Shown: piece after piece, positions 1-64,000 of the stretch
Layout: every line of letters starts with the position of its first letter
Position numbering within the stretch: position 1 is the first letter of the stretch
The notes under the pieces: model-generated
Told to the model about the DNA's origin: nothing
Seen by the model: only the letters and a program-made list of their open reading frames with translations
The model's database searches: none
Source of the DNA: a virus
Taxonomy: Duplodnaviria; Caudoviricetes
Reading direction: 5' to 3' (one strand)
IMG/VR virus record: IMGVR_UViG_2526164702_000004
Span: 1-64,000 of that record
Length of the DNA stretch: 64,000 nt
Program-made: the position numbers and the translations under genes

Positions 1-57
1 AGAGTAGATAGAGAAAGAAAACGTAATTAATAATAGAATAAAAACAGAATATTTCAT
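1..57 (-). CDS. 5' end of a third secreted-protein paralogue (runs off window edge)
   Basis: 1-57 is identical to 640-696 and 1942-1998 (MKYSVFILLLITFSFSIYS), with the same RBS leader. Confidence 0.85.
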   Translation of the reverse strand, partial: MKYSVFILLLITFSFSIYS

Positions 58-78
58 CTTGACCTCTTTAAGACATGT

Positions 79-696
79 CTACTTTATATATAAGTAAATT
101 CCGTAATGATTAATACTCCTACCAGCATCGCTGATTCTAATCTTATCAATTTTTCCTGAAACCAAATATGGCTCACCAATTTTTATATCAATAGCTTCTT
201 GCTCTGATTGTATTGTTTTTACTATTTTAATTTCAATATGATCAATCATATCAACTATATCCAGAATCTCATCACTGGACATACCAGTTCCATTATAATC
301 TGATATATCTCTGTTTGCTCTTTCATTTGCGTCATATTCAATTATAAACTCATTTGTTTTTTTATTTAGGTTTTTTCCTGAATCCTTTTTTCTCTCAACA
401 GATTCTGCAATTGCATTTGATAAAGCAAGAGAAGCCCCTTTTAACTTTATATTTAGAGACTCAATTTCTTTCTCAATTCCTTTGATTTTCTTATCTTTAA
501 GAAGATTGTTATCCCCATGCTTAAATCTATATTGTTTCAAAGTCTGAAAGAGTTTAATGACCTTTAGATATTCATCCCTTTGTTTATTTTTTCTTTCTTG
601 CTGTAATTCGGAAGGATCATTGTTAACTGTTTGGTTATCAGAGTAGATAGAGAAAGAAAACGTAATTAATAATAGAATAAAAACAGAATATTTCAT
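79..696 (-). CDS. secreted/periplasmic hypothetical protein, cassette paralogue
   Basis: Sec-type signal peptide; first 50 aa identical to 718..1998; C-terminal Y.VSGKID...LYIK motif. Confidence 0.75.
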   Translation of the reverse strand: MKYSVFILLLITFSFSIYSDNQTVNNDPSELQQERKNKQRDEYLKVIKLFQTLKQYRFKHGDNNLLKDKKIKGIEKEIESLNIKLKGASLALSNAIAESVERKKDSGKNLNKKTNEFIIEYDANERANRDISDYNGTGMSSDEILDIVDMIDHIEIKIVKTIQSEQEAIDIKIGEPYLVSGKIDKIRISDAGRSINHYGIYLYIK

Positions 697-716
697 CTTG
701 ACCCCCTTAAGACATG
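547..716. repeat. ~170-bp direct repeat (RBS leader plus first 50 codons); other copies 1849-2018 and partial 1-77
   Basis: Direct sequence comparison; coding part identical, leader differs at 2 nt. Confidence 0.95.
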
Positions 717-717
717 T

Positions 718-1998
718 CTACTTTATATATAATTTAATCGTGTCTGCAAAGGTTGGTTTGTGTTCGCTATACTCAAAACGATCAATTTTTCCAGAAACAT
801 TATAATACTTGTTAGATTTAATTTTTGAAGCCTCATCTTCAGATGTTAGAATTTTTACATATTCCAAGTTGTAATTTTCCTCTCCTAACTGATAATAATA
901 ACCTTCTTTTCCTGAAGTGTCACGATTCCAATAGTCAAAGTTAGCAAGAAGGTTTCCAGTTTTCTTTTCACATTTTTTCCCGCATACCATCGCTAAGTAC
1001 ATCGCTGCCGAATATTTTAGAAGCGAGTCATCTTCGCCATCATATAACCCTTTAATTGATGGATCGCTTCTAAATTTCTTGATATAATTTTTTAATTCTT
1101 TTTTTCCATAATCTGAAAGTTCAGTTTCTTCGGTTACAGATTTGCTTATTAAAGAAGAAAATGAAATAGGTAATCCTTTGAGCTTTGCATTTAAAGATAT
1201 AATTTCCTTTTGTCGTAATCTTTTTTTCTTAGCTTTCATGACATCATTGTCACCTTCTTCAACTTTAAATTGATTTAGTGATTCAAAGAGTTTGATCGTT
1301 TTTAGATATTCATCCCTTTGTTTATTTCTCTTTTGTTCTTCAATTTTTTCTTGTTGTTTTTCTGCTAAAGCCTTACGTTCTTCTTCATCGAATTGTTTTT
1401 GTAATTCGTGATCATGTATGTATATAAGATGATCCTCTATAAAACTTATATAGCCGGATGCTGGAAAATGCTTTTCTCTATTTTTTTTAAGTTCCTGTGT
1501 CTCATCATCATAGGCATGACAATTTCCCGGTTCTTCAGCCGGTTTTGTAATTTTTACAATGTAAATATAATCTTTTTCATATCTAAGTTTAAATGTTGAA
1601 CGATGTAAGTGCCCCATTTGATTCATTTCATGAATATATTGACGTTCCGAACCATCTCCGCCGCTGCCCTTGTCATCATGATAAAACGGATCTACTCGAT
1701 CTGAGTGTAATTCTAAGGAAGCAAACGAGATAGGCAATCCTTTAAGCTTTGCATTTAAGGATATAATTTCTTTTTGCCGTAATTTTTTCTTCTTAGTTTT
1801 CATTACATCATTATCATCTTCTTCAACTTTAAATTGATTTAGTGATTCAAAGAGTTTAATGACCTTTAGATATTCATCCCTTTGTTTATTTTTTCTTTCT
1901 TGCTGTAATTCGGAAGGATCATTGTTAACTGTTTGGTTATCAGAGTAGATAGAGAAAGAAAACGTAATTAATAATAGAATAAAAACAGAATATTTCAT
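718..1998 (-). CDS. secreted/periplasmic hypothetical protein with two tandem modules
   Basis: Signal peptide; the ~55-aa KQRDEYLK...KLKGLPISF block occurs twice; ends VSGKID...LYIK. Confidence 0.75.
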   Translation of the reverse strand: MKYSVFILLLITFSFSIYSDNQTVNNDPSELQQERKNKQRDEYLKVIKLFESLNQFKVEEDDNDVMKTKKKKLRQKEIISLNAKLKGLPISFASLELHSDRVDPFYHDDKGSGGDGSERQYIHEMNQMGHLHRSTFKLRYEKDYIYIVKITKPAEEPGNCHAYDDETQELKKNREKHFPASGYISFIEDHLIYIHDHELQKQFDEEERKALAEKQQEKIEEQKRNKQRDEYLKTIKLFESLNQFKVEEGDNDVMKAKKKRLRQKEIISLNAKLKGLPISFSSLISKSVTEETELSDYGKKELKNYIKKFRSDPSIKGLYDGEDDSLLKYSAAMYLAMVCGKKCEKKTGNLLANFDYWNRDTSGKEGYYYQLGEENYNLEYVKILTSEDEASKIKSNKYYNVSGKIDRFEYSEHKPTFADTIKLYIK

Positions 1999-2066
1999 CT
2001 TGACCTCTTTAAGACATGAGTAGGGTTAAAATTCAACAACCACTGGTCAATGATAAAAATACTTGA

Positions 2067-3779
2067 TTATTTAAAATATCCTTCTAATTCTTTGACTTTT
2101 TCATCCATAAATTTAATAGTATTAATTATTGTTGTAAATACTCTTTCTTGAATTTGACTTGCTTGGATAAACATTTCTACATTCGCTGCCATTTCATCTA
2201 ATTCGTTTGCCCGTCCTCTATAATCTTGTCCCTTAACACCTGAAATTTTATTTAATGCAGCGGCTCCACTCTCATCGGTTGACGTCTCATTGTCCAAATT
2301 AAAGAAATCTTTAATTTTAGGTTTTTCGCCGTGGGTCATATCGAACGATTCGGTCGCTGTAGTGATTCCCAACTGATTGAGTAGCAAACCCTTCGTATCG
2401 TCACTAAGTCCAAGACTAGACATAAAATCTCGAATGGTTTTCACATTTTCCTTATTCGAAATTCCACGTTCTGCCAGTGATTTTGCTTCCAGTGCGGATT
2501 TACCTGAAGCCATGTGCTCGCTTACTAAAACCGAATTAAAAAAGTTTCCGTTTTTAGATACATTATCATTTAGATTTTGGTAAACGGAATTTACGCGATT
2601 ATCACGAATTCCTAAACCAGCTATATTTGAAAATGTTCTGGTTATATCAGCTGCACTTTGTGTTCCCATTCCAGAGTTGTATGCGGATTCAGATGCAGAT
2701 GCAATGTTTGTAAAAAATTCAGACTGTCTTAAGCCCGAAAATCCAGATCGAATTGCATCTGATAATATCTTTTTTAATTCGCTATCTTCGTCAAATGAAC
2801 CGTATTTCTTTAACTTCGCAAACAATTCTGAGCCCTGGGTTCCACCAATTCCCTGGGAAAGTCCAAACTGAATTCCTAATTCATTCCTTTTCATAATATC
2901 ATCAGCTATTGCGTCACCACCAAGGATTCGTGCCCTAGAAATACCAATTTGTGCAAGTTCAGCGTTTCTTACTAATTTTCCGCCCCCGTCAACGTATCCA
3001 TGTCTTCTCTCTATAATGTTGCCTTTCTCATCTTTATCTATATGTAATCTATCATATACATCTAATGTAGAATCTTGTGATTGCATGGCTTGTTGGTGCA
3101 TACCAGCCATAGAGGATATAATTGAAGCTGCTGCACCCGCAACAGCTCCTACACCAAACGCAGCTGGTGCGATAGCAGCACCAACTTTAGATAGCATAGA
3201 CGATTTATTTTCAGTCTGTGGAGACGCGGCTGGTTTTGGAATACCGTCCTCTGGAAATCCCGATGGAGGGAGAAATTTAGGTTTTCCACCATCGCCAGGT
3301 TTACCACCTAGAGGACCTACAATTTTATCAATCTTAGCTTCCCTTACAATTAGCTTGTCATATCGCCCACCACCAACATCGCCTGGCCCTAATCCTTCTG
3401 GCATTTTTGGAAAAAAGTCATCTTTTATTTTCTTATTTCTATTATTATGAAAATCTTTGAAAGCTTCTTTGAATCTTTTCATAGAATCAACTTTTCTGGA
3501 AATAATTCCGGAAAATCTTCCTGAACGTAATTCGTTAATATCGGATTCGATCCCAGTTCCAGTGTTATCCCCAGTCTGATAACCTTCTGTTGCAGTTTTA
3601 TTTTTATTATTTTTCTTACTATTTTTTCGAGAAGAAGAGGGCGGATCGGCTGCTGTTGGAACTGTAGGAGTATTTTTTAGGCGTTCGAATTCAGCACGCA
3701 TCTCTGGAGATAATCTGTCAAAAATTCTTTTAGCAAGGGTATCTACATTAATCTCAACTGATTTCCTCCCCATATTCAA
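2067..3779 (-). CDS. tape measure-like tail protein
   Basis: Follows tube and chaperone genes; helical and Ala/Gly-rich with a hydrophobic AVAGAAAS stretch. Confidence 0.6.
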   Translation of the reverse strand: MNMGRKSVEINVDTLAKRIFDRLSPEMRAEFERLKNTPTVPTAADPPSSSRKNSKKNNKNKTATEGYQTGDNTGTGIESDINELRSGRFSGIISRKVDSMKRFKEAFKDFHNNRNKKIKDDFFPKMPEGLGPGDVGGGRYDKLIVREAKIDKIVGPLGGKPGDGGKPKFLPPSGFPEDGIPKPAASPQTENKSSMLSKVGAAIAPAAFGVGAVAGAAASIISSMAGMHQQAMQSQDSTLDVYDRLHIDKDEKGNIIERRHGYVDGGGKLVRNAELAQIGISRARILGGDAIADDIMKRNELGIQFGLSQGIGGTQGSELFAKLKKYGSFDEDSELKKILSDAIRSGFSGLRQSEFFTNIASASESAYNSGMGTQSAADITRTFSNIAGLGIRDNRVNSVYQNLNDNVSKNGNFFNSVLVSEHMASGKSALEAKSLAERGISNKENVKTIRDFMSSLGLSDDTKGLLLNQLGITTATESFDMTHGEKPKIKDFFNLDNETSTDESGAAALNKISGVKGQDYRGRANELDEMAANVEMFIQASQIQERVFTTIINTIKFMDEKVKELEGYFK

Positions 3780-4081
3780 ATTCTCTCCTTTAATTTTTCT
3801 AGATTTGCAATTCTTTCTTTTTTAATTGCTTCGCCAAGTGACCTCGCACGACCTTCGGGCCAAGACTCAATTTGCCACTTTTCGAGGAAGGATTTGTAAC
3901 TCTCAGATTTTACAGAATCAATTTCCAATTGAATATCAAATGTCTTCTTGAATCTGTCCAAACGATCAGATACAAAAGAATCAGAATACATTAATGCAAG
4001 TTTCTCTTCTGGTTCAATATCATCAAGGTTCGTCCACTCTTTCGGCAAGATCCGATAATCTAGAAGCAGATACAGATCCAA
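3776..4081 (-). CDS. tail assembly chaperone, downstream (T-like) frame
   Basis: Overlaps 4023..4457; its frame stays open upstream to an A9 run at 4135-4143. Confidence 0.55.
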   Translation of the reverse strand: MDLYLLLDYRILPKEWTNLDDIEPEEKLALMYSDSFVSDRLDRFKKTFDIQLEIDSVKSESYKSFLEKWQIESWPEGRARSLGEAIKKERIANLEKLKERI

Positions 4082-4457
4082 AAAGAAGGTTCGATTCGAC
4101 TGAATCAGTTTTTTTAGATAATGGGGATCGGTTATTTTTTTTTAACTGATCCTCGTAGGACTTTTCAAGTGACCGATATTTTTCCCAGATTTTTAAAATG
4201 ACCTGATCAGGTAAATCGGCAAAATCAATTCCATCCAATTCTTTTGGTTTTGTCGTAAATATTTTATTCAAAGTCACACACATTAATTCTAATGTATAAA
4301 CGTTGGATGAAATGGAACCGAGTGGGACAAAATTCAATCTTTGAGCTACCTCTACTTCAATATCTCGTTTTTCACTTCTTCGCGGGAAATTCCCTGCAAA
4401 AGCGTGTCCCTCTAATTCAAAGGTAAAACTTCTTTCTACTCCTGGAAACAGACCCAT
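4023..4457 (-). CDS. tail assembly chaperone (G-like)
   Basis: Position between tail tube and tape measure; typical size. Confidence 0.6.
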   Translation of the reverse strand: MGLFPGVERSFTFELEGHAFAGNFPRRSEKRDIEVEVAQRLNFVPLGSISSNVYTLELMCVTLNKIFTTKPKELDGIDFADLPDQVILKIWEKYRSLEKSYEDQLKKNNRSPLSKKTDSVESNLLFGSVSASRLSDLAERVDEP

Positions 4458-4906
4458 TAGTTATAAGCCTCCTTTTTCTGAATTCGAAGAATTTTCATGG
4501 AAATATTGGAAGCACCTGGGGTATCCGTATTAATCCCAGTTTTACGTGAATTTAATTTACAAATTGCACGTAGAATTCTACGGTCAGTGCCTTTTTCTCT
4601 AAATTCAAGAAGATTCCCTCTATGGGTAATGATATTCGAAAGATCGGGTAATGTTTTAACAGTACCAGGGTCTTTATCATCAGTTAAGATATAAATTTTT
4701 CCTGTCAAATCTCCTTCAAAACGCATTGGTTTTGTGGTCTTTGGAAAAAAATCCCCTATCGCATAAATTGAAGTTTGATTATAATTCTCGTCTATATCAA
4801 TTTCGTTGATATATGCGACGACATTTCCATCGATATAGACTTCAGCATTTGCGCCAACGAGTATTGACGGATCAGGGAGATCTTCGGGTAGTTGTGGATC
4901 AGCCAT
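4457..4906 (-). CDS. tail tube protein
   Basis: 149 aa, beta-rich, immediately after the sheath gene. Confidence 0.75.
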   Translation of the reverse strand: MADPQLPEDLPDPSILVGANAEVYIDGNVVAYINEIDIDENYNQTSIYAIGDFFPKTTKPMRFEGDLTGKIYILTDDKDPGTVKTLPDLSNIITHRGNLLEFREKGTDRRILRAICKLNSRKTGINTDTPGASNISMKILRIQKKEAYN

Positions 4907-4907
4907 G

Positions 4908-6707
4908 TTATGCCTTACCTCTTAATGGTTTTAAAGAAAGAATGTAAAAAATGAAATTTAAAGGAGTGGTAACGTTTCCTTCGAGATCCAAGAAAGACCA
5001 AGTATCCCCTTCAACTTGAATGGAGAAATTTTTCTTGTATGCCTCAACGCCGAGAGCTGCAGAACCAACAAGGTATCCTTGTTGAACAAAATACTCTAAT
5101 TTTCCTTCAATATAGTTGAGAACGTCCGGAACACGAACTCCCGAAACTGGAGAGGAATCATCGACCATACTTTGACCAATAAATTTCGCGTTAAAACCAA
5201 CTCTAAGTTCACGTACCATTGTAAGTGCAGTCGCAACAGATGACTTTTCGTTTAAGATCAAATCATCTCTTCTCTCGGTAGTAACAGACCTGGCGATTAC
5301 CCATGAGTTATCAGAAGGTTTTTGATCTAAAATCAAAGTACCAGCTCTGATACAAGCATCCCTAACAGCCGGATCCCGAGAAATATATTCTGCACTTTTA
5401 AGTACATTCAGTGCCTTCCAGGTAGGCGAAATTCTTGGAGAGTTAGAAGCGGAAATTGCATTATCTATTACAGAAAGATAATATCCAGGAAACGTTTGTT
5501 CTACTCCATTTATATCAAAATCACGGAATGATTCCAAACCATAGGTCATCCAATACGAACCAAGTGTTCGACCTTCATCTTGTCTTTGTGGAACAGGTAT
5601 GATTCCATCTGCACCACAACCTCCGACCGTTTCCGATCCTGTTTCGGGTGAGTTCATATCAAAACACACTTGTTTAAAATATGTTTTGTCAGAAAGGGTG
5701 GAAGAGAGAATGTTTCGGTATAAACCAGAGATTTTTTTTGAGAAAGTAATTGCGTCTTTTAAATCTGTAGACACAGGAGTGCCAGTAAGCCCACCTTGAG
5801 TAAGATACTTAAACATCGTTGATCCAGCGAATGGCTTACGGACTGTCCCCAAAACAACTTCACCAAGACCTGTGCCTTCGATAAAATTTTGTTCCATAAA
5901 CAAATCAGCATAAATCGAAACATTCGTTGGAGCTTTTACTGAAATCGATTCGGAAGCTTCAACATGATCAAGATTTGCAACCAAAAATTCAGGAGATTCA
6001 AAAAGCGTCGCAACGTAACCAACCTGTGAATTGATTTGATCTACAACTTCGCCGATCGTAGGATAATCAGCAAATTTGATTACGATTGATTGAGAATTAT
6101 CTGAAGCACCAGTTAAAGTTACTTTTAGATTTATAGCATCGATTTCTAGAAGTGCAGAAGCACCGTTACCAATATAAGAAATTGTGAAAACAACCTTCTC
6201 CAATCTCCTTGAAGTCAGAATACCTTGATCATTACCGATTTGGATTGTTTTGTCTGTGGAGTTTTTAAAGAATCGAACCTTTTTACCATTTGGCCCAGGT
6301 ATTGGATAGGAAATCCTATGAGTTTGACTAGTTTTTAAAGTAGTGAAGTCATTAAACGCCTTTGTATTAGGACAGATATTTATAAATTTAATAAGTTGCG
6401 GACCTTGAGCAAGATTATCTTCGATTGAGGGGAAAGTAGCAAACTTGATTGCTTGAAGTAATTCACCACTTCCTAATATACTCTTTGCCTGATTGTAACC
6501 ACTTACTCCACCTGATATAGTATAGAATCGCTGATCATCTCTAAGAGACGACTCATTGAAACAAACTCCATTTGCGGCTTTACCAATAAGCACAAGAGTA
6601 AATTTGTCAGTTCCAGCACCTGGATTAGCACCAATACTTTGAAACTTACCACGAGCTCCTGGAGCAACGTAAGCTCTTCCTTGAAATTCGCTCCCTGAAG
6701 TTCCCAT
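4908..6707 (-). CDS. contractile tail sheath protein
   Basis: 599 aa; C-terminal sheath-like region (VIARSVTT...EKSSVATA...FIFYILSL); context. Confidence 0.85.
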   Translation of the reverse strand: MGTSGSEFQGRAYVAPGARGKFQSIGANPGAGTDKFTLVLIGKAANGVCFNESSLRDDQRFYTISGGVSGYNQAKSILGSGELLQAIKFATFPSIEDNLAQGPQLIKFINICPNTKAFNDFTTLKTSQTHRISYPIPGPNGKKVRFFKNSTDKTIQIGNDQGILTSRRLEKVVFTISYIGNGASALLEIDAINLKVTLTGASDNSQSIVIKFADYPTIGEVVDQINSQVGYVATLFESPEFLVANLDHVEASESISVKAPTNVSIYADLFMEQNFIEGTGLGEVVLGTVRKPFAGSTMFKYLTQGGLTGTPVSTDLKDAITFSKKISGLYRNILSSTLSDKTYFKQVCFDMNSPETGSETVGGCGADGIIPVPQRQDEGRTLGSYWMTYGLESFRDFDINGVEQTFPGYYLSVIDNAISASNSPRISPTWKALNVLKSAEYISRDPAVRDACIRAGTLILDQKPSDNSWVIARSVTTERRDDLILNEKSSVATALTMVRELRVGFNAKFIGQSMVDDSSPVSGVRVPDVLNYIEGKLEYFVQQGYLVGSAALGVEAYKKNFSIQVEGDTWSFLDLEGNVTTPLNFIFYILSLKPLRGKA

Positions 6708-6961
6708 TACTTAGAACCACCTTTGGTTTCTTCTGCAGACGTATTTATAACTTCTTTCTTTGGCTCCAATCCGTGAAAAAAAAGATCATAAGCTTGAGTT
6801 ACATCTTTCTCAGTTTTTAGCGAATTGAACTTATCGAAATTTTGAGCACAAAAAATTCGGAAAGTATGTGCCATCGAATAACGAGATAATTCCGAAGTTT
6901 CAGAAATAAATTTTTCTAGTGGGCTTATTTTAATTTCAGAAGGGGTTGTATTGCCTGCCAT
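6707..6961 (-). CDS. hypothetical protein preceding sheath
   Basis: 84-aa ORF coupled to sheath; preceded by the late-promoter motif. Confidence 0.6.
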   Translation of the reverse strand: MAGNTTPSEIKISPLEKFISETSELSRYSMAHTFRIFCAQNFDKFNSLKTEKDVTQAYDLFFHGLEPKKEVINTSAEETKGGSK

Positions 6962-6968
6962 GGATTGG

Positions 6969-6999
6969 GGACAAGAGAAGTAACTGTTTTAAAAATCAA
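6969..6999 (-). promoter_or_regulatory. putative late promoter TTGATT-N19-TTGTCC
   Basis: Same geometry at six sites; 7 nt before start codon. Confidence 0.65.
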
Positions 7000-7776
7000 T
7001 CAGATTTTTTTTGGATCAGAAGAATAATTTTTTATTTTTCCGTGCAATGCCTGAAATTTAATTCCATCTTGAAACGTTGATCCAGCATCATTACCTCTAT
7101 CAAGATAAACATCTGCTTTAGAAATGAAGGGTTCTTTGCTAAACTTATAAACTCGAACTAACTGTGAGATAACGATCGAAAATTCAAATCCCCAACAACC
7201 CCGCATAATCTCAGGCGCTTCGATATTAGCCTGAAGCCTTCCATCGATACGTGCGGAAACCCGGTAGTTTTTATAAATTCTTGCAAACAGAAAAGGGAGT
7301 AGTGCTGTTACAATTTTATAAAGATCGTTACTTGTACGTCTTCCTAAAACTCCTCCACCTCCCCATCCTGTAATCAAAACATTTGAGTCAACTCGACTAG
7401 TATAATATTCAACAGTTTTGAAATTTTCATTGAGAACTTTATCAAATTGTTTGAAATCAGGATTTTCAAACTGTGAATTATGGCGATCTCTATAAAACTG
7501 TAATTTACGTTTTATCTGATCATTATAATCAGAGTACTGAAGGTTCATTCCTAATTCAGCTGAAATATCATCGTTTTGAAATTCAATGCCGACCTTTGGA
7601 AAAAAACTATTCTTAGCATTTTCACCCGAACTTGCAAAAGTATATAAGGGATGACCGTAAGTAACTATATCTTTGGATTCAATGGAGCGTTCTTCTAATC
7701 CACTCTCGTCCAGTAATTTTGAGAGTTCTTCGATTACTCTCTGTTCCGGATCACATTGATAAAGGCAAAGTATCAT
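7000..7776 (-). CDS. putative tail terminator/neck protein
   Basis: Position between head and sheath genes; no diagnostic motif. Confidence 0.45.
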   Translation of the reverse strand: MILCLYQCDPEQRVIEELSKLLDESGLEERSIESKDIVTYGHPLYTFASSGENAKNSFFPKVGIEFQNDDISAELGMNLQYSDYNDQIKRKLQFYRDRHNSQFENPDFKQFDKVLNENFKTVEYYTSRVDSNVLITGWGGGGVLGRRTSNDLYKIVTALLPFLFARIYKNYRVSARIDGRLQANIEAPEIMRGCWGFEFSIVISQLVRVYKFSKEPFISKADVYLDRGNDAGSTFQDGIKFQALHGKIKNYSSDPKKI

Positions 7777-8519
7777 TTCTTTTTCTTCTTTAAATATAGT
7801 TCTTTTAAATCTAAAGTTAAAGCTTCTGCAAGATTTTTTAAGAGTTCCGAACTTCTCAAGACCCTATCTGCTTCTTCCTGCATTCTTTGGACAAACTTTT
7901 GTCCTTTGATCTCTGGATAAGGTTCCCAATTAGAATCCTCCGTTAACACTACCATCTTGCTCGCAGTTGTGGAACTTCCACCGCGTTCATTTAACTGCTG
8001 AAACTTTACAGTGTTCGAACGTGATTTACTTTCAATTTTCTCAATCGAATACGAATTCCTCTTTACCTGTCCACCCATTGGAGAAGAAACCTTTGAAGTT
8101 GAAAGAATCTTCATTACAGTTGAGGCAGATTCCTTTTCTTTTCCTTTCATTGGAATAATCAGGAATTTCTTTCCCCTAGCATTAATTCTTACTTTTTTTG
8201 AATTAGAAAGTAAATAAGAGGCAATATCAAAAGCACGACGACCTTTTTCAGCAATCTTTTCAAAATCATAAGCAGACGAATTGCTATCATAAAAAATTCG
8301 AAATCCTAAACCAACTCGTTTAATTTGGATTTGTCCGTTAGCAAGATACTGTTGTCCCCACCAACCTAATCCGCCATTTTTGACGGAAACTTCAGCACGT
8401 TTTCCAGCCATAAATTCCCATTTGTTTCGTATTTCGACTGCTGCTGCACCAAGAACCGCGTAAAAACGAGGAAACATATTAGGGTTAGATTTTATTTTAG
8501 CAAAAATAGAATCTTTCAT
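7773..8519 (-). CDS. putative neck/tail completion protein
   Basis: Basic 248-aa ORF in the head-tail joining region. Confidence 0.4.
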   Translation of the reverse strand: MKDSIFAKIKSNPNMFPRFYAVLGAAAVEIRNKWEFMAGKRAEVSVKNGGLGWWGQQYLANGQIQIKRVGLGFRIFYDSNSSAYDFEKIAEKGRRAFDIASYLLSNSKKVRINARGKKFLIIPMKGKEKESASTVMKILSTSKVSSPMGGQVKRNSYSIEKIESKSRSNTVKFQQLNERGGSSTTASKMVVLTEDSNWEPYPEIKGQKFVQRMQEEADRVLRSSELLKNLAEALTLDLKELYLKKKKK

Positions 8520-9871
8520 CTTTTCAGGAATTTGTTTGAAAGTGCCTCGATTGATTTGACCCGATTATTATATACCGGAAATTCCTGTAAAAGTTCTGGA
8601 TAATTCTTAAGAACTTTAACTGGAATTTTATCTCCTGCTTTCATTGCTTCTTCAACGAACTCTTTATCTTTTTCTGGAGTAGTGTCGTTCTTTTCATTTT
8701 TTGAAATTAACCTCCAACCATTTCCTTCTTTTTCATAAGTATTTCCATCGGAAAAAGTATGAATATTTGGGTTATCTGATTCTGAACTTTTTAAGAACTG
8801 ATAGGAAAAAATCGGCCTTGCTTCGAAAGATTTTGCATAAGCTAAGTCATGGGGTGCAAAAAGAAATTCACTTCCAGAAGGAAGTTTGATTTTGATCATA
8901 TCGTCAACTTTACCCAAAACTTCTGCTATATGACCTCGGTTGATTTTTCCGCTGTTTGGTCGCTCGATCCTAACAATGTCTCCAGGAACTGAATACTTTA
9001 CGTCATTTAGTTGCACTCGTTTTTCTGGAGGAGTCCGAGCAATCCGGTCACGATTTCTTTCTTTTGCTTTTTGTTCAAATTCCTTCCAGCGACCAAGTAC
9101 TTCGACAGCTTTTTGTTCATGTGTAACTGCATGGGATTTAGAACTTCCAGAAGAAGTCTGAACTTTTCCAGTTGGCTTAAAGTTCTGAGAAGACTCTCTT
9201 CCTTTGCCTATCGTCTTCCAATCGCCACTCGAAGTTTTCTCGTGCTGTAGGCCATCGTTCCAGGTTCTTCGTTCTCCAGCTTGTGCGGCTTGTGATTTAT
9301 GAAAGAATTCGGCTTCTTTAGAATCCACCCATGAGCAAAATTTTTCAATCTCTTCTATCGAAGGAAAGATACCTTTAAATTGAACTCCTCGATCATCTAA
9401 ATAAAGGTGCGCTGGAATTTTCTTCGCAGAATACTGAAATAAATCTGAAAATCTACTTACCTTTGGGACACCGAGATTTCGTGTGTATCTTGATTGTCGC
9501 CATTCTTTTTGATGTGTATTCAAAAAACTTTTAATTGCTTCGATTCCTTTTACATCAGAACATCGCGAAGAATAGATTATAATATTGAAATAGTTCGAAT
9601 TGTCATAAAGCCAATCAAAAGCTTCCTCAACTGGAGGATCTGGAATAATATCGATCCCTTGCCACCCACTCAAATAAGAATGGATTACTCCATCAAAATC
9701 TACACAAATCGTTTTCTTATCATCTGACTTCTTATATTTTTTTTTAAAAAAATTTTTGAAATCCTTGTGATAAGTATTTTTCTTAAACACAGACATGGGG
9801 TCTTTAGTGATTGCAGCTCCATTTGTAAGAGCAGCAACATCCGTAATTCCTTCTGAGTTTGTAATTAACAT
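8516..9871 (-). CDS. HAD-family phosphatase domain protein, probable virion/internal head protein
   Basis: Motifs CVDFDGVIH, IYSSR and YLDDRG; N-terminus copies a capsid segment. Confidence 0.7.
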   Translation of the reverse strand: MLITNSEGITDVAALTNGAAITKDPMSVFKKNTYHKDFKNFFKKKYKKSDDKKTICVDFDGVIHSYLSGWQGIDIIPDPPVEEAFDWLYDNSNYFNIIIYSSRCSDVKGIEAIKSFLNTHQKEWRQSRYTRNLGVPKVSRFSDLFQYSAKKIPAHLYLDDRGVQFKGIFPSIEEIEKFCSWVDSKEAEFFHKSQAAQAGERRTWNDGLQHEKTSSGDWKTIGKGRESSQNFKPTGKVQTSSGSSKSHAVTHEQKAVEVLGRWKEFEQKAKERNRDRIARTPPEKRVQLNDVKYSVPGDIVRIERPNSGKINRGHIAEVLGKVDDMIKIKLPSGSEFLFAPHDLAYAKSFEARPIFSYQFLKSSESDNPNIHTFSDGNTYEKEGNGWRLISKNEKNDTTPEKDKEFVEEAMKAGDKIPVKVLKNYPELLQEFPVYNNRVKSIEALSNKFLKR

Positions 9872-9886
9872 ATTCCTTATATATAC

Positions 9887-9916
9887 AAAGAAGGGCAGAG
9901 TAACCCGCCCTTCTTT
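9887..9916. terminator. intrinsic terminator after major capsid gene (possibly bidirectional)
   Basis: AAAGAAGGGC-N10-GCCCTTCTTT perfect inverted repeat. Confidence 0.75.
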
Positions 9917-9944
9917 AATTCACTTTTTTAGAATTTACCTTCTT

Positions 9945-11504
9945 TTATGCTGCGGCCATTGAAGTAGGTAAATTTTTTACAAGATAGAAACGGTAAGGTT
10001 GCAATACCGCAAGCCCACCATAAAATTCCACCATACCAGCCAGCTTTCTTTGATAAACCGCGTTAGGTGGAAATTTTGTCTGAAGCATCGGTAACATTCG
10101 AAACATCTGATACGTTCTTGTTTGGTTTAAAGGAGATTGTGCGTTAAAATCACCCATTACTCCTTCGGTGCAACCAGGAATCCACTCATTGACGTCGGAA
10201 TAAACTGTTGTTGCTCCACTAGAAGACTTAGCTATTCGTTCTATTAATCTAAAATCCCCATTTCCTGGCTGAGATTCCCTGAAAATCTGATAATAATCAG
10301 CAACTTCACCAGATCCCGCTGGTGTAATTGTTAGAATAATGGATCTTCCTTTTACCATATTACTTGGAGTTGTCACCGTAGCCGAAGCCGCACTCCTTCC
10401 GTATCGATTACATGCCACGATTTTGTAACTGATTGCAGAGTCAGCATTGGATCTATCTTTAATGTCGGAAAATTTCCATTTAGATCCGAAAATAGATCCT
10501 CCTGAAACAACTGCAGTTGCCGTTGGCTGATCAGGCGCTTTTGGGTTTGTTTTTCCAGGAGTTTTTACTCCATTTGCATCTCTGTAAGTAGGGAGGGGAA
10601 CAAGGTGTCTATTAATCCAAAGATCGGTTTTAAAATCCAGTTTATTGTTACGCAATGGAGCTCCAATCAAACTTGGAATATTATAACCAATTGAAGGATC
10701 GCCATTTGAGGGTTGGGCAATAAATTCCTTTGCACCTACGTAATAATTATCTAATACATTCTTCACAGAATCATGTAACCAGAATTCATTTACGAAACCA
10801 AAATGTGTTCGAATGTTCACAGCTAATTCTTTGATACTTTTTAAATCTGGAAATCCACCTTGTGCATCGTAAACCTGTCCAGCCTTTACGAGTTCGGTTA
10901 CGAAACCGCTGAATTCAAGGCCATTGATCCCTTTATTCCCGTACCAAATTGAATAGGCAATGGTCTGCATGATTCTATTAATTGCTCCCTCAACTTGGAT
11001 TGCTTCTGGATCAAACGAACCAGTGTCAGACATATCTAGAACCTTCGAAACTGCATAACCCTCTGCTAGATAGGAAACTAAATTTGCAATTCGATCAATA
11101 GTTACATCTTTGAATTCCGCATCATCCGCCTCACCGACAAACGAGAAATCACCATTTCCACCCCAATCCAAAATTCTTCCATAGACGTTAAGAGTGGATT
11201 TGGTATCTTTGTAATGCATTGTGTTTAGAAATTTGTAGTCATCGCTAGATTGTGCAAATAACACCATTTCTTCATCTAATGAATGTATTGTTGTAGCAGC
11301 TCCATTTGTAAGAGCAGCAACATCCGTAATCCCTTGAGAGTTTGCGTTAAAAGTTTTAGTGAATTCGGTTAGAGATTTGATGTCCGTAAACGTTGCTGGA
11401 ACTAATCCTAGCATAACGTAAGAAGGATCTCCGAGCCCTAGAAGGTTCCCAGCCATCAAAAAAATAAACGAAACTAAAACTAGCCAAATATTTTTAAGTT
11501 TCAT
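9945..11504 (-). CDS. major capsid protein, SPO1/Twort-like
   Basis: Colinear resemblance to the recalled phage K/A511 Cps: GLEFSG, PKAPDQPTAT, SYKIV, MLPM, FYGGLAVLQP. Confidence 0.88.
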   Translation of the reverse strand: MKLKNIWLVLVSFIFLMAGNLLGLGDPSYVMLGLVPATFTDIKSLTEFTKTFNANSQGITDVAALTNGAATTIHSLDEEMVLFAQSSDDYKFLNTMHYKDTKSTLNVYGRILDWGGNGDFSFVGEADDAEFKDVTIDRIANLVSYLAEGYAVSKVLDMSDTGSFDPEAIQVEGAINRIMQTIAYSIWYGNKGINGLEFSGFVTELVKAGQVYDAQGGFPDLKSIKELAVNIRTHFGFVNEFWLHDSVKNVLDNYYVGAKEFIAQPSNGDPSIGYNIPSLIGAPLRNNKLDFKTDLWINRHLVPLPTYRDANGVKTPGKTNPKAPDQPTATAVVSGGSIFGSKWKFSDIKDRSNADSAISYKIVACNRYGRSAASATVTTPSNMVKGRSIILTITPAGSGEVADYYQIFRESQPGNGDFRLIERIAKSSSGATTVYSDVNEWIPGCTEGVMGDFNAQSPLNQTRTYQMFRMLPMLQTKFPPNAVYQRKLAGMVEFYGGLAVLQPYRFYLVKNLPTSMAAA

Positions 11505-12224
11505 CTAGTTTCCTCCTTGTGAAGATTTTAAAAATAATTTTGCAGGTTCTGTGAGTATCCCTTGAGATTTGTAAATTTGCAAATCTCCAATGCTAAGAAC
11601 CTTTTCCTGTGCTCCTTTATAAAGGATCTTTATGATCTGTTCTCTATTGCCGAGTTGGTCATCTGTAATCTGATCAATGGATGTTATGGTTCTTTTTCCA
11701 TCTTGTGGAAGTCCGCCGATTTTTTGAATTTCCGATTTTAGAAAATTAATCTCGGTCTTGAACTCTGAGATTTGTTTTTCCGAAGCTTCGTTGTCTTTGA
11801 TTAAAAGAGCGAGAACCTCACCATGTTCTTTAGATCTATTACCAAAAGAGTTTAAAGATTTGCTGAACTGCTTAAGATCGCTTCTAAGTTTCAAAGAAGC
11901 AAATCCACCTTTTTGCATCGATTTGTCTGGTTCGTTACCAGATGGAATGTCTTCATCGACGATTTCTTTGATCGTATCCCAAACAGTTTGAGAATCTTCA
12001 TCCTCAAGTCCATTCGCTTTGCACCATTCTTTGATCGCGGCTTCTTCTACTTTAACTTCACCTTTCTCAATCGCTGCCTGAAGTTTTGAAATAAGTTCGT
12101 CAGTAATTGCAGATTCGGAATCATCCTGATCTTCGCTATCATCCTGAGGAGGAGTAGAAGCGGTTTCTGATTTCATAAACGGACTCAAGAAACCCTTCTT
12201 CCATTTTTCGTATTTATCTTTCAT
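11505..12224 (-). CDS. putative capsid scaffolding protein
   Basis: Acidic coiled coil between protease and capsid genes. Confidence 0.65.
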   Translation of the reverse strand: MKDKYEKWKKGFLSPFMKSETASTPPQDDSEDQDDSESAITDELISKLQAAIEKGEVKVEEAAIKEWCKANGLEDEDSQTVWDTIKEIVDEDIPSGNEPDKSMQKGGFASLKLRSDLKQFSKSLNSFGNRSKEHGEVLALLIKDNEASEKQISEFKTEINFLKSEIQKIGGLPQDGKRTITSIDQITDDQLGNREQIIKILYKGAQEKVLSIGDLQIYKSQGILTEPAKLFLKSSQGGN

Positions 12225-12234
12225 TTATTGCTCC

Positions 12235-13110
12235 TTAACCTTTTTGGTCTAAATGAACTAACAGTTTAGCGGATTGCCCGCTCGCTTCCTGTACGCTGAG
12301 TCCGTATCGAACCATGAAATCTCGAATAGGTTCGAATTCCTGTTTTAAAATTCCGGCTTCCATATATTTGATAAGCGCATCAGAAACGTAATCTCTATAT
12401 CCCCATGATTGCATAATGTATCCTGAAATTGCTTCATTGAGTGTCCCTGGAATAGGTGGAAGAGTTTCGATTTTTCCACCTACAATTTCGCTCGGAGGCG
12501 AACTGATAAGACCTGAATTGAAAGTTTGCGCCAGAACAGATTTCATCAAAACCATTTGTGTGTCTGGATTAACAGCCTCTCCAGGTGGACAGATAGCGAT
12601 GTGACCAATTCTTGCTCGATCGTAAGTGTTTGGGCCGTATTTAGAAATTGTTTCTTGTTTCGGTTTATAAAAACCACCTGCAGCTGAAGCCTCAAGTCCA
12701 GTAAACCCGTCTTCGAGTAAAGGTATATACGGTTTTATGAATTCGTTTTCTGTGTTTATCCTTGCTTTACAATAAAGACCATCATTCTCCCAAAAATATT
12801 CACCTGTTGGACGACCAAGGACCGCACCCTGTCTTGCTTTCTCTATTTCAGCGCGATTGATAGGAGAATCTGATTTCGAAAATGTTAAAACATAAGAAAG
12901 ATGATTCCAATCTACATAAGATTTGGTTTTAAAATATTCCTTGTCATCCGGATGATCCCATGCGCATTTTAGAATCATGTCACCTTGACGATCTCTTGAT
13001 TCACTTGAGATCTTAAGTAAGACGTTAAGCATCTTTCCTTCTCTTTCAACATCCTTAATTTGTGCTGATTTAAGAAAGGATCGTTTTTCGATTGCATTGA
13101 AATCACTCAC
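12235..13110 (-). CDS. prohead protease
   Basis: SSESRDRQGD, VDWNH, LEASAAG and IAICPPGEAVNPDT motifs; position. Confidence 0.8.
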   Translation of the reverse strand: MSDFNAIEKRSFLKSAQIKDVEREGKMLNVLLKISSESRDRQGDMILKCAWDHPDDKEYFKTKSYVDWNHLSYVLTFSKSDSPINRAEIEKARQGAVLGRPTGEYFWENDGLYCKARINTENEFIKPYIPLLEDGFTGLEASAAGGFYKPKQETISKYGPNTYDRARIGHIAICPPGEAVNPDTQMVLMKSVLAQTFNSGLISSPPSEIVGGKIETLPPIPGTLNEAISGYIMQSWGYRDYVSDALIKYMEAGILKQEFEPIRDFMVRYGLSVQEASGQSAKLLVHLDQKG

Positions 13111-13510
13111 TTGAAATTACCTCTGTGACTCGAATTCGTCTTGTTCCGATTGCTTTTATTAAAAGTTGTTCTGGTTGAAAACCACCCAAAGCAACGACTT
13201 CTGCTTCGTGCCAGTCACCATTAATTTTTGATTGAAATTGTATTTTTGCAGGATCACCTGCCTTGATCCCATTTTGTGGATCGGAATCTATGTAGTTTGC
13301 AAAAAGAAAAACCGCATTGATTATTTTGTAACGTGCAAGATCCATTTGAATCGGAGTTACTTGTGTATCTCTTACACGGTTATCTATATCAAAAAAATCT
13401 CCGAAACTTCCCGCTTCAAAATCGTAATCTATAGATTTTGTCGGAAAGGGAGTTAGTCCGCCATTTTCATTCACAAGCGAAATGTCGATTTTTACTCGGA
13501 GACGATTCAT
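13103..13510 (-). CDS. hypothetical structural protein
   Basis: Coupled ORF in the head operon. Confidence 0.5.
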   Translation of the reverse strand: MNRLRVKIDISLVNENGGLTPFPTKSIDYDFEAGSFGDFFDIDNRVRDTQVTPIQMDLARYKIINAVFLFANYIDSDPQNGIKAGDPAKIQFQSKINGDWHEAEVVALGGFQPEQLLIKAIGTRRIRVTEVISSE

Positions 13511-13839
13511 TAAAATACCGGTATAAAATAACCGGAAACTTCTGAAATACCGGTTAGAGTTGCACTTTCAACAGCAAAAGGAACTGTAAATTGTTCATTA
13601 CCATTACCATTCCTGATGTAATTTTGAACATTATCCTTAGCGGAGTTATTCATAAAATCGATAGCCCAAGGACCAGATGCTCTTACTTCTAGAATAACAA
13701 AAATACGCTTAGAATCATTAAGGACAATTTTCGGATTTGGTATCGGCACACCTTCTTCATTTACCGTAACCAAAGGAGTCGTAAAATGATTATTGATTCT
13801 TGATAACTCAAGGTCCTGAATAGTGAAAGTTTTACGCAC
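13510..13839 (-). CDS. hypothetical structural protein
   Basis: Coupled ORF in the head operon. Confidence 0.5.
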   Translation of the reverse strand: MRKTFTIQDLELSRINNHFTTPLVTVNEEGVPIPNPKIVLNDSKRIFVILEVRASGPWAIDFMNNSAKDNVQNYIRNGNGNEQFTVPFAVESATLTGISEVSGYFIPVF

Positions 13840-14629
13840 TTTTACCCACCCATAGATTAATTGTATGTGTTGTTAAAAACGGAGTGGATCCGGAGGCGTT
13901 ATCAATAGTTAGAATTGTTCCATTGATAGATATAATTCCATCCCATGCAACTTGAACACCTGGACTAGTTGTTAGAACTACCCGAATATCTTGTAAGATC
14001 GGCTGAAAATCAAAAGCAAATCTCATCTTTCCAAGAGCTACTTCTACTGCTGTTGGAACTCTTTTTACAAATCCAGACAGAACAGTTCCAGGTTTTTGAC
14101 CAACAATAGAATTCGGTGATGCCCATTGATTATTTGTGCCAACCATCGTAGATCCAAAAGACGTCAGTGATTCAAAATTTTTGTTGATAGTAAGAATTTC
14201 ATTATCCGACATTTTTAATGCCAAAACTTCTGAACGACTTTGGGTATTGATTGCATACGCAATTGCAGATGATACGGTAGTAGGCGTATCATCTGAATGA
14301 GTGATGATTCCAATTCTTCCTTCAGGAACACCTACTTGCGCTCGATCGAATTGAAAGGTAAAGGCTCCGATAGTAATCGTCTCCCCATCCGAAACGTTTG
14401 AGACCAATCGGAGAATATTTATGCCGAGGAATCCTGGATCATTTAAGACATCAACCCAACGTAACCCGTCCCAAAAAAGAATTCTTCCCGTATCAGATTC
14501 TCTTATAAATAAAGGATCGCTCCCTGCTTTTAAATTGAGTCCAGCTCTCTCTGCAGAAGTCAGAAGAACTTCTGATTTCAACATGTCGCTCTGATTATAT
14601 TGGATTTTTTGGTGAATGTCCGGGCTCAT
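13832..14629 (-). CDS. putative head decoration/fibre protein
   Basis: Beta-rich, Thr/Gly-rich (DGETITIGAFTFQFD); first gene after a late promoter. Confidence 0.45.
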   Translation of the reverse strand: MSPDIHQKIQYNQSDMLKSEVLLTSAERAGLNLKAGSDPLFIRESDTGRILFWDGLRWVDVLNDPGFLGINILRLVSNVSDGETITIGAFTFQFDRAQVGVPEGRIGIITHSDDTPTTVSSAIAYAINTQSRSEVLALKMSDNEILTINKNFESLTSFGSTMVGTNNQWASPNSIVGQKPGTVLSGFVKRVPTAVEVALGKMRFAFDFQPILQDIRVVLTTSPGVQVAWDGIISINGTILTIDNASGSTPFLTTHTINLWVGKSA

Positions 14630-14660
14630 TAATCTCTCCGCAATGCAAATTGCTGAAGAC

Positions 14661-14691
14661 GGACAAGAGAAATCCTTTTAAGGAATTGCAA
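14661..14691 (-). promoter_or_regulatory. putative late promoter TTGCAA-N19-TTGTCC
   Basis: Conserved geometry; upstream of the head operon. Confidence 0.6.
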
Positions 14692-14707
14692 GTAAAAAAA
14701 ATAATGA

Positions 14708-14738
14708 TTGTCAAAAAAATCTAAAGAAGCTTTTGTCC
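14708..14738 (+). promoter_or_regulatory. putative late promoter TTGTCA-N19-TTGTCC (divergent)
   Basis: Conserved geometry; 6 nt before ATG at 14745. Confidence 0.55.
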
Positions 14739-14744
14739 TAGAGT

Positions 14745-15107
14745 ATGCAAGACCAACCGAACATTCCACAATCAGAATTCATAATGTTACACGCTGCCAT
14801 TGATCGTATCTTTAATCTTCATGCAGAAGGGAAGATCGCCATATATCCTTCCCAAATTAAAAAACTGAAAGACATTCGTCAAAAGCCAACTTACCTAACG
14901 CACGCACAACGAAATTTAACGCTTTCTGTTATAGATGCAATTTTCATAAACCATCGAAATCTATACGATATAATGACCCCAAAACAAAAGAAGATGAAAG
15001 CGCCTAAGCCTGAATTAAACGCCCTCTATAATCGTATTAGAATTATTCACACTGAGATTCTCGATAATTTGAAGCAACTAATACCTTTGACATCTCAATC
15101 AGCTTGA
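14745..15107 (+). CDS. hypothetical protein, opposite strand in the structural region
   Basis: 120-aa ORF with its own late-type promoter. Confidence 0.55.
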   Translation: MQDQPNIPQSEFIMLHAAIDRIFNLHAEGKIAIYPSQIKKLKDIRQKPTYLTHAQRNLTLSVIDAIFINHRNLYDIMTPKQKKMKAPKPELNALYNRIRIIHTEILDNLKQLIPLTSQSA

Positions 15108-15450
15108 GCGGATCCCTTCCTAAACTTAGAATTTGAGCCAAGAATAGATTTCCGGTCCAGTAGAAATATCCTACAATACCTACGTAAGTGCCCATCGAAT
15201 AAATATCAATTTTAGGTGGAACTTTTGAAACATGTACAATTGTAAAACCTGCAAATGATTGAACAAATTTCGAAAGTTTTTGAAATCCAAATCTAAAAAG
15301 TGCTAATACAATCCTCCTATGTATAGGATTCATATTTTCATCATGGAATTTTTTAGAAAATCCCAAAAGTTCGAATGATTCCTTGTTTAAAATTTCATGA
15401 ACCCGTTTTTTCTCAAAGCGCCTCGAAAATGCTCTAGTTGCTCTTCCCAT
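15043..15450 (-). CDS. hypothetical protein
   Basis: 135-aa ORF; 3' end overlaps 14745..15107 convergently. Confidence 0.4.
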   Translation of the reverse strand: MGRATRAFSRRFEKKRVHEILNKESFELLGFSKKFHDENMNPIHRRIVLALFRFGFQKLSKFVQSFAGFTIVHVSKVPPKIDIYSMGTYVGIVGYFYWTGNLFLAQILSLGRDPLKLIEMSKVLVASNYRESQCE

Positions 15451-15502
15451 TCTTTTTCTGGTTTATCGCCTCTATAAGTGGCAAAAAACTTCTCTCCTTC
15501 TT

Positions 15503-16453
15503 TTATAAAATTGCTAAACGTTTTGGTTTGTATCTTTCAATAATTCCAGGACCAATCACTTTTAACCTATTATAGAGTTCTAATTGCCTTGCTCCGAAGA
15601 GAGAAGATGTTGCTGATTGTGTAGTGGAAATTGATTCGTGTAATGGTCCAACTCCTACAGAATAGGAGGCGATTGCACCTGCTTTAGATTCACCATGTGC
15701 AGACATGACCCTCAAACATGCCAACATTCCAATCACTTCACACAACTCCGCTGGCACTCTAGCAGCTGAATCGTACCCAGAAATAAAATCAATATAATGA
15801 ACTGTTGGAACCCTTGTTTGAGGAAGTCCTGCAAATACTCTTTGTGATCTTATTGCTGCATTCGGATTAAAATTGAAACCGTTTCCAAGCATCCCGACAG
15901 ATCGCAAAATCCCGGACTCGTAAATTATTCTTGATTTGCTTAAAAGATCAATAGACATTCCATCTGGAACATTGTCTGAGCTACGTGAGACTGGATTCAC
16001 AAATTCCCAACGTAAAACTCTATTCAACGGTGCTTTTCCTAATGATACAAAAAAATTATTCCCAACATCATCATTTTTGTAATCTATTGGATCAAACCAT
16101 TTGGCATGATCTTCTATGAATCGAGGAAGGTTTCCCTTGGGTCTGTGGCGGTAGACTTGTGGGTATATATCATGCTCTAGTTCGTTCGATAAGGCTAACG
16201 TTATCCTATGGATTAACCCTTGGAGATTCTCATTGGTAATATAAGATCCGTCCGTTGACATCAACCTGGAATTTCCGATCATCCAAGAATATCGAATTTC
16301 ATCCGTGGTTACTACAGAACCCCATCCACCTTGTACAGGCAAACCAGGTTCGAACGTCCCAACTTCTTTTCCGGTAAAACACCTTTCTAATAGATTGCGA
16401 TTTGCTTCTTTATCTGGGTTGTCAAAAAGAAAACCTTTCCAACTATTTGCCAT
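15503..16453 (-). CDS. head-tail adaptor-like protein
   Basis: IDFISGY...VPAELCEVIGMLA and SYSVGVGPLHESIS resemble gp15/gp6-type adaptors. Confidence 0.55.
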   Translation of the reverse strand: MANSWKGFLFDNPDKEANRNLLERCFTGKEVGTFEPGLPVQGGWGSVVTTDEIRYSWMIGNSRLMSTDGSYITNENLQGLIHRITLALSNELEHDIYPQVYRHRPKGNLPRFIEDHAKWFDPIDYKNDDVGNNFFVSLGKAPLNRVLRWEFVNPVSRSSDNVPDGMSIDLLSKSRIIYESGILRSVGMLGNGFNFNPNAAIRSQRVFAGLPQTRVPTVHYIDFISGYDSAARVPAELCEVIGMLACLRVMSAHGESKAGAIASYSVGVGPLHESISTTQSATSSLFGARQLELYNRLKVIGPGIIERYKPKRLAIL

Positions 16454-16460
16454 AAGTTCG

Positions 16461-16491
16461 GGACAAATTTATTAATAAATTTTTTAGTCAA
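16461..16491 (-). promoter_or_regulatory. putative late promoter TTGACT-N19-TTGTCC
   Basis: Conserved geometry; 7 nt before ATG. Confidence 0.65.
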
Positions 16492-16501
16492 GAGTATATT
16501 T

Positions 16502-19500
16502 CTAACATGCGGATTTCAGGAATCGTTTTAAAGTAAACCTGTTTCTAATTTCTAGATCCAAGGCTAAGGATTTTCTATACTCATTTATTCCGGCAACAGA
16601 CAAAAGTTCGCCAACATGTTTTTTAACAATCGCATCAATAGATTCATTTGCTTTGTTCTTTTCTTTTTCTGCGAGTTCTTTTGTAAACTTAGCAATATAC
16701 TCTTCTTTCTTGTTCCCAAGAATTTCACTAACTTTTTCTGATAATGTATCCGACTCACCAAGAAGTTTGTTTGCTTCGGCTTCGGCTTTTTCTAAATCAC
16801 TTAGTCCTTTTTTCTCTAAGTTATCTTCGTTTCTTTTTAACTTAGCTTTTTTTATCGCTAATTTTGCTGCTATATCTTGGATTGTCTTCTTTTGATAGCT
16901 AATTCCAAGTTCAGAATGTGGCCCATAACTTTCATAGCGTCCTGTCTCTTTAAGTTTGTTAAACTCCTCCAAATTTTCTTTTAATTCCTTTTTTTCTCTG
17001 TTTAACGAGTTCTCTTCGTTACTAATTAAATTTCTTAGCTCTCTAATTTCATCGACAATTCCCTGGAGCGTGAATGATCGGCCTCGAAGATCCTTAGACT
17101 CTTGTCTTACCTTTGCAGCTTCCTCATTGACGACAAATTGTGCTTTTCTTTTTGGATCTCTAATAATCTCAGTTTTTAATTCCTCTGGATTTATATCCGA
17201 AACATCTATTGCAGCCGATCCACTCCTTTCGAAAATCTGGTTGATGCGAGAAATCTTTTCGGATTGTTTTTGATAAAGTTTTGAATCAATAGAATCTTCC
17301 ATCAATATATCAATCCACTGAACGTTTTTTTGTAAGTTTCCAGGTCTATGATGTCTCCCTCTTTTCTGAACTTCGGTAGTCGGATTCCAGTCGATCGAAG
17401 CATTATACGCCGCAATTGTATTATTATTTAAGGATACTCCCTCTTTTATAACGTCCGATCCAATGAGGATTTTACAAGGATGTTCGCTGGAATTAAATTG
17501 ATCAGAAATTTCAGTGAATCTAGATAATCCTTGTTTAGCAAGTTCCGGATCCTTTGCTTTTTTAATTTTAGTGTCCGATGTTAGGACACCAATCGCATCT
17601 TCTGGAATTCCATGCTTTACCATTAGATATTGTTTAATTTTCGAAATGTATTCAACACCCTTCGGCATAAACATCAATTGACCCGGAATTCTTTCCCCAG
17701 GTTTTGATTTCTTATACTGATTATAAAATTCTGCAAGGGAATCAGCTATAAACTGAAGTTTCGGAGATCTTTCTACAATATCCTTATCACCTTCTGGATT
17801 GATTTCGCCTGCATAATTCCAAACTTCGCCTTCTCCTTTTTTAACTAAGGCAGGAGAAATATTCATCATTTGTTGCGAAAGAATAGAAACTAAAGAAGCT
17901 CCCCCAAGAGCACCTCCAGACGCATCTCTCAAATCATACATTGATTCAAGTCGATTGCGTATCTGTTCTTGTTCACTTGTTAAGGGGAGAGTGATTGCTT
18001 TCATTTTCAGGTTCGGTCGTTCAACTCCATTTGCGTCCCCTGATTGGAAGTCAAAATACTCCGAAATTAAATTCTGTAACGCTTGTGCATTTTTAAAGGA
18101 ACGAACAACTTGCTTATTAACAACCTTCCCGTTTCCTTCGATCACATTTTCATATCGCGTTTCAACAAACGTTCCAAGAAAATCTCGAACGTTCGTTATT
18201 CCCATTTTTTCCATTCTTTTTTTCGCAACAATTGAAAGAAGTGAGTAGATTTGTAGGGGATTGTTAGTAAATGGTGTAGCACTCAATAATAAAACGTTTC
18301 GATCATTGTTTTTTTCAAGGATATGTCTTGCCGCCAGCCATAGCTTAATTCCTCGAGCAGATGGAGTACCACCTGTGATTCCATCAAACTCGTTAACTCC
18401 TGTATCGTCTTCTCGACCCTTTAATTTATTTTCAGTCTTGCCTTTAGTTGATGCTACATCCACAAAAATGTTATTAAAATTGTGGGCTTCATCGATTGTG
18501 ATATGATCAAATCCAGCCTTATCAAAAAGTAAATCTGATCGAGTGCCTTTAACTGCTTCCGATACGATTGAATTGGATTTTTCATCCATTTGAGCTTTTT
18601 CTCTTTTCTTTTCTTTTGAGTTATCTGGGTTGTAAATTTGATCGCGCACTTGGTTTGTTAGCTCTTCATACCTTTCATTACTAAATCCAAATTGAGTAAA
18701 TGCATCGTAGGACATGATTGTAACTACTCCTTCCTCAACCTGGAAACCATTCTCTGACTTATTTAAATTATTTAGCTCTGGACTTCCGACCATTTGGACA
18801 GGCACATTCGGAAATCGCTCTTTAAATTCTAGGGCCCAGTTTTGCAAGACAGAAGTTGGTACAATTATTAAAGGTCTCTTGCATTTACCTGACTGCATCG
18901 CTGAAATATTCGAAGCCATTCCCGTCCAAGTTTTACCTAGTCCTACTTCGTGTGTGGCACACCCAACTCCTTGTGTCATAAACCTTGATATGAAATTTGT
19001 TTGCGTTGGTCTAAAATCTTGCTTATTTCCTTTAAATAATTTAGACATCCCTTCCAGTACTACTGGTATCTTTGATCCATCAATATTAACTACAGAATTA
19101 TATTGCTCATTCCATTTTTTAGTTAGATCAGCGCGTTCGTCATTACTTAACGATTCCTGAATAAACTGTTGAAATAGTTTATTTCCTATTTCTTTTCTCT
19201 CTTTCTTTTTTAACTTATTCGTTTCTATTTTTGTGGTTTCGCCCGTGGTCTTATCGTAAACCACGTCGTTTCTTCCTGTTACCCTTTCGCCACTTAGATA
19301 TGCAAGAATATCTGATTTTGTAATTGTATAATTTGTAAAATACTCGCTTGGAAGACCACCTTTGTAATCAATTATCTTTCCTTCGTATTTACCGTAACGC
19401 CCTACGATCGGTTCACCCAAAATAAACTTTTTGAACTTTTCAATTAAGCTAGTATTATCTTCAAATATAAACCCTTTTGCAAATGGTTCAATAGGTGTTA

Positions 19501-21688
19501 GAATAATATTTTCGAGTTTTACTTTTTTTGGTAGCACTGATTCTAAAAGATTTTTCTGTTTAGAATACTCTTCTGGACTTAGTGTATCTTTTTCTATTTC
19601 GAGCGTTCTAAGTTTTTCAGTTATATCTCCAGAAGCATAAATAAAATCTGGATATATTTCGTTATTCATTTTCGACATTTTCTGAACATTGAAAACTTGA
19701 GACTCAGGAAGAGAACCAGTAGGTAGTATATTACGGACAATGTCTAGATCAACCCGATCATACTTTTTGCCATATTTCTGAATAAACTCCTCTTGTGTGT
19801 ATAAATCTTTGGGATCGATCTTCCTTTCTGCACCTATCGTGCTTCGAACTGCATTAGATATTTTTTCTTTTGTTTCCCTTTTTTTATTTACCTTCTTTGC
19901 CTCCGATACGGTTTTTAAAACTTGCTTCCCTTTTGCATTCGTATTCCCCACCAAACCTTCAGAAATTGCCGCTTTCTGTTCTTCGCTCATTTCAGATCTT
20001 AGCGGCAAATTGAAATTTAATAAATCAGTAATCTCTCCCTTAACGTAGTCTTCTTCTTTTCCAAATCGATTCTTTCTTTTTTCGACAGAGCCAAAAACAT
20101 GCTCTGGGTTATTTTCAAAGTATTTTCCGGAAAAAGCCAATGAATTATTTTTAGAGTTGGTTGTATTTTTTCTTAAAACAATTATATCCGTTCCAATTTG
20201 AGTATTGCCAAACGCGCCTTCGGGCAAACGGTATGCTTCTAACAATTCTGCTTTATCAAAAATTTGATTTTTCCATTTTTCATTATTTGCATTTAAAAAT
20301 GATTGAGGTACTATAAAAGTAAGGATACCACCTTCTTCTAAGACATCAATCCCACGATTTATAAAATAATGTTCATATCTCTTCCAACCTTTCCCCTCGA
20401 TGGCCTTATATTTTCCTTCCATGGCCCCGTAAGGAGGATTACCGGCTACAAATTGAAATTTCTTTCCCTTATAATTTTCACCGACTGATTGATTTTTGTT
20501 ATTAATAAATAGGGTCTCAAAAGCGTTGTCTGATATATTGGCGTCCGGATATAAGATTCTAGCGATTGCAAAAGCAGTTTTGTCATCTGGGTTATACTCT
20601 AGCATATCCCAGTTATATTTTCCGCCTTTGCCTTCCGCAAACCTACCTATTCCAGCAGAAGGTTCTAGCCCGTTAGCGCCATCTTGCACGTAACGTGACA
20701 GTATATCTTGCATCTTTTCGACAATTTTTCTTGGAGTAAGGAACTGATATAACATTCCTCTATTTGCATCCACCTCATTATTTGTCGTTTGTCCGCCAGA
20801 ACCCTCATATAATCTTAATATATCTTTTTGATCAGAAGTAATTTGATCATGAGGGGTTGTTGATAAAATTCTTTTACATTCTAAATTTATTTCATTTTGT
20901 TTTTTATTATTCCAGAGTCCGCGAAAAGTTTTTAGTCCTTCCACGACCTTAAGGGCAATAGATTCTTCTTTTGTCAGTCGCTCGTTGCTCGAAATTCCTG
21001 ACTCAGATCGACTTCCAGGTTTCCGGCTAGCGAGAGCAGATTTTCCAGAGTTGGCTCCAGACCGTCCACTCTCGCCATTTTGAGAAGGCTCTGAAACACC
21101 CAATTTGGATCCCTTGTCGGTAGGGTTTGATAGCCCGACTCCTTGATTAGATTCATTAATTCTATTTGCATTTCCATTTGATTTTCTATCCCCATAAATA
21201 TCATAAAGTAACTTGAATATTGATTTTTTATATGTAAACTTATCGGTATTTTGATTCGTATTATTTGCGATAAAATTTGTAACTTGATTCGATTCTGATT
21301 TGTTTATTATCGTAGAATTCGTTTTTTTTGCATTCTTTTCTTGATGAAATTTTGCATCAATTTGGGATTTGATTTCAAAATATCTTGTAAAATGTTTAGT
21401 CCATTCTTGTATAGATATTCCTTTTGATTTTATTTTATTCGATTCATACTCTCGTTTTGGAATTGTTTTTGCAATTTTTCTATCCGTTCCAAAAAAATTT
21501 GTTATCGCTTCAAATATTTTGGAGAACCTGTTTTTATCCTCACTATGTTTTTGAACCAACTTCCATTGTTTTGATTTTTGGCCGGAATCTGAAATTTTCC
21601 GATAAATTCCATCCTTACGAATAGATTCCCTTCCTACTTCAAACTTGCGGGCTTTTAAAAAAGTCTGAATAATCTCGTGTTGATTCAT
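16502..21688 (-). CDS. DarB-like N6-adenine methyltransferase / SNF2 helicase fusion
   Basis: LEPSAGIG and GNPPYG (MTase); HEVGLGKT, DEAH, LLSATP and QKRGRHHRPG (SF2). Confidence 0.88.
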   Translation of the reverse strand: MNQHEIIQTFLKARKFEVGRESIRKDGIYRKISDSGQKSKQWKLVQKHSEDKNRFSKIFEAITNFFGTDRKIAKTIPKREYESNKIKSKGISIQEWTKHFTRYFEIKSQIDAKFHQEKNAKKTNSTIINKSESNQVTNFIANNTNQNTDKFTYKKSIFKLLYDIYGDRKSNGNANRINESNQGVGLSNPTDKGSKLGVSEPSQNGESGRSGANSGKSALASRKPGSRSESGISSNERLTKEESIALKVVEGLKTFRGLWNNKKQNEINLECKRILSTTPHDQITSDQKDILRLYEGSGGQTTNNEVDANRGMLYQFLTPRKIVEKMQDILSRYVQDGANGLEPSAGIGRFAEGKGGKYNWDMLEYNPDDKTAFAIARILYPDANISDNAFETLFINNKNQSVGENYKGKKFQFVAGNPPYGAMEGKYKAIEGKGWKRYEHYFINRGIDVLEEGGILTFIVPQSFLNANNEKWKNQIFDKAELLEAYRLPEGAFGNTQIGTDIIVLRKNTTNSKNNSLAFSGKYFENNPEHVFGSVEKRKNRFGKEEDYVKGEITDLLNFNLPLRSEMSEEQKAAISEGLVGNTNAKGKQVLKTVSEAKKVNKKRETKEKISNAVRSTIGAERKIDPKDLYTQEEFIQKYGKKYDRVDLDIVRNILPTGSLPESQVFNVQKMSKMNNEIYPDFIYASGDITEKLRTLEIEKDTLSPEEYSKQKNLLESVLPKKVKLENIILTPIEPFAKGFIFEDNTSLIEKFKKFILGEPIVGRYGKYEGKIIDYKGGLPSEYFTNYTITKSDILAYLSGERVTGRNDVVYDKTTGETTKIETNKLKKKERKEIGNKLFQQFIQESLSNDERADLTKKWNEQYNSVVNIDGSKIPVVLEGMSKLFKGNKQDFRPTQTNFISRFMTQGVGCATHEVGLGKTWTGMASNISAMQSGKCKRPLIIVPTSVLQNWALEFKERFPNVPVQMVGSPELNNLNKSENGFQVEEGVVTIMSYDAFTQFGFSNERYEELTNQVRDQIYNPDNSKEKKREKAQMDEKSNSIVSEAVKGTRSDLLFDKAGFDHITIDEAHNFNNIFVDVASTKGKTENKLKGREDDTGVNEFDGITGGTPSARGIKLWLAARHILEKNNDRNVLLLSATPFTNNPLQIYSLLSIVAKKRMEKMGITNVRDFLGTFVETRYENVIEGNGKVVNKQVVRSFKNAQALQNLISEYFDFQSGDANGVERPNLKMKAITLPLTSEQEQIRNRLESMYDLRDASGGALGGASLVSILSQQMMNISPALVKKGEGEVWNYAGEINPEGDKDIVERSPKLQFIADSLAEFYNQYKKSKPGERIPGQLMFMPKGVEYISKIKQYLMVKHGIPEDAIGVLTSDTKIKKAKDPELAKQGLSRFTEISDQFNSSEHPCKILIGSDVIKEGVSLNNNTIAAYNASIDWNPTTEVQKRGRHHRPGNLQKNVQWIDILMEDSIDSKLYQKQSEKISRINQIFERSGSAAIDVSDINPEELKTEIIRDPKRKAQFVVNEEAAKVRQESKDLRGRSFTLQGIVDEIRELRNLISNEENSLNREKKELKENLEEFNKLKETGRYESYGPHSELGISYQKKTIQDIAAKLAIKKAKLKRNEDNLEKKGLSDLEKAEAEANKLLGESDTLSEKVSEILGNKKEEYIAKFTKELAEKEKNKANESIDAIVKKHVGELLSVAGINEYRKSLALDLEIRNRFTLKRFLKSAC
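20974..21177 (-). CDS. candidate nested +1-frame gene inside the DarB-like gene
   Basis: Protein-like amphipathic peptide (MEMQIELMNLIKESGYQTLPTRDP...EPTLENLLSLA); outer frame is low-complexity S/G/N/R; GGGGA SD-like site upstream. Confidence 0.45.
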   Translation of the reverse strand: MEMQIELMNLIKESGYQTLPTRDPNWVFQSLLKMARVDGLEPTLENLLSLAGNLEVDLSQEFRATSD

Positions 21689-21696
21689 ACGAAAAG

Positions 21697-21727
21697 CGAC
21701 AAATTATAGATTATTTTTACTTTGCAA
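21697..21727 (-). promoter_or_regulatory. putative late promoter TTGCAA-N19-TTGTCG
   Basis: Conserved geometry; 8 nt before the DarB-like ATG. Confidence 0.6.
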
Positions 21728-21734
21728 TAATAAT

Positions 21735-22880
21735 TTAATGCGAAATACCAGGGATTATTTCAGAAAGATCAAGTTCAGTTTGATCTAGTCTTGCAACCCA
21801 TTCTCTAGGTTGTATCCTATCTGCTAATGCTGATAGTTTAGTTGAGGGCAAAATCTTAAATTTTGGATTAAATCCGTAAACTATAGATATTTGTTCTGGT
21901 AGGAATTTTTCATTCAATTTTAAGAATCTAAATTTCTCTATAGAGTAGTCAAAATATTCTTTTTCTTGGGAGTGTATTGAGTATATTTCTCTTACGGGTG
22001 TATACTTTATAGGATAAAACCCATCCTTATTTCTTTTGCAAATTTCTTTTTCGGTCATTAACGAATTCAATAAGATAATCAAATCGTCTTTTGCAAAGTT
22101 TGTTGTAGACCCTACGACAACATCAAGGTCACCTATTTGCAAATCTATTCCTGATTTTCCTAATCTTCGATCCTTTGCTTCAATCATTCGGTATCCGATT
22201 TTGATAGGGGAAAATGAATCTAAGGTCATTTTGAAAACTGTCCCAATCGAGGATATATCCTTTATATATAGATTTACCAAATCATGCCTGAAATCTGGAA
22301 GTAGAGTGAATGTCTGCTCAGATGGTCTTTTTCGCCAAATTGCTTTTACATTAGTTACCAACTTATTCGGAAATAATTCGAAGTTTATTATGTTTCCATC
22401 AAGTTTTTGGATCACAGTAATACTTTCATCCTCGTCAATAACGGAAATTTCATAATCACATCGAACTAGCATATAGGATTCGAATTCTCTTTCCGGAAAA
22501 ATTCTAATCCTGTTTCCATCAATCTCTTCAACTTTTAATTCAAAGTTTCCACCTTCTTCTTCCGAACGAACTACGTATAATTTACGGATTTTTTTTATCG
22601 GTCCATAACGAGTATATAAATCGTTTCCATCGAATTGCTGATTTTGTAAGTCTTCTAATGGTACTCTAAACGTTTTATCAATCCGATAAAATATTCCATC
22701 TGCACCTGGTAGTGCCATTAGTTGCTGACTGTTGGCACTAGGGTTCGGAAAAGATCTTAACCAAATAACCGGTTCCCCTTGCCTTTGTATTAAATCGTCA
22801 GGTGGGTTTGGATTGAATGTAGAGGGGCCAATCTCTACTTTAAAGGTATTACCTCCAGTTTTAAGAAACTCACGCCCCAT
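21735..22880 (-). CDS. putative neck/head closure protein
   Basis: IQRQGEPVIWLRS start; structural context. Confidence 0.4.
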   Translation of the reverse strand: MGREFLKTGGNTFKVEIGPSTFNPNPPDDLIQRQGEPVIWLRSFPNPSANSQQLMALPGADGIFYRIDKTFRVPLEDLQNQQFDGNDLYTRYGPIKKIRKLYVVRSEEEGGNFELKVEEIDGNRIRIFPEREFESYMLVRCDYEISVIDEDESITVIQKLDGNIINFELFPNKLVTNVKAIWRKRPSEQTFTLLPDFRHDLVNLYIKDISSIGTVFKMTLDSFSPIKIGYRMIEAKDRRLGKSGIDLQIGDLDVVVGSTTNFAKDDLIILLNSLMTEKEICKRNKDGFYPIKYTPVREIYSIHSQEKEYFDYSIEKFRFLKLNEKFLPEQISIVYGFNPKFKILPSTKLSALADRIQPREWVARLDQTELDLSEIIPGISH

Positions 22881-23091
22881 ATTTGTAAAATGGTCCTGCT
22901 AATTGATATTCTTGATTTTCAGCATAATTTTTTACTTCGTAATAATTTTTGGATTCATAAATTAGAAGTGAATCAGAACATCTTCTAAGTGTATAGTACT
23001 GCTCATCAAAGCAAAGTTCAAAATTTAGAATGCGAGTAATGACAACTTTTTTTATCGCAGACTCAATGTAATAAAGATTTGTTAATTCCAT
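22870..23091 (-). CDS. hypothetical protein
   Basis: 73-aa ORF with GAAGGGA SD. Confidence 0.45.
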   Translation of the reverse strand: MELTNLYYIESAIKKVVITRILNFELCFDEQYYTLRRCSDSLLIYESKNYYEVKNYAENQEYQLAGPFYKYGA

Positions 23092-23135
23092 TTTTCCCTT
23101 CGGATTTTTTATTTAATCTAACTCACTCATAGACA

Positions 23136-24161
23136 TTACATCATCCTTCGGCCTTTTGTAAAAATCGCGTAATTGATTCCACTTTCTACTAATGCAGAAA
23201 TTCTCCCCGCATTAAAAGCCATTGACGCCTCCGTCCAAGCAAAGCGCCGGAAGTTTCTGTTCAGCCTAAGAGTTAAAAGAGACGACTCACTTCCATCGAG
23301 TATTTTAAGATATTCGTCTTCCGATATTTTACCTTTTTCTACGAGTTCAAACAAATCAGGGTAGGCCATTTCTGACTGTAACCGCTCAATAGTTTTCCCT
23401 TCACCGATTGCGGCTGAAATCATGTTTCGATACATCAGAGATAAATATTCAAAAGGCTTACCACCTCGAACCGGATCCCCCTGTGAATCTTGCATGACAT
23501 TTCCATTTTCATCGCGTTGATAGATCGCGATCCATTCGGAACCATGACTCTTTGCATACTCAGCAGCCAACTCTCTTTCTCGACTTTTTGAAATGATTTT
23601 TTCAAAAGATTGCCGATCTTCTAATCCAAATCCAAGTTTGTATTTCAGAGCGCGATCATAATCTTCAATCCCCATTTCGTCGATCGTTTCGATCGGTAAT
23701 TTCAGGGATCCGCTCAAATACCCCGAAAGATACCCTAAAAAAGTTCCCGATTCTCCGATTTGTTTATAAACTGGATTCCAATCCCTTTCTAAATATTCAA
23801 AAAGCCATTTATCAAATTCTGATTCAGATGCTTCTTGGCTGATCTCGTTATCTTTTCCAATTTTAATAAACGGGGGACGGTCTTCGGGGAATTTTTTTTC
23901 AAAAATTCCTGGGAAATATTTTCCGATCGTTTTCTTACCCCATGAAAATATTCCTTTGCGAAAAAAAGTTTTTGAAGCGTAAATATCTGGATATTTAGGA
24001 CCTAATACACAAAATTCCAACCACTTCAATCGGTCTCCAACAAGTAGTTGGAATTCGCGTCCCGCACGGCCTCTTAAAAAAGGACTTTCAGTCTGCCAAT
24101 TCTGCAAAAAACGAATCAATTGCTGAAGACCAGAGTGATAATTTAGTTTTCTTATCTGCAC
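23136..24161 (-). CDS. head morphogenesis (Mu gpF-like) protein; start uncertain
   Basis: RNFRRFAWTEASMAFNAG motif; downstream of portal. Confidence 0.55.
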   Translation of the reverse strand: MQIRKLNYHSGLQQLIRFLQNWQTESPFLRGRAGREFQLLVGDRLKWLEFCVLGPKYPDIYASKTFFRKGIFSWGKKTIGKYFPGIFEKKFPEDRPPFIKIGKDNEISQEASESEFDKWLFEYLERDWNPVYKQIGESGTFLGYLSGYLSGSLKLPIETIDEMGIEDYDRALKYKLGFGLEDRQSFEKIISKSRERELAAEYAKSHGSEWIAIYQRDENGNVMQDSQGDPVRGGKPFEYLSLMYRNMISAAIGEGKTIERLQSEMAYPDLFELVEKGKISEDEYLKILDGSESSLLTLRLNRNFRRFAWTEASMAFNAGRISALVESGINYAIFTKGRRMM

Positions 24162-24588
24162 CTTGATGCAGGATTCCTTCGATCGCGCTGCTAAGCCTAT
24201 CGTATTTTTCTGTATGCACAGTTTTGATAATTTTTTCCGCTAACTCGTTCCACTCTTCAACTGTAAACTTTTCAGTTTCTATGCCCTTCGAAGCAAACAA
24301 ATCAATTACGCCCGAAATATTGCTTTTGACTCCTCTATTTGCCGTGAGTAGCATTTGGAGAATGCTATCGTATAATTCCGATTTTTTTAAATCAGACAAT
24401 CCGTCTATAATCGGTTGCAAAAATCCTTTTACCTCCTCAGAGCTTTCTCCCAAGGTACGATCTTGATTCTTTACTGGAGGAGGGGCTTTGTCCTCTTCTT
24501 CACTTGGAATCACTGGAGGAGGAATTGGATTTTTATTTTCTTCTACCAGATCCGTTTGTTCTTTATCTTGTGTATTGACTTCTGACAT
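24088..24588 (-). CDS. hypothetical protein after portal
   Basis: AGGTG SD; Pro/acidic N-terminus. Confidence 0.55.
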   Translation of the reverse strand: MSEVNTQDKEQTDLVEENKNPIPPPVIPSEEEDKAPPPVKNQDRTLGESSEEVKGFLQPIIDGLSDLKKSELYDSILQMLLTANRGVKSNISGVIDLFASKGIETEKFTVEEWNELAEKIIKTVHTEKYDRLSSAIEGILHQGADKKTKLSLWSSAIDSFFAELAD

Positions 24589-24639
24589 TTTATATCACCT
24601 TATTTTTTTTACTCTTTTATGAGTGCATTATATTATATA

Positions 24640-26418
24640 TTATTGAGATTCCGTTTCTGCATTTGGAGTAATAAAGTCGTCATCATCCCAAGGTAATTCT
24701 TCGTTTATATCGGAACCTAAGTTTGAATTCCCGTCTGAAGGATTATCTGATGATATAGGGGGTTGGCCAAATTGAGATCCGTTTCCCAAAATTTTACTAA
24801 ACTCTGCTGCAAAATAAGGATTCCCAATCAACATGCCCATTTGAGCAAATTTTTTAGCTTGGTCATCTGATATTACTCCACTTACTTTATAGTTATTTGC
24901 AAGTTCCTGCATTGTTGGCTTGTCTTCAGCTTTTAAAATATCATCAAGAGTTCTAAAAGTTTTAAATTGCTTATCGTAAAGATCAGCTTTTTTTGCGGAC
25001 TCGTCGACCTTAACCCCATTAAAAATTAATTTATAAAGCGAATCATCTTGTGGATCATGTACTTCGTTCAAACAGTCTCGATGAAATGCCATGAGAGATC
25101 CATGCGAACGATCTCTTGCGAAATGTTGCCTTCCGTCAACGGAGGGTTCCGAAAGTGTTGTGGATTGATTGAGTTTAAGCCCTATTTGTGCAGGATCAAT
25201 TCCGTATCGCGCACAAATTAAAGACGCGGTCATCTGTAAGAGTTTATCAAATTCAAAATCGTCATTTACCTCTAAGTTATGCACTTGGATTTTCCCCGCA
25301 CCAAAAAGCATCGGAAGTCTAAATCCACCTCTAGACCCAAAATAGGCATTCTCCCATTCCAGTTCTAATCTTTCTTGGTCTGCTTTTGTTATGCTTCCCT
25401 CGCTTGTTATCAAAGCGCGAGGAGGGTTCCTTGAGTTAAATCGATCGGCATTATGTTTAATGACAAAAATCAAAGACATGATTTCTAGAATACATGATTC
25501 AATCGGACTAATTCCGAACCCACGAAACCTAACGTCCGATATATTGTTTTTATGACGCAAAACGATTCGGCCAGCTTCATAAACTTCAGTAACTTGATTG
25601 CGGATCATCTGGACATGAGTAATTTTTTTATCACCCTTATAGCCCTTCTTTGGATCGACACGGAAAATTGTCGCTGGATCAAGATAAGTAATATCAATCA
25701 ATTCGTTACGTCTGTTATAAGTCCTTTGATAGGCGACAGTATCAATTGCAAGAACATCCCTTGTAGCCATTTCAAGTACTTCGCCTAGACGTTCTCGTTC
25801 CCGCCACGTCGGGAGAGATTTGTCACCCATGAGTAACATCAAATGCCCAAGATCATTCATTTTAACCTTATCTTCAGGCGAAGGTGACTTTGATTTTTCT
25901 TTCATCCCGATTGAGAATCCAGGATCCTCGTCAAGATCACAATACATCGAAACATCATCGGAAAGGATTTGGTGAATAGAGCCTATTAAAGAGGACGAAT
26001 ATCCAATGTCCCTAAGATCAAAAGGATCTGGTCTAAAAACTGGTCTGCACCGAATACCCTGTGACAATAGAACATACTGGTCATCAATATAAATCGGATC
26101 CTTTGCATCTTTCTGGGCTCGCAAAAGATCGTACATTCGATTATTTAAATTTATTGCCTGATCAACCGTTGTACGAGTCGGCCCGTAAAAACTACTTTTG
26201 CGAAACGTGGAAAGATCCATGTGCTGAGGATCTGTTTCTTCTTTTGGTGCGTTTGAATTGGCTGGAGCAGCTTTACCTTTTACTTCTTTCTCACCATCAC
26301 GGTATTCTTTTGGCGTCCTGTAATATAGATTTTTTTCGTAATTTGTTCCGCGAGGTCGTGCCACGAAGAGGGGACAATTGGTTAACGTTTGAGAATATTG
26401 CAAACCTTTTTTGTTCAC
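24640..26418 (-). CDS. portal protein
   Basis: YLDPATIF, GFGISPIE, NPPRALI and ICARYGIDPAQIG; follows terminase. Confidence 0.88.
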   Translation of the reverse strand: MNKKGLQYSQTLTNCPLFVARPRGTNYEKNLYYRTPKEYRDGEKEVKGKAAPANSNAPKEETDPQHMDLSTFRKSSFYGPTRTTVDQAINLNNRMYDLLRAQKDAKDPIYIDDQYVLLSQGIRCRPVFRPDPFDLRDIGYSSSLIGSIHQILSDDVSMYCDLDEDPGFSIGMKEKSKSPSPEDKVKMNDLGHLMLLMGDKSLPTWRERERLGEVLEMATRDVLAIDTVAYQRTYNRRNELIDITYLDPATIFRVDPKKGYKGDKKITHVQMIRNQVTEVYEAGRIVLRHKNNISDVRFRGFGISPIESCILEIMSLIFVIKHNADRFNSRNPPRALITSEGSITKADQERLELEWENAYFGSRGGFRLPMLFGAGKIQVHNLEVNDDFEFDKLLQMTASLICARYGIDPAQIGLKLNQSTTLSEPSVDGRQHFARDRSHGSLMAFHRDCLNEVHDPQDDSLYKLIFNGVKVDESAKKADLYDKQFKTFRTLDDILKAEDKPTMQELANNYKVSGVISDDQAKKFAQMGMLIGNPYFAAEFSKILGNGSQFGQPPISSDNPSDGNSNLGSDINEELPWDDDDFITPNAETESQ

Positions 26419-26522
26419 AGAATTCTAATTTTCGAAGAGTTTTCAAATTATTTGAAAATGGTTTGAAAACAATTAAATTTATTTTCAGTATATTCTAAGA
26501 GTTTTAATATTTGTGAGGAAAA

Positions 26523-26804
26523 TTGGAAGAAAGTGGCCAGAGAATTCAAAGCGATACCGATTTTAGAATATTAAAGAAGATACTCTGTTTATTCGTAAAA
26601 TTGGAGGAAGATTATGTAGGGCACAGATTAAACTTATATCTCCGATTTCATTATGTGCGCCGAGAGCAAATGGAAATCAGAATTGAATTTGAAACTAGAG
26701 GATTAAAAAAATGGACTAACTACGTTTGCGCATTTGAGAGTTTTTACAACGATGATTTCGACAAAAAGCTTCAAGTGCAGATCGAATTAATTTTGGCCAA
26801 ATGA
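26523..26804 (+). CDS. hypothetical protein inserted between terminase and portal
   Basis: 93-aa ORF filling the intergenic gap; GAGG SD. Confidence 0.4.
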   Translation: MEESGQRIQSDTDFRILKKILCLFVKLEEDYVGHRLNLYLRFHYVRREQMEIRIEFETRGLKKWTNYVCAFESFYNDDFDKKLQVQIELILAK

Positions 26805-26844
26805 TAAAATAAGTTTTTGATTTATATATACTTAGAAAATGATA

Positions 26845-28578
26845 TTAGAATCCACGACGCTTCAACTGGTCCCTACGTAATTGATCTAAACTTTTTGCAA
26901 TGTAATTATTATTGCTTTCATTCTGATTGTATTTCTGAGATAACATAATTGCACCCGACCTTTGTTCTGCTGTAAGGAAGGATACAGAATTTCTAAGTTC
27001 GTGTACAATCAATCGATAAGCCATTTGCGTCGCGTCCGGCCCGTCTTTCTTTTTATACGGAAATTCCTCAAATTGCTCTCGAAGGATTGTCGAATCCTCC
27101 CGAAGTAAAAGTTGTCCAGTTGCAATTGGAACCTGGAGGGTTCCCTCGATGCGTCTGTCTTTATCGCCACGGTTATCTATATCAACAACTGGAACTATTA
27201 TCTTATTAGCAAGAGTCAGACCCAATTCATTGTTTTCCAAAGAGCAAAGTTCATTCCAGTCTTCTAGGTGTTCTTTAAAACCAAATAAAAAGTGTTCTTG
27301 CCCACCGTTAGTTTCGATTCCTGCTATATCCCACGGAAACGCTTGTAATGCCCGTATGAAGTCTTTTTGAATTTGGTCTGGAAGTCGCCGCTGAATATCA
27401 GAATAGAGTTCGTAAAACTTACCGGAAGGTGATAGTCCAAGGCCGACTATCGCTGAAAAATCGGATCTCTCCGTTTTGCCAAGTGATAAGTCAAGAGCCA
27501 AGGCTAATTGCCAACCAGCAAAAGATTCGGGCCGTTCGAATTTCCAGGTCTGCACAAGTCCCTTAAATTTTTGACCGACTTCTGGAAGAGGGTCGTTTTG
27601 TCTCTCTTGGGCAAAAGTAACAGGATCTTCGTCTCGTTCTATTCGAAGTAAATCAATAGGAGCGCCTTCTGGCCAAGACGATCTTTCCGTACCATCTTGA
27701 TCTGTTATTAAGGCTTTGTATTTTTTTCGGATCCAGGTCTTGTAACGATCCGACTTAAATACGTATTCGCCTACACAATTAGGCGCAATAGTAGTGTAAG
27801 ACAGGATAACATCAATGCCCCAAACGGTCCCAAGTTTTAATGCCGCTCGTTCAAACCAACGATATTTTCGGATCATTGTTGATTCAGAAACTACGTCCTT
27901 CTCTTCGTCCGGATCATCAAGGAGTAGAGCGTCCGGCCTTATATTTTTGTGTCTTTTGCCTCGGATTGCATTACCCCAACCCTTTGCAATGATGCGGAAC
28001 CCTCCATTAAAAACTAGATCGAAGTCAGACCAGGAAACGTTTTGTCCCTTAATATCTTTTTTAGGTAGTAACTCCGGATAGTCGTTTGCAAGTTCGGCAT
28101 TATCCTCAGACTCTTCCTGTATTTTTCGCAAAAACTCTTTTGCCTGTTCGAGTGTTGATGATACTAGTATTGGAAATTTCCAAGTGCCAGTAAGAACAAG
28201 CCAGAGGGCACCGCAAAGAGTAAGTATAGTTGACTTCCCAAATCCACGTGATAAAGCGACAAGGGACCTTAAAGGGATTCGGTTTTTAGAACCGTCTACG
28301 TTTTTAAATGATCGATAACTTTGGATAAGATGGACCAACTCCATTTGTTGTTCGCCAAACCGCATCGGAAAGTAATGAGGAAAGTAATGTTTACAAAAAA
28401 ATTGGAATGATCCTTTTTTACCAGTCGCTCGTTTTCTACAGATATTTTTTTTTCTGTTAATGCCAAACGTTTTGGATCTAAGTCTTTCGGTTACATTTTT
28501 TACCGCTTCCGCAAGTATTGCAGGATCCACTTTTGCGTACGGAGTTCCTTCAAGCAATTTTGTTGGTTCGAATTTCAT
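26845..28578 (-). CDS. terL: terminase large subunit
   Basis: SRGFGKS Walker A, LLLDD Walker B; nuclease LALDLS, GIETNG and KKDGPDA. Confidence 0.93.
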   Translation of the reverse strand: MKFEPTKLLEGTPYAKVDPAILAEAVKNVTERLRSKTFGINRKKNICRKRATGKKGSFQFFCKHYFPHYFPMRFGEQQMELVHLIQSYRSFKNVDGSKNRIPLRSLVALSRGFGKSTILTLCGALWLVLTGTWKFPILVSSTLEQAKEFLRKIQEESEDNAELANDYPELLPKKDIKGQNVSWSDFDLVFNGGFRIIAKGWGNAIRGKRHKNIRPDALLLDDPDEEKDVVSESTMIRKYRWFERAALKLGTVWGIDVILSYTTIAPNCVGEYVFKSDRYKTWIRKKYKALITDQDGTERSSWPEGAPIDLLRIERDEDPVTFAQERQNDPLPEVGQKFKGLVQTWKFERPESFAGWQLALALDLSLGKTERSDFSAIVGLGLSPSGKFYELYSDIQRRLPDQIQKDFIRALQAFPWDIAGIETNGGQEHFLFGFKEHLEDWNELCSLENNELGLTLANKIIVPVVDIDNRGDKDRRIEGTLQVPIATGQLLLREDSTILREQFEEFPYKKKDGPDATQMAYRLIVHELRNSVSFLTAEQRSGAIMLSQKYNQNESNNNYIAKSLDQLRRDQLKRRGF

Positions 28579-29099
28579 TCGTTACTTGATATATGCTCTA
28601 TCAGTTTCTCTTCTAATAAAGATTCCAATCCTGATAGTATTTTTTTTCTCGAGGATTCAGCTTCCGCTTCTATCTTATTTTTAAATAAATATTTAGAGTT
28701 GGTAAGATAAGATAAAACTTGCTGGACTTCCTTTGGGTGTAGTTTTCCTTTTCTTTTCTTTAATTCAGAAATCCAGTCGTTAAACACAGAATAAAGATCA
28801 GATGCGATTGTATCCGCATTTATGCGCATCGCTTCTATTCTTTGTCCCGCTTCTTTTTCGTATGCACTTCGAAAGTTTATACCAACAGGCTCATCCGAAT
28901 AGAGCCAACGTTTTACCGTAGATTCGGATACTGCAATTTGCCTTGCAGTATCCTTAATAGTAGCACCGTCCAAAAGCAAAAAAATAGCTTGGAACTGTTC
29001 AAAATTTATATTCTTGTGCGGATTATCGTAAGGTAGCTCAAAAGTTGCCCTTTTAGGTGATTTTCGATTTTGTCCTGTTTTGGCTCGTTTTGTCTTCAC
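28575..29099 (-). CDS. terS: terminase small subunit (HTH)
   Basis: HTH TIKDTARQIAVSESTVKRW; overlaps the terL start. Confidence 0.7.
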   Translation of the reverse strand: MKTKRAKTGQNRKSPKRATFELPYDNPHKNINFEQFQAIFLLLDGATIKDTARQIAVSESTVKRWLYSDEPVGINFRSAYEKEAGQRIEAMRINADTIASDLYSVFNDWISELKKRKGKLHPKEVQQVLSYLTNSKYLFKNKIEAEAESSRKKILSGLESLLEEKLIEHISSNE

Positions 29100-29106
29100 A
29101 AGCTCG

Positions 29107-29137
29107 TGACAAAAAGTTCGAAAATTCTTAATGTCAA
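29107..29137 (-). promoter_or_regulatory. putative late promoter TTGACA-N19-TTGTCA
   Basis: Conserved geometry; 7 nt before the terS GTG. Confidence 0.65.
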
Positions 29138-29248
29138 CTTTTTCTTTTTTGTTTATAAATCTTTATACACATTTTTTAAGACTTCTACCTGACTTTATTT
29201 TCTTGTCTGAGAAAATAAAACGTAATCAAATTTTAAGCAAGCATACGA

Positions 29249-30034
29249 TTATATATGTCGAACAGTTTTATTTTTAACTGCTTTTGCAAACGCTTCGAAT
29301 TCCTTTCGATTCATAACTTTATTTTTAGGATCAAGCACATCTTTTAAAATAAGATCCACTTCTTTTTGCGCCATGTTCAACGTATCTAATGCTTTGTTAT
29401 AGGCTTTTGCTCTTTTTTCGGCAAAACTAAATTCGCTTGAGGCAAGCAGAGGGTATTCAGGCTTATTTTTTTGCTTTTGCCAACCCTCTCGTTCAATTGC
29501 GGCCTCTATATATCTATAAGCAGTGGCTTTTGAAACTGCAAAAATTTTAGATATTTCGTCCGCTAAGGGAGTTTCTTTTTTTTGTCCTAATCGCGGTGCC
29601 CCAGCCATATTTTTTAAAAAGCGCTCCTTGGGATATTCTTTGACTATAATATCAATAATTTCAGATTCTTCCCAATTTTTGCGATCTTTGTTTGTCCCGT
29701 AAACTTCGCGCATTAGTGAGTCGTGACTACTATCGTTGATAAGAGTGCGCGCACGAATATTTTTATATTTTTTTAATCCTCGTTTAACAAGCGCACGTGC
29801 TGCCATAAATCTACGTTCGCCCGAATAGATAAGATATTTTTTTGTTCCATCTTCTTGTTTATATTTTTGGCTACTAATTGTAATCGGATTTATTTGGCCA
29901 AAAATCTCCATATCATTCGCAAGGACCCCAGTCTCTTCTGCTGGAATTTTACGCTGTCCTACGTGAGTCTTGTAAGGCACAATCTCGTCTATACTTATTT
30001 CAAAATCGTCACTGTATCTCTGCATGATCGGCAA
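29249..30034 (-). CDS. ParB/Srx-like N-terminal domain protein
   Basis: GQINPITI...YLIYSGERRFMAAR ParB box. Confidence 0.8.
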   Translation of the reverse strand: MPIMQRYSDDFEISIDEIVPYKTHVGQRKIPAEETGVLANDMEIFGQINPITISSQKYKQEDGTKKYLIYSGERRFMAARALVKRGLKKYKNIRARTLINDSSHDSLMREVYGTNKDRKNWEESEIIDIIVKEYPKERFLKNMAGAPRLGQKKETPLADEISKIFAVSKATAYRYIEAAIEREGWQKQKNKPEYPLLASSEFSFAEKRAKAYNKALDTLNMAQKEVDLILKDVLDPKNKVMNRKEFEAFAKAVKNKTVRHI

Positions 30035-30289
30035 AATAAATCGAACGCTCTCATGCTCAACTAAAAGTTTTTTAACTTTTGGTGCAAAAAGGTTTTTTAA
30101 AGGGCATGGATACTATACAGGGAATAGAGTTGGGCTTAACTCAATTAAATAAAAAAACAAAATTAGAAGAAATAGCTTCTATGAGCTGGTGGCGAAAAAA
30201 AGGATGGGAAGATAAAAAAGGTTCCGGCTGAACTTTTGCTTAACTGATGCATAGTTAATTTTTTTTGATGCGCGAGTATTTTTTGTTTG

Positions 30290-30318
30290 ACAAACGCTAT
30301 CAAATTGATAGCGTTTGT
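30290..30318. promoter_or_regulatory. HigBA operator overlapping TTGACA promoter
   Basis: Perfect ACAAACGCTATCAA-A-TTGATAGCGTTTGT inverted repeat; TTGACA at 30287. Confidence 0.75.
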
Positions 30319-30602
30319 ACATGATCGTTCAGTTCAGGGACAAGCGAGACAAATTAATTTACGAGGGAGGGTCGGACAAACGTTTCCAGCCTGGCGCCTG
30401 CCGAAAGATCACCGAGAAACTCAGAGAGATCGACGCGGCGCACGAAATTGACGACTTAAAATTTCCGCCTTCAAATAAATTGCATCCACTACAAAATAAT
30501 CGGATCGGACAGCATGCGATTTGGGTTAACGGTCCGATCCGAATTTGTTTCCGTTGGAACGACGGGAATGTTATAATTGAATTTATAGGCGATTATCATT
30601 AG
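30315..30602 (+). CDS. higB: HigB/RelE-family toxin
   Basis: DLKFPPSNKLHPL...GQHAIWVNGPIRICFRW; toxin-first order. Confidence 0.9.
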   Translation: MYMIVQFRDKRDKLIYEGGSDKRFQPGACRKITEKLREIDAAHEIDDLKFPPSNKLHPLQNNRIGQHAIWVNGPIRICFRWNDGNVIIEFIGDYH

Positions 30603-30614
30603 GAGGGAACTAAC

Positions 30615-30908
30615 GTGAGCAAAAAATACAATCCACACCCAGGTTTAATATTGAAAAACTATCTCGACGAGATTGAGGTATCTCAATATAGACTTGCAAT
30701 TGAGACGGGAATTCCACGATCAAATTTGAGTAACCTGGTTTTGGGCAAACGATCTATTACCCCAGAAATCGCATTGCGTTTGGGGAAATTTTTCGGACAA
30801 ACCGCAAAATTTTGGCTCAACTTACAAAACACGTACGATCTCTTTGAGGCGCAAAACGATCACGGCAAAGAAATCGAAAAGATCAGAAAATACAACGAGG
30901 CCGTGTAG
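30615..30908 (+). CDS. higA: HigA antitoxin
   Basis: PHPGLILK; HTH; SITPEIALRLGKFFG...FWLNLQ. Confidence 0.92.
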   Translation: MSKKYNPHPGLILKNYLDEIEVSQYRLAIETGIPRSNLSNLVLGKRSITPEIALRLGKFFGQTAKFWLNLQNTYDLFEAQNDHGKEIEKIRKYNEAV

Positions 30909-30991
30909 GCTCCCCACAAAGCAGGAAGACAAGGGATCACATGCAATATACAAAAAAGGAACTAAAGCTAAAAACAGCAGGATTAAAATGA
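30909..30991 (+). pseudogene. hicA: hicA toxin remnant
   Basis: KGSHAIY in one frame and LKTAGLK* in another, ending in an ATGA overlap with hicB; most of the gene is deleted. Confidence 0.7.
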
Positions 30992-31245
30992 TGATCAGTT
31001 ACCCAGCGATTTTAACAGAAGATAAAAACGAAGGAGGTTATACGGTCGAGTTTCCGGATTTACCTGGTTGTATCACCGAGGGTGATACGCTGGAAGAGAC
31101 TTTGGCATTTGCCAAAGATGCACTATCGCTATATCTCGAATCAATCGATTCGAGAAAAATCAAGATTCCTCGGCCGTCGGAAAGAAAAGGCAAAAACGTT
31201 TTTCAGATCAGACCAGAAAGAAAATCGGGTTTGCGATTTAGCTAA
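30988..31245 (+). CDS. hicB: HicB-family antitoxin (N-terminal domain only)
   Basis: YPAIL...GYTVEFPDLPGCITEGDTLEE; start moved from 30844 to ATG 30988. Confidence 0.85.
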   Translation: MMISYPAILTEDKNEGGYTVEFPDLPGCITEGDTLEETLAFAKDALSLYLESIDSRKIKIPRPSERKGKNVFQIRPERKSGLRFS

Positions 31246-31297
31246 AATTTATTCGGAAGGGAAATTTTAAAACCATGAGAGAGAAGACGGTAGCGAT

Positions 31298-31648
31298 ATG
31301 AAAAATAAATTGGATAAAGACCTAGAGTCAAAAATCGAATCATCTAAATCCGTTAGCAAAAAAAGAAAAGAGGAAATTTATAGATTATTTGAGGCAATTA
31401 AGAACAGCGATTCCGTGCCATTCCGTGAAAGCGAGTTTTGGAAAAAACATGGGCATCTCGCAACACCTGGGACGCACATGCGAACTTATCGTGAAATGGC
31501 TGGTTGGTCACAAACCGAGTTAGGGCAAAAACTTGGCATAGCCCGATCCCAAATATCAGAATACGAATCCGGAAAGAGGTCTATAGATAAAGACGTTGCT
31601 AAAAAACTGGCGAAGCTTTTTAAAACACTGGTTGAAATATTTATCTGA
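31298..31648 (+). CDS. XRE-family HTH protein
   Basis: REMAGWSQTELGQKLGIARSQISEYESGKRSI. Confidence 0.85.
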   Translation: MKNKLDKDLESKIESSKSVSKKRKEEIYRLFEAIKNSDSVPFRESEFWKKHGHLATPGTHMRTYREMAGWSQTELGQKLGIARSQISEYESGKRSIDKDVAKKLAKLFKTLVEIFI

Positions 31649-31713
31649 TTAAACGATATAAAATATAGTTTATCGATTGACAAATCGTAAGACGGAAGTA
31701 CGATCGATAAGCT

Positions 31714-31920
31714 ATGAACAAAGTAATTATTTCGCCTAAATATCAAATCGTTATCCCAAAAGAAATCCGTGAAAAAACGGGATTAAAAGTAGGCGGACAT
31801 CTCGAAATCATACATTACGGAAATCGCATAGAGTTGATACCTATCGAACCCATTAAAAAACTAAAAGGATTTTTAAAGGGAATGGATACTAAAATCGAAC
31901 GAGAAGGCGATCGAGTTTGA
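31714..31920 (+). CDS. vapB: AbrB/MazE-type antitoxin (VapB)
   Basis: KYQIVIPKEIREKTGL motif. Confidence 0.88.
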   Translation: MNKVIISPKYQIVIPKEIREKTGLKVGGHLEIIHYGNRIELIPIEPIKKLKGFLKGMDTKIEREGDRV

Positions 31921-32291
31921 ACGTTGTAGATTCTTCTGGCTGGTTGGAATATTTTGCTGAAACAAAAAGAGCAGAATATTTTGCGGGAGCAATAGAAAAG
32001 ACAGAATCCTTATTAGTCCCAGTAATAACTCTGTACGAAGTTTTTAAAAAAATACTTTTGGAACGAGGAGAAGACAACGCACTCAGGGCAATTGCCCATA
32101 TGCAGCAAAATAAAGTTGTGGGATTAGATGCGTCTTTAGCAATAACAGCCGCAAAGTTAAGTTGTGATCACAAAATGCCCATGGCGGATAGTATTATCTT
32201 AGCAACAGCACGTCAATACAACGCTATCCTATGGACTCAAGATGATGATTTTAAGGGATTGCATGGAGTTAATTTTTTTCCAAAAAAATAA
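31917..32291 (+). CDS. vapC: PIN-domain toxin VapC
   Basis: VVDSSGW, LYEV, MADSIILATA and TQDDDF. Confidence 0.9.
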   Translation: MNVVDSSGWLEYFAETKRAEYFAGAIEKTESLLVPVITLYEVFKKILLERGEDNALRAIAHMQQNKVVGLDASLAITAAKLSCDHKMPMADSIILATARQYNAILWTQDDDFKGLHGVNFFPKK

Positions 32292-32296
32292 AGGAA

Positions 32297-32530
32297 TTGA
32301 TCAACATGGAACATTCTAAAGTTGAACCTATCGATCAAGTCGAAAGCACTGTGGCCGAGTGCCGGAAAATTTTAATCGAGTATATTAGATCCTCGGGAAC
32401 CTTGAGACAGATCGAAAAGTGGACTAAAAAATCTAATGGAAATATAGCCAACTATCTTAACGACAAGAAAAAAGTCCACGTTGAGACATTAATCAAGATT
32501 GCCAAACAGATCAGAGACAACAAAGAATAA
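32297..32530 (+). CDS. small HTH protein, distant relative of the 46.7-50.6 kb array
   Basis: LIEYIR and VETLIKIAKQI match array motifs. Confidence 0.6.
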   Translation: MINMEHSKVEPIDQVESTVAECRKILIEYIRSSGTLRQIEKWTKKSNGNIANYLNDKKKVHVETLIKIAKQIRDNKE

Positions 32531-32707
32531 ACAAATGTTCACTAATGAGACCAAATGACGATTATCGGAAGTTACTTATTTCCTCATTTAAAAATATACT
32601 CCAAACTTTTTCCCCCTGGCTTAGAGTGTTTTCAAATGACTAAATATTAGTCTATATAGACTAAAAAGTAGTTGATAACAAAAGAATGATATAATATACT
32701 TAAGAGC

Positions 32708-33052
32708 ATGGTCCTTGATGGCATCTTCGGAAACGGAACGGCTTCCAGAGTTCTATTACACGTTTATCATTATAACGAAATTCACTCTTCGGCCATTGCA
32801 AAAGACTATAATGTGGCCGTGACTCCGATTAGGCTTCAACTTGAACGATTTGAAAAATCGGGAATACTTGTCGCTAAGCAGATTGGTCGATCTCGTGTTT
32901 TTTCTTTTAATCAAAAGTCCCCTTTCGTCAAGCCACTCAAAGAAATATTGTCTATCTTTTATAATTCTTTGAGCATCGAAGAAAAGGAATCTATATTCTC
33001 AACAAGACGAAGACCCAGAGAAAAAGGAAAGCCAGTGTATGCAAGAACCTGA
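32708..33052 (+). CDS. winged-helix antitoxin-like regulator
   Basis: wHTH pattern; overlaps the nucleotidyltransferase gene. Confidence 0.7.
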   Translation: MVLDGIFGNGTASRVLLHVYHYNEIHSSAIAKDYNVAVTPIRLQLERFEKSGILVAKQIGRSRVFSFNQKSPFVKPLKEILSIFYNSLSIEEKESIFSTRRRPREKGKPVYART

Positions 33053-33599
33053 TTGGAAAACAGTTAACGAAGAGAATCTGTGGAAATTCGTTGGTTGGCA
33101 TTTAGCCAGCAAAGGAATTCATTCTGTTTTGGTCGGTGGGGCTGTCGTTTCAATTTATTCAAAGGGTGCCTACCGTTCCGGCGATTTAGATTTAGTCGAG
33201 CCACTTATTTCAAAAGCATCGGAAATTAAGTCGGTAATGGAAACAATCGGATTTCGAAAAGTTAGTCGTCATTACGTTCATCCAAAATGCAAGCATCTAT
33301 TCATCGAATTTGTATCAGGCCCTGTTTCGATCGGAGAAGATTATAAAATCATACCGGATGAAAAAGAATTCAATGGAAAAATCTTAAAGATATTTTCGCC
33401 TACTGACTGCATACGGGATCGACTTGCATCCTATATTTATTTCTCGTCGCGTGAATGTTTGGACCAGGCTTTGTTAGTAGCCAAAAGCCAACATTTTAAT
33501 TTACAACGCGTCAAAGAATGGTGTTCTCAAGAAGGTGCATCCGGTCAAAGGGCATTCGAAGAATTTTATAGTTTATATCTAAACAGTAGAAATAAATAA
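33039..33599 (+). CDS. nucleotidyltransferase-fold protein (type IV TA / AbiE-like toxin)
   Basis: VLVGGAVV...SGDLDLV motif. Confidence 0.65.
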   Translation: MQEPDWKTVNEENLWKFVGWHLASKGIHSVLVGGAVVSIYSKGAYRSGDLDLVEPLISKASEIKSVMETIGFRKVSRHYVHPKCKHLFIEFVSGPVSIGEDYKIIPDEKEFNGKILKIFSPTDCIRDRLASYIYFSSRECLDQALLVAKSQHFNLQRVKEWCSQEGASGQRAFEEFYSLYLNSRNK

Positions 33600-33627
33600 A
33601 TTCGACTGTTCCCTTGTCCTCCGAGCC

Positions 33628-34032
33628 TTAAACTACTGTCAAAGTTTTTTGCTTCGAGAGTATATAACCGAAGAGGGACCTTCTGAAAGTTTTGTCCAAT
33701 AATAAGATTTCCTTTCCGGCCTTTTTAAGAAAATCACGATCGCATTCAGACAAAATAATCTTACCATTCTGCTCTCTCTGAATCTGTTGAGTTTTCTCCT
33801 GTACGGTGCTTATAATAGCACTCAATTCCGTTGCATGGATCTGGTCGAAAGAATAGATTATTTTTTCGAACTCATCTGGACTTGACAGATTCATAATGTA
33901 CTCGATTAGACCGCGCTTATATATGGAGATCCAGAACGACCAAACGACATCGGTCACACTGGGGTTTTCGAATTTTGTTTTGGTTGTTGTTTGCATATTA
34001 GGCCGCCCTACCCTGCTCCGTTTTTTCCACAA
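33628..34032 (-). CDS. hypothetical protein downstream of rep
   Basis: ORF coupled to rep. Confidence 0.45.
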   Translation of the reverse strand: MWKKRSRVGRPNMQTTTKTKFENPSVTDVVWSFWISIYKRGLIEYIMNLSSPDEFEKIIYSFDQIHATELSAIISTVQEKTQQIQREQNGKIILSECDRDFLKKAGKEILLLDKTFRRSLFGYILSKQKTLTVV

Positions 34033-34747
34033 ATTTTACTGAAATTGGTCTTTTAACCTCTTCAGTAAAATATTTTAGGATAATCATAGATAGAGAATTT
34101 GTAACTGGTTCGAGTAACCTCAATTCGCTTACCTTGAAATCTATTTTAAGGTTTTTTAAAACATCATTACTTGATCTTGTAAGTCGTTCTTCTGCCCAGT
34201 CGAGGAATCCGTTCCACGTCGGTTCAGATTTGATTTTTTCAGCACTTACGTTTAATGTTTTTTTACTCTCCTCTTTAGTACGTACAGCCACGGAACGATT
34301 GTCCCAAGCTGCCCTACCCTGTTGTATCCCTCTGTCCTGACCATTTGTCCTAGGCTGACTAGGGTTATTGGCTAAGGCTGTCTTAGATATTTTATACTGT
34401 ACGCGCTCCATCACAACCGCGTCGTGTAGTGTGGACCGGATTACTCTGACACGACCGTCGAAAGACACTTGTTCGATGTAGCCAGCCTTACGTAATCGTG
34501 ATATATATTTTGCAATTGTTGTCGCAGCCATACCTAGACAAGTTGCTAGATATTCGTTGCCTGCATAACAGCCGTTCCTTCCTTCACATCGGCCTGCAAT
34601 ATCTAGTAACGTGATTTTTGCGAGGAGGTCTCTAAGTCCTCGTGAGAGTTTAGTATTGATTACGGCACGAGGTATAAACTCGCCTACGTAGTTTTCTTCC
34701 ACGTTCTTTTCCTTTTTCACGGTGCGGACATAAATCGGGTGACGCAC
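33998..34747 (-). CDS. rep: plasmid replication initiator (HTH Rep)
   Basis: CYAGNEYLATCLG..TTIAKYISRL wHTH; follows parAB. Confidence 0.7.
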   Translation of the reverse strand: MRHPIYVRTVKKEKNVEENYVGEFIPRAVINTKLSRGLRDLLAKITLLDIAGRCEGRNGCYAGNEYLATCLGMAATTIAKYISRLRKAGYIEQVSFDGRVRVIRSTLHDAVVMERVQYKISKTALANNPSQPRTNGQDRGIQQGRAAWDNRSVAVRTKEESKKTLNVSAEKIKSEPTWNGFLDWAEERLTRSSNDVLKNLKIDFKVSELRLLEPVTNSLSMIILKYFTEEVKRPISVKFVEKTEQGRAA

Positions 34748-35091
34748 GGCAAAAGAGTTTTTTACCCTACTCTACTGTCGGGACGCATGGGACTAGCGTG
34801 GAGCCTGTTCGGATGGTCCTCGATTCTTTGCTTTCGGCCAATAAGTTAGAGCGGCCAAATCTTAGTTATGTCGCCTAAGAATATTAGGACTAGAATCAGG
34901 TACTAAATAAATGTCAAGCTAAAAAGAGACATAATTTTATTATGGGGTTTTTGGGTAGAATGCCCTTGGGGGCTCTAACCTCCCCTCGGGCACATAGCAA
35001 AGAATCTCGGATGAGATAATCTAATCTAAAACAGGCGTACGGTTTTGGGTACCATTTTTTGAATTTGGGAAAGAAAAAGTTTTAACAATTA

Positions 35092-35115
35092 AAATTTGAC
35101 ACGCGTGTCAAATTT
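35092..35115. promoter_or_regulatory. perfect 24-bp palindrome, candidate parS
   Basis: AAATTTGACACG-CGTGTCAAATTT overlapping the parB-like stop; half-site at 39585-39595. Confidence 0.5.
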
Positions 35116-35740
35116 GACCTGAGAAGAGTTTTATTTCTTCGTCCATTGATTGTAACTCGAGACTGAATTTTGCCTCTTTTTCTTTCCTGATTGCGGTTAA
35201 ATAATCGAGAACGAATTCCGCTTCTTTTTTGGATATTTTCTCACCTGCGTGCTTTCTTTGTCTGATTGATTCAGCTTTTAATTTTCGCGCTTTCGGAGAA
35301 TCTTCGTTAAGGGTTTTTGTTGCCTTCGCGATTTCCCGTTTTTCTTTTAAGGCGACGAGGATTTTCCGCTGAGAAATTTGTCCAAGAGAAAGAACGTATT
35401 CTTCGTCTTCGGCGTATTCGATATATCTATAGCCCATGCGAATGGTAAACGAATGATCTCGACCAGAATTTGGACCGATATATTTTTCGAACCACTTTAA
35501 GAATTTTCCGTGCGGCATGGAGTCGCGTTGGGTTTTGAGCATCTTGCCGATAGAGATGTACGATCTAATTGCGTTTCTTACTTGGTTGTCAGCAGTTTCA
35601 GCGAGTGTTAATATCTTCTCAGCGATGGGATCAGTGATTACGAGAGAATTGTTTTGGACAACAACTTCCTCGCTCCCCGCATGTTCTTCTCCCATCGCCC
35701 GTTCTATTCGCTCTTGTCGGCTGAGTTTCTTTTCCGTCAT
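35108..35740 (-). CDS. ParB-like/DUF3102-type centromere-binding partner
   Basis: IGKMLKTQRDSMPHGKFLKWFEK resembles DUF3102; directly after parA. Confidence 0.65.
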   Translation of the reverse strand: MTEKKLSRQERIERAMGEEHAGSEEVVVQNNSLVITDPIAEKILTLAETADNQVRNAIRSYISIGKMLKTQRDSMPHGKFLKWFEKYIGPNSGRDHSFTIRMGYRYIEYAEDEEYVLSLGQISQRKILVALKEKREIAKATKTLNEDSPKARKLKAESIRQRKHAGEKISKKEAEFVLDYLTAIRKEKEAKFSLELQSMDEEIKLFSGQI

Positions 35741-36570
35741 CCAACAACACTCCTGAGAATTTCATTGGCGAGGTCTATGAAGAGGCTAAAGCTTTTGTCT
35801 TTAGTTGATATGGGTTCCTTCGCGTTTTTGGCATTTAGGAAAGCACGGCTCTTGTGGATTACCGTTTTAGTTGTTTCCAAATTTTTTTTTTGAATTTGTC
35901 GTAACATGAACTCTTCTTTGGCTGGCGATATATTACTACGGACGACTCTGAGTTTTGGGCGAAATTGCGGGTCTTTGGTTTGATAGAATTTAAGTATTCT
36001 CGAAATGCCAGCTAACCCCTGAGTGTCTTCTCCAACCGGTGCGAGTATCATGTCTGAATTATATAGCGCAAATTCCGTAATTGAGTTTATCAACGGACTG
36101 AGATCCATGATTACGAAATCGTAATCTAGGTTTTTGATTTCTTCTGAAAGCATTATAGCAAGACCCGGGTCGCTGTTAAACATTCCGATCGCACCTTCTA
36201 CAAGTCCGACAGTAGGAAGAACGTCGAAACCATGAGGTGATCCTTTCCATATCGCCTCCTTTATAGTGTGAGCACCAGAAAGAACTGTGTACCAGTTCCG
36301 TTTTTTTAAATTTGAATAATCGGTATGATAAGAAAGTGTCACATCCGTTGCATTGTTATTCTCCTCTAAGTCCATTAGGAGAACTGATTTTCCAAGAAAG
36401 ACAAGAGCTTGTCCGAGTCCCATCGCGTCTGTTGTTTTTCCAACGCCACCTTTATGGGCAACGAAACACAAAACAAAAGGTTTTTTTGTGAGAAGGTTTT
36501 TTTTCATTTCGTAAAAAAAATAAAAAATACTTTGATGCTGCAAAGCAATAATTTTGTTACAGGACCTCAA
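35737..36570 (-). CDS. parA: ParA ATPase (true start probably at MKKNLL)
   Basis: KGGVGKTT deviant Walker A; YDFVIMDLSP. Confidence 0.92.
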   Translation of the reverse strand: MRSCNKIIALQHQSIFYFFYEMKKNLLTKKPFVLCFVAHKGGVGKTTDAMGLGQALVFLGKSVLLMDLEENNNATDVTLSYHTDYSNLKKRNWYTVLSGAHTIKEAIWKGSPHGFDVLPTVGLVEGAIGMFNSDPGLAIMLSEEIKNLDYDFVIMDLSPLINSITEFALYNSDMILAPVGEDTQGLAGISRILKFYQTKDPQFRPKLRVVRSNISPAKEEFMLRQIQKKNLETTKTVIHKSRAFLNAKNAKEPISTKDKSFSLFIDLANEILRSVVG

Positions 36571-36938
36571 AAAACGGGCCTATTTTGTTAGAGATTTCCG
36601 GAAAAAATTTTGGGGTATCATACCAAGCTGCCGAAATACGGTGCGATAACATAAATAGGGAGATGAAAGATCCAAGAAAAAAGCCCAGATTTTTGAAATC
36701 TTAGGCTCTCAAGATTTGTTTTGATACCAGCTTAGGAGCTGGCTGGGCTTCTGTGAAGTAGTTTTTTTGGAATACCTGACATTATGGGTGCCACCCTTTG
36801 ATAAAAAGATTATCGTACGGCGCTGTAAAATAGCAAAGCACCTTTTTTCTAATATTCTAAAAAAATTAATTTCTGGAGCTTTTTTACTGGATTTTCTGGA
36901 GAATTTTCCGTTCTTAAATAAGCCAAGAAGACAAAAAA

Positions 36939-37151
36939 ATGAAAACCGCTACAATCGAGATCAAAGAATCCTATAAATCCCAAAGACTCCCAGTTTACGC
37001 AAAGGACAGAGACGGAAGACAATTGCCGACTCATATCAACCTCAATCAACACGGAGAGGTTTTTGCCTCGCATGCCGAAAAGGTCGGTTATTGTGGAATG
37101 GAAAGAGCCGACTTGCTACAGAGGGATTGGACGAAGAAGAATAAAATCTAA
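36939..37151 (+). CDS. hypothetical protein
   Basis: 70-aa ORF. Confidence 0.4.
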   Translation: MKTATIEIKESYKSQRLPVYAKDRDGRQLPTHINLNQHGEVFASHAEKVGYCGMERADLLQRDWTKKNKI

Positions 37152-37506
37152 TCCAAACACTGGCCCAAACTTAGGGTCGGTTATTAAAATGATCACTCAT
37201 ACAATGATAACAACACAAGAGGCAAAGCTTGAGAAGTTTTGCCTTACGTATATTAATCAAGCTTGCGAAAAATTTGGAAAACAATCGTTGTCCCAACAAA
37301 TTGCAAGTGAACCGTTTATCCAAAAACACGGTAGTGGTGACCAATACTTGGATATTATGCTCGGACGGTATTACGAGTCCAAGCGGCACAGAAAATCTAA
37401 TATCGATAAATTGCTAGAGATTTGTGGGCGTATATCTAAGTTAGACAATACGCCTTTAACCGGTAATATGTCTCATTCCTACCACACCAAAGACAAAACA
37501 AACTGA
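37063..37506 (+). CDS. hypothetical protein (start probably near 37189)
   Basis: ORF; C-terminal half is protein-like. Confidence 0.35.
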   Translation: MPRMPKRSVIVEWKEPTCYRGIGRRRIKSNPNTGPNLGSVIKMITHTMITTQEAKLEKFCLTYINQACEKFGKQSLSQQIASEPFIQKHGSGDQYLDIMLGRYYESKRHRKSNIDKLLEICGRISKLDNTPLTGNMSHSYHTKDKTN

Positions 37507-37731
37507 GTAAATTACTGTTTACAGGCCGTTATCAATTTGATAAATTGCGTAGTGTTTGTTGGTATCAACTTTTATAAACAAAATTGTTGTAATGGACTTA
37601 CCGATACAGGCGATAAATAGAGAGAGTACCGTCTAAATTAATGGGGTAGGGGGATTGCTTCCGAAACAAACATTGGCAGTTCCGTTATTTTTTAGCCTTC
37701 GTAAAAAAATATATACTGGTAAACTTGAATA

Positions 37732-38463
37732 ATGATGACACCTCATTCCACAGCCAAAGCCGTTCGACGGCTGTCCGAAGAAGCACTTGGCCGATTATAT
37801 TTTTCAAACGGACCTTCGGTAGATAATTTCAGCCTATTGCGATATAAAAAAATTTTTGAATCAATGCTTTTAAACGGCGAAGCGGATGAACAAGACATTG
37901 CCGCTTTGGGAATGGTTTATTTTAATCTGAGTGATAAAGATAATTTTGAAAAATGCCTCATCCAAAATATGGAACGTTTAAACTCAGTGTACTTACTCAA
38001 AATGTATGTGTCTGGTAAGCTACACATGAAATGGCTTAATAAATCCAAAGATTCGGAAGATGAACTTTTGTCTTTTTGGTTTAATCATCCAATTAATAAA
38101 GATAAGAGTTCAATTGATTTTAACTCTTACTTAAGGGAAATTGCCTTCCTGAAAAGGCTTTATGTTTTGGAACACACTTTATGTGTAATGATTTCTATCT
38201 CTGAAAATAGAACCGTTACGATGACTGCAGGGCCTTTGAAATATATGATAGAATATGATGCCATACCAAGTGCTAATTTTAGGTATCAATTTTGTAAGGA
38301 AATATCAATAGACGTTTTTAATAAAACTTTTACAAAAGAGAAGCAAGAATTTTTGAGATATTACATGGGTTCAAAATTTTTTGAGTCAGCACTGAAAATG
38401 ATAACCCCTAAAAAAATTTCCACTTTGCCAAACAAATCTAAATATTTCATTGCAGACATTTGA
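37732..38463 (+). CDS. hypothetical protein
   Basis: 243-aa ORF, no recognised motif. Confidence 0.6.
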   Translation: MMTPHSTAKAVRRLSEEALGRLYFSNGPSVDNFSLLRYKKIFESMLLNGEADEQDIAALGMVYFNLSDKDNFEKCLIQNMERLNSVYLLKMYVSGKLHMKWLNKSKDSEDELLSFWFNHPINKDKSSIDFNSYLREIAFLKRLYVLEHTLCVMISISENRTVTMTAGPLKYMIEYDAIPSANFRYQFCKEISIDVFNKTFTKEKQEFLRYYMGSKFFESALKMITPKKISTLPNKSKYFIADI

Positions 38464-38756
38464 TTTCGTGTGGAGGCAACTACATTAGTAAACCCTTCTA
38501 TTCGAAAAATAGGGAAGCGGATTTTTGTTCTGCATTGTGTAGAGTTAAGAAAAGGAGTATGTTTGGACTTAAGGCGTTTGATTTTTTTCCAGGTGGGGAA
38601 TTTCCTCACCTGTTTCGAGTTATTAAGTCTTATAAGAATCAAAAGTGTCGTTGTCAATTGTTGACTATGCCGATAGATTAGTATATATCGTAACTAAGAT
38701 ATATAAACATAGGAGTGGACAAATCAAGAGGGCAAAATCTTGTGGGGTAGAATAAA

Positions 38757-39266
38757 ATGATAGAAATTGGAAAAGTAGTATTATTCGGGAAAATTTGGCG
38801 CCATGTGAATGGGCATTCTCTGAAAATTCATTATCTGATTTTCGAACAAAAAGGTCCCGAAGATGAGTCTGGATATGCGGCTGTTGCACTTGAGTTAGGA
38901 TTATTCTCTTGGGGAATTGACGAGATAAAGTCTAAATCAAATCTTTTTCAACATATTGAAGAATATCTATCCTCACTAAAAGAAAATGAGGGCCTGTATG
39001 AGTTGCTCAAAAATACTCAATTAGAGGAGTATTGGGGAATTTATAGGCAACTTTTATTTCTTTGCGGAGATCCAGAGACAGATAAGTTAAGAGCAGTATC
39101 TAAAGAAAACGAAGAATTAAAAAATTCTAATTCCATTGTTGAGGAAAAATTTAGAGAATCTGAAGAAAGAAATTCTGAGTTAAAAGTTTCTCTTTCGATG
39201 CTTCAGGGTCTTTACGAAAATTTGAAAAAAGAAAAATCAAGCGTAGATACTCAAGTTGCATCCTGA
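38757..39266 (+). CDS. HicB-like domain plus coiled coil
   Basis: GYAAVALELGLFSWG...NLFQHIEEYL resembles the HicB N-domain. Confidence 0.5.
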   Translation: MIEIGKVVLFGKIWRHVNGHSLKIHYLIFEQKGPEDESGYAAVALELGLFSWGIDEIKSKSNLFQHIEEYLSSLKENEGLYELLKNTQLEEYWGIYRQLLFLCGDPETDKLRAVSKENEELKNSNSIVEEKFRESEERNSELKVSLSMLQGLYENLKKEKSSVDTQVAS

Positions 39267-39522
39267 TTGGTTAAGTTATGAAAAAGTAATCGAAAAGCTC
39301 AAGGTAAAATTCTTGGGCTTAGTAATCCAAACGGATAGTAAAATTTCCACTGGTGCAACAAAAGATTATGTGCATGTAGATTTGTATTTTCCGGATCGGA
39401 AGTATCCAATACCCTTACATTGTTATCTACCGAAAAAAGCAATTTATAGAAATCGCTTCTTGGTTATTTGCAATACGATCAATTTAGACATTCGAGAATT
39501 CGACAGTGAGTGTAGATTTTAA
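39256..39522 (+). CDS. divergent HicA-like protein
   Basis: alpha-beta-beta-beta-alpha pattern, YPIPLH; overlaps the upstream gene. Confidence 0.35.
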   Translation: MHPDWLSYEKVIEKLKVKFLGLVIQTDSKISTGATKDYVHVDLYFPDRKYPIPLHCYLPKKAIYRNRFLVICNTINLDIREFDSECRF

Positions 39523-39776
39523 ATTCAATAATTTATTTCCAAGTCTCAATACATCACATTAAAAAACCCTAATGCGTTATATCTCGTGTCAAATTGGGCA
39601 AAAGTAAAAATCGTTCATTTTTTCGAAACTCGTATCAAGTATGCGTCGGATAATCTGAGGCCCGACGATGACTGTGCTGAGAAAAAAGATAATAGACTTA
39701 CTTTTAGAATTCGCTGAAGATATTAAAAAAAATAAAGATTCGATTTTAAAACAATCCGAAAGATACGCTGATAAAC

Positions 39777-40199
39777 TTATTGCCGTCTTCCAGGAAAAAA
39801 CCGATCAAAAATAGAGAGGAAGATTTTACGCTCCCTCTCGTCTAACTCTAATAGCCGCTCGATCATTGGCCTAAACCCAGATTCGTCCAATCGTCGATTG
39901 AATACGCGATTCCGATCTATTTCGTAAATCGTTTCAATTTGATTTTGAGTGAGTGATTCAAGCAGGTCTTTGGAAACAAATTTTTCTCCGTCTCCAAAGA
40001 TTAACCAGAATGGTGAATAGCCGTAATTAAGCATTATTTTATAAGCAAGGTCAAAAGGTATATCACGTTTATTTGATAAATAAAGTGAGATTACTTCGGG
40101 AAAAGTATCGCAAGCCGCAGCCAGCTCTTTTGATAACAAATTAGTTTCCTCTAATATGATTTCGAGCCTTGTGCTTTGTCCTTTATCTTTATGTCTCAT
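39777..40199 (-). CDS. XRE-type HTH repressor
   Basis: LSKELAAACDTFPEVISLYLSNKRDIP...SPFWLIFGDG. Confidence 0.82.
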   Translation of the reverse strand: MRHKDKGQSTRLEIILEETNLLSKELAAACDTFPEVISLYLSNKRDIPFDLAYKIMLNYGYSPFWLIFGDGEKFVSKDLLESLTQNQIETIYEIDRNRVFNRRLDESGFRPMIERLLELDERERKIFLSIFDRFFPGRRQ

Positions 40200-40220
40200 A
40201 TATAAATTTATGTCGCTTTA

Positions 40221-40306
40221 AAAAATTAACGTTTTGTTAATTTTTGATTTGACTTTGCAAAACTTTTGCCTCAAATTCGGGACAAAATTAACGTTTTGTT
40301 AATATT
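40221..40306. promoter_or_regulatory. two operators AATTAAC-GTTTT-GTTAAT in the divergent promoter region
   Basis: Copies at 40221-40245 (perfect 10-bp arms) and 40284-40306; TTGACT at 40249. Confidence 0.75.
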
Positions 40307-40386
40307 ATGTTTTCGGTGATCAGGAGAGCGAAAATGAGCGAAAAATTTGATATATTTTTAAAGCGGATTTAGATTACTTAACATTT

Positions 40387-41295
40387 GTGAAGTTGTTGGA
40401 AATAGGTATGGTTTTATCGGTTTGTGTTTCGTTTTTTGTTTTTTGGTTGGGGATTTACGTTTATCGTAATTCGATTCAAAGCGAGTCCTCTCAAAAGTGG
40501 TTTTTGTTATTTGCGTTATCCCTTGGAGCCTGGGTTTTTATTTTGGGTGCGCGCAATGTGGTAATGCTGGAATTGCGTGAATTTTTGCATGAGTTGACCC
40601 TTATCCCGATCTTGTTTACTCCGTATCTATTTTTTAGGTTTGTTAAAAGTCTATTTAATCCTCAATACAAACAGAGTAGGGTAGGGCTTGCAATAAACAC
40701 GGCACTAATAACGTATTTTTTGTATTGTGCTATTACTCGTCAATTTGTGCAACTTTTGGATACAGTCAATTTTGCGTATAAGCCAACATATAAATATCAT
40801 ATATTTATAATATACTGTGCTACGTATTTTATAGGCTCTTTGGTTGTGTTGTGGTTAGAGGTTAGACGCTATCAGCAACACAAAATACAGGCTATACTGA
40901 TCACGACCGGGACTCTAATCGCTGTGGCTATTTGTGTTTTGTTTGTTTATATTTTGCCTTTGCAGGGGATTTTCCTTGCACCTTATTCGGCTGTCGGTGT
41001 TGCAATAGCAGGTCTATTTTTCGCTGCCGCAGCTTTGCTGGGCAACGCTTTGATTACGAACGCAAATATTGAGTCAGGGGATCCTGTGCCAAGATTTAGC
41101 AGGACGGTCGTATTGTTGGTTGTTGTAATTTACAAATATGTTGATCCGATTGAATTTCTGATCTTGGCATACAAGTTAGAAAAAACTAACAAGAGGCTTT
41201 GGGGATTATTTCGGGCGTTATATTTAGAGGATGTAGATATAGGGGCTCATATCCAAAAAACAGCAAAAGAAATAACAATGGAATCAAACTTATGA
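40387..41295 (+). CDS. 7TM membrane protein (HisKA_7TM-like) without kinase domain
   Basis: About 7 hydrophobic helices; short cytoplasmic tail. Confidence 0.7.
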   Translation: MKLLEIGMVLSVCVSFFVFWLGIYVYRNSIQSESSQKWFLLFALSLGAWVFILGARNVVMLELREFLHELTLIPILFTPYLFFRFVKSLFNPQYKQSRVGLAINTALITYFLYCAITRQFVQLLDTVNFAYKPTYKYHIFIIYCATYFIGSLVVLWLEVRRYQQHKIQAILITTGTLIAVAICVLFVYILPLQGIFLAPYSAVGVAIAGLFFAAAALLGNALITNANIESGDPVPRFSRTVVLLVVVIYKYVDPIEFLILAYKLEKTNKRLWGLFRALYLEDVDIGAHIQKTAKEITMESNL

Positions 41296-41486
41296 AACTT
41301 ATTATGCCAAACATAAGATTTAAGTGTGACCATTGTGGTGCTATAAACGAGGGAGTGCCAAGTGAATTTAAAAAGAAAAATACTTATCCGCCCACTTGGG
41401 ACGGCACTTGCGTCTTGTGTAGCAATGATTCAGTTATTACGCACCCGGCATTAATCTCAATATTAGTTGGGCGCCTTTTTGAGTAG
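41292..41486 (+). CDS. small zinc-ribbon protein
   Basis: CDHC...CVLC; ATGA overlap with the 7TM gene. Confidence 0.55.
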   Translation: MKLIMPNIRFKCDHCGAINEGVPSEFKKKNTYPPTWDGTCVLCSNDSVITHPALISILVGRLFE

Positions 41487-41574
41487 CTATTAACGTAACT
41501 TAATATTTGTTTACAACTAAACAAAGCCTTTAGTGAGTTCTTGACAAAAACCAAATTTAATCTATTTTTGAGAC

Positions 41575-41799
41575 ATGGATTATAAAAATAGATTAAGTGC
41601 CAATCCAAATGTCATGCTGGGAAAACCGGTGATAAAAGGAACGCGGATTACCGTAGAACTTATCCTTGAAAGATTGGGAGAAGGATTGTCAATTGAAGAG
41701 ATTCTAACCGCAACTCCTGGTATTGTAAGAGATGATATTTTAGCATGTCTATCTTACTCTAGCGAAGTCATATCACGAGAAAGTTTACTTGCAAGTTAA
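41575..41799 (+). CDS. DUF433 antitoxin
   Basis: GKPVIKGTRITVELILE...EEIL...P. Confidence 0.9.
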   Translation: MDYKNRLSANPNVMLGKPVIKGTRITVELILERLGEGLSIEEILTATPGIVRDDILACLSYSSEVISRESLLAS

Positions 41800-41857
41800 T
41801 ATTCTTGCAGACGAAAACGTTGATTTTCGAATAATTCAACCGATATATAAATACTGA
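41789..41857 (+). pseudogene. truncated DUF5615 PIN-like toxin
   Basis: ILADENVDFRII followed by a stop after 22 aa. Confidence 0.7.
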
Positions 41858-41877
41858 TTACTGAGGAAACGAAAACA

Positions 41878-42036
41878 ATGGCTGCAACACCAATTCAAAA
41901 GATACCAACGCTTACGGGTGAGGCCGCAAAACGCTTTATTGAACGAGCAGATTCAACGGAGCGCCCAACTCTATCCATTTCTGAGCAACAAAGAAAAATG
42001 TACGCCGCACTCTCAGAAAAAAACAAACAAAAATAA
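41878..42036 (+). CDS. small antitoxin-like protein (52 aa)
   Basis: MAATPIQKIPTLTGEAAKRFIERA; GAGG SD; resembles partners of GNAT toxins (recall). Confidence 0.5.
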   Translation: MAATPIQKIPTLTGEAAKRFIERADSTERPTLSISEQQRKMYAALSEKNKQK

Positions 42037-42059
42037 TCTTCTCTTTGTGGAGTTACCAA

Positions 42060-42134
42060 GTTTCAGCACAAGGTGTTTATCCTGCTGTACTAATAGGATT
42101 TGCGATTCATTCTGAATTTCTAATTAAAAAATAA
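42060..42134 (+). pseudogene. GNAT toxin remnant
   Basis: YPAVLIG-FAIHSEF resembles the PAVLIGRLAV motif; no start codon. Confidence 0.4.
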
Positions 42135-42224
42135 GTGACATAAAAGGCACAGGATTGTATAATTTGCCATTATTAAATTGTCCTGTATTTGTGATAACAT
42201 GTAGCAAATATAGTTTTATGTATT

Positions 42225-42998
42225 ATGATGGGCACAATGGCAACCGCAAGAAAACGTAATTCAAACCGTTCATCTGGTGAGCGTTTGCTTTTTGATTTTC
42301 AAAAATCAAAAGAAGAATTAGAACAAGAAGCCCTTGAAAAAGAATATTATGATTATCTTTTTCGTATCGATGCAAAAGTTACACGTTTTGCTTTTGATTC
42401 TGTATTAAATAATTCTAAATCATCTGGTGCAATTCCACTTTTTTACAAAGGCGATTCTACACTTTTGCGTAGACGTGCAGTTTCGATTGTCGGCACCCGC
42501 AATCCATCTAAAAAGGGTCAAGAGACCGCTGCAGCAATTACAGAAGCAGTTATAAAACTTGGATTTGTAGTAGTATCAGGTCTTGCAAAGGGTATTGATT
42601 CCGTAGCACATTCAACCGCTTTAGTAGCCAAGGGCTCGACTATTGCAGTTTTAGGTACACCAATACATAAGATTTATCCTGCAGAAAATAAATTTTTAGC
42701 AGAAGAAATTTCAGAGAATGGACTGATACTATCCATGAATCTACCACATGAGGAGAAAGGGACTTATCTTTTTCCTAGACGAAATAGATTAATGGCACTA
42801 ATGACCGAAGCAACAATTGTTGTCGAAGCAGGTGAAACTTCTGGGGTAATTCATCAAGCTGCAGAATGCAAACGGCTGCATAAAAAGTTAATTTTTTCAA
42901 AATCTCTTGTCGAACAAAAATACGATTGGGTTTCTAAATTTATCAATAGTGGCGCGTTAGTCGCAGAAAGTTCTAACCATCTAAAGCAGATTCTTTAA
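42225..42998 (+). CDS. DprA/Smf-like (SLOG) protein
   Basis: SIVGTR, VVSGLAKGID, AVLGT, FPRRNR and VEAGETSG. Confidence 0.9.
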   Translation: MMGTMATARKRNSNRSSGERLLFDFQKSKEELEQEALEKEYYDYLFRIDAKVTRFAFDSVLNNSKSSGAIPLFYKGDSTLLRRRAVSIVGTRNPSKKGQETAAAITEAVIKLGFVVVSGLAKGIDSVAHSTALVAKGSTIAVLGTPIHKIYPAENKFLAEEISENGLILSMNLPHEEKGTYLFPRRNRLMALMTEATIVVEAGETSGVIHQAAECKRLHKKLIFSKSLVEQKYDWVSKFINSGALVAESSNHLKQIL

Positions 42999-43007
42999 AA
43001 GATACTC

Positions 43008-43730
43008 ATGTCTGTATATTCTTTTAATATACTCAGTTTATCTTCAGAGCAATCTGTATATGATAAAAATCTAAAATATGGTTATCTAGCCAGATACTTT
43101 ACTCCAGTCACACAATCTAAACAAAATCCATTTATGACAGTTGAGGAGTATCGTAATCTTACATATTCCCCTAATATATTAAATTACAAGGAAGGAACAT
43201 CTAATGCCATAGACTTTTTTATTTCTGGAATGAAAAAATTTCTTGATCATATATTAGAGTTACATAATGAACAAAATGCTATTTTAATACCAGTGCCATC
43301 TTCAAAAGCAAAAAATGACCCTTTTTATAATAATCAACCTAAAAACAAAAATCTTGATGCACCACCTTTAAGGAAAAGAAATAGAGACAATAGAAATATA
43401 ATATTTGTAAATCGCATTTGTGAATCCGATAATAAATATAAATGTGTGGAAGGAATTCATAGAATATCGTCTAAGAAAGAAAAAGAAAGAATTCCTATTG
43501 AAGATTATATTAGTGATTTAGAGATAAGACATACTGAAGAGTTGAATGGGAAGTGTGTCATTTTGATTGACGATATTAAAACCCATGGAACTACTTTTGA
43601 TGCGTGTTTAAGATTGATAGATAATCATGCAACGCCTAGTCTGTTGATAACTATTGCAATTGGGCAAACAAGATCCCATGAAAGTTTTAAAAACGAAAGA
43701 AAAGAAATTTTAGAGCCAGACTTTTTTTAA
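43008..43730 (+). CDS. phosphoribosyltransferase-fold protein
   Basis: IPVPSS and VILIDDIKTHGTT PRPP loop. Confidence 0.85.
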   Translation: MSVYSFNILSLSSEQSVYDKNLKYGYLARYFTPVTQSKQNPFMTVEEYRNLTYSPNILNYKEGTSNAIDFFISGMKKFLDHILELHNEQNAILIPVPSSKAKNDPFYNNQPKNKNLDAPPLRKRNRDNRNIIFVNRICESDNKYKCVEGIHRISSKKEKERIPIEDYISDLEIRHTEELNGKCVILIDDIKTHGTTFDACLRLIDNHATPSLLITIAIGQTRSHESFKNERKEILEPDFF

Positions 43731-44010
43731 TAATATTGCACCGAGGCCGATTTGCGTTCTTGATGCAGAGGAATTGGCAATGTATAAAGCATTTATCGAA
43801 TCTAAGAAAAAGATAATCAAAAAATCAATTATATAAAATAATCTTTCAAACCACATCTACTTTAAAAAAGCATAAAGTAATTTTCAAGCCTTCTGATTGT
43901 AATTTATATTATGTCTCTTCGTATAAATTATTATTAACCAAAATTATTTGACGTTTATGGCAAGGTTGTTTTATTTTGCCAAAACTAAAATTATTTGAGG
44001 TAAATGTGAG

Positions 44011-44259
44011 ATGAAATCGAAAGGAGTGGCTTATGTGCTTTGGTTATTTAGTTTTTTCGGATGGTTTGGATTGCATCGATTTTACATAGGTAAAGTTGGA
44101 ACAGGGATTCTTTGGATCTTTACAGGTGGTTTATTTGGACTTGGTTCACTTTATGATTTATTTTCTTTAGGTGGTCAGGTGGATGCTGTTAATACAACTA
44201 AAGAATTGAAAGAGATTCGGACTGCAACTTTAGCAAATATATCTAATAAAAACATCTAA
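44011..44259 (+). CDS. TM2-domain membrane protein
   Basis: AYVLWLF..FGWFGLHRFYIGK. Confidence 0.85.
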   Translation: MKSKGVAYVLWLFSFFGWFGLHRFYIGKVGTGILWIFTGGLFGLGSLYDLFSLGGQVDAVNTTKELKEIRTATLANISNKNI

Positions 44260-44279
44260 TCAAAATTCAGGAAACATCT

Positions 44280-45668
44280 ATGTCTACGTTCTTTGCTCTC
44301 GTAATTTTATTTGTTCTATTCTGTTTCCCGTTTCTATTATATTTCTATTACAAAAAAGTAAAACAATTCAATGAGCTATATAATAAGTATAAAGATATTA
44401 TTGATTTAGAAAAACATAAGTCAAATGTCATTAACGAGACCGATGATTTGATACGCGAAAGGAATCGCAAACTGAATGAAATACAAGTAGAGATTGATCA
44501 ACTAAGAAAAGATTATTTAGAAAAAAGACAATTATTTGAAAACCTAATTCGTGAAGTCGCAATTTATGAAGACAAGTCTGAGATTATAAGTCACGGTTTG
44601 TATAAACCTCATTTTGACTTTGATACTTCAGACGAATATAAAGAAGCACTTTTAGAGATAAGAGAATCTTGTAAAGAGATGATTAAATCCGAGACAGCAG
44701 CATCTGCTTCAGTTGCTTGGCATGTAAACGGAAGTTACACAGAAGGGAAAAAACAAACAAAACATTATATTAAGTTAATGCTCCGTGCATTTAATGGCGA
44801 ATGCGATGCAATGATCGCTGATGTACGTTGGAATAATATCTCAAAAATGGAAGAACGAATAGCTAAGGTTCATGATGCGATAAATAAATTAGGTGAAACA
44901 CATTATATAAAAATTACAAACGATTACTATAGGTTAAAACTACAAGAATTACAACTTACTCATGAATATAGAGATAAAATTTATCAAGAAAAACAGGAAC
45001 AAAAGAGGATCCAAGAACAAATTCGTGAAGAAGAAAAGGTTCAAAGAGAAATTGAAAAGGCGTTAAGAGATTCAGAAGACGAAGAAAAACGATACACTAA
45101 GGCTTTGGAACAGGCAAAAAAAGAACTGGAAAAAGCCCAGGGCGAACAGTTGCAATTGGTCCAAGCAAAAATGGAAGCTTTGCAAAAAGAATTAGAGAAT
45201 GCACAAAGCGCAAAACAAAGAGCCTTATCTTTAGCCCAACAAACAAAAGTAGGGCATGTATATGTAATATCTAATATAGGTTCGTTCGGAGAAAGTGTAT
45301 TTAAGGTGGGGATGACACGGCGATTAGATCCAATGGACCGTGTAAAGGAATTAGGAGATGCGTCTGTTCCGTTTGAATTTGACGTTCACGCAATTGTTTA
45401 TTCTGAAAATGCGCCTGAACTCGAAAAATTGCTTCATAAAAACTTTGATCATAAAAGAGTAAACCTTGTAAACAACCGAAAAGAATTTTTTGAAATTACT
45501 CTGGATGAGATAGAGCAAATTGTAAAAAAACATAATGGTGATGTGCAATTTACAAAAGCAGCTGAAGCAAGGGAATATCGAGAGTCTATGAAAATTAAAT
45601 TAAATCGTCAAAATACAAATGTATCTACAATGTCAAATGTCTTAGACTCCATACCGCAAAGTATATAG
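44280..45668 (+). CDS. membrane-anchored DUF4041 / T5orf172 GIY-YIG nuclease (PD-lambda-1/SNIPE-like)
   Basis: N-terminal TM; LMLRAFNGECD; GHVYVISNIGSFG...KVGMTRR; SVPFEFDVH. Confidence 0.85.
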   Translation: MSTFFALVILFVLFCFPFLLYFYYKKVKQFNELYNKYKDIIDLEKHKSNVINETDDLIRERNRKLNEIQVEIDQLRKDYLEKRQLFENLIREVAIYEDKSEIISHGLYKPHFDFDTSDEYKEALLEIRESCKEMIKSETAASASVAWHVNGSYTEGKKQTKHYIKLMLRAFNGECDAMIADVRWNNISKMEERIAKVHDAINKLGETHYIKITNDYYRLKLQELQLTHEYRDKIYQEKQEQKRIQEQIREEEKVQREIEKALRDSEDEEKRYTKALEQAKKELEKAQGEQLQLVQAKMEALQKELENAQSAKQRALSLAQQTKVGHVYVISNIGSFGESVFKVGMTRRLDPMDRVKELGDASVPFEFDVHAIVYSENAPELEKLLHKNFDHKRVNLVNNRKEFFEITLDEIEQIVKKHNGDVQFTKAAEAREYRESMKIKLNRQNTNVSTMSNVLDSIPQSI

Positions 45669-45761
45669 AAAACGATAAAATCTATTATGAAACTTATCGG
45701 AAAGTTTGCAGTTTCGAAAGTGAGAATTAGAGAAATACACTTGTAACAATTCAAACCATAC

Positions 45762-46157
45762 CTACTTTAAAAACGTTTCGATAATCGTCTTAATTTTCTT
45801 TAAGTCTTCTGGCTGTATCTTTACAAGTATCTCTGCAATCTCGCATAATGTAGGATTATTAATAATCTTACGGGATAGTATGATCCCTTTTTCAATCAGT
45901 TCTTTTTCTGCTTCTGTTACATTCAAAGGAGTTGTATTCTTTTCGGGTCCTATTCCTTTGTGTGTCCACTCTTTTCTAAATCCATACTTTAGTTCGATTA
46001 CGATAGTAATACGATCAGTCAAATCCCGTTTATTATTCTCGAGCTGACTTAAGAGCTCCTGACTGATTCCAATCGATTTCGCAAATTCGTCCTGGCTGAT
46101 TTTTTGCCCGGTTCCCTCTGTTCGTATGTATTTGATTCTTTCGCCTGGTGTGTTCAA
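45762..46157 (-). CDS. CI-like repressor
   Basis: ISQDEFAKSIGISQELLSQLENNKR; divergent from cro. Confidence 0.85.
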   Translation of the reverse strand: MNTPGERIKYIRTEGTGQKISQDEFAKSIGISQELLSQLENNKRDLTDRITIVIELKYGFRKEWTHKGIGPEKNTTPLNVTEAEKELIEKGIILSRKIINNPTLCEIAEILVKIQPEDLKKIKTIIETFLK

Positions 46158-46259
46158 ATAAATATTTCTCTTTAATAAAATTTACTTGTAAAATATTGCA
46201 TTGTAATACATGGTCATCCCAGCAATTAAGCACCACAACGCACTGACAGGAGAGATAAA

Positions 46260-46505
46260 TTGAGCGTCGCAAAAAATCAAGGGCGAATTTGGCCCAAAGG
46301 TGTTATGTCCCGTGAAGAGATTAAGACGGAGCTGCAGTTTTTAAATAAAACTTATGATGTGATTTCTCACGAAACAGGAATGTCGTACGACGTTGTCCGC
46401 GGAACGATTGCGGGAAGAAAACGAAATGCCGTCGTTCTTCAGTATCTTACGAATCTTGGCATCGATCACGGAAGAACCCCAAGCCCGAGCCGCAAGGCAA
46501 GCTAA
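46260..46505 (+). CDS. Cro-like HTH protein
   Basis: ISHETGMSYDVVRGTIAG; divergent from cI. Confidence 0.7.
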   Translation: MSVAKNQGRIWPKGVMSREEIKTELQFLNKTYDVISHETGMSYDVVRGTIAGRKRNAVVLQYLTNLGIDHGRTPSPSRKAS

Positions 46506-46560
46506 GTAATATTAGAAAAACATAAAACGCTTCGTGGGTTCCCGACACACAGAGGCAACG

Positions 46561-46737
46561 ATGGAAAATTCGCAGAACAGAGAGATAGAAAAAATTGAAT
46601 ACTTTTGGCAGTACAACAAGCACGGAATACAGCGGCCATTGTGTAGGGTACTGGCATTGTATCAGTGTGCTTATCTTCGGTACATGATCGATTGGTTCAG
46701 GCCGCTGGAAGTAAGAGAGAAAGTAGTAAGGACTTGA
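46561..46737 (+). CDS. small hypothetical early protein
   Basis: GAGG SD before ATG 46561; its stop overlaps the TTG of the first bridging ORF. Confidence 0.5.
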   Translation: MENSQNREIEKIEYFWQYNKHGIQRPLCRVLALYQCAYLRYMIDWFRPLEVREKVVRT

Positions 46738-46776
46738 GAGATTTACGGGATATAGCAAAGATGGAATTGAGAGATG
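46725..46776 (+). repeat. 52-bp leader, exact copy at 47121-47172
   Basis: agtaaggacttgagagatttacgggatatagcaaagatggaattgagagatg. Confidence 0.92.
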
Positions 46777-47031
46777 GCAATAGAAAAGAAATTGATAACG
46801 GAAGCAATAAAGCGACGTCGTCAAAATATGGACACAGAGGCGGCGGATCGAGAAATGCTTATTCAGTATATTCGTCAATTCGTGGATTCGCAACGTGGGA
46901 ATCAAAAACTTTTAGCCGAAGCAAGCTCTATTCCTCAGAACAAAATATCCAGTTTAATACGGGAGCGCAGCTTTTCACCCGGAATGGATACGATCATAAA
47001 GCTTGCCGAAACAATACAAAATATCCAGTAA
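46774..47031 (+). CDS. array HTH 1 (helix QNKISS)
   Basis: RGNQKLLAEASSIPQNKISSLIR..SPGM. Confidence 0.85.
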   Translation: MAIEKKLITEAIKRRRQNMDTEAADREMLIQYIRQFVDSQRGNQKLLAEASSIPQNKISSLIRERSFSPGMDTIIKLAETIQNIQ

Positions 47032-47073
47032 GTGGATATTATTTACTTGACTTATATCCATCTTGTGGATATT
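47020..47073 (+). promoter_or_regulatory. operator pair/promoter after HTH1: ATATCCA-N5-TGGATAT x2
   Basis: Sites 33 bp apart; TTGACT at 47047. Confidence 0.85.
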
Positions 47074-47169
47074 TAATCCCTCACAACAATACCCCAACCC
47101 TTAACCAAACAAGCGAAAGAAGTAAGGACTTGAGAGATTTACGGGATATAGCAAAGATGGAATTGAGAG

Positions 47170-47412
47170 ATGAAAAATATACACGATGTGATAACCAACC
47201 GAAAGAATTGTCTTCGGTCGGAAGCCGAAGAGAAAGAATATCTAATCGATTATATCCGGAAGTTTGTCGATGCCAAAAGGGGAAATCAAAAACTTTTAGC
47301 GGAAGCAAGTGGCATTCGTCAGTCAACAATCTCCAATCTAATACGCAATGCAGGACCATCGCCCGGAATGGAAGTCATCATAGCTCTTGCCGAAGAAATT
47401 CAAAAAATTTAA
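47170..47412 (+). CDS. array HTH 2 (helix QSTISN)
   Basis: Paralogue of HTH1. Confidence 0.85.
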   Translation: MKNIHDVITNRKNCLRSEAEEKEYLIDYIRKFVDAKRGNQKLLAEASGIRQSTISNLIRNAGPSPGMEVIIALAEEIQKI

Positions 47413-47459
47413 AGTTTAAATATTTAAATCTTGACAAATATTTAATTTTTAAATATATT
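47404..47459 (+). promoter_or_regulatory. operator pair/promoter after HTH2: ATTTA-N5-TAAAT x2
   Basis: TTGACA 47431-N17-TATATT 47454. Confidence 0.85.
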
Positions 47460-47465
47460 CCCCAC

Positions 47466-47576
47466 AACAATACCCCGATCCTTAACCAAAATATGGCCGC
47501 ATCTTTGTGCGCTCATGCAGTGTGAACTTTGTGTTGAGAGATTTAATGAGTGTGATAACAATGGAATTAAGAGATG
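47466..47576 (+). repeat. ~110-bp cassette leader; near-identical copies at ~47882-47992 and ~48307-48417
   Basis: caataccccgatccttaaccaaaatatggccgc...ggaatt(a/g)agagATG. Confidence 0.92.
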
Positions 47577-47831
47577 GCCACGAAAAAAGAAATGATCGAT
47601 CAGGCAATAGAACGCCGACAGCACTGTTTGAATACAAGCGAATCGGATCGTGCGCTTATGATAGAATATATTCGGGAATTTGTAGAACTGAAACGCGGAA
47701 ATCAAATTCTACTCGCACGGGAGAGTGGAATTCCTCAGTCCAAGATTTCGAATCTTCTCAATGGAACCGGCACATCTGCAGGAATGGAGACGTTGGTAAT
47801 CCTCGCACTTGCTGTAAAAAATATAACGTAG
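47574..47831 (+). CDS. array HTH 3 (helix QSKISN)
   Basis: Paralogue. Confidence 0.85.
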   Translation: MATKKEMIDQAIERRQHCLNTSESDRALMIEYIREFVELKRGNQILLARESGIPQSKISNLLNGTGTSAGMETLVILALAVKNIT

Positions 47832-47875
47832 CGTTATGTTTTTGCCTTGACAAATATATCGCTCAGGTATATATT
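47820..47875 (+). promoter_or_regulatory. operator pair/promoter after HTH3: AATATAAC-N5-GTTATGTT and AATATATC-N5-GGTATATA
   Basis: TTGACA 47847-N17-TATATT 47870. Confidence 0.8.
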
Positions 47876-47989
47876 AATCCCCACAATACCCCGATCCTTA
47901 ACCAAAATATGGCCGCATCTTTGTGCGCTCATGCAGTGTGAACTTTGTGTTGAGAGATTTAATGAGTGTGATAACAATGGAATTGAGAG

Positions 47990-48262
47990 ATGGCAAAAAA
48001 AGAAACGAAAGAGCAATCAATCGAAGAGATTATTGCACACAGGCGGAACTGTCTGGACACGGAAGAGTCAGACAAGGAAGCACTGACGGAGTACGTTCGC
48101 CAGTTTGCAAAAGCGAAGAGGGGAAACACAATTCTTCTTTCGCGCGAAAGTGGAATTCCTCAGTCCAAAATATCGAATCTATTAAACAAAACAGGATCAT
48201 CTCCTGGAATGGAAACTTTAATCATTCTTGCTCAAACTATAAAAAATATACCAACTCGGTAA
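47990..48262 (+). CDS. array HTH 4 (helix QSKISN)
   Basis: Paralogue. Confidence 0.85.
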   Translation: MAKKETKEQSIEEIIAHRRNCLDTEESDKEALTEYVRQFAKAKRGNTILLSRESGIPQSKISNLLNKTGSSPGMETLIILAQTIKNIPTR

Positions 48263-48300
48263 CATTTTTAATTGACAAATGTACCAAGCCGGTATATATT
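48245..48300 (+). promoter_or_regulatory. operator pair/promoter after HTH4: TACC-N5-GGTA x2
   Basis: TTGACA 48272-N17-TATATT 48295. Confidence 0.85.
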
Positions 48301-48414
48301 AATTCCCACAATACCCCGATCCTTAACCAAAATATGGCCGCATCTTTGTGCGCTCATGCAGTGTGAACTTTGTGTTGAGAGATTTAATGAGTGTGATAAC
48401 AATGGAATTGAGAG

Positions 48415-48678
48415 ATGGCAATAGAAAAAGAAACGATCGATCAGGCAATAGAACGCCGACAGCACTGTTTAGATACAAGCGAATCGGATCGTACACTTAT
48501 GATAGAATATATTCGGGAATTCGTAGAACTGAAGCGTGGAAACCAAAGACGTCTTGCAGAAGCAAGCAGTGTTCCGGAATCCAGAATATCCAATCTCTTA
48601 AAAAATACCGGTGTCAGTCCGGGGATAGAAATAATACTTATCCTTGCCCAAAATGCAAAAAAGTTATTATCGCAATAA
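48415..48678 (+). CDS. array HTH 5 (helix ESRISN)
   Basis: Paralogue. Confidence 0.85.
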   Translation: MAIEKETIDQAIERRQHCLDTSESDRTLMIEYIREFVELKRGNQRRLAEASSVPESRISNLLKNTGVSPGIEIILILAQNAKKLLSQ

Positions 48679-48714
48679 CTTTTTATCTTGACAAACTTAA
48701 TAAAACAATAAGTT
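48661..48714 (+). promoter_or_regulatory. operator pair/promoter after HTH5: AAGTTATT-N5-AATAACTT and AACTTAAT-N5-AATAAGTT
   Basis: TTGACA at 48688; the -10 is non-consensus. Confidence 0.8.
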
Positions 48715-48743
48715 TTATTCCTTACAATACCCCGACCAAAAAT

Positions 48744-48768
48744 AAAAAAGCCCGGCGGCAACCGGGCT
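48744..48768 (-). terminator. intrinsic terminator oriented against the operon
   Basis: A6 followed by GCCCGG-N6-CCGGGC on the + strand. Confidence 0.55.
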
Positions 48769-48851
48769 CCGAGGTAAACTTACGTTTAACACCTAAGCGT
48801 TTTTTATCTCCTCTTTTATTTGCGGTCAACCAAAAAATTTAGGAGATACCT

Positions 48852-49046
48852 ATGACCCCAAGATACTACCTGTCAGACCGTGCCCGGATTGCGTTTGAAT
48901 GTTTCGAGATCCGCAACGGATACAAACCAAACCACAAAGAGCAAGTTGAGATATTGCGAAACGAAGGGTTTAACCCGGCAACAATTGCTTTTTTTATGCA
49001 ATGTGTTCACACAACTCCCAGGCATTCCAGTGAGGTGTTCGCATGA
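48852..49046 (+). CDS. small hypothetical early protein
   Basis: AGGAGA SD; 64 aa. Confidence 0.6.
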   Translation: MTPRYYLSDRARIAFECFEIRNGYKPNHKEQVEILRNEGFNPATIAFFMQCVHTTPRHSSEVFA

Positions 49047-49091
49047 AGGCATTGATAAAAATCAAACAAAGTCCGATAATGGATAGGAGAC

Positions 49092-49352
49092 ATGTCGAAG
49101 AAAGAGACGATAAAACAAATTATCGAACACAGACGGAAGTGTGTGGATACAGAAGAGTCAGACAAGGAAGCGCTGACAGAATATATTCGGGAATTTGCAA
49201 AAGCGAAGAGGGGAAATACAATTCTTCTTTCGCGCGAGAGTGGAGTTCCGGATGCCAAAATCTCAAACCTGTTAAATCAAAGTGGATTCCCTCCAGGAAT
49301 GGAAATAATTTTAAAGCTTGCCGAAACAATACAAAAACTACAAAATCTATAG
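49092..49352 (+). CDS. array HTH 6 (helix DAKISN)
   Basis: Paralogue; AGGAGA SD. Confidence 0.85.
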   Translation: MSKKETIKQIIEHRRKCVDTEESDKEALTEYIREFAKAKRGNTILLSRESGVPDAKISNLLNQSGFPPGMEIILKLAETIQKLQNL

Positions 49353-49388
49353 ATTTAGTCCTTGACAATTCTACAGAAACTATAGCTT
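49335..49388 (+). promoter_or_regulatory. operator pair/promoter after HTH6: CTACA-N5-TATAG x2
   Basis: TTGACA at 49362; 33-bp spacing. Confidence 0.8.
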
Positions 49389-49391
49389 ATA

Positions 49392-49593
49392 GCACCTCAT
49401 ACAACTTAGGAGGTGCTATATGAAACAGTTGAGTGAATCAACTCAGTTTCCGATAATGGATGAGAGACATGTCGAAGAAAGAGACGATAAAACAAATTAT
49501 CGAACACAGACGGAAGTGTGTGGATTCGGAGCAAGAACACCGCGAAGCGTTAATAGAATACATTCGAGAGTTTGTGCGGGCGAAACGCGGGAA
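49392..49593 (+). repeat. ~200-bp leader plus 5' HTH repeat, copy 377 bp downstream; 25-bp core also at 50146
   Basis: gcacctcatacaacttaggaggtgc... direct comparison. Confidence 0.9.
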
Positions 49594-49729
49594 CACAGCT
49601 TTACTTACTCAACAAACCGGCATTCCCGGATCACGAATATCCCATCTTGTAAACAACACAGGCCGTCCTCCTGGAATGGATGGACTCCTAACTTTAGCCG
49701 AAGCAATAACAAAACTGCACAAAGTGTAA
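49469..49729 (+). CDS. array HTH 7 (helix GSRISH)
   Basis: Paralogue; start set at MSKK by analogy with HTH6. Confidence 0.85.
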   Translation: MSKKETIKQIIEHRRKCVDSEQEHREALIEYIREFVRAKRGNTALLTQQTGIPGSRISHLVNNTGRPPGMDGLLTLAEAITKLHKV

Positions 49730-49765
49730 ATTTATTCCTTGACAATGTTGCACATTGTGCAACAT
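49712..49765 (+). promoter_or_regulatory. operator pair/promoter after HTH7: TGCA-N5-TG(C/T)A
   Basis: Perfect ATGTTGCA-N5-TGCAACAT; TTGACA at 49739. Confidence 0.85.
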
Positions 49766-49845
49766 TCTGCACCTCATACAACTTAGGAGGTGCTATATGA
49801 AACAGTTGAGTGAATCAACTCAGTTTCCGATAATGGATGAGAGAC

Positions 49846-50106
49846 ATGTCGAAGAAAGAGACGATAAAACAAATTATCGAACACAGACGGAAGTGTGTGG
49901 ATTCGGAGCAAGAACACCGCGAAGCGTTAATAGAATACATTCGAGAGTTTGTAGAACAGAAACGAGGAAACACAGTTCTTCTTTCACAACAAACAGGAAT
50001 TCCAGTTTCGCGTATCTCCAATCTGGTCAACAACTCTGGCCGACCTCCGGGCATGGACGGACTTCTAACGCTTGCGGAGGTAATTCAAAAAGTACACAAT
50101 GTTTAG
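49846..50106 (+). CDS. array HTH 8 (helix VSRISN)
   Basis: Paralogue; 5' half identical to HTH7. Confidence 0.85.
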   Translation: MSKKETIKQIIEHRRKCVDSEQEHREALIEYIREFVEQKRGNTVLLSQQTGIPVSRISNLVNNSGRPPGMDGLLTLAEVIQKVHNV

Positions 50107-50142
50107 ATTTATTTATTGACAAAAATAAACATTGTGTAGATA
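50089..50142 (+). promoter_or_regulatory. operator pair/promoter after HTH8: consensus TACA-N5-TGTA
   Basis: TTGACA at 50116; one mismatch per site. Confidence 0.7.
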
Positions 50143-50173
50143 TTCGCACCTCATACAACTTAGGAGGTGCAGC

Positions 50174-50311
50174 GTGAACCCCGACACAGACCACCAAATG
50201 GACGCACTACGTAATATCGTCCAACTATCTCAAGACGTGCAGGCTGTCCGTAACTGGATTGATGCGAGTGAGCAAATTGCAGAAACCCCGTTAACCGAGG
50301 TGGAGCAATGA
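50174..50311 (+). CDS. small hypothetical early protein (45 aa)
   Basis: AGGAGG SD, GTG start; stop-start overlaps at both ends. Confidence 0.55.
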   Translation: MNPDTDHQMDALRNIVQLSQDVQAVRNWIDASEQIAETPLTEVEQ

Positions 50312-50356
50312 ATTGCTTGAGTAAAATCTTAGAAATTCCGAAAATAGGAATAACAC

Positions 50357-50635
50357 ATGTCTTTAACAGACGAACAAATAAAAAAGACGATTCCCGCAAT
50401 TATTCGTCAAAGACGAGAGAGTATCTCAAGAGAAGACATCGACAAACAGATGTTAGTCGATTATATCCGATACTTTGTCAATTTAAAACGTGGAAATGCG
50501 GCTCTTCTTGTAAAGGAGACAAAATTTCCTTCTGGAAATTTATCTCGTCTTATTTCCGGCGAGGGTGCTCAACCGTCCTTCGAGCGAATTCTTTCTATCG
50601 CCGAAACTGTTCAAATTCTGCTAAAAAAGCAGTAA
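50357..50635 (+). CDS. array HTH 9 (helix SGNLSR, most divergent)
   Basis: LVDYIRYFVNLKRGNAALL; AGGA SD. Confidence 0.8.
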   Translation: MSLTDEQIKKTIPAIIRQRRESISREDIDKQMLVDYIRYFVNLKRGNAALLVKETKFPSGNLSRLISGEGAQPSFERILSIAETVQILLKKQ

Positions 50636-50671
50636 TAATTCTTGACAAAAAACCTTCTATAATAGCAGTTT
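50615..50671 (+). promoter_or_regulatory. operator pair/promoter after HTH9: CT(G/T)CT-N5-AGCAG
   Basis: TTGACA at 50642; spacing is 36 bp rather than 33. Confidence 0.55.
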
Positions 50672-50699
50672 TCTTTTGCTGCTTTAAGGAGGCATTGTC

Positions 50700-51017
50700 A
50701 TGACATTCAAAGAAGATCAGCAAATGAGCCAGTTAAAAAAACTCATTAGTGAGTCCTCGATAAGCTTGTTGTCTTTGTCGGTTAACGGGATCTCACTTGA
50801 TGACGTTATGCGCGTGGAAAAACAAAAACAGAACGTAAAAGAATCTCGTGCCCGTCTCCGTGCTTTGTTTGTGAGTTACAGACAGACAATCAGGTATCTC
50901 AAAGGGCAAGTCAAAGAGCGTGATGAGGCACTCATGGTGCTCCGTGCGGAGACGGATGCAATGGCGGACGTGATTACGGACATCAAAAAATCGTACGGCT
51001 TCAAGGCGGTGGTGTGA
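50700..51017 (+). CDS. coiled-coil hypothetical protein
   Basis: AAGGAGG SD. Confidence 0.6.
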   Translation: MTFKEDQQMSQLKKLISESSISLLSLSVNGISLDDVMRVEKQKQNVKESRARLRALFVSYRQTIRYLKGQVKERDEALMVLRAETDAMADVITDIKKSYGFKAVV

Positions 51018-51826
51018 TGGAAGAAAATTCAATTGTAAGAGCAGATAATCCTGTTGAGCAGATGCGTCGGGCGACTGATGTCGCTGGTGCGTGTCGTGAG
51101 ATAGTGAACCGAACCGTGCAAGAAATCCAGGGTAAAAAATACATTAGAGTTGAGGGTTGGCAGGCAATATGTAACGCTCACGGTTGTGCGGCCTCGTCTG
51201 GATCTGTAGAGAGAGTCGAGGGTGGATTTCGCGCAATTGGTCAGATCCGTAGGCGATCAGATGGTGTCGTGATTGCCGAGGCAGAGGGCTTCATTGGTGA
51301 CGACGAAAGTTCTTGGAGTGGTAGGCCAGAATACGCAAAAAGAGCAATGGCCCAAACCCGAGCGATTTCACGGGCTTGTAGATCTGCATTTGCGCATGTT
51401 GTAGTATTAATAGACGAAAATCTATTGACTACACCGGCTGAAGAAGTTCCGGCATCGGACGCGAATCCCTCAGCCGAAACTTCAAAAAAATCTAATACAA
51501 CTAAACCTACTGAAGTATCGCCCGAAACTCCTATCGGAAAACCGGCCTCAAAAGAACACAAGGAAGCGTTTTTTAAGACTAACGGTAAAGCGACGTTTAT
51601 CTCGAATTTTGGAGTTGAGATACTCAAGATCGACGGCACGTATCTCTACGTTCCAGTCGGTAGTTATAAAAAGCAGCAGGCTGGACAACCGATCGATTTA
51701 ACGCCTCCAGCGAGTTCGCCTAAAACCAACTCGGAAAAACCTGTCAATGGAACGGCTACTGAACTCGCTGGAGTAGGGGCAGGAACAAAGCCGGCTGTCA
51801 GTGATGACGAGGAGGATTTATTCTAA
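51014..51826 (+). CDS. putative single-strand annealing recombinase (Rad52/Sak-like)
   Basis: KKYIRVEGWQ...AMAQTRAISRA; Pro/Ser-rich tail with acidic C-terminus DDEEDLF. Confidence 0.55.
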   Translation: MMEENSIVRADNPVEQMRRATDVAGACREIVNRTVQEIQGKKYIRVEGWQAICNAHGCAASSGSVERVEGGFRAIGQIRRRSDGVVIAEAEGFIGDDESSWSGRPEYAKRAMAQTRAISRACRSAFAHVVVLIDENLLTTPAEEVPASDANPSAETSKKSNTTKPTEVSPETPIGKPASKEHKEAFFKTNGKATFISNFGVEILKIDGTYLYVPVGSYKKQQAGQPIDLTPPASSPKTNSEKPVNGTATELAGVGAGTKPAVSDDEEDLF

Positions 51827-52341
51827 TGGCTGCACTCGCAACATTCAAACTATTCGAACTCAACGATCTGTATTATCAGACACTCTACTCCGCGATTAAT
51901 CCGGACACGGGTGAAATTGTAGATGAGGTTCTTGCGGAGAAGTTGAACGAGATCGTTGAAGCAAAGGAAAAGAAACTCCTCAATCTTGGGTGCATATATT
52001 GCGAACTCGAACTTGAGGCAGCAGCTTTAAAATCAAAAGAAGCCAATCTTAAAAAGAGGAGAGAGGCCCTTGAAAAAAGGTATAAGAGCCTTTTAAGATT
52101 TATTAAAGCTAATCTGCAAGAGGGGACTAAACTCAAAGACGATCGAGTTAAGCTCTATTGGCGCAAAAGCGAATCCTTGGATGTAAAAATACCTGATAAT
52201 CAACTCCTTACCGTACTCGGCGAAGAGTTTACAAAAATTGAATATAGCCCAATGAAAAATGAACTCAAGGCTGCTATTAAATCAGGGAGATCATTTAAGG
52301 GTGTCGAGTTAATAGAGAATCAAAATCTACAAATAGATTAA
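51826..52341 (+). CDS. siphovirus Gp157-family protein
   Basis: Coiled coil; KLYWRKSESL; LKAAIKSG...GVELIENQNLQI. Confidence 0.85.
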   Translation: MAALATFKLFELNDLYYQTLYSAINPDTGEIVDEVLAEKLNEIVEAKEKKLLNLGCIYCELELEAAALKSKEANLKKRREALEKRYKSLLRFIKANLQEGTKLKDDRVKLYWRKSESLDVKIPDNQLLTVLGEEFTKIEYSPMKNELKAAIKSGRSFKGVELIENQNLQID

Positions 52342-52351
52342 GGAGCTATGC

Positions 52352-52525
52352 ATGGATAATCAAAAGAGAGATAGAATTAGAATTTTGAATCAATACGACG
52401 CGCTCTTTGATGATAAGTGTGATGAATCATTGGATGAGGTCACTCACATCATTGCAGGACTTATAGAGATCGACGAAGACCTAATTCGTCAGACCGTCCT
52501 CGAGAGATGGTACGAGGCCGCATAA
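52352..52525 (+). CDS. small hypothetical protein (57 aa)
   Basis: AAGGAG SD. Confidence 0.5.
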   Translation: MDNQKRDRIRILNQYDALFDDKCDESLDEVTHIIAGLIEIDEDLIRQTVLERWYEAA

Positions 52526-52529
52526 GAGT

Positions 52530-52735
52530 AAGTAGCGTAATCCCTGGCACGGCAGGGATAGGGGTATCTCCTAAGTTTAGCCGACCGTGCGCGGCACTTT
52601 TGGATTGTCGGAGATTAGCGAGCTAATTTTGGGTAGCACCCACCATTCTAGACCATGGGCAAGCTCGGATCCTATAGGGAGCTTAACGACGAAATGTCTA
52701 CTAAACCTTATAGGCTCTCCGAAAATCCAAAAGGA
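52530..52735 (+). ncRNA. candidate structured RNA with kissing loops
   Basis: Hairpins 52540-52559 and 52580-52595 have complementary loops; 17-bp stem 52597-52613/52717-52733. Confidence 0.55.
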
Positions 52736-52749
52736 ATAAAAGAGGAATC

Positions 52750-52932
52750 ATGAAAGTTAAAACATTAATTAAGAAACTAGAGAAATGTAATCCAGAAGCA
52801 ATTGTAGAATTCGGCACAGCTTCTGGATCTGAGTCAGGTAAGGTGATCGACGTGTTCGCTGAAAAGGATAAAAAAATAGTAACACTTGATCTCGTATCGA
52901 CTCATTTTTTCGGCGAAAAAGCGGATTGGTGA
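52750..52932 (+). CDS. small hypothetical protein
   Basis: GAGGA SD; MKVKTLIKKLEKCNPEAIV. Confidence 0.6.
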   Translation: MKVKTLIKKLEKCNPEAIVEFGTASGSESGKVIDVFAEKDKKIVTLDLVSTHFFGEKADW

Positions 52933-53019
52933 TACTATGAATTTTGAGCTATACTATTACGATTTTATAATACTCAAACAATACGCAATACTAACCGTGT
53001 GGTATAGTCTTGCGCTGGC

Positions 53020-53331
53020 ATGTGTATCTGGGTCTTCCGTAGTTTGCTCTATATGTATAAGGACTTTAATCAAACTATGGAAACCGGCTTAAAATTTTTG
53101 ATCGGATTAACTGCAATTTCCGTTATATCGGTGTTTTACTTTTTGCAGTGGTTACACGGTAGATCAGAAGATTATGATGCTGACGATCTTATACAAAAGT
53201 GGAGTCACATACGCAAAAGTTATTTAACACAAGAGGACGCCGCTTTAAAGGCTGCAAACTCTACTGATAAAGCTAAAAATACAAAACCGGTTTCTTTTTT
53301 GGACCCGACAAAGCGACATAAAGGACAGTGA
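53020..53331 (+). CDS. single-TM hypothetical protein (start likely METGLK)
   Basis: Hydrophobic helix. Confidence 0.4.
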   Translation: MCIWVFRSLLYMYKDFNQTMETGLKFLIGLTAISVISVFYFLQWLHGRSEDYDADDLIQKWSHIRKSYLTQEDAALKAANSTDKAKNTKPVSFLDPTKRHKGQ

Positions 53332-53349
53332 GAGGAAGGGATAATTATC

Positions 53350-53658
53350 ATGATTGCGGATACGCAAAACGAACACATAAATAGTATATTACAAAAACAT
53401 AAATTTAAACAAGTTAGGCCGAACGAATGGAATTTTGTTGGAACTGTATATACGAAGATGGCTTTAAAATACGGGACAATGGAATTTCATCACGTTGATC
53501 TTTGTAGTAGTATAACAATAAATATTGGTGATCAGATTATAATCAAAAAAAACAACTCTGTTGTTTTTGTAACGGATAGCCTGGATGACCTCGATAGTTA
53601 TCTAAACAATACTCTCTATCTGACTTCGCCTATGCAAAATACAGAGTGTGTTGTATGA
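53350..53658 (+). CDS. hypothetical protein
   Basis: ORF with SD. Confidence 0.5.
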   Translation: MIADTQNEHINSILQKHKFKQVRPNEWNFVGTVYTKMALKYGTMEFHHVDLCSSITINIGDQIIIKKNNSVVFVTDSLDDLDSYLNNTLYLTSPMQNTECVV

Positions 53659-54734
53659 ATGCCGTTCCTCGTAGAGTTCCACGTCCCAATCGGCCCGAGG
53701 GATCTTCTTATGCTGTTGTTGATTTTAATGTTGTTAACGGATTCGGACTGACAGACGGAGAGAAAATAATTTTTTCGCTGATTCACAATCTTAGTAATCG
53801 GAAGGAAGGGTGTACTGCAACTAACGATTATTTTGCGAGACTATTAGAGAGGTATAACCCGTACGAAAAAGATTCTGAAAAACTTTTGGCGGAAAAAACG
53901 AAAGCTGAAAAAGCCATTTCGGCCTCTATCTCAAGGTTAGCAAAAAAGGGTGCGATAACAGTCAGGCTTTTAAAAACAAAAAACGGGACAAGTCGGTTTA
54001 TTTTTTCTAACGTTCGAATCATCAAACCCACTCCACAAAATATAGACCCGGGTCCACAAAATGTGGAAGACCCCCCACAAAAAGTAGAGTGGGGTCCACA
54101 AAATATAGAGTGCATGCACTCCACAAAATGTGGAGCAGATATTAAAGGGGATAATAAACTAGATAGTACAAAGAAAGAAAAAGAGGTTTCTTCTGAAACT
54201 ATTACATTTGTAAACGTTTACGAAAAAACAAAAGAGCTTCTCGCTTCGAGGAATATCGAATACGTTCATACTGTTGGAAAAGAAACCTCTGCTTTAAATT
54301 GGTTTATGACTTCTGGTCTTTCGGCTGATAAGATTATAGAGGTTGTATCTAATCTTATACGGATCAAAGAGTCTAAGGAATTCAAAGACGATCTTAAATT
54401 TTGGAAACCGATTCCGATCACAATTGCATCTGCAAAATCTTATTACGAAAAAATACAATCAACTATAGTCGCGCTAAAGCCGCCATCCTCGGAACGACCA
54501 ACACAAACTAATCACCAACCAGATTTTGAATACTTCGAGGATTATATTCAGGCACAAAAAATATCACCGACAACAAAACAGTTTATCCTAAGTGCAAAAT
54601 CACCGGAGGAGTATTACGATCCAAATTCGACAAACCCTAAAATTACATATGCGAAATCATTTTACGAAACATTCAAAAAATCTAAACAAGACAAAGGGGA
54701 GCCATGCAAGTTCAAACGGCCAACAGCAGCATGA
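53646..54734 (+). CDS. lambda O-like replication initiator
   Basis: N-terminal wHTH (CTATNDYFA...ISASISRLAKKG); internal iterons. Confidence 0.75.
   Translation: MCCMNAVPRRVPRPNRPEGSSYAVVDFNVVNGFGLTDGEKIIFSLIHNLSNRKEGCTATNDYFARLLERYNPYEKDSEKLLAEKTKAEKAISASISRLAKKGAITVRLLKTKNGTSRFIFSNVRIIKPTPQNIDPGPQNVEDPPQKVEWGPQNIECMHSTKCGADIKGDNKLDSTKKEKEVSSETITFVNVYEKTKELLASRNIEYVHTVGKETSALNWFMTSGLSADKIIEVVSNLIRIKESKEFKDDLKFWKPIPITIASAKSYYEKIQSTIVALKPPSSERPTQTNHQPDFEYFEDYIQAQKISPTTKQFILSAKSPEEYYDPNSTNPKITYAKSFYETFKKSKQDKGEPCKFKRPTAA
54033..54133 (+). repeat. five CCACAAAA iterons (lytic origin candidate)
   Basis: Starts at 54033, 54054, 54075, 54096 and 54121 (21-bp period; last interval 25). Confidence 0.8.
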
Positions 54735-54901
54735 CGAACGAACAATTGGGAGCGTCAATTCATTGGCATCTTAACAGTGGGTATAGAATCGAACGGACAT
54801 ACGAGATTTTTGCAAGACGAGGAGCAACGTTAGCGCTCGTTACTGAGATCTACGAAAAAATGAAAAGTGAACGTGCTGAACTGGCGAGGAGGGGAAAATG
54901 A
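54704..54901 (+). CDS. small hypothetical protein
   Basis: GGGAG SD. Confidence 0.45.
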   Translation: MQVQTANSSMTNEQLGASIHWHLNSGYRIERTYEIFARRGATLALVTEIYEKMKSERAELARRGK

Positions 54902-54957
54902 GTTTATATGAAGATGTTAATTGCCCTTACTGTGGAGAGGGTTGAGATTAATAAGAA

Positions 54958-55410
54958 ATGAAACCACAACCCGAAGTCACACTAGATCAATTCCTTTCCG
55001 CGTTTGACGAGGGCGTAAAGAAGGCTGTGGAAAAACCTACTGTAGTGCCTAACGTGCGCGTTGAGGATCGCGGGTTTTTCACGGAGGAGCGATTCTACAG
55101 AGTCGAGTCGCGTAAAACGGGTGAACTGTGTTTTGCGTCTCGTTGCCTGGGGCAAACAGCAGAGCACCCGGGGTGTTATCAGGTCACGAGGTATTCAGAT
55201 CACAGACGTCGCTGGGTAACGACAGAGGAATTCGTGACACAGTTCAAACGGCTCAAAGACAAACCGGAGAGAGTCTACGTTAGTGACGCGTTGGGAGTAA
55301 GGCTTGATTGGAAGAAGACGGCAATTGAAGAGGATAACGTGGCGAGTGCTTTGTTGTGGAGTTGGTTTAATAGCGTGAGAAAGAACAAACAGAGTAGGGA
55401 GGTTGCGTAA
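54958..55410 (+). CDS. hypothetical protein
   Basis: 150-aa ORF. Confidence 0.5.
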   Translation: MKPQPEVTLDQFLSAFDEGVKKAVEKPTVVPNVRVEDRGFFTEERFYRVESRKTGELCFASRCLGQTAEHPGCYQVTRYSDHRRRWVTTEEFVTQFKRLKDKPERVYVSDALGVRLDWKKTAIEEDNVASALLWSWFNSVRKNKQSREVA

Positions 55411-55467
55411 GTCGATGATTGTCGCAAAAAATCAAAGAGGAAAATTTTCGGAAACGGGGTCGCTGGA

Positions 55468-55818
55468 ATGACTGTCGAGCTTAAGACAAAAATAAAACCG
55501 GTATCCGTAAATAGAAGATACGGCCTTTCAAAGAATAAAAAAAAGTTAATATTATCAAATGATTATAGATCTGTTAAAGAAGGATTACAATATGATTTTA
55601 GATCACAATGCTTATGTGGTCCAGTAATCTTGAACGAATGCTCTGTGGAAATTCATACATCTTATGAACGTCTTGATATTGATGCAATTGCGAAAATTCT
55701 TTTAGATGCGATGAATGGAATCGTATATAAAGATGATAGGCAAGTTTATCGTTTGGTGATGGAAAGAAAAATCCGTGACGATATAAGAATCGTTGTGACG
55801 GAGAGGAAAGGAATATGA
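55468..55818 (+). CDS. rusA: RusA-like Holliday junction resolvase
   Basis: DIDAIAKILLDAMNGIVYKDDRQV. Confidence 0.85.
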   Translation: MTVELKTKIKPVSVNRRYGLSKNKKKLILSNDYRSVKEGLQYDFRSQCLCGPVILNECSVEIHTSYERLDIDAIAKILLDAMNGIVYKDDRQVYRLVMERKIRDDIRIVVTERKGI

Positions 55819-56351
55819 ACTTCGAAGTAGGTAAATTTTATAAAATCCCTTGCGCTGAATTAATAGGACCTAAAGGCAAAAGAGTTTTTGTCCCAGTTAA
55901 TGGCCCTGAGCATTCAGATCCACAATTCGGAGCGAAGGAAAATCATCATCACATTGATACGAGATTTATATCAGAAAATTATAATGAACAATTTTCCATT
56001 CAATCCGGATTTACAAACAAACCAGTGTGGACGGGTCAAAAAAATATAATCTCCGGAGAACGGTTTTCTTTCCAGGGGATTATATTTAAGAGGAAGCTTT
56101 GTCGTTCGAATGTTACGGGTCTTCTTGGGCCAAACCCATCGGACCGTGCACCGGAACTTGAGAAATACAAATCGTGGGCAAAAGGCTTCTTTGGGAAAAA
56201 GTGCCATGGTAAGAGATGCCCACATCTGGGAACGGAACTCATCGAGGCCAATGGAGTTAAATTCTGCCCACTCCATGGCCTAAAATCAGACAAAGAGGGC
56301 AGTGAGATTGTAGGATATTTTTTGCCAGAACAAGGAGTAGGAACGATATGA
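55815..56351 (+). CDS. hypothetical protein with C-terminal Rieske-like motif
   Basis: CPHLG...CPLHG. Confidence 0.6.
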   Translation: MNFEVGKFYKIPCAELIGPKGKRVFVPVNGPEHSDPQFGAKENHHHIDTRFISENYNEQFSIQSGFTNKPVWTGQKNIISGERFSFQGIIFKRKLCRSNVTGLLGPNPSDRAPELEKYKSWAKGFFGKKCHGKRCPHLGTELIEANGVKFCPLHGLKSDKEGSEIVGYFLPEQGVGTI

Positions 56352-56671
56352 AAGTGTTTTTAATTAATGATTACGAATATTGGGCGTCACCGTCTTTACG
56401 ACAACTTGCACGTTATCTCATTGCTGGCACTAGTGAGTCTGTTAAGGAGTTTCTTTCAGAAAACGTATTAGAGATTGTTGATGCAGACGAACAGTATGTT
56501 TGCGAAATTGATGAGGCAACGCAAGATTTTATGAGATACGGTGAAACAGAAGAAGATCGATATTGGTTGGAAAAATTGGGGGCAGTAGTCACCTTTAGAC
56601 GTTATATAGAACTTTGTATCGACTCGGGCCATGATCCAAATTGTCCTTTCCCCATTGCCTGTAGGGATTGA
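56348..56671 (+). CDS. hypothetical protein
   Basis: Coupled ORF. Confidence 0.5.
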   Translation: MKVFLINDYEYWASPSLRQLARYLIAGTSESVKEFLSENVLEIVDADEQYVCEIDEATQDFMRYGETEEDRYWLEKLGAVVTFRRYIELCIDSGHDPNCPFPIACRD

Positions 56672-56954
56672 AGCCGTGATCGTAATTAAAGTTGAAATCT
56701 GGCCGAACGGCGACGAGTCAAAAGCACGTGAGCATTCGCGTGCGTATATAGCAAACGACGGAAAGACGGTAAAAGAAACAAAGGGCGCATACGGCTCTTA
56801 CGACGCAAGGTTTATGCAGAGCCAGGATTTTAATCCGAAGAGAGTTTGGAAGTCGAGCAGGGCAGAGCGTATCCATAGGAAGCTACGCGGTGTTTGGGAT
56901 ATTGTCTACGTTGCGCTTCGGAATGCGGGAATGGAAGAGAGGAATAAGGGATGA
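56631..56954 (+). CDS. hypothetical protein (start likely IVIKVEIWP)
   Basis: Coupled ORF. Confidence 0.5.
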   Translation: MIQIVLSPLPVGIEAVIVIKVEIWPNGDESKAREHSRAYIANDGKTVKETKGAYGSYDARFMQSQDFNPKRVWKSSRAERIHRKLRGVWDIVYVALRNAGMEERNKG

Positions 56955-57883
56955 AAAACTCAAAGATAGAATGGACTGATCACACTTGGAACCCGGTTAC
57001 AGGATGTACGAAAGTTTCAGCCGGTTGTAGAAACTGTTACGCTGAGACAATCAGCAAGCGCAAGTTTGGGGAATGGAAAGATAGGGATTTTTCGGAAGTC
57101 GCATTAAAATATAACAAACTTTTTGAACCGTTTTCGATTCGAAAACCTTCGAAAATCTTCGTAAACTCAATGTCTGATCTTTTTCATGATGATGTTCCGG
57201 ATTCGTTCATTGACAGAATTTTTGGCGTGATGGCCTTAAATCCCAAACACACGTTTCAAGTTTTAACAAAACGTCCGGAACGAATGTTAGAATATTTAAC
57301 AACTGAAGACCGTGCGGGCGAAATAGGTGACGTTGCGTACTCTTTTGTGGAATCCAATCGGCAAACGAGGAGTATAAAAATGCCGCACGAATCGACCGAC
57401 AAGTGGTCTGGATTAGTCGAGTGGCCGCTCCCAAACGTTTGGCTTGGGGTATCAGTTGAAGATCAAGAAACAGCGGATGAGAGAATTCCGTTTTTGATGG
57501 AAGCTCCAGCGAAAATAAAATTTATATCAGCAGAACCACTTTTAGGTGAGATTGATTTAACGAACTTAGAAACAGAAGACTATGGCACAGTCAACGCGCT
57601 CAAAGGCAACCTCGATATTTTATCTATGGGCTATTACGAGGATATTTGGGGAACGCTATCTCCTATCGATTGGGTTATAGCAGGAGGAGAGTCAGGCCCG
57701 AATGCAAGACTTGTGCGGCCAAATTGGATTCGAAATTTGCGTGATCAGTGTACAGACGCAGATGTTCCGTTCTTCTTTAAGCAATGGGGTGATAAGAGAA
57801 ATTCTAGGGCGCGCCTTGACGGGGAAGAGTGGAAACAGTTTCCAAAAAAAGCAGCGGAAAAGGCGAATATTGAATGCGATTGA
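56951..57883 (+). CDS. Gp37/Gp68 (DUF5131) family protein
   Basis: IEWTDHTWNPVTGCTKVSAGCRNCYA; WVIAGGESG; PFFFKQWG. Confidence 0.92.
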   Translation: MKNSKIEWTDHTWNPVTGCTKVSAGCRNCYAETISKRKFGEWKDRDFSEVALKYNKLFEPFSIRKPSKIFVNSMSDLFHDDVPDSFIDRIFGVMALNPKHTFQVLTKRPERMLEYLTTEDRAGEIGDVAYSFVESNRQTRSIKMPHESTDKWSGLVEWPLPNVWLGVSVEDQETADERIPFLMEAPAKIKFISAEPLLGEIDLTNLETEDYGTVNALKGNLDILSMGYYEDIWGTLSPIDWVIAGGESGPNARLVRPNWIRNLRDQCTDADVPFFFKQWGDKRNSRARLDGEEWKQFPKKAAEKANIECD

Positions 57884-58286
57884 AAATCGGTGATAGAGTC
57901 AAGACCCCGCACGGTGAGGGCATTATTCATTCCTTCGAAAAGACGCAAAGAACTCGACGTGTCTGTGTTACGTTGGATAAAAAACATTTGGATAGGGAGT
58001 TGCTTTGTTATTTTGATAACGATGTGATTTCGCTAAAGCCCTCCTTCATGACCTGTAAAGTTTGCAAAGTTAAATATTCGAGAGAGTATTATGTTGATTT
58101 TGTTAACGGTGAGTGTATGCCATGCCGCTCGCAACGTGAGTTTGACGAATATTGTGAAAAGGAAGAAAGTGAATTAAAAAGATATAACGAAATGAATGGC
58201 ACTAATTATAATAGCCAGTCCTTTTTTTGCGACTGACCTAGTAACATAAAAGTAGACACCTTTTTTTCCAAGAATAGAGGTAAAAG

Positions 58287-58592
58287 TTGAGAATGAAAGG
58301 AAGAAGAAAATATTCGCCGGAGTTTCGGGAACAAGCAGTAAACCGGACGTTAAATGGATCGTTTACAATAAAAGAAGTAGCAGAGTCCTTAGGAGTTAGC
58401 TACTTTGTATTGAGACAATGGAAGGCCGAGCATTTGAAAAAGAAGGAAACAGAGCAACCACTTCCGGATAAACAGCTAAAGGAAAGCGAAGAATTGAAAA
58501 GACTTCGTAAAGAGAATGTGAGATTAAAGGATGAAAACGCGATCTTAAAAAAGTTTGCGGCCATGCTTTCCCGCGAACAGAATCCCGATTGA
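58287..58592 (+). CDS. IS3 OrfA (HTH)
   Basis: RKYSPEFREQAV...EELKRLRKENVRLKDENAILKK. Confidence 0.92.
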   Translation: MRMKGRRKYSPEFREQAVNRTLNGSFTIKEVAESLGVSYFVLRQWKAEHLKKKETEQPLPDKQLKESEELKRLRKENVRLKDENAILKKFAAMLSREQNPD

Positions 58593-59434
58593 AGTTCATG
58601 AAATCGAATTGCTTAGAGCATAGTATAGGGAGCATGGCAAGAGTTTTAGGAGTATCTCGATCAGGATATTATAAATATCTAAACCGTCATAAAGATCGGT
58701 CAGTTGCTCCTGACCTTACGAATTTTCTCCAAGAGAAGTGGCTTAAAAGTCGTAAGAATTACGGTTTTAAACGTCTCTTTCAGGAAGTGAAAAAGTCGAA
58801 TCTTCCCTATGGAGCGAGGAAAGTTCGAAAAGCGATGAAACACTGTAAAATTAGCGGGAAACAGAGGAAGCAGTTTAGACCTTTGACAACGAATTCAAAA
58901 CACGGGGGTAGAATTGCTCCTGATTTAGTTCAAAGGAAATTTCATCCGAACGAGCAGAACCGAATTTGGGTGTCTGATGTTACATTCATTCGGACTTCGT
59001 TTGGTTGGAGTTATCTTTGTGTGATTTTGGATCTGTATTCACGCAAGACAGTGGGTTGGTCGCTTTCCGATCGTAATGATTCTCAGTTGGTATGTGATAC
59101 GGTATTAAAAGCAGTGTTGTCAAGAAACCCTCGGAAAGGATTGATCTTTCATTCGGATCGGGGTTCTAATTTCTGTTCTAAAGAAACACGTAGACTACTA
59201 ATTGCCAATGGTATCAGACGAAGCAACAGCAGAAAAGGAAATTGTTGGGACAATGCGGTGGCAGAGTCTTTCTTTAGTTCTCTAAAAAGAGAAATCGAAT
59301 ACAATACATTCTATAACATTGAAGAAGCGGAGCATCTTCTATTTGATTTTATCGAAGTGTATTACAATAGATTCAGGTTTCATTCTACATTAGGTTATAT
59401 GAGCCCTGAAGAATTTGAGACAAATATTGCTTAA
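58589..59434 (+). CDS. IS3 OrfB DDE transposase
   Basis: WVSDVT, FHSDRGS and DNAVAESFF. Confidence 0.95.
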   Translation: MKFMKSNCLEHSIGSMARVLGVSRSGYYKYLNRHKDRSVAPDLTNFLQEKWLKSRKNYGFKRLFQEVKKSNLPYGARKVRKAMKHCKISGKQRKQFRPLTTNSKHGGRIAPDLVQRKFHPNEQNRIWVSDVTFIRTSFGWSYLCVILDLYSRKTVGWSLSDRNDSQLVCDTVLKAVLSRNPRKGLIFHSDRGSNFCSKETRRLLIANGIRRSNSRKGNCWDNAVAESFFSSLKREIEYNTFYNIEEAEHLLFDFIEVYYNRFRFHSTLGYMSPEEFETNIA

Positions 59435-59637
59435 ATGGCTGTCCACTTTTATGTGACTACTTCAGACTGTTACGACAATAAAATTGATTCGAGCACGTTA
59501 GGAGGTAGGTTTGTGTGCTTGCGACAAACCTACAGCTTTGCACAGTCAATTCAGGATGACGAGATTATGGACTCTGATCCTCAGCCGTCTTTATTTGATT
59601 ACGATAACTCGATTCCGTTTTAGGAGAAAATAATAGA

Positions 59638-59931
59638 ATGTCATTAAAAATAAAATTCTTACGCAAGATTGTGGATCTTAAATACAATCTTCAGAAGCTA
59701 AGGCAAACGGGTAGTAGTTATAAGATACTTGGAAATATTCTTGATTACTCATTTATATGCGTTTACTTAAATCACAACTTTGGTGGTTACCTGAGAACTT
59801 GGCGTTTGTTTATATTAAATTTAGATTATATTAAATATAGTGACGTTCTATACAATTATCTAATGATTGAATTTGGTATATTCGGGTTTTGGTTAAGTAT
59901 TTGGATTAGATTGTGGAGGGTGAAAAAATAG
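59638..59931 (+). CDS. hydrophobic hypothetical protein, tandem paralogue 1
   Basis: Shares MSLKIK..RKIV.LK and SFICVYLNH with the next gene. Confidence 0.65.
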   Translation: MSLKIKFLRKIVDLKYNLQKLRQTGSSYKILGNILDYSFICVYLNHNFGGYLRTWRLFILNLDYIKYSDVLYNYLMIEFGIFGFWLSIWIRLWRVKK

Positions 59932-59932
59932 T

Positions 59933-60232
59933 ATGTCATTAAAAATCAAAACCTGGAGAAAGATTGTGTATCTTAAATGGTTCCTCATTCGGCTAAGGCG
60001 TAATGGTAGTATTAAATTAATAGGTAAAAGTCCATTTGATTCATTTATATGTGTTTACTTGAATCATTATTATAGCCTTACCTCTCAAGACAATAAAGGT
60101 TTAATTATATTAAATTTATATTATTTTACTTATGATGGGACAGCACTCAAACGTTTGTTCTTTGAGTTTGGTTTATTGGGAGTTTCGTTAGATATTTGGA
60201 TCATATTGTGTGGGAGGGTAGGGGAGGAATAA
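59933..60232 (+). CDS. hydrophobic hypothetical protein, tandem paralogue 2
   Basis: Shares the same motifs with paralogue 1. Confidence 0.65.
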   Translation: MSLKIKTWRKIVYLKWFLIRLRRNGSIKLIGKSPFDSFICVYLNHYYSLTSQDNKGLIILNLYYFTYDGTALKRLFFEFGLLGVSLDIWIILCGRVGEE

Positions 60233-60234
60233 GT

Positions 60235-60639
60235 ATGAAAGAAGAACAAATGACTCCACAAGAACGCCGTGAATATATCGCTGAAAAGATTTTGGGATGG
60301 AAATTTCTGCCCAACCATAAAGGTGATAGTGGATTTTATATTATGTCAAATTGGGCATATGATAAAGGAAGAATAATATCAATGCCTAGAATACCTAGAG
60401 TAGTGAAGCCGGAGGAACTTCCCGACTTCGAATCCCTTTCGGAGTGTATTGGTCCTTTGTGCGAAGTAGTGTTTCCGATGCTTGCAGGAGAAAAGTGGAT
60501 CATTTCGTTTTTAGATAATGGACACGTGAACTTGATAGATGGTCCTCGATGGGCAGTATTAGACATTAGAACAGGACCGCTTGCGACGGTCCTTGTTGAT
60601 GCACACATGAAAATCACAGGAGAAAAACGGAATGGATGA
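60235..60639 (+). CDS. hypothetical protein
   Basis: GAGG SD before MKEEQ. Confidence 0.55.
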   Translation: MKEEQMTPQERREYIAEKILGWKFLPNHKGDSGFYIMSNWAYDKGRIISMPRIPRVVKPEELPDFESLSECIGPLCEVVFPMLAGEKWIISFLDNGHVNLIDGPRWAVLDIRTGPLATVLVDAHMKITGEKRNG

Positions 60640-60922
60640 GAGAATTTTACGGGCACTTGCTACTATAAAAGGGCAAGATTGGGTTAACTGGTTTACAGAA
60701 TCAGCCTTGATCACCGATCAAATCTGGGTAGAGAATTTCCGTATTACTAAAAAACTTAAGGAAGAGCATTTTGAAGATGAATCAATTGATTGTTATGGCA
60801 AATACGGAACTGCATTTATAGATCAATCTCCATCAAGCGATTACGGTGATACTTTTTATGGTACAATTTATTTTAAGCTAAATTCAAGACAACGTTATCT
60901 TAAATTTGATTACGCTTGTTAA
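60632..60922 (+). CDS. hypothetical protein
   Basis: Coupled ORF. Confidence 0.5.
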   Translation: MDERILRALATIKGQDWVNWFTESALITDQIWVENFRITKKLKEEHFEDESIDCYGKYGTAFIDQSPSSDYGDTFYGTIYFKLNSRQRYLKFDYAC

Positions 60923-61122
60923 AAGGGGAAAGTATGACTCTAAAAGAATTGGAAAGCTTTCGAGAGGATTTGAAAACTGTAACGGGATTTACTGACGTTG
61001 AACTCGCAAAGCTTGAAACTGAGTTTTCGAAACTTCCGGTATTTCCGGATCTGGGATCAGGTTTTTACGCGGTGTTTGTTGAGGGAGCGGCCGCGTATCG
61101 AAATATGCAGAGGGAATTATGA
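60916..61122 (+). CDS. hypothetical protein
   Basis: Coupled ORF. Confidence 0.45.
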   Translation: MLKGESMTLKELESFREDLKTVTGFTDVELAKLETEFSKLPVFPDLGSGFYAVFVEGAAAYRNMQREL

Positions 61123-61165
61123 ACGTTTATATAATTTCGGAAGCATACGAATGTGAAAATGCCAG

Positions 61166-61444
61166 ATGACTAACGTGGATAAAATGAGCAGGCTTATAAG
61201 GACATTCTGGGATTATTTGAGATCGCCAAAGCATTATGGGTGGTCGGTCGGTCTTAAGTCAAGTCAACAAAAGTCGGGTTGGTCAGCTTTCATTCAAAAT
61301 TATTGGTCAATCTACCACAACGGTTGGCCGCTAATCGTGATCCACGTTTCTGCAAACCAAAACGATTTCAGTTTCCGCTTTGGAATAATTGGATTCGTCT
61401 TATTGGTGACAATTGATCGGAAACAAAAAAAAGCCTCACTATGA
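61166..61444 (+). CDS. hypothetical protein
   Basis: ORF in the early operon. Confidence 0.4.
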   Translation: MTNVDKMSRLIRTFWDYLRSPKHYGWSVGLKSSQQKSGWSAFIQNYWSIYHNGWPLIVIHVSANQNDFSFRFGIIGFVLLVTIDRKQKKASL

Positions 61445-61587
61445 CCTGTTTCCAAATCATCAAACTTATATTGGTCTACACAGTGCCTTGCGTTGTCGTC
61501 GGGTGGGTTGTGATTGCCCTCTTTGTTTGGCTTCCGTTGTGGTGGGTGGTGACAAAGTATTTTGGAGATGAGCGAGATAGGAAATGA
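61441..61587 (+). CDS. small TM peptide (48 aa)
   Basis: ATGA overlap; hydrophobic. Confidence 0.35.
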   Translation: MTCFQIIKLILVYTVPCVVVGWVVIALFVWLPLWWVVTKYFGDERDRK

Positions 61588-61649
61588 TTTTAGAAACCTA
61601 ATGAACAATAGAGATTAGGAAGACCAATTTAATAGAAGGAATATAGTTT

Positions 61650-62030
61650 ATGAAAGGGAATATTAAACCAATTACCGAAGGCATTATGAAAGGGAATATT
61701 AAAAATAATACCAACGAACCAAAACCAAAGATAACTCCAATTTCGCATCCTAATAAAAAGTTAATTATTGAAGTTAACGATAGGGAAGACAGAAAGAAAA
61801 AAAAATCTTTCTCCAACAATAACTATAATGAATCGAGTGTATCTCTAAATGTTTTGCAAAATACTGTGTCGAAAGCTATTGCAAAACATTTAGAAGTAAC
61901 AATTGAATTTTGCGACAACTTGCAACCTTATCTAAAAGAGCATCCTTCTGATTTTTTAAATTCTTGGATGGAATATCTAGTTTCGATTAAATACCTTAAA
62001 AAGCTTTGCGATCGTATGCTTAATAAATGA
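61650..62030 (+). CDS. hypothetical protein, last early gene
   Basis: ORF with a duplicated MKGNIK start. Confidence 0.45.
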   Translation: MKGNIKPITEGIMKGNIKNNTNEPKPKITPISHPNKKLIIEVNDREDRKKKKSFSNNNYNESSVSLNVLQNTVSKAIAKHLEVTIEFCDNLQPYLKEHPSDFLNSWMEYLVSIKYLKKLCDRMLNK

Positions 62031-62078
62031 CGGTATAATATTTTCTCATCTAAGAAAATATCCCACAACAAATTTATC

Positions 62079-62103
62079 AAAAAATACCCCGCATTTACGG
62101 GGT
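62079..62103 (-). terminator. intrinsic terminator of the lysis operon
   Basis: A-tract followed by ACCCCG-N6-CGGGGT. Confidence 0.65.
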
Positions 62104-62133
62104 TAAGTGAGATGGAATGTATTTAAGGATATA

Positions 62134-62631
62134 TTACGGTGCCAGTATATATTCTTTCGTTTCGTCCGTCGGTTTCGCTGAAGATCCTCCGAACCAACTC
62201 ACAAATCTGTAAACGTATGCTGCTCTAAACGAGCCCATTCCGTCTTCTAAACAAATTTTTTTTAGAATCTGATCTGCAGTATCACGATATTTTATATGAT
62301 CTAATTTTTCTTCCCGCATCAATTGATAGAGCGCGTCATGTACTAGTGATCCGCGCATAAAGGATTTTGTATCAAATGTCGGGCCGCTTGGTCCATCCCA
62401 CGCGTATCCGGCGCTTATTTTTAATAGTCCGTCTATATCTAGTGATACAAAAGTTTTTATTCCAGTAGTTTCGATCCGAATTTGTTTTTCCGTCTTGATG
62501 TCTGTCTGGAACCAATAGGGTAATAAGAGTTCGTATTTGTAGTTCTTTAAACTTTTATAAACTATTCGATCCATTGCTTTCCCCGTCCTTGTTTTTGCCA
62601 ATAAATCCAATAGCAGCAAACCCAGCCGCAA
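62134..62631 (-). CDS. DUF1353-family protein
   Basis: GYAWDGPSG...RGSLVHDALYQ...ADQIL. Confidence 0.75.
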   Translation of the reverse strand: MRLGLLLLDLLAKTRTGKAMDRIVYKSLKNYKYELLLPYWFQTDIKTEKQIRIETTGIKTFVSLDIDGLLKISAGYAWDGPSGPTFDTKSFMRGSLVHDALYQLMREEKLDHIKYRDTADQILKKICLEDGMGSFRAAYVYRFVSWFGGSSAKPTDETKEYILAP

Positions 62632-62782
62632 TTGCCAGACAAGCTTGGCTCCAATCTGCTTTGTCTATAAATACAGATACAATCGCACCGATTACAATCA
62701 ACACACCTAATATAGTTGAGATCCGTCCTTTAGTCACATTATCGGAGAGATATTTCCAAAATGTTTTTTTGTGTTTGGTCAT
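62555..62782 (-). CDS. holin-like two-TM protein
   Basis: Two hydrophobic helices with charged termini; next to endolysin. Confidence 0.6.
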   Translation of the reverse strand: MTKHKKTFWKYLSDNVTKGRISTILGVLIVIGAIVSVFIDKADWSQACLAIAAGFAAIGFIGKNKDGESNGSNSL

Positions 62783-62808
62783 ATTATATTTCCTTTATGT
62801 AGATTTTC

Positions 62809-63309
62809 TTATCCTATTGTGACTCGTTGGTATTTCATTTTGCCTGGTACTCCAAACGCGTTTAATACTTCTTTTTTCGGTTTGATACCAATAGGCGCAA
62901 CAGAGACGTGGACCCAAGTTACGCCTGAAGTCGTGCCTTCGTTGATTAATTGGTGGAATGGCAAATTGAGCTTTAGGATTTCTGCTACAATATCTTTTGT
63001 TGTCAACCCTTGAACACAAATGTCTGCTGCTTCGCCATTCATGTGTTGACTTGTTACGCTACCCTTCACTTTTCGATTTACTGCTGGCGATCGAAATCCG
63101 GAATTAACAATAATTGGCTTTTCAATTGCTTGCCTAAGTGGTTCCAAAATCGTTTCACAGAGACGCTTTAGATTTACGATTTGTCTTTCATCTGGAACGT
63201 TCGGAATGCCTGTTTGTGTAACAGTTAATTCAGACAAAGTAAAATTTTTTGATAAATTTGTTGTGGGTGCATTTTCTTTTTCCATTTTTCCTAGATCCTT
63301 TTGGGTCAT
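62809..63309 (-). CDS. peptidase M15 endolysin
   Basis: NSGFRSPAVN, SQHMNGEAADI and WVHVS. Confidence 0.9.
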   Translation of the reverse strand: MTQKDLGKMEKENAPTTNLSKNFTLSELTVTQTGIPNVPDERQIVNLKRLCETILEPLRQAIEKPIIVNSGFRSPAVNRKVKGSVTSQHMNGEAADICVQGLTTKDIVAEILKLNLPFHQLINEGTTSGVTWVHVSVAPIGIKPKKEVLNAFGVPGKMKYQRVTIG

Positions 63310-63923
63310 AATTTTTTCCTGAGTAAAATTCCTATTTCAGTTGCGGCTTCTTCAATCTCTTGTTTTTGAGGGGTACGATTAATATCTTCATGCCATGAGA
63401 CAGATACAAAGCCTTCTATTTTTCCCTTGTAATCAATCTTTGCAAATAGATGGGCTTTGATTTTATTAAACCGAAATATATCTTTCCAAACGGAGGATTC
63501 TGGCATTGATTCGGTTAGAAGATAAACGGAATCTGATTCACAGATCGGTTTAATAATTTCGAGTGATTGAGAAATACTTTGGTTGGTATAAAAATTATTA
63601 AACTCATAAGGATAAGCCATCCCAGATTTAACTACGATATTTGTGAGAGAAAATTTTTCTACGCCGGTTCCGTTGTGGTAATATTCCCCGTTGTGAAATA
63701 AAAATACTTTTGCGCGGCTTGCGTTATAATGATCACGCAAAACGGCCAGCAGCTCCTGGACAGAAGTATTACGATTTAACTCCCTCTGAATCTTTCCGCG
63801 ATCACGATTGGATTTCAGCCACTCGGTCCACCGATCAGAAATATACTTTAAAACGTGTATAGCTGCTACTCCTGCAACTATACCAGATGCCGAAAGGATT
63901 TCTTCGATCACGGTGGGTCCCAT
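63306..63923 (-). CDS. TM plus GAF-like domain protein (T4 holin T-like architecture)
   Basis: N-terminal TM; ASRAKVFLFHNG; GFVSVSW. Confidence 0.55.
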   Translation of the reverse strand: MGPTVIEEILSASGIVAGVAAIHVLKYISDRWTEWLKSNRDRGKIQRELNRNTSVQELLAVLRDHYNASRAKVFLFHNGEYYHNGTGVEKFSLTNIVVKSGMAYPYEFNNFYTNQSISQSLEIIKPICESDSVYLLTESMPESSVWKDIFRFNKIKAHLFAKIDYKGKIEGFVSVSWHEDINRTPQKQEIEEAATEIGILLRKKL

Positions 63924-64000
63924 CCTTTATTTACGTCTATCGCTAATAGTTCGCTTGCAGTTGTCGCTGCTTGTATCTCTGATTTTGTTTGCGTGCACGC
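63908..64000 (-). CDS. 3' end of a tail fibre assembly-like protein (partial)
   Basis: Reads ...SEIQAATTASELLAIDVNKGWDPP*. Confidence 0.45.
   Translation of the reverse strand, partial: ACTQTKSEIQAATTASELLAIDVNKGWDPP

Follow-up and report, generated by a model that had tools for sequence, protein, structure and literature searches.

The stretch of DNA analysed here (64,000 nt, referred to as the window) belongs to a complete 77-kb LE4/lcp3-like Leptospira plasmid-prophage, which carries nine paralogous helix-turn-helix (HTH) genes in series between a cI/cro-like switch and the genes for recombination and replication. The switch comprises a cI-like HTH repressor gene (45762-46157, minus strand; 131 aa; PHROG transcriptional regulator/repressor families), divergent from the early operon, and a cro-position gene (46260-46505, plus strand; 81 aa; PHROG 7494, without a function label), which is first in the early rightward operon and keeps its position in all related loci. 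The cI-like protein is identical in five related plasmids (RefSeq WP_001095807.1, "helix-turn-helix transcriptional regulator"). The array genes and the chained ORFs described below lie on the plus strand. A small ORF with a Shine-Dalgarno sequence (SD; 46561-46737; 58 aa), whose start and N terminus are conserved in 7 loci, is the first link of a chain of coupled ORFs. Two other links lie within the array: a 64-aa gene (48852-49046; PHROG 7667, without a function label) that splits it into two sub-arrays, and a 45-aa ORF (50174-50311; PHROG 25937; PHROG 6874 positions 1-44) that duplicates the N terminus of the gene after the array and is a recombination scar. The first post-array genes are coupled to the chain and encode a 105-aa protein (PHROG 6874), a 270-aa protein (PHROG 19042) and a Mu Gam-like/Gp157 end-protection protein (50700-52341); the replication initiator gene (53646-54734) lies 3' of these.

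An earlier, sequence-only reading of the window had described nine paralogous HTH genes of about 85 aa between cro and the recombination genes. These are present and encode XRE-type proteins of 80-92 aa that are 36-88% identical and belong to PHROG 2136 (without a function label): gene 1 (46774-47031; 85 aa; helix IPQNKISSL; PHROG 2136, E 2e-35), gene 2 (47170-47412; 80 aa; IRQSTISNL; HTH_3, 30.4 bits, above the Pfam cut-off), gene 3 (47574-47831; 85 aa; IPQSKISNL), gene 4 (47990-48262; 90 aa; IPQSKISNL; a type found only in this window), gene 5 (48415-48678; 87 aa; VPESRISNL), gene 6 (49092-49352; 86 aa; VPDAKISNL), gene 7 (49469-49729; 86 aa, alternative start 49460; IPGSRISHL), gene 8 (49846-50106; 86 aa, alternative start 49837; IPVSRISNL) and gene 9 (50357-50635; 92 aa; FPSGNLSRL; the terminal type in related arrays). 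An AlphaFold model of a cassette HTH protein (pLDDT 84.7) places the recognition helix at residues 55-62; its closest folds are SinR, Aca11, C.AhdI/C.Esp1396I, HipB and P22 c2, all dimers that bind palindromes. Close gene pairs differ by 228 synonymous and 153 non-synonymous changes, with codon position 3 the most variable, which indicates that the HTH genes are under purifying selection.

Each gene is followed by a control region, likewise on the plus strand, in which a palindrome (O1) is centred exactly 17 bp before a TTGAC(A/T) hexamer (9/9 units). O1 has variable arms of 7 nt around a 5-nt spacer, is flanked by AA/TT, and contains the stop codon of the upstream HTH gene in 9/9 units. Its half-sites recur in a second copy (O2), which is centred 33 bp from O1 and 16 bp downstream of the hexamer in 8/9 units, in the spacer between the -35 and -10 elements. 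Control region 1 (47021-47075) contains O1 at 47021-47039 (ATATCCA-N5-TGGATAT), TTGACT at 47047, O2 at 47054-47072 and the -10 element TATTTA. The next three share the -10 element TATATT: region 2 (47405-47459; O1 47405-47423, TTGACA 47431, O2 47438-47456, ATATTTA arms), region 3 (47821-47875; O1 47821-47839, TTGACA 47847, O2 47854-47872, ATATA[ATC]C arms) and region 4 (48246-48300; O1 48246-48264, TTGACA 48272, O2 48279-48297, AT[AG]TACC arms). Weak -10 elements are found in region 5 (48662-48716; O1 48662-48680, AGTTATT arms, TTGACA 48688, O2 48695-48713, ACTTA[AT]T arms), region 6 (49336-49390; O1 49336-49354, TTGACA 49362, O2 49369-49387, CTA[CT]A arms) and region 7 (49713-49767; O1 49713-49731, TTGACA 49739, O2 49746-49764, TTGCACA-N-TGTGCAA). 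Region 8 (50090-50144; O1 50090-50108, TTGACA 50116, O2 50123-50141, TA[CA]ACA arms) has GATATT. In region 9 (50616-50670; O1 50616-50634, CTGCT-N-AGCAG, TTGACA 50642) O2 is displaced to 50652-50670, 36 bp from O1.

This geometry, including the overlap with the stop codon and the exceptional last unit, had been given correctly in the sequence-only reading, and its list of half-sites was essentially right; its 8-bp arms are better described as seven variable nucleotides within the conserved flanks. Of the -35/-10 pair that it assigned to every unit, the hexamer holds throughout, and good -10 elements are confined to units 1-4 and 8. The promoter of unit 9 is doubtful because TTGACA stands only 10 nt from TATAAT, leaving no properly spaced pair. 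When units were scored for self-complementarity of O1 and O2 and for shared half-sites (maximum 28), the nine reached 19-28, with unit 1 at 28; 72,505 other genome positions, scored with identical geometry, gave a mean of 8.5 (sd 2.2, maximum 22). Operator pairs of this kind occur only at the array sites among the 33 plus-strand TTGAC[AT] sites, and the nine-unit geometry is far beyond chance. No further good operator copy was found in the 77-kb genome; the only evident targets of each protein are therefore the O1 and O2 next to the gene that encodes it. The 18 loci contain 51 unique control regions, in which cTTGACAA is given as invariant (unit 1 of this array has TTGACT) and variable cores lie within a conserved operator frame, AA..T...A..TT.

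Operator cores and recognition helices vary together. Helix positions 1-3 and 6 are the most variable columns of the protein, and base 5 of the half-site can be predicted from residue 6 in 23/25 types (Asn-A, His-G, Arg-G, Ser-C, Thr-T; permutation P<5e-5, a value not corrected for shared ancestry); for residue 1 and base 3, P=4.5e-4, with the same restriction. A switch within one clade (GSR-H with TGCA vs GSR-N with TA[TAC]A) follows the pattern, and the covariation appears chemically sensible. Types 3 and 4, which occur in one array, have almost identical half-sites, so the operator set is not fully orthogonal.

Comparison of 18 related elements showed that the array is not invariant: it holds 1-9 cassettes (one in L017-L019), in combinations that are nearly always different, and at least 25 operator specificities occur among elements that often have an identical cI-like protein. 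Cassette order is mostly collinear and permuted in some elements. O1 and O2 always travel with the C-terminal (HTH) half of the upstream gene, a linkage that recurs up to 12 times for one C-terminal half, whichever N-terminal half or following cassette it is combined with; one hybrid (L001:575) joins the N-terminal half of type 2 to the C-terminal half and operators of type 1. Arrays have been reshuffled between related phages, and none of the 95 cassettes is decayed. The proposal of modular cassettes in series is strongly supported by this variation, by the co-travelling operators and by the covariation. The range of one to nine cassettes, together with the permuted order in some elements, disfavours a strictly ordered form of the timing cascade that was offered as an alternative.

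The frame -1 to the HTH genes is kept open. Across 54 unique genes none of its 4772 codons is a stop, whereas the other frame has 383; when the nine genes were shuffled synonymously, 45 stops arose on average (minimum 28), and 0/237 control windows from other genes were stop-free. With 62 synonymous vs 319 non-synonymous changes in close pairs, its amino acids are unconstrained. The resulting bridge ORFs begin with one of 254 aa over cassettes 1 and 2 (46761-47525), starting at an ATG 13 nt 5' of gene 1. GTGA overlaps lead from it into bridge ORFs 3 (47522-47941; PHROG 8220), 4 (47938-48366) and 5 (48363-48842), the last of which ends within the SD that serves the 64-aa gene. ATGA overlaps occur at each end of bridge ORFs 6 (49043-49423), 7 (49420-49800; SD AGGAGGTG; leader hairpin) and 9 (50308-50703), whereas bridge ORF 8 (49797-50177; SD AGGAGGTG) has ATGA and then GTGA. 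Strong SDs precede bridge ORFs 6-9; the HTH genes are without them. Altogether 14 ORFs are chained from 46561 to 52341, and in the 18 loci 79/79 bridge stops fall in ATGA or GTGA overlaps or inside the following gene's SD. In an environmental phage, a distant single-copy relative shows 9 stops in the corresponding frame. The stop-free bridging frame, which the sequence-only reading of the array left out, belongs integrally to each cassette. Bridge ORF 5 also contains a terminator-like structured region (48747-48812, no strand assigned; z -3.9), formed by a GC hairpin with a minus-strand T-run and then a weaker plus-strand hairpin with a T-run.

We consider it probable that each cassette works autonomously as an internal early promoter gated by its own repressor, that conflict between related prophages has diversified the cassettes and that they are carried on a translated bridge. 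The small XRE-type protein, probably a dimer, has its last codons and stop inside its own O1; O2, about three helical turns further on, fills the spacer of a predicted sigma70-type promoter whose -35 element TTGACA lies between both sites. Joint binding of O1 and O2 would most likely shut this promoter, which would otherwise fire rightward into the next cassette and on to the recombination and replication genes. Related prophages exchange, duplicate, delete and recombine cassettes at two conserved joints, the mid-gene KRGN codons and the leader directly past the -10 element, giving rise to one to nine cassettes and at least 25 specificities; such a range suggests that related elements have been selected through cross-regulation of one another, as immunity or escape. 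A superinfection arms race, as proposed in the sequence-only reading, is plausible as a candidate role, and the earlier interpretation is in sum partly supported. Ribosomes probably cross the array uninterrupted from one stop-to-start junction to the next, and into the flanking genes, so that inserted cassettes would not be polar on the downstream early genes. Several observations count against repressor-gated promoters: the -10 elements of units 5-7 are poor and unit 9 lacks a properly spaced pair; types 3 and 4 nearly share a half-site; the operators of one natural hybrid (L013:4659) are asymmetric, which is not explained by a simple homodimer model; the last T of the unit 1 -10 element is substituted in some relatives; and, as each repressor is encoded upstream of the promoter that it would shut, the first cassette's promoter would be unrepressed with P_R off. 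The last point conflicts with RT-PCR data for lcp3, in which phage genes were reported as silent until mitomycin C induction (PMC4338851).

This paradox disappears if each HTH protein instead switches on its downstream promoter, so that array expression driven by P_R amplifies early transcription stepwise and the lysogen stays silent. Such a relay would work at any array length, agrees with the lcp3 data (PMC4338851) and would suit the weak -10 elements of units 5-7. C proteins, among the closest folds, activate from a distal site. It is nevertheless improbable, since O2 in the 17-bp spacer, overlapping the first -10 bases, occupies the classical position of a repressor, and a perfect TTGACA in all 51 variants with good -10 elements in units 1-4 and 8 should make an activator unnecessary. 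Somewhat unlikely, in our estimate, is neutral accretion, by which single cassettes are functional and arrays are by-products of unequal homologous recombination, their number and mix without function; they would be tolerated because each cassette is complete in itself and polarity is prevented by the bridge frame. The single-cassette elements, joints in conserved sequence blocks, the mostly collinear order predicted by unequal crossing-over and visible scars (the duplicated 45-aa N terminus, hybrid genes) all favour it, but it leaves unexplained the many specificities among elements with the same cI-like protein, and why every cassette keeps its operators, its gene under apparent purifying selection and its open bridge frame.

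Two further alternatives concern what the palindromes and the bridge frame encode. That the palindromes are RNA hairpins (terminators or attenuators at gene ends) is extremely unlikely: O1, bounded by an A-run and a T-run in the manner of a bidirectional terminator, does extend over the stop codon, but the AT-rich stems contain 0-3 G-C pairs, a terminator scan had no match at O1 sites, the half-sites recur in O2 with other spacers and at a constant DNA distance from the -35 element, and half-site bases covary with recognition-helix residues. Nor is it at all likely that the -1-frame ORFs are true nested genes with functional proteins; the long-open frame, the strong SDs of bridge ORFs 6-9 and annotation by gene callers in some records (PHROG 8220) would fit, yet amino acids change freely, the composition is rich in Ser, Arg, Asn, Lys and Thr, bridge ORFs had no Pfam or NCBIfam match, and the ORFs cross operators and promoters, where DNA function dictates the sequence. 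In the literature, no description was found of serial repressor-operator-promoter cassettes overprinted by a stop-free frame. One more reading gives the sites a stoperator-like role: O1 and O2 could mainly halt RNA polymerase elongating from P_R, with promoters secondary, and resident HTH proteins would block the early operon of an incoming relative that shares one cassette type. All sites do follow one another between P_R and the essential early genes, a tight tetramer could form on a pair of sites with 33-bp spacing, the diversity is compatible with conflict, and weak HTH translation signals on long bridge-translated transcripts could spare the element's own lytic transcription. We assign this roadblock a low probability, because the invariant TTGACA exactly between the sites is left unexplained and HTH protein production in lysogens lacks support; moreover, stoperators block in an orientation-dependent manner, whereas the palindromic O1 and O2 would not.

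The virus record is 76,984 bp long, carries direct terminal repeats and has a completeness rating of complete; the window is its first 64 kb. Its relatives are circular plasmid-prophages of pathogenic Leptospira, namely lcp3 (L. interrogans Linhai 56609), pLiSL5, pLiSL11, pLiSL21, pLiSL34 and pLiSL40, Langkawi p2, strain 782 p5 and L. mayottensis p2, together with ten IMG/VR contigs. Tailed particles are released by lcp3 after mitomycin C treatment (PMC4338851), and this element has been placed in the LE4-like group (PMC4338851; PMC6078989). The array (46725-50703) is situated within the rightward early operon. It is flanked on the left by a divergent cI-like HTH gene (45762-46157, minus strand), which is separate from the cassette genes, and by a gene in the cro position (46260-46505), and on the right by genes for a Mu Gam-like/Gp157 protein (51826-52341) and for a replication initiator (53646-54734). 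In the relatives, the array is followed by genes for ERF, a PD-(D/E)XK nuclease, an SbcCD-like protein or an ATPase. One cI-like protein (WP_001095807.1) is common to five of the related plasmids. Just upstream of the cI-like gene, a 462-aa DUF4041 protein (44280-45668, plus strand) matched the PD-Lambda-1 anti-phage defence model (PADLOC, E 6e-173) and looks like a prophage-borne defence gene in moron position; in relatives its place is taken by other cargo (PIN-like/DUF433, ImmA/IrrE, ankyrin). A transposase-like ORF (PHROG 157, E 2e-95) is present in the early operon downstream of the replication genes (58589-59434, plus strand).

The sequence-only reading had described nine paralogous HTH genes of about 85 aa. 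Nine were found, encoding single-domain proteins of 80-92 aa, all read in the direction of the early operon. A PHROG scan covered four of the nine, and all four matched PHROG 2136 (function unknown) over essentially its full length (84-88 of 89 profile positions; E 1e-30 to 1e-39). With the Pfam gathering cut-off of 23 bits for HTH_3 (PF01381), only the protein of unit 2 passed (30.4 bits); units 1, 3, 4, 5 and 8 scored 15-22 bits and units 6, 7 and 9 gave no HTH_3 match. An AlphaFold (AF2) model (pLDDT 84.7) contained a long N-terminal helix (residues 2-39), a helix at 43-51, a recognition helix at 55-62 and a C-terminal helix at 71-84. The top Foldseek matches were all XRE-type HTH proteins (probability 0.9-0.99, TM about 0.5-0.6, with weak E values of 0.17-1), the nearest folds being SinR, Aca11, C.AhdI/C.Esp1396I, AcrIIA15, HipB, HigA2, DdrO and P22 c2; a profile search of PDB sequences likewise returned weak XRE-type matches only (3bs3, SinR, Stl, Aca11). 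As modelled, the proteins have a predicted XRE-type HTH fold that includes a recognition helix. Changes among close pairs (228 synonymous, 153 non-synonymous) show purifying selection on the HTH frame. The family is narrow: a search of 1.84 billion proteins gave only 28 representatives at E≤1e-3, and it comprises 57 clusters at 90 % identity, of which all that bear a source name are from Leptospira. No matches were obtained by blastn and tblastn against the phage collection, from which near-identical records may be left out, no conserved stretch usable for a search of related loci by alignment of the nine proteins, no confirmed relative by a genome-contig scan with protein 6, and nothing by PADLOC and NCBIfam for the array proteins or the proteins of the overlapping frame described below.

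Each gene is followed by TTGAC(A/T), which is bracketed by two palindromes. The first of these (O1) contains the stop codon of the gene in all nine units, as had been proposed, and its centre lies exactly 17 bp upstream of TTGAC(A/T) in 9/9 units. The second copy with like half-sites (O2), which the sequence-only reading had placed 33 bp further on in eight units and 36 bp in the last, was recovered with just this spacing: its centre is 16 bp downstream of TTGAC(A/T) in eight units and 19 bp downstream in unit 9. On a score combining symmetry and the sharing of half-sites, the nine units reached 19-28 of 28, against a mean of 8.5 (sd 2.2, maximum 22) for the same geometry at 72,505 positions elsewhere in the genome. 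Among the 33 plus-strand TTGAC[AT] sites, only those of the array carried such palindrome pairs, and a search of the whole 77-kb genome for extra operator copies yielded chance AT-rich near-matches and none that was credible. All 51 unique control regions contain cTTGACAA without change, and around cores that vary they keep the operator frame AA-N2-T...A-N2-TT. With the stop codon inside the operator, the parts of each cassette would be physically welded.

The further claim that every unit has its own promoter is partly supported as a prediction. In a σ70-type promoter the -35 and -10 hexamers are 16-18 nt apart; a consensus scan gave full σ70-like matches in units 2, 3 and 4 (11/12 each) and unit 8 (10/12); units 5-7 have a weak -10, and in unit 9 the spacing is wrong, TATAAT being located just 10 nt past TTGACA.

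For a comparison across relatives, an HMM built from the nine window proteins was used, which identified 95 cassettes in 18 loci, with one to nine cassettes per array. Far from being invariant, the arrays differ in composition in nearly every element. Cassette order is mostly collinear and is permuted in places; for example, cassettes C6 and C7 occur as C6-C7 in three related loci (L001, L003, L004) and as C7-C6 in two others (L007, L011). Each C-terminal half of the protein (from RGN to the end) is always accompanied by its same O1 and O2, up to 12 times and regardless of the flanking sequence, while N-terminal halves are swapped independently. In this way, gene 2 of lcp3 and gene 6 of the window have a common C-terminal half and different N-terminal halves, and a cassette at L001:575 combines a type 2 N-terminal half with a type 1 C-terminal half and type 1 operators. 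Because C-terminal halves stay with their operators while N-terminal halves move on their own, there are two joints, one at the invariant KRGN codons and one in the leader that directly follows the -10. The proposal of modular cassettes accumulated in series is supported by these differences in content and by the movement of operators with the upstream HTH half. The functional unit would be the HTH half, O1, the -35, O2 and the -10, in that order, and the predicted ligand of each operator pair is accordingly the product of the gene upstream.

Several irregular cassettes were also noted. Six loci (L002, L007, L008, L011, L014 and L016) have a second sub-array about 500 nt past the main one, which is absent from the window; it consists of two or three more divergent cassettes with helices TST-R, KTA-H/GSV-H/PPV-H and LGT-T and with a leader type of its own, the O1/-35/O2 plan being unchanged. 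A natural hybrid at L013:4659-4922 joins a type 5 recognition helix to a type-7-like tail, and both of its operators are asymmetric chimeras (half-sites ACTTATT and TTTACA), O2 being inverted relative to O1. Operators of this kind are hard to reconcile with a simple homodimer; the cassette may have arisen by recent recombination or may hint at heterodimers. Apart from the HTH genes, the only small ORFs inside the window array encode 64 and 45 aa. The latter (50174-50311), located before cassette 9, is a copy of the first 44 residues of the post-array gene at 50700-51017 (PHROG 6874) and is a recombination scar, which shows that cassette 9 came in with part of its former neighbour.

Variation within the proteins is greatest at positions 1-3 (residues 55-57) and 6 (residue 60) of the recognition helix, in the loop at 63-68 and in the tail. 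With shared ancestry left in the test, helix residue 6 predicts base 5 of the half-site in 23 of 25 helix types (permutation P<5e-5), the pairings being Asn-A, His-G, Arg-G, Ser-C and Thr-T. Helix residue 1 is likewise associated with base 3 (P=4.5e-4, shared ancestry again left in; Gln-A, Asn/Asp-C, Glu-T). These pairings are chemically sensible, and at least one switch occurs inside a single clade, in which GSR-His goes with TGCA and GSR-Asn with TA[TAC]A.

Read in the -1 frame (the bridge), all nine HTH genes are free of stop codons, compared with a mean of 45 stops (minimum 28) in 2000 synonymous shuffles. The same frame of other phage genes contains 0.094 stops per codon, and none of 237 control windows was stop-free. 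Over 54 unique gene sequences (4772 codons), the -1 frame has no stop and the other frame 383. The bridge always runs on through O1, the -35, O2 and the -10 and ends at least 65 nt past the HTH stop. Its 79 stops in 18 loci overlap the next start as GTGA (36) or ATGA (26) or, in the remaining 17, sit 3-9 nt ahead of that start within its SD. In the window, 14 ORFs are chained in this manner from 46561 to 52341, with overlaps at 11 of 13 junctions, so that the predicted chain is laid out as a translationally coupled operon. The SDs of bridge ORFs 6-9 match those of real genes in quality; the HTH starts have merely GAGAG or GAGAC abutting the ATG. Automatic annotation by PGAP calls the bridge ORF and not the nested HTH genes in lcp3 (LIL_RS25145, L002 6243-7013) and pLiSL11 (FH593_RS21620, L018 5265-5720).

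As a protein, the bridge is not conserved. Its changes are 62 synonymous and 319 non-synonymous, Ser, Arg, Asn, Lys and Thr are abundant in its predicted products, a Pfam scan gave no match, and the sole match of its ORFs is PHROG 8220, which appears to have been built from bridge-ORF calls. The feature under selection is openness and not a protein. A distant homologue on an environmental phage contig (L020:1340-1700; single copy, 106 aa, upstream of an ERF gene) has TTGACA within its last codons and one palindrome (AGTAAAC-N6-GTTTACT) over its stop, followed by TAATAT; the gene itself belongs to a coupled chain, and its bridge-equivalent frame contains nine stops. The weld between gene end and promoter thus predates the Leptospira arrays; the bridge frame does not, and is a derived feature of the Leptospira cassettes. 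That the open frame is a by-product of the codon content of the family is ruled out by the synonymous shuffles and by the nine stops of this homologue. A programmed frameshift from the bridge into the HTH frame was also rejected, as the bridge is open over the whole gene and a stop in the HTH frame lies just upstream of the ATG.

Of the leaders and regions tested for RNA folding, significance was reached only by leader c, whose hairpin sequesters the SD, and by the region that follows unit 5; leaders a and b had no significant structure (z +0.6 to -0.2), and an Rfam scan of 45500-52500 returned sub-threshold noise only. The region at 48747-48812 is strongly structured (z -3.9), with a GC-rich hairpin and minus-strand T-run followed by a weaker plus-strand hairpin and T-run. 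It separates two sub-arrays, is crossed without interruption by bridge ORF 5 and could be a translation-sensitive terminator. The sequence after the -10 in units 1-5 (47876-47910 and equivalents, at the start of leaders a and b) is conserved, C-rich and G-poor (CCCCACAA(CAA)TACCCCGATCC...). This putative element is similar to sites at which Rho loads, and such a site would be in keeping with translation having to be continuous.

The position of O2 over the spacer and first -10 bases, that of O1 at about -52 over A/T tracts, and the perfect -35 argue for repression. An UP element would lie where these tracts are, and a pair of dimers on one DNA face would most likely clamp the -35. On this view, every cassette provides a strong early promoter inside the operon, which is shut by the protein of the gene immediately before it. 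Such a repressor-gated design would function with any number and order of cassettes and would give a self-limiting boost of early transcription after infection or induction; a strict inverter chain was dropped because arrays vary in length and order. The most plausible role of the bridge is to retain ribosomes on the long early transcript over about 4 kb, where HTH genes are poorly initiated and where weak O1 hairpins and the terminator-like structure at 48747-48812 occur, and its translation would spare the recombination and replication genes from polarity. Dimerisation, repression and translation of the bridge are what we infer from these arrangements.

The main difficulty lies in the lysogen. 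If P_R, the early rightward promoter of the cI/cro-like switch, is off, the protein of the first cassette is not made and the promoter of that cassette should be open; yet the phage genes of lcp3 were reported to be silent before induction (PMC4338851). Leaky expression, activation in place of repression, or non-productive cassette transcripts are possible answers. One form of the last, in which transcripts from cassette promoters are translationally dead owing to the leader-c hairpin, was considered and set aside, the likely start lying in the 5′ arm of the hairpin. The many specificities among elements that often share one cI-like protein are as cross-regulation between relatives would select, and this diversity fits the idea of immunity and escape put forward in the sequence-only reading. 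Tentatively, and with more doubt than confidence, the array may be viewed as a combinatorial second-tier immunity barcode of Leptospira plasmid-prophages and a library of near-orthogonal repressor/operator/promoter parts, whose DNA is decoded in two ways: on lytic transcripts, a coupled train of ribosomes on the bridge frame would carry translation across and keep HTH synthesis low, and on transcripts from cassette promoters the HTH frame would be read.

If the proteins bind as proposed, nature offers in these cassettes an evolving collection of at least 25 small repressors, each matched to its operators on a common promoter scaffold, and the sequences directly reveal covariation of single residues with single bases (Asn-A, His-G, Arg-G, Ser-C); the cassettes could then be used in studies of the evolution of protein-DNA specificity and as orthogonal parts. 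Tandem modules with a predicted repressor upstream of its own gated promoter, shuffled in an early operon among relatives with one primary repressor, are a layout that is not known to have been described for phages, and second-tier immunity between co-circulating plasmid-prophages becomes testable. The bridge is one of the rare clear instances in which an open frame is selected and its protein is not, with a bearing on how mobile modules avoid polarity in operons and on the origins of overprinted genes; a frame kept solely to stay open and repeated with each module would, if true, count among genetic elements as a new type.

The searchable literature, including papers on Leptospira plasmids and phages, yielded no account of such an array. 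The parts themselves (XRE-type repressor, palindromic operator pair and σ70 promoter) are classical. Their assembly is not: a regulator gene whose stop codon fuses it with the operator of a promoter pointing away, up to nine such modules in tandem besides a cI/cro switch, modular shuffling at two joints, and a chained, overprinted frame that is unconstrained in sequence. Integrons likewise carry small self-contained modules in tandem arrays that vary, with an imperfect palindrome at the end of each module, and their cassettes have attC sites with a conserved core that are used with an integron integrase. Here, cassettes are bounded by homologous joints, one at KRGN in mid-gene and one in the leader. 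The palindromes differ by type and occur twice, around a promoter, with AA/TT flanks as their sole common part and no attC-type conserved core; no integrase was found near the array.

Nested phage genes such as Rz/Rz1 and the A/B and D/E pairs of phiX174 provide precedents for one gene wholly inside another on the same strand and in a different frame, both products being functional, but in the cassettes the outer frame is stop-free without amino-acid conservation, is repeated in each cassette and is chained stop to start. In cluster A mycobacteriophages, stoperators are many repressor sites spread along early and lytic units and are tied to immunity specificity and its diversification. The distribution of repressor sites along the transcription units of a temperate phage is shared; however, stoperators are many identical asymmetric sites for one monomeric repressor, whereas the predicted repressors here are numerous and each has a private pair of palindromic sites.

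Aca repressors, likewise small HTH proteins of phages, act through inverted repeats to silence a strong early promoter, and Aca11 is among both the sequence and the fold matches. Aca genes, however, lie downstream of the promoter and of the acr genes they repress; in the cassettes the operators are at the 3′ end of their own gene, the polarity of operator-gene linkage is opposite, the genes are arrayed, and a known acr partner is lacking, the small array ORFs being those of 64 and 45 aa. The C proteins C.AhdI and C.Esp1396I, which are among the best structural matches, are XRE-type dimers of about 80 aa that act as two dimers on two palindromic boxes per promoter. Their C-boxes adjoin each other upstream of the autoregulated C gene, in contrast to the arrayed sites here, which are separated by 33 bp, lie at the gene's 3′ end or beyond it, move with the upstream gene and are predicted to control downstream DNA. 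No R-M genes are present in the operon, and PADLOC gave no controller match for the array proteins.

Lambdoid immunity modules (CI/Cro, P22 c2) resemble the cassettes in their small or modular HTH dimers, in palindromic operators over the -35 and -10 elements of early promoters, in specificities that are diverse between related phages and in the swapping of modules by recombination; P22 c2 is among the nearest folds. A λ-type CI has two domains, with C-terminal oligomerisation and S24 autocleavage, and is divergent from the lytic promoter, whereas the cassette proteins have no C-terminal oligomerisation/S24 domain and are encoded upstream of, and overlapping, the presumed promoter, in place of the divergent or downstream position of lambdoid regulators. 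In the Leptospira elements, two sites 33 bp apart flank the -35, and up to nine unidirectional modules stand in tandem besides a separate cI/cro-like switch.

Follow-up and report, generated by a model that had tools for sequence, protein, structure and literature searches.

Layout of the HTH array and the ORFs laid over it

The window, a stretch of 64,000 nucleotides, represents a Leptospira plasmid-prophage of the lcp3 kind, complete at 77 kb. It contains an array of nine HTH genes (46774-50635), all of which yield full-length profile matches to phrog_2136 (E-values of 1e-31 to 1e-41) and weak matches to the Pfam HTH_3 domain; units 7 and 8 are near-duplicates of each other, as are units 3 and 5. 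Every HTH gene is nested within a longer ORF, here termed the bridge ORF, that is read on the same strand in the -1 frame (Table 1). The distances from the bridge start to the nested HTH ATG are 40, 436, 52, 52, 52, 49, 49, 49 and 49 nt, each of them equal to 1 modulo 3. Together with two small genes and the flanking genes, the bridge ORFs form a chain that extends from 46561 to 51826.

Eleven of the 13 junctions in this chain are 4-nt overlaps: TTGA at 46734, GTGA at 47522, 47938, 48363, 50174 and, further downstream, 51014, and ATGA at 49043, 49420, 49797, 50308 and 50700. The other two are a 1-nt overlap (51826) and a 9-nt gap (48843-48851), which lies behind a TAG sitting within an AGGAG SD and is the only DNA between 46561 and 51017 that the chain leaves uncovered. 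The stop/start overlap characteristic of termination-reinitiation coupling, on the same strand and within a few nucleotides, is thus found all along the chain, and at most junctions its type is the same in the relatives. While the coordinates, offsets and junctions given in the preliminary description were all reproduced, the chain does not end at the gene starting at 50700, as stated there; it is linked that far but continues through the junctions at 51014 and 51826. An Rfam search over 45500-51500 returned nothing meaningful, and the 58-aa ORF at the head of the chain has no PHROG match. Four RNA runs bearing the same species label gave no reads over 46000-51100, a result that carries no information on expression.

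Table 1. Links of the ORF chain and examples of promoter-like sites
Feature	Coordinates	Strand	Remarks
Small conserved ORF, 58 aa, chain head	46561..46737	+	TGA overlaps TTG of bridge ORF 1; homologue in L015 5087-5287
Bridge ORF 1, 263 aa from TTG, -1 frame	46734..47525	+	Holds HTH1 (46774-47031), spacer with P1, HTH2 (47170-47412); phrog_8220 match
Bridge ORF 2, 139 aa	47522..47941	+	GTGA coupling; holds HTH3 (47574-47831)
Bridge ORF 3, 142 aa	47938..48366	+	GTGA coupling; holds HTH4 (47990-48262)
Bridge ORF 4, 159 aa	48363..48842	+	Holds HTH5 (48415-48678); crosses minus-strand terminator hairpin; TAG end within SD of next gene
phrog_7667 gene, 64 aa	48852..49046	+	Ordinary chain link, directly after the sole 9-nt gap
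Bridge ORF 5, 126 aa	49043..49423	+	GAGGTG SD and ATG; holds HTH6 (49092-49352)
Bridge ORF 6, 126 aa	49420..49800	+	AGGAGGTG SD and ATG; holds HTH7 (49469-49729)
Bridge ORF 7, 126 aa	49797..50177	+	AGGAGGTG SD and ATG; holds HTH8 (49846-50106)
45-aa ORF, chain link	50174..50311	+	Duplicated N-terminus of phrog_6874 gene
Bridge ORF 8, 131 aa	50308..50703	+	GGTGGAG SD and ATG; holds HTH9 (50357-50635)
phrog_6874 gene, 105 aa	50700..51017	+	First gene past the array; start overlaps bridge ORF 8 stop (ATGA)
Promoter-like P1, example, TTGACA-17-TATATT	47847..47875	+	Within bridge ORF
TTGAGT-17-GATAAT, example	49429..49457	+	Candidate promoter P2 or initiation region; within first 40 nt of bridge ORF

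Strong SDs precede the majority of bridge starts, and do so in many independent contexts (AGGAGGTG, GGGAGGG, AAGGAGG, GAGGTG), including the AGGAGGTG directly upstream of the ATGs at 49420 and 49797 to which the preliminary description had drawn attention. The median SD duplex energy is -7.75 kcal/mol at bridge starts vs -3.7 kcal/mol at HTH starts. The bridge starts of units 1-5 are TTG or GTG and have no SD; these units show C-rich, G-poor tracts. HTH7 and HTH8 possess an additional in-frame ATG 9 nt upstream (49460 and 49837). Behind each HTH stop lies one TTGACW (47047, 47431, 47847, 48272, 48688, 49362, 49739, 50116 and 50642), and a conserved TTGAGT/TTGAGA-17-GATAAT-like motif ends 11 nt before every HTH ATG, a placement that would give a leader of less than 10 nt. 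The leader RNAs, to which folding was confined, fold no better than shuffled versions (z of -0.95 to +0.31); for lack of significant structure in them, an RNA-unfolding model of coupling finds no support.

A stop-free -1 frame shared by the cassettes

The nine HTH genes of the array have no stop in the -1 frame vs 4-10 in the +1 frame, and the phage's background genes have 9.4 -1-frame stops per 100 codons. When synonymous codons are permuted within each gene, 2.2-7.2 stops are expected and the probability of finding none ranges from 0.05 to <5e-5 per gene; when codons are sampled from the phage's own usage, it is at most 4e-4 per gene. The same permutation on 56 distinct sequences from the family gives a median P of 0.003, and the alternative ORF is longer than synonymous permutation predicts. 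In these 56 sequences a third-position T (T3) before AA, AG or GA codons occurs at 0 of 1413 junctions vs ~360 expected from the per-amino-acid T usage, and before other codons at 32%. It is zero in each third of the HTH gene, with 625 stop-risk junctions falling in the first third and 788 in the last two thirds. Among the other frames on both strands, none is stop-free in more than 2 of the 56 sequences. The openness of the -1 ORF is therefore real and far beyond chance; the earlier expectation that chance openness is unlikely is borne out by both the within-gene permutation and the codon-usage sampling.

The relatives examined comprise 103 HTH copies (70 distinct sequences) in at least 17 subfamilies (<80% amino acid identity) from 21 elements, the related elements coming from L. 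interrogans, L. noguchii, L. kirschneri and L. mayottensis. Searches of the INPHARED phage collection by blastn or tblastn recovered 0 matches, no relative was found among the GTDB species genomes, and the overlap is not described in the Leptospira plasmid and prophage papers turned up by a literature search. It had been set beforehand that frequent stops in homologous cassettes would speak against a maintained frame. None was found: across all four Leptospira species the -1 frame is open in 103 of 103 copies, which have 2-11 stops in the +1 frame, and synonymous sites between the 17 subfamilies are saturated (dS ~1.9). By contrast, the -1 frame is interrupted by 2, 9 and 18 stops in distant homologues outside the group and by 7 in a tenth paralogue of the same phage, at 32306. 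Hence, the open frame is a trait of the cassette rather than of the protein family.

The continuity extends beyond the HTH genes. Where cassettes are directly adjacent, the -1 frame runs through in 28 of 28 pairs, as compared to probabilities of 0-0.27 each in dinucleotide shuffles. The spacer lengths always fit the frame rule, and within one spacer type they differ by multiples of 3. At three junctions the 4-nt overlap to a long upstream ORF is replaced by a longer overlap or an 18-nt gap.

Constraint on the bridge peptides

The poor conservation of the bridge peptides noted in the preliminary description was confirmed. Among 17 subfamily representatives, with a swap sampler as the null, identity in the bridge frame is 25.0% vs 25.8% in the non-coding +1 frame. 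The bridge-frame dNN/dNS is 1.1-1.25 and dSN/dSS is 0.73 (CI 0.32-2.1), OLGenie-like ratios that carry a bias from the constraint on the HTH gene itself and are used here only against the +1 control (0.65-0.71); the HTH frame itself has dN ~0.05 and dS ~0.27. Purifying selection on the bridge amino acid sequence thus gives no signal above the +1-frame control, in tests that have low power on ORFs of ~85 codons. The only invariant bridge residues, L4 and D108, correspond to the TTG and GAC triplets within the two promoter-like hexamers, and the DNA that specifies the C-terminal part of the bridge is promoter/operator sequence, which varies from cassette to cassette. The bridge ORFs have no Pfam match and no transposase domain, and AlphaFold2 returned no confident fold for bridge ORF 6 with 19 aligned sequences (pLDDT 44, pTM 0.15). 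The peptides are basic (pI 9.0-10.6), and some have entered databases: as phrog_8220, in NCBI nr for lcp3 and in RefSeq as a CDS of pLiSL32.

Possible roles of the overlap and related systems

A frame that is kept open without amino acid constraint points to ribosome transit as its most likely function: the frame is probably translated, with ribosome cover and coupling probably being the selected effect. From these sequence patterns we propose, at a confidence midway between doubt and conviction, that ribosomes translate the bridge ORFs as carrier lanes, and that these lanes maintain ribosome cover and coupling throughout the repressor/operator cassettes. Each -1 ORF begins ~25-52 nt before the HTH ATG, either at a strong SD with ATG or where its start overlaps the stop of the ORF before it, crosses the entire HTH gene and the promoter/operator spacer behind it, and stops where the next ORF has its start codon. 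It is under selection to stay open and to keep its ends in register, while its amino acid sequence is left free. On read-through transcripts of the array, which would lead towards recombination and replication genes, ribosomes could pass from ORF to ORF in the carrier frame by termination-reinitiation. The 4.4-kb stretch would then stay covered, Rho-dependent polarity and the loss of coupling would be avoided, and carrier transit would leave the weakly initiated HTH genes untranslated. Polarity results from exposure of untranslated RNA (PMC12548453), and the host has Rho (PMC5243855).

Three observations count against carrier lanes. Units 1-5, being devoid of a bridge SD, would depend wholly on GTG/TTG reinitiation. 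Several downstream genes, such as that at 50700, have a strong SD of their own, so that coupling is unnecessary for their initiation. Each cassette also has a promoter-like site, and the mRNA of the downstream genes may for that reason come mainly from elsewhere than read-through.

More tentatively, the cassettes could be ATGA-bounded plug-in regulatory modules in which promoter choice sets the frame that is used. Such a module would combine a leaderless or short-leader HTH gene, served by its own promoter just before the ATG, with an operator-controlled promoter, and a sequence-free carrier ORF would overlie both the HTH gene and the promoter. Short transcripts would give rise to the HTH protein, while longer or read-through transcripts would load ribosomes at the bridge ribosome-binding site and take them over the cassette with no repressor made; these ribosomes might possibly help the RNA polymerase past operator-bound repressors.

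Alternatively, the bridge ORFs might be real overprinted proteins that are fast-evolving, basic and probably disordered, and that work via composition or a short motif; they may, for example, bind nucleic acids or partner the HTH protein. Their length of 126-263 aa, conserved openness, good upstream SD and ATG and presence in some databases fit this idea, and, given the low power of the constraint tests, a disordered basic protein acting through its composition may be what they encode. However, conservation at the level of the non-coding +1 frame with no purifying signal, invariant residues that coincide with promoter hexamers, a C-terminal part drawn from cassette-specific promoter/operator DNA and the lack of a Pfam match or confident fold make it unlikely.

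We regard it as similarly improbable that the overlap serves mainly to control HTH synthesis, with bridge ribosomes occluding the HTH start 25-52 nt downstream in the manner of an overlapping uORF. In that case, production of the HTH protein would be limited to its own short-leader transcript or to times of low bridge initiation. This would account for the pairing of a strong bridge SD with a weak HTH SD, and the TTGAGA-17-GATAAT-like motif 11 nt before the HTH ATG would furnish the leader of less than 10 nt, a class of mRNA that is common in L. interrogans (PMC5243855). Yet a short overlapping ORF would suffice for occlusion; the 788 risky junctions of the last two gene thirds, none of which forms a stop, and the spacers open up to the next start are left unexplained. 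The preliminary suggestion that the act of translation matters is favored by the unconstrained peptides. Simple damping of HTH initiation, one of the effects it named, is on indirect grounds disfavored as the only function, given that the openness persists across the last third of the gene and across the spacer up to the next start codon. Occlusion may well act jointly with the carrier function.

Programmed -1 frameshifting from the HTH frame, which would yield C-terminally extended HTH variants akin to IS3/IS1 OrfA-OrfB or the phage tail chaperones G/GT, is highly improbable. The geometry of an HTH protein followed by a -1-frame extension would suit it, and some copies have A AAA AAG-type heptamers. 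However, no X XXY YYZ heptamer is conserved, any heptamer at all being present in only 28 of 56 sequences and at scattered columns; moreover, stop avoidance is already complete across the 625 junctions of the first third, the -1 frame has its own upstream SD and ATG, and the leaders, the part that was folded, lack significant structure. Finally, the idea that composition, codon usage or recent-duplicate ancestry produced the open frame as a side effect, to which the near-duplicate units 7/8 and 3/5 lend some color, has a negligible chance of being right and is refuted by the composition-preserving permutation (P of 0.05 to <5e-5), the zero count of T3 at 1413 junctions, the 103 stop-free copies with saturated synonymous sites, the restriction of openness to one of five alternative frames, and the stops that fill background genes and distant homologues.

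Several known systems offer partial parallels. In regulatory leader or upstream ORFs it is translation rather than the peptide that matters, and they can gate Rho-dependent termination; these ORFs are short, usually <50 codons, and terminate ahead of the main gene or shortly after entering it. The bridge ORFs share with them an apparent selection for ribosome occupancy, a mostly free sequence and the overlap with the start of the regulated gene. In contrast to leader ORFs, they are 126-263 codons long, start 25-52 nt upstream, and span the whole gene and the next promoter before reaching the next gene. Same-strand nested phage genes are exemplified by lambda Rz/Rz1 and phiX174 B within A. Reviews bearing on such genes are available (PMC8227390, PMC6188560). 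Common to both are two same-strand frames, the alternative one being longer than chance and open among relatives; here, however, it is the old conserved HTH gene that is nested, the overlapping ORF lacks amino acid constraint and reaches over promoter/operator DNA, and the arrangement occurs nine times consecutively, with 103 instances in the family as a whole. Termination-reinitiation coupling at ATGA/GTGA (PMC12548453) is paralleled by the 4-nt overlaps that link the chain ORFs and are conserved in relatives, but its known partners are ordinary protein genes, whereas here 8 of the 12 links from 46561 to 51017 read other genes out of frame. The IS3/IS1 OrfA (HTH)/OrfB pair likewise has a small HTH gene overlapped by a -1-frame ORF, but the phage version has no conserved slippery site and no transposase domain, and its -1 ORF has a start that precedes the HTH gene.

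In bacteria and phages, long ORFs that overlap on the same strand are as a rule contested, since the evidence for selection is weak. Here the signal is near absolute, both at the stop-forming junctions and across the copies from four Leptospira species, and the unconstrained peptide acts as a built-in negative control that separates selection on openness from selection on the product. Judged by this signature, the bridge ORFs are probably a rare, clean case in which it is the translation of an ORF, and not what it encodes, that is retained; they point to ribosome transit—through coupling, anti-polarity or start-site occlusion—as the trait under selection along these 4.4 kb. The array also bears on annotation, with RefSeq, GenBank and PHROGs disagreeing on the frame to call, and on the wiring of repressor/operator cassette arrays in the temperate phage-plasmids of a poorly tractable spirochaete. 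If the plug-in organization were true, it would represent a new way for an operon to traverse regulator genes inserted into it, and a natural case of an ORF that persists solely to serve ribosome traffic.

The nested HTH genes and their setting

The window belongs to a complete virus record of 76,984 bp with direct terminal repeats, whose relatives are plasmid-prophages of Leptospira. Ten Leptospira plasmids match the array region, including lcp3 of L. interrogans 56609, a plasmid prophage inducible by mitomycin (PMC4338851), and the named homologues of the HTH proteins come from L. interrogans and L. noguchii. The array lies in the early region of the element, where a CI-like HTH gene is followed by a small gene in the cro position, the array itself, the phrog_6874 and phrog_19042 genes and a Mu Gam-like gene.

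The nine array genes (HTH1-HTH9), of 80-92 codons each, match phrog_2136 with E-values of 1e-31 to 1e-41 and Pfam HTH_3 weakly. All nine are wholly enclosed by a longer ORF in the -1 frame, the bridge ORF. On re-examination, the start offsets and stop/start junctions listed for these ORFs in the preliminary description agreed exactly. The chain of bridge ORFs, small genes and flanking genes leaves just nine bases uncovered within 46561-51017, and it extends further through a GTGA overlap at 51014 and then a 1-nt overlap at 51826. RefSeq annotates the family inconsistently, mostly in the HTH frame and in the bridge frame in pLiSL32; at one relative locus (L033 2970-3425, NZ_CP092677.1) its entry is a hypothetical protein of 151 aa in the bridge frame and not the nested HTH gene. 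Bridge ORFs also stand in PHROGs, as phrog_8220, and in NCBI nr, as a protein from lcp3; the literature searched yielded no description of the overlap between the two frames.

Table. Features in and around the HTH array (positions in the window)
Feature	Position	Strand or frame	Remarks
CI-like HTH gene	45762-46157	minus	Pfam HTH_3
Small gene in cro position	46260-46505		phrog_7494
TTGACW sites	47047, 47431, 47847, 48272, 48688, 49362, 49739, 50116, 50642
C-rich, G-poor tracts	47050-47130, 47430-47510, 47840-47930, 48270-48350
P2-like motif	-40 to -9 before each HTH ATG		e.g. 49429-49460, 47534-47565
Third small ORF	47515-47595, 47931-48086, 48356-48424	+1 frame	units 3, 4, 5
GC hairpin with T-run	48747-48770	T-run on minus	within bridge ORF 4
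45-aa ORF	50174-50311		before cassette 9; duplicated N-terminus of phrog_6874 gene
phrog_6874 gene	50700-51017		first gene after array
Distant phrog_2136 paralogue	32306-32530		outside array, among other genes; 7 stops in -1 frame

Stop avoidance in the window and its relatives

When synonymous codons are permuted within each HTH gene, 2.2-7.2 stops per gene are expected in the -1 frame, and the probability of finding none ranges from 0.05 to below 5e-5; this probability does not exceed 4e-4 under the codon usage of the phage. The background, taken from the phage's other long ORFs, is 9.4 such stops per 100 codons, and the +1 frame of the nine genes holds 4-10 stops. The preliminary description had called chance openness unlikely, and this synonymous-codon shuffling rules it out: the open -1 frame is not chance. 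The tenth, distant paralogue (Table) serves as a natural control for the array genes.

The same description had named stops in homologous cassettes as the observation that would count against it, and neither set of relatives contains one. The first set joins fifteen IMG/VR loci, with arrays of 2-7 cassettes, to the window, giving 80 copies with 56 different nucleotide sequences; every copy is free of -1 stops, none is free of +1 stops, and on the antisense strand each of the three frames is open in at most 2/56 sequences. A further 23 copies (14 new sequences) come from five plasmid loci, among them L. kirschneri and an L. mayottensis plasmid with one cassette, and every one is stop-free in the -1 frame. 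Since synonymous sites are saturated (dS about 1.9) between the 17 groups into which the 56 sequences fall at 80% amino-acid identity, these groups are near-independent trials. At the codon level, 0 of 1413 codons preceding an AA, AG or GA codon end in T, against about 360 expected from per-amino-acid T usage and 32% of the 3430 other codons, and this avoidance is total in all three thirds of the gene. The HTH family is very small: 1.8 billion proteins yield 19 representative clusters at E up to 1e-3. Its distant single-copy metagenome members have -1 stop counts of 2, 9 and 18; the open frame thus belongs to the cassette lineage, not to the protein family.

Some relatives have a second HTH array 3' of the phrog_6874 gene (L011 1655-2661, L012 7235-8241, L014 7595-8601), with leader types of its own (GGGAGGG SD, bridge ATG at -25 or -49) and HTH genes again completely nested in -1 ORFs.

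Spacers, junctions and start signals

Between 46500 and 51100 there are exactly nine copies of the consensus -35 hexamer TTGACW, one within 3-18 nt past each HTH stop, and each is followed by a 17-nt spacer and a -10-like hexamer. This 17-nt stretch is cassette-specific and often palindromic (e.g. ATGTTGCACATTGTGCAACAT at 49745). The sites resemble promoters under operator control, and each cassette has one. The bridge ORF runs through the whole of this promoter-like stretch. The 28 cassette pairs that directly adjoin each other show no break: in every one the bridge ORF gets to the next bridge start or continues in frame, a result that dinucleotide shuffles give in 0-27% of trials per spacer. 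Modulo 3, spacer length is 2 with one coupling junction, 0 with none and 1 where a small ORF brings a second junction, and lengths within a type (152/158/161; 111/114/123) vary by multiples of three. Three junctions lack the 4-nt overlap to a long upstream ORF; there the overlap is longer (44 or 62 nt) or is replaced by a gap of 18 nt.

In units 1-5, the promoter-like sites (TTGACA-17-TATATT at 47847) are closely followed by C-rich, G-poor 60-nt tracts (C 16-20, G 2-7) of rut-site-like composition. The strong GC hairpin would suit a terminator for leftward transcripts, with no minus-strand gene nearby to its right.

The phrog_6874 gene, whose N-terminus is duplicated before cassette 9, is intact (128 aa, 6329-6715) in L015, a relative locus with only two cassettes, both nested in a bridge ORF. 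This duplicate, and the intact state of the gene at a locus that lacks the cassette, suggest that the cassette came in by recombination at the 5' end of the gene; cassettes would thus be gained and lost at ATGA junctions with the chain unbroken.

ATGA-type bridge starts lie 5-7 nt downstream of AGGAGGTG, GGGAGGG, AAGGAGG, GAGGTG or GGTGGAG, in many unrelated contexts, and have a median anti-SD duplex energy of -7.75 kcal/mol versus -3.7 for HTH starts. Units 1-5 of the window are exceptional in having TTG/GTG bridge starts with no SD, which would be reinitiation-dependent. A TTGAGA-17-GATAAT motif (variants AACAAT, AAAGAT, TACAAT) ends 11 nt 5' of every HTH ATG, and across 16 leader clusters positions -12 (T) and -10 (G) never vary, while -13 and -14 are A in 15 of them; the motif could be a second promoter, which would leave a leader of 4-5 nt, or belong to the initiation region or a weak RBS. 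In L. interrogans, which has a Rho homologue, the distance from a primary transcription start site to the start codon is mostly 0-10 nt (PMC5243855). No significant RNA structure was found in the leaders. The conserved leader of units 3-5, too similar among these units for a constraint test, also holds a third small ORF (MQCELCVERFNEC...), which stops 7-19 nt past the HTH ATG in units 3 and 5 and runs on in unit 4.

Probable translation of the bridge frame and its likely role

To our knowledge, translation of a frame is the only cause of frame-specific stop avoidance, and because of this the bridge ORFs are very probably translated. Bridge ribosomes occluding the HTH start probably contribute, although occlusion by itself leaves openness past the first codons unexplained.

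A functional disordered protein as the bridge product seems unlikely. Close pairs show dN about 0.05 and dS about 0.27 in the HTH frame and, in the bridge frame, dNN/dNS of 1.14-1.25 and dSN/dSS of 0.73 (CI 0.32-2.1); given a +1 control frame at 0.65-0.71, these bridge-frame ratios chiefly mirror constraint on the HTH gene itself. The 17 subfamily representatives are 25.0% identical in the bridge frame, where the permutation null gives 20.9%, but the stop-ridden +1 frame has an equal excess (25.8% versus 21.9%), which marks it as residual ancestry and bears out the early impression that bridge peptides are poorly conserved. The only invariant residues in 19 aligned bridge ORFs are L4, the TTG of the TTGAGA motif, and D108, the GAC of TTGACA. 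A Pfam search of the product gave no match, and AlphaFold2 returned pLDDT 44 and pTM 0.15. The peptides are basic (pI 9.0-10.6) and S/T/N-rich, as expected of K/E/R-rich codons read out of frame. Frameshifting was rejected as an explanation of the open frame, as the sequences share no conserved slippery heptamer, and artefact was rejected on the permutation, the antisense frames and the distant homologues with stops.

Openness and register are kept while the sequence is not, and the ORFs must end exactly at the next start; hence we favour ribosome transit as the trait under selection. On this reading, which we hold about as readily as we doubt it, a termination-reinitiation chain would maintain ribosome cover and operon coupling: it would keep read-through early transcripts ribosome-covered across cassettes with weakly initiating genes, and this cover would avoid Rho-dependent polarity (for the principle, PMC12548453) and hold the operon coupled.

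Follow-up and report, generated by a model that had tools for sequence, protein, structure and literature searches.

The virus record IMGVR_UViG_2526164702_000004 is the complete sequence of an lcp3-like plasmid prophage (77 kb) from pathogenic Leptospira; its positions 1 to 64,000 are referred to here as the window. All nine helix-turn-helix (HTH) genes that an initial annotation had predicted were found (46774-50635, + strand, Table 1). They are paralogous XRE/Cro-type genes in tandem, encoding proteins of 80-92 aa which matched phrog_2136 with E-values of 1e-30 to 1e-39; matches to Pfam HTH_3 were weak. In an AF2 model of HTH7 (pLDDT 85.8) the recognition helix comprises residues 57-65, and the nearest folds were XRE-type repressors, e.g. 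Aca11 (9lx2), SinR, C.Esp1396I (3clc) and P22 c2. A cI/ImmR-like repressor is encoded divergently from the early operon, and the same protein recurs in pLiSL34, pLiSL5, Langkawi p2 and 782 p5, where it is annotated as helix-turn-helix regulator. The rightward operon starts with a small gene in the Cro position, which was found upstream of the array in 16/16 complete arrays. It is followed by a conserved small ORF, for which a Pfam search gave no match, and between this ORF and HTH1 no operator-promoter was found.

Table 1 Genes and predicted promoters of the HTH array and its flanks (positions of the window)
Feature	Position	Strand	Details
cI/ImmR-like HTH repressor	45762-46157	-	Pfam HTH_3 29.3 bits, HTH_19; PHROG transcriptional regulator/repressor families
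Cro-position small gene	46260-46505	+	phrog_7494 (E=6.6e-41)
Conserved small ORF	46561-46737	+	between Cro-position gene and HTH1
HTH1	46774-47031	+	helix QNKISSLIRE; phrog_2136, hmmsearch 4.6e-41; alignment
HTH1 promoter	47022-47075	+	O1 47022-47038; -35 TTGACT 47047; O2 47055-47071; -10 TATTTA; half-site TATCCA
HTH2	47170-47412	+	helix QSTISNLIRN; Pfam HTH_3 30.4 bits (cut-off 23 bits)
HTH2 promoter	47406-47459	+	O1 47406-47422; -35 TTGACA 47431; O2 47439-47455; -10 TATATT; half-site TATTTAA
HTH3	47574-47831	+	helix QSKISNLLNGTGT; phrog_2136 E=1.9e-38
HTH3 promoter	47822-47875	+	O1 47822-47838; -35 47847; O2 47855-47871; -10 TATATT; half-site TATA[A/T/C]CG
HTH4	47990-48262	+	helix QSKISNLLNKTGS; family alignment
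HTH4 promoter	48247-48300	+	O1 48247-48263; -35 48272; O2 48280-48296; -10 TATATT; half-site T[A/G]TACC
HTH5	48415-48678	+	helix ESRISNLLKN; family alignment
HTH5 promoter	48663-48716	+	O1 48663-48679; -35 48688; O2 48696-48712; half-site [G/C]TTATT
Non-HTH cargo gene	48852-49046	+	phrog_7667 (E=2.9e-47); between cassettes 5 and 6
+2-frame 'bridge' ORF chain over HTH6-9	49043-50703	+	49043-49423, 49420-49800, 49797-50177, 50174-50311, 50308-50703
HTH6	49092-49352	+	helix DAKISNLLNQ; family alignment
HTH6 promoter	49337-49390	+	O1 49337-49353; -35 49362; O2 49370-49386; half-site CTA[C/T]AG
HTH7	49460-49729	+	helix GSRISHLVNN; phrog_2136 E=1e-39; AF2 model
HTH7 promoter	49714-49767	+	O1 49714-49730; -35 49739; O2 49747-49763; half-site TTGCACA
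HTH8	49837-50106	+	helix VSRISNLVNN; family alignment
HTH8 promoter	50091-50144	+	O1 50091-50107; -35 50116; O2 50124-50140; -10 GATATT; half-site TA[A/C]ACA
HTH9	50357-50635	+	helix SGNLSRLISG; phrog_2136 E=1.1e-30
HTH9 promoter	50617-50670	+	O1 50617-50633, CTGCT N5 AGCAG; -35 50642; O2 50650-50666 (degenerate)

The cassettes share one layout: a 17-bp palindrome (O1) lies over the stop codon of the HTH gene and is followed by a near-invariant TTGACA -35 box and by the same palindrome (O2) in the promoter spacer. Counted from the T of TTGAC, the O1 dyad lies at -16.5 and the O2 dyad at +16.5, a distance of 33 bp that is constant in all cassette types; the operator cores vary, the -35 box hardly does. 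O2 occupies the spacer between -35 and -10 (at about -19) and O1 lies at about -52, a geometry that is compatible with repression. A scan of the genome (76,984 bp) revealed, for each of HTH1-8, its own O1 and O2 as the only 14/14 matches. The promoter of HTH2 had a promoter match of 11/12; the O2 of cassette 9 is degenerate and the -10 boxes of several cassettes are weak. The predicted promoter of HTH5 would serve the cargo gene and then HTH6, that of HTH8 a 45-codon ORF (50174-50311) and that of HTH9 the early genes from 50700 on (phrog_6874, phrog_19042, Gam-like). A terminator scan found none between the cassettes.

The array was compared with relatives from 18 IMG/VR contigs and 8 PLSDB plasmids (27 replicons in total), which gave 90 cassette instances from 19 contigs and 8 plasmids, with 1-9 HTH genes per replicon, 38 helix types and 30 half-site types; CP006727 matched the array of the window with 83% identity at 80% query coverage. 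One helix type always had one downstream operator pair, irrespective of its neighbours, and this operator type stayed constant even when as many as 7 different neighbours occurred upstream. Helix and downstream operator had been proposed to travel as one unit and, indeed, the pair is constant in the 27 replicons while the upstream neighbour varies. Part of the linkage would follow from proximity alone, because gene and downstream sites physically overlap. In the window, HTH3 and HTH4 share the helix QSKISNLLN and, as noticed before, have downstream sites that are similar, albeit not identical (TATA[A/T/C]CG vs T[A/G]TACC), and upstream sites that are unlike each other (TATTTAA vs TATAnCG). The four Q-initiated helices all go with TAT at half-site bases 1-3, which is not present downstream of the E-, D-, G- and V-initiated helices, as anticipated, nor of the S-initiated one. 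The units of HTH7 and HTH8 are 100% identical over the first 185 nt (leader and 38-39 codons), except for the first base of the alignment, and ~70% identical from there through the operators; the initial annotation was right about the identical leader and N-terminal half, but the break that it placed at the helix lies 17 codons earlier. A natural helix swap was found in L013, which combines an HTH7-like helix 2 (TALLTQQ) with the recognition helix and the operators of HTH8.

Covariation over the homologous cassettes, also foreseen by the initial annotation, revealed residue-base rules only versus the downstream sites. Gln at position 1 of the recognition helix (H1) went with A at base 2 of the operator half-site in 9/10 types, versus 0/26 of the other types (Fisher p = 1e-7); the exception, QSKISN[M/F]LNGTGT, has T. 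A passage on the Cro family describes the same pairing of Gln at H1 with Ade at +2 (PMC6649833). At base 4, Ser at H6 went with C and Thr with T; His or Arg at H6 went with G and Asn or Gln with A. This H6 rule, scored on the data used to derive it except for two hold-out types, fitted 32/36 types with the downstream sites but 1/25 informative junctions with the upstream sites, which served as control; the mutual information between H6 and base 4 was 1.18 bits downstream versus 0.35 upstream. Exceptions were the RQSTISN types (T or C) and LDPVVIVH (A). Both new types from the hold-out plasmids (2/2) obeyed the rule, e.g. GSRISN (TA.ACA) vs GSRISH (TGCACA). About five transitions are phylogenetically independent; among 2-5 independent contrasts, too few for a sign test to reach significance, 0 were in the wrong direction. 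The helix QSKISNLLN / QSKISNMLN was paired with five different inner half-sites and, therefore, specificity also depends on residues outside the helix. Half-sites within an array differ at at least 2/6 core bases, a distance from which the repressor/site pairs of the array are predicted to be orthogonal. Taken together, the replicons hold ~30 naturally matched pairs of protein and DNA site, a set that allows simple recognition rules to be read.

These data bear on two other readings of the pairing. Autoregulation is the usual logic of C-proteins, Aca proteins and many XRE regulators, and the HTH proteins could likewise bind the operators upstream of their own genes, with the downstream association being a by-product of array order. 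The residual upstream mutual information (H1 x base 4, 0.60 bits) points in this direction, but it is accounted for by a partly conserved array order. Furthermore, the first HTH gene had no operator-promoter upstream in 16/16 complete arrays, arrays of N genes carry N downstream promoters, an operator-promoter always lies downstream of the last gene of an array and of single-cassette genes, a single helix type meets up to 7 upstream operator types and the residue-base rule fails at all but one of the informative upstream junctions, which makes autoregulation very improbable. Alternatively, the palindromes might be bound by another factor or form RNA or DNA hairpins (3'-end/terminator) and travel with the gene by their 3' overlap. 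As O1 overlaps the stop codon, gene and palindrome cannot be parted; RNA folding of the stems is conceivable and independent co-transitions are few. However, a palindrome that is repeated in the spacer, at a fixed 33 bp and beyond an invariant -35 box, has the geometry of an operator and not of a terminator; the stems are AT-rich and the terminator scan was empty there. The pairings are chemically sensible (His/Arg-G, Asn/Gln-A), are seen again with unrelated helices and also in the two hold-out types, and the four half-sites change jointly between close variants (TTTAA vs TCTAA, TGCACA vs TA.ACA). Linkage without recognition is, therefore, unlikely.

Judged from the sequences, each HTH protein probably dimerises and represses the promoter at the 3' end of its own gene, and the stretch from the helix to the operators probably forms one specificity unit. 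The dimer would bind O1 and O2 on both sides of the -35 box of a sigma-70-type promoter, presumably with cooperativity over the 33-bp spacing, and repress the following transcription unit, which is the next HTH gene or an early phage gene block. In this reading the specificity unit is one continuous stretch of DNA: it includes helix 2, the recognition helix and the C-terminus, then O1, the -35 box and O2, and protein and site have probably co-evolved within it. Both the leader and the N-terminal gene half would be homogenised between cassettes and act as recombination sites; new specificity units would therefore be gained, lost and reordered there, and this would have produced the arrays of the lcp3-like plasmid prophages in pathogenic Leptospira, with 1 to 9 or more cassettes each. 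A strict chain of repressors predicts that the parity of array length matters, yet 1-9 cassettes occur; since there are no terminators between cassettes, read-through may bypass repressed promoters.

As to why the cassettes are stacked, immunity/compatibility modules and a burst of early promoter activity that is then shut off are the likeliest readings. In the former, which we put forward tentatively and at less than even chances, private repressor/early-promoter modules would be gathered from related prophage-plasmids, so that a resident expressing many of them shuts down the corresponding early promoters of relatives that enter or share the cell and diversifying selection drives new helix/operator pairs. 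The flanks of the specificity units are conserved and the units between them hypervariable, the cassette content is shuffled among replicons with an identical cI-like repressor, the 30 half-sites are distinct with the core differences within arrays given above, and Leptospira strains are described to carry several lcp3-type plasmids each (PMC4338851). Read-through from an upstream promoter would, however, bypass one silenced internal promoter. In the latter reading, possible but somewhat doubtful, the internal promoters would fire upon entry into a repressor-free cell or upon induction and then be silenced by the repressor from the gene directly upstream, leading to a pulse of early genes followed by low steady-state expression. 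Indeed, the repressor gene lies upstream of the promoter it would control and is co-transcribed towards it, a cassette precedes every non-HTH early block (48852, 50174 and 50700 onwards), and distant single-copy relatives from metagenomes have the same layout (gene end, TTGACA, spacer palindrome) ahead of ERF/SSB genes. The replicon family of the prophage also includes lcp3, a mitomycin-inducible plasmid prophage of L. interrogans 56609, whose genes differ in activation time after mitomycin C (PMC4338851). A burst device leaves the diversity of cassettes and the accumulation of cargo-less ones unexplained, and a single repressor with repeated operators would suffice. The terms 'repressor', 'XRE' and 'tandem' are absent from the main text of the lcp3 paper and its sole mention of 'helix-turn-helix' concerns Rep proteins (PMC4338851); therefore, the array and its operators are undescribed in that main text.

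Known systems share parts of this organisation. Cro and cI of lambda, 434 and P22 have palindromic operators of 14-18 bp. Like them, the array has XRE/Cro-C1-type HTH proteins in which operator bases covary with helix positions 1 and 6, and its 17-bp palindromes are as in lambda; the HTH1 half-site TATCCA resembles the lambda consensus TATCACC. The pairing of Gln (H1) with A (base 2) also recalls Gln44/Gln27 of lambda (see also PMC6649833). Unlike lambda-type systems, the array has no divergent cI-OR-cro switch, the gene is upstream of and co-oriented with the target promoter, in place of a group of three adjacent sites there are two, 33 bp apart, on either side of the -35 box, the proteins have an extra N-terminal helix (~30 residues) and tandem arrays reach nine genes. 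Natural covariation of helix residues and half-sites across phage relatives is described as the 'evolutionary code' of the Cro family (Hall, Lefevre and Cordes 2005, cited in PMC6649833). There, each phage contributes one ortholog, sites were inferred, geometries vary and H6 goes with base pair 6 (PMC6649833), whereas the Leptospira proteins are paralogs in one array with strictly fixed geometry, H6 goes with base 4, and the overlap of site and gene leaves no ambiguity as to which site belongs to which protein. Controller (C) proteins of restriction-modification systems and anti-CRISPR-associated (Aca) repressors are also small XRE-fold dimers, as is presumed for the array HTHs, with paired palindromes at the promoter, but they regulate the promoter of their own operon and not one after the gene. 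As in lambdoid imm regions, repressor-plus-operator modules appear to be exchanged by recombination at conserved flanks; the array differs in protein family, in having a gene and then a co-directional promoter with O1 overlapping the stop codon, in stacks of up to nine, in its location on a spirochaete plasmid prophage and in cassettes that are overprinted by an open +2 frame. This frame was stop-free in 58/58 distinct HTH genes. Over HTH6-9 it forms the chain of bridge ORFs, which are coupled by ATGA/GTGA stop-start overlaps, and similar open frames extend over HTH1-5 (46665-48842).

The array lies in a replicon of the lcp3 type. The 76,984-bp IMG/VR virus record, of which the window is the first 64 kb, bears direct terminal repeats, and a search of PLSDB with the array region matched ten Leptospira plasmids, of which CP006727 (54,986 bp) was the best. 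lcp3, carried by L. interrogans 56609, is a siphovirus-like plasmid prophage that mitomycin C induces (PMC4338851). Among named organisms, array-protein homologues were found solely in L. santarosai, L. noguchii and L. kirschneri, all of them pathogenic Leptospira. No match was obtained in the INPHARED phage collection with protein or DNA queries, scans of genome contigs and of metagenome contigs returned no relatives, and Rfam gave nothing except one sub-threshold chance hit. In some related plasmids the gene of the cI-like repressor is preceded, at a distance of ~1.6 kb, by an ImmA/IrrE metallopeptidase gene (3454-3948 in locus L037, 2938-3432 in locus L042), which suggests that the main cI-like repressor is under an ImmR/ImmA-type induction switch.

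Features in and around the HTH array, with positions in the window
Feature	Position	Strand	Remark
cI/ImmR-like regulator gene	45762-46157	-	upstream of the array, divergent from the cro-position gene
cro-position gene	46260-46505	+	upstream of the array, half of the divergent HTH pair
HTH1 to HTH9	46774-50635	+	nine head-to-tail paralogues
Early recombination genes (phrog_6874, phrog_19042, Mu Gam-like)			downstream of the array
Open +2 frame	46665-50703		runs on past the HTH stop codons
Bridge-ORF chain	48852-51017		includes the flanking genes 48852-49046, 50174-50311 and 50700-51017
C-rich leader starts, cassettes 1 to 4	47076-47110, 47457-47491, 47873-47907, 48298-48332		first 30-35 nt past the -10 box
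Stem-loops, promoters 6 to 8	49392-49416, 49769-49793, 50146-50170		directly 3' of the -10 box
Terminator-like hairpin	48747-48770	-	between promoter 5 and the gene 48852-49046

The nine array genes (HTH1 to HTH9, 80-92 codons each) encode members of phrog_2136, a family of unknown function, which was matched by HTH3, HTH7 and HTH9 with E-values of 1.9e-38, 1e-39 and 1.1e-30 over 84-88 of the 89 profile positions. With Pfam HTH_3 (PF01381), HTH2 alone scored above the 23-bit cut-off (30.4 bits); HTH1, 3, 4, 5 and 8 remained below it at 15-22 bits and HTH6, 7 and 9 gave no HTH_3 match. XRE proteins of the PDB matched a profile of 36 family members weakly (3bs3, E=0.007; SinR, E=0.06). An AlphaFold2 model of HTH7, calculated with the 36 family members as input (pLDDT 85.8), predicts four helices, of which the long first one covers residues 6-41 at the N-terminus, helix 2 residues 45-53, the recognition helix residues 57-65 (GSRISHLVN) and the C-terminal one residues 73-88; together they form a helical bundle with a helix-turn-helix made up of helices 2 and 3 plus a further helix, as is typical of XRE or Cro/C1 proteins. 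The top Foldseek matches of this model in the PDB were all of the XRE type, namely Aca11 (probability 0.97), SinR, AcrIIA15-NTD, C.Esp1396I, P22 c2 and 434, every one with an E-value >0.1. In a library of 1.8 billion proteins, four longer proteins matched the family profile in 3-5 separate stretches (P0021, 661 aa; P0025, 361 aa; P0030, 263 aa; P0040, 381 aa); these may be multi-HTH fusions, or else arrays that were wrongly called as a single gene.

At the 3' end of every HTH gene, across the stop codon, a 17-bp palindrome (O1) is found, followed by a near-invariant TTGACA and by O2, a repeat of the O1 palindrome that fills the -35/-10 spacer. A gene together with its downstream operators and promoter is referred to as a cassette, and helix types are named by the sequence of the recognition helix. 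Shared half-sites were located by an unbiased search across cassette types; in essentially all types the dyads are at -16.5 and +16.5 bp from the first T of TTGAC and, thus, 33 bp apart, the exceptions being LPTSTISRIV and the type of locus L017, which are off by one base. The operators have arms of 5-6 bp whose centres are 10-11 bp apart. An information profile over 36 cassette types revealed a nearly invariant -35 box and a conserved T at half-site base 3, with the remaining core bases highly variable; in the right arm of O2, bases 1-2 are partly fixed by the overlap of the outer TA with the -10 box. For HTH1 to HTH8, the downstream O1 and O2 are the sole perfect matches to the respective half-site set in the whole genome, and matches with one mismatch were not more frequent than in shuffled sequence. 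A terminator scan found none separating the cassettes, by which the possibility that the palindromes are terminators was rejected. In all cassettes, the HTH stop codon and TTGAC are separated by 3 to 18 nt, always a multiple of three, showing that the stop has moved only in frame with the operator register fixed, and the left arm of O1 encodes the last few residues of each HTH protein.

The initial annotation had proposed that recognition helix and downstream operator travel as one unit. This was borne out in 27 replicons (18 related IMG/VR contigs, 8 PLSDB plasmids and the window), whose arrays hold 1 to 9 cassettes. The first 19 contigs contain 90 instances of a cassette, and 38 types of helix and 30 different consensus half-sites were counted in the replicons. 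Each helix type always has one downstream operator pair; the cassette types found upstream numbered seven for LGTISTITT, five for GSRISH and four each for VSRISN, SGNLSR and VPVISN. The number of downstream promoters in an array equals that of its HTH genes. Sixteen arrays have an intact left flank, and in all of them the cro-position gene and a small conserved ORF come before the first HTH gene, which lacks an upstream operator-promoter. Every last HTH gene has an operator-promoter downstream, which drives non-HTH genes. The single HTH gene of one-cassette elements (locus L019, pLiSL11 and L. mayottensis p2) likewise has a downstream operator-promoter. A tight linkage is to be expected anyway, since the HTH gene and O1 overlap physically. 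Identity between the units of HTH7 and HTH8 is 100% over 185 nt and then drops to ~70%, HTH3 and HTH5 have the leader and the N-terminal half in common, HTH3 and HTH4 agree in the leader and in the codons of the recognition helix, and a gene of locus L013 combines helix 2 of the HTH7 type with the recognition helix and operators of the HTH8 type. As judged from these sequences, the recombination mosaic respects the unit of helix plus downstream operator.

One related contig (locus L015, ~4907-4956; contig 2531839056_000010) has hybrid operators, each with one HTH5-like half (CTTATT) and one HTH8-like half (TACACA), and the two operators are mirror images around the -35 box. In the gene, the recognition helix of HTH5 is combined with a C-terminal part that resembles HTH7 and HTH8; a gene of the HTH8 type is located downstream. 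This single instance may have arisen by recombination, but it could also be the site of a heterodimer or reflect dual control.

Covariation over homologous cassettes, which had been suggested along with that proposal, gave a signal with the downstream sites that was absent with the upstream sites. Mutual information between position 6 of the recognition helix (H6) and base 4 of the half-site was 1.18 bits downstream and 0.35 bits upstream, and that between helix position 1 (H1) and base 2 was 1.06 and 0.50 bits, respectively. His at H6 goes with G at base 4 in 7/8 types, in at least four unrelated helix contexts, and Asn with A in 16/18 types; further pairs are Gln-A, Ser-C, Thr-T and, in part, Arg-G. 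This H6/base-4 rule fits 32/36 types downstream but only 1/25 of the upstream junctions at which the neighbours are predicted to differ. Of the types with Gln at H1, 9 of 10 have A at base 2, compared to 0 of 26 others (Fisher p = 1e-7), in agreement with the Cro family, for which Gln at H1 with A at +2 is among three reported covariations (PMC6649833). The rule was scored on the data from which it was derived, except for two helix types that occur solely in plasmids fetched after it had been written down, and both obeyed it: GSRISN (pLiSL34) has TA[T/A/C]ACA, compared to TGCACA for GSRISH, and NAKISNLLNNSGN has the half-site TCTACT. A tree calculated without the helix columns gave ~5 changes per trait and 2-5 independent contrasts, none in the opposite direction, which is too few for significance in a sign test. 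Exceptions are the RQSTISN types with T or C at base 4, LDPVVIVH with A at base 4 and QSKISN[M/F]LNGTGT with T at base 2. Since TA is kept at bases 5-6, the RQSTISN types perhaps dock two bases further in. The helices QSKISNLLN and QSKISNMLN occur with the cores TAAC/TATC, TACC, TACT or TATC, tracking the residues behind the helix (NGTGT, NKTGS/T and NKTGN); the alignments thus indicate that the recognition helix is not the sole determinant of specificity.

From this pattern, each protein very probably binds the operators of the promoter that adjoins the 3' end of its gene, and the proteins probably act as repressors. O2 would sit in the -35/-10 spacer with its centre at ~-19 and O1, with its centre at ~-52, three helical turns away, so that two predicted dimers would clamp the -35 box; repression is implied by this geometry and the consensus 17-bp spacer. 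Each protein would then be a private repressor of the promoter at its 3' end, feeding forward onto the next transcription unit.

Autoregulation from an upstream promoter was rejected, because no such promoter precedes the first gene in 16/16 arrays and the upstream fit of the rule is 1/25; by the same counts, the array proteins differ from the C-proteins of restriction-modification systems and from Aca proteins, which bind the promoter of their own gene. They also differ from the lambdoid cI-OR-cro switch, in which divergent repressor genes surround a shared multipartite operator, whereas the cassettes are co-directional, with the gene ahead of the promoter and one site on either side of the -35 box. 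As in P2-like prophages, the cassettes are head-to-tail repressor-plus-operator modules of variable number and order (1-9, shuffled, in the 27 replicons). Why they are stacked can be read in several ways. In a strict repressor chain the parity of the array should matter, but arrays of every length occur. The putative private repressors may form a stack of modules for immunity or compatibility where prophage-plasmids compete or share a host, which would explain why hypervariable units lie between homogenised flanks, why cassette content is shuffled among replicons with one common cI-like protein and why half-sites within an array differ in at least 2 of 6 core bases. They may also provide burst-then-shut-off control of early promoters, and the two roles are compatible.

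This layout also occurs in distant relatives that are present as a single copy in metagenome sequences, with the gene ending in or at TTGACA, a spacer palindrome and then ERF or SSB genes, indicating that the logic of a gene followed by its target promoter predates the Leptospira arrays. The spacer palindromes are GTAAAC..GTTTAC and TACACCA..TGGTGTA in the loci L043 (1340-1720) and L046 (198-600), respectively; O1 was not evident in L043 and the +2 frame was not open in L043 or L046. Neither the protein fold nor the use of palindromic operators is new, and exchangeable immunity modules and the covariation of helix and half-site are also known. Three features appear to be undescribed, namely a module in which the gene is followed by a promoter of the same direction and O1 spans the stop codon, the stacking depth of up to nine cassettes and the strictly fixed geometry over ~30 specificities: a literature search found no description of such arrays, and a term search of the main text of the lcp3 paper did not reveal the array there (PMC4338851).

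A further signal, separate from the helix/operator finding and statistically very strong, is an open +2 frame. Relative to the HTH gene, this frame has zero stops in 58/58 distinct HTH genes of the window and the related loci, where codon-order shuffles gave an expectation of 5.6 stops per gene (P(0) ~0.001 per gene). That this is a genome-wide property of genes was rejected, because control genes of the phage have 8.4 stops per 88 codons in their +2 frame. The frame stays open past the HTH stop via O1, -35, O2 and -10 into the next leader, and in most leaders other than type A the ORF in this frame (bridge ORF) starts at an ATG after a strong Shine-Dalgarno sequence (GAGGTG, AGGAGGTG or GGGAGGG). 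Bridge ORFs are chained by ATGA/GTGA stop-start overlaps. Their products are poorly conserved and, like the two small ORFs at 46561 and 50174, have no match in Pfam; a folded +2 product was rejected, since it is predicted to be unfolded (AlphaFold2 pLDDT 41). In pLiSL11 (locus L047, 5276-5731; NZ_CP092164.1), PGAP calls a 151-codon +2 ORF and omits the overprinted HTH gene (5289-5558). Probably, translation of the bridge ORFs matters and not their product; they likely keep ribosomes moving over every cassette of an early operon whose genes are translationally coupled.

Tentatively, the array may be seen as a library of mutually orthogonal repressor/promoter pairs that, together with the translated bridge frame, makes up stackable, self-contained regulated-promoter (immunity) modules. 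If so, a single scaffold of fixed geometry would support at least 30 site specificities, changes at one or two helix residues (H1, H6) would re-program specificity, cassettes could be inserted into a coupled early operon without polarity, and this module-stacking strategy would be new for phages. Dozens of paralogous HTH proteins with one scaffold and the same site register are a clean natural experiment in protein-DNA recognition, in which sites are assigned without guesswork because each overlaps the stop codon of its gene. The residue-base rules are directly testable, for example with His versus Asn at H6 for G versus A at base 4, and the cassettes could supply compact repressor/promoter pairs for circuit design. 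To our knowledge, gene regulation in lcp3-type plasmid prophages is almost unstudied; the array would be an undescribed regulatory layer in those of pathogenic Leptospira and a deep example (up to nine) of repressor-cassette stacking in temperate phages.

The leaders have features of their own. Behind promoters 6 to 8, a 7-bp stem-loop (GCACCTC ... GAGGTGC) pairs the strong Shine-Dalgarno sequence of the next ORF, and an analogous hairpin (CCCTCC ... GGGAGGG) is found in leaders of other cassette types. A transcript initiated at the promoter would probably lack the 5' arm, leaving the Shine-Dalgarno sequence free; read-through transcripts would contain the entire pairing hairpin. The leaders of cassettes 1-4 start with a C-rich, G-poor stretch (CCCCACAA..TACCCCGAyCCTTAACCAAAA) that resembles a Rho-loading tract, and the remainder of this leader type is 100% identical among cassettes 3, 4 and 5. 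The strong terminator-like hairpin on the minus strand (10 pairs and a T-run) has, on the plus strand, an A-run before and no T-run after it, and no minus-strand gene is evident at this position.
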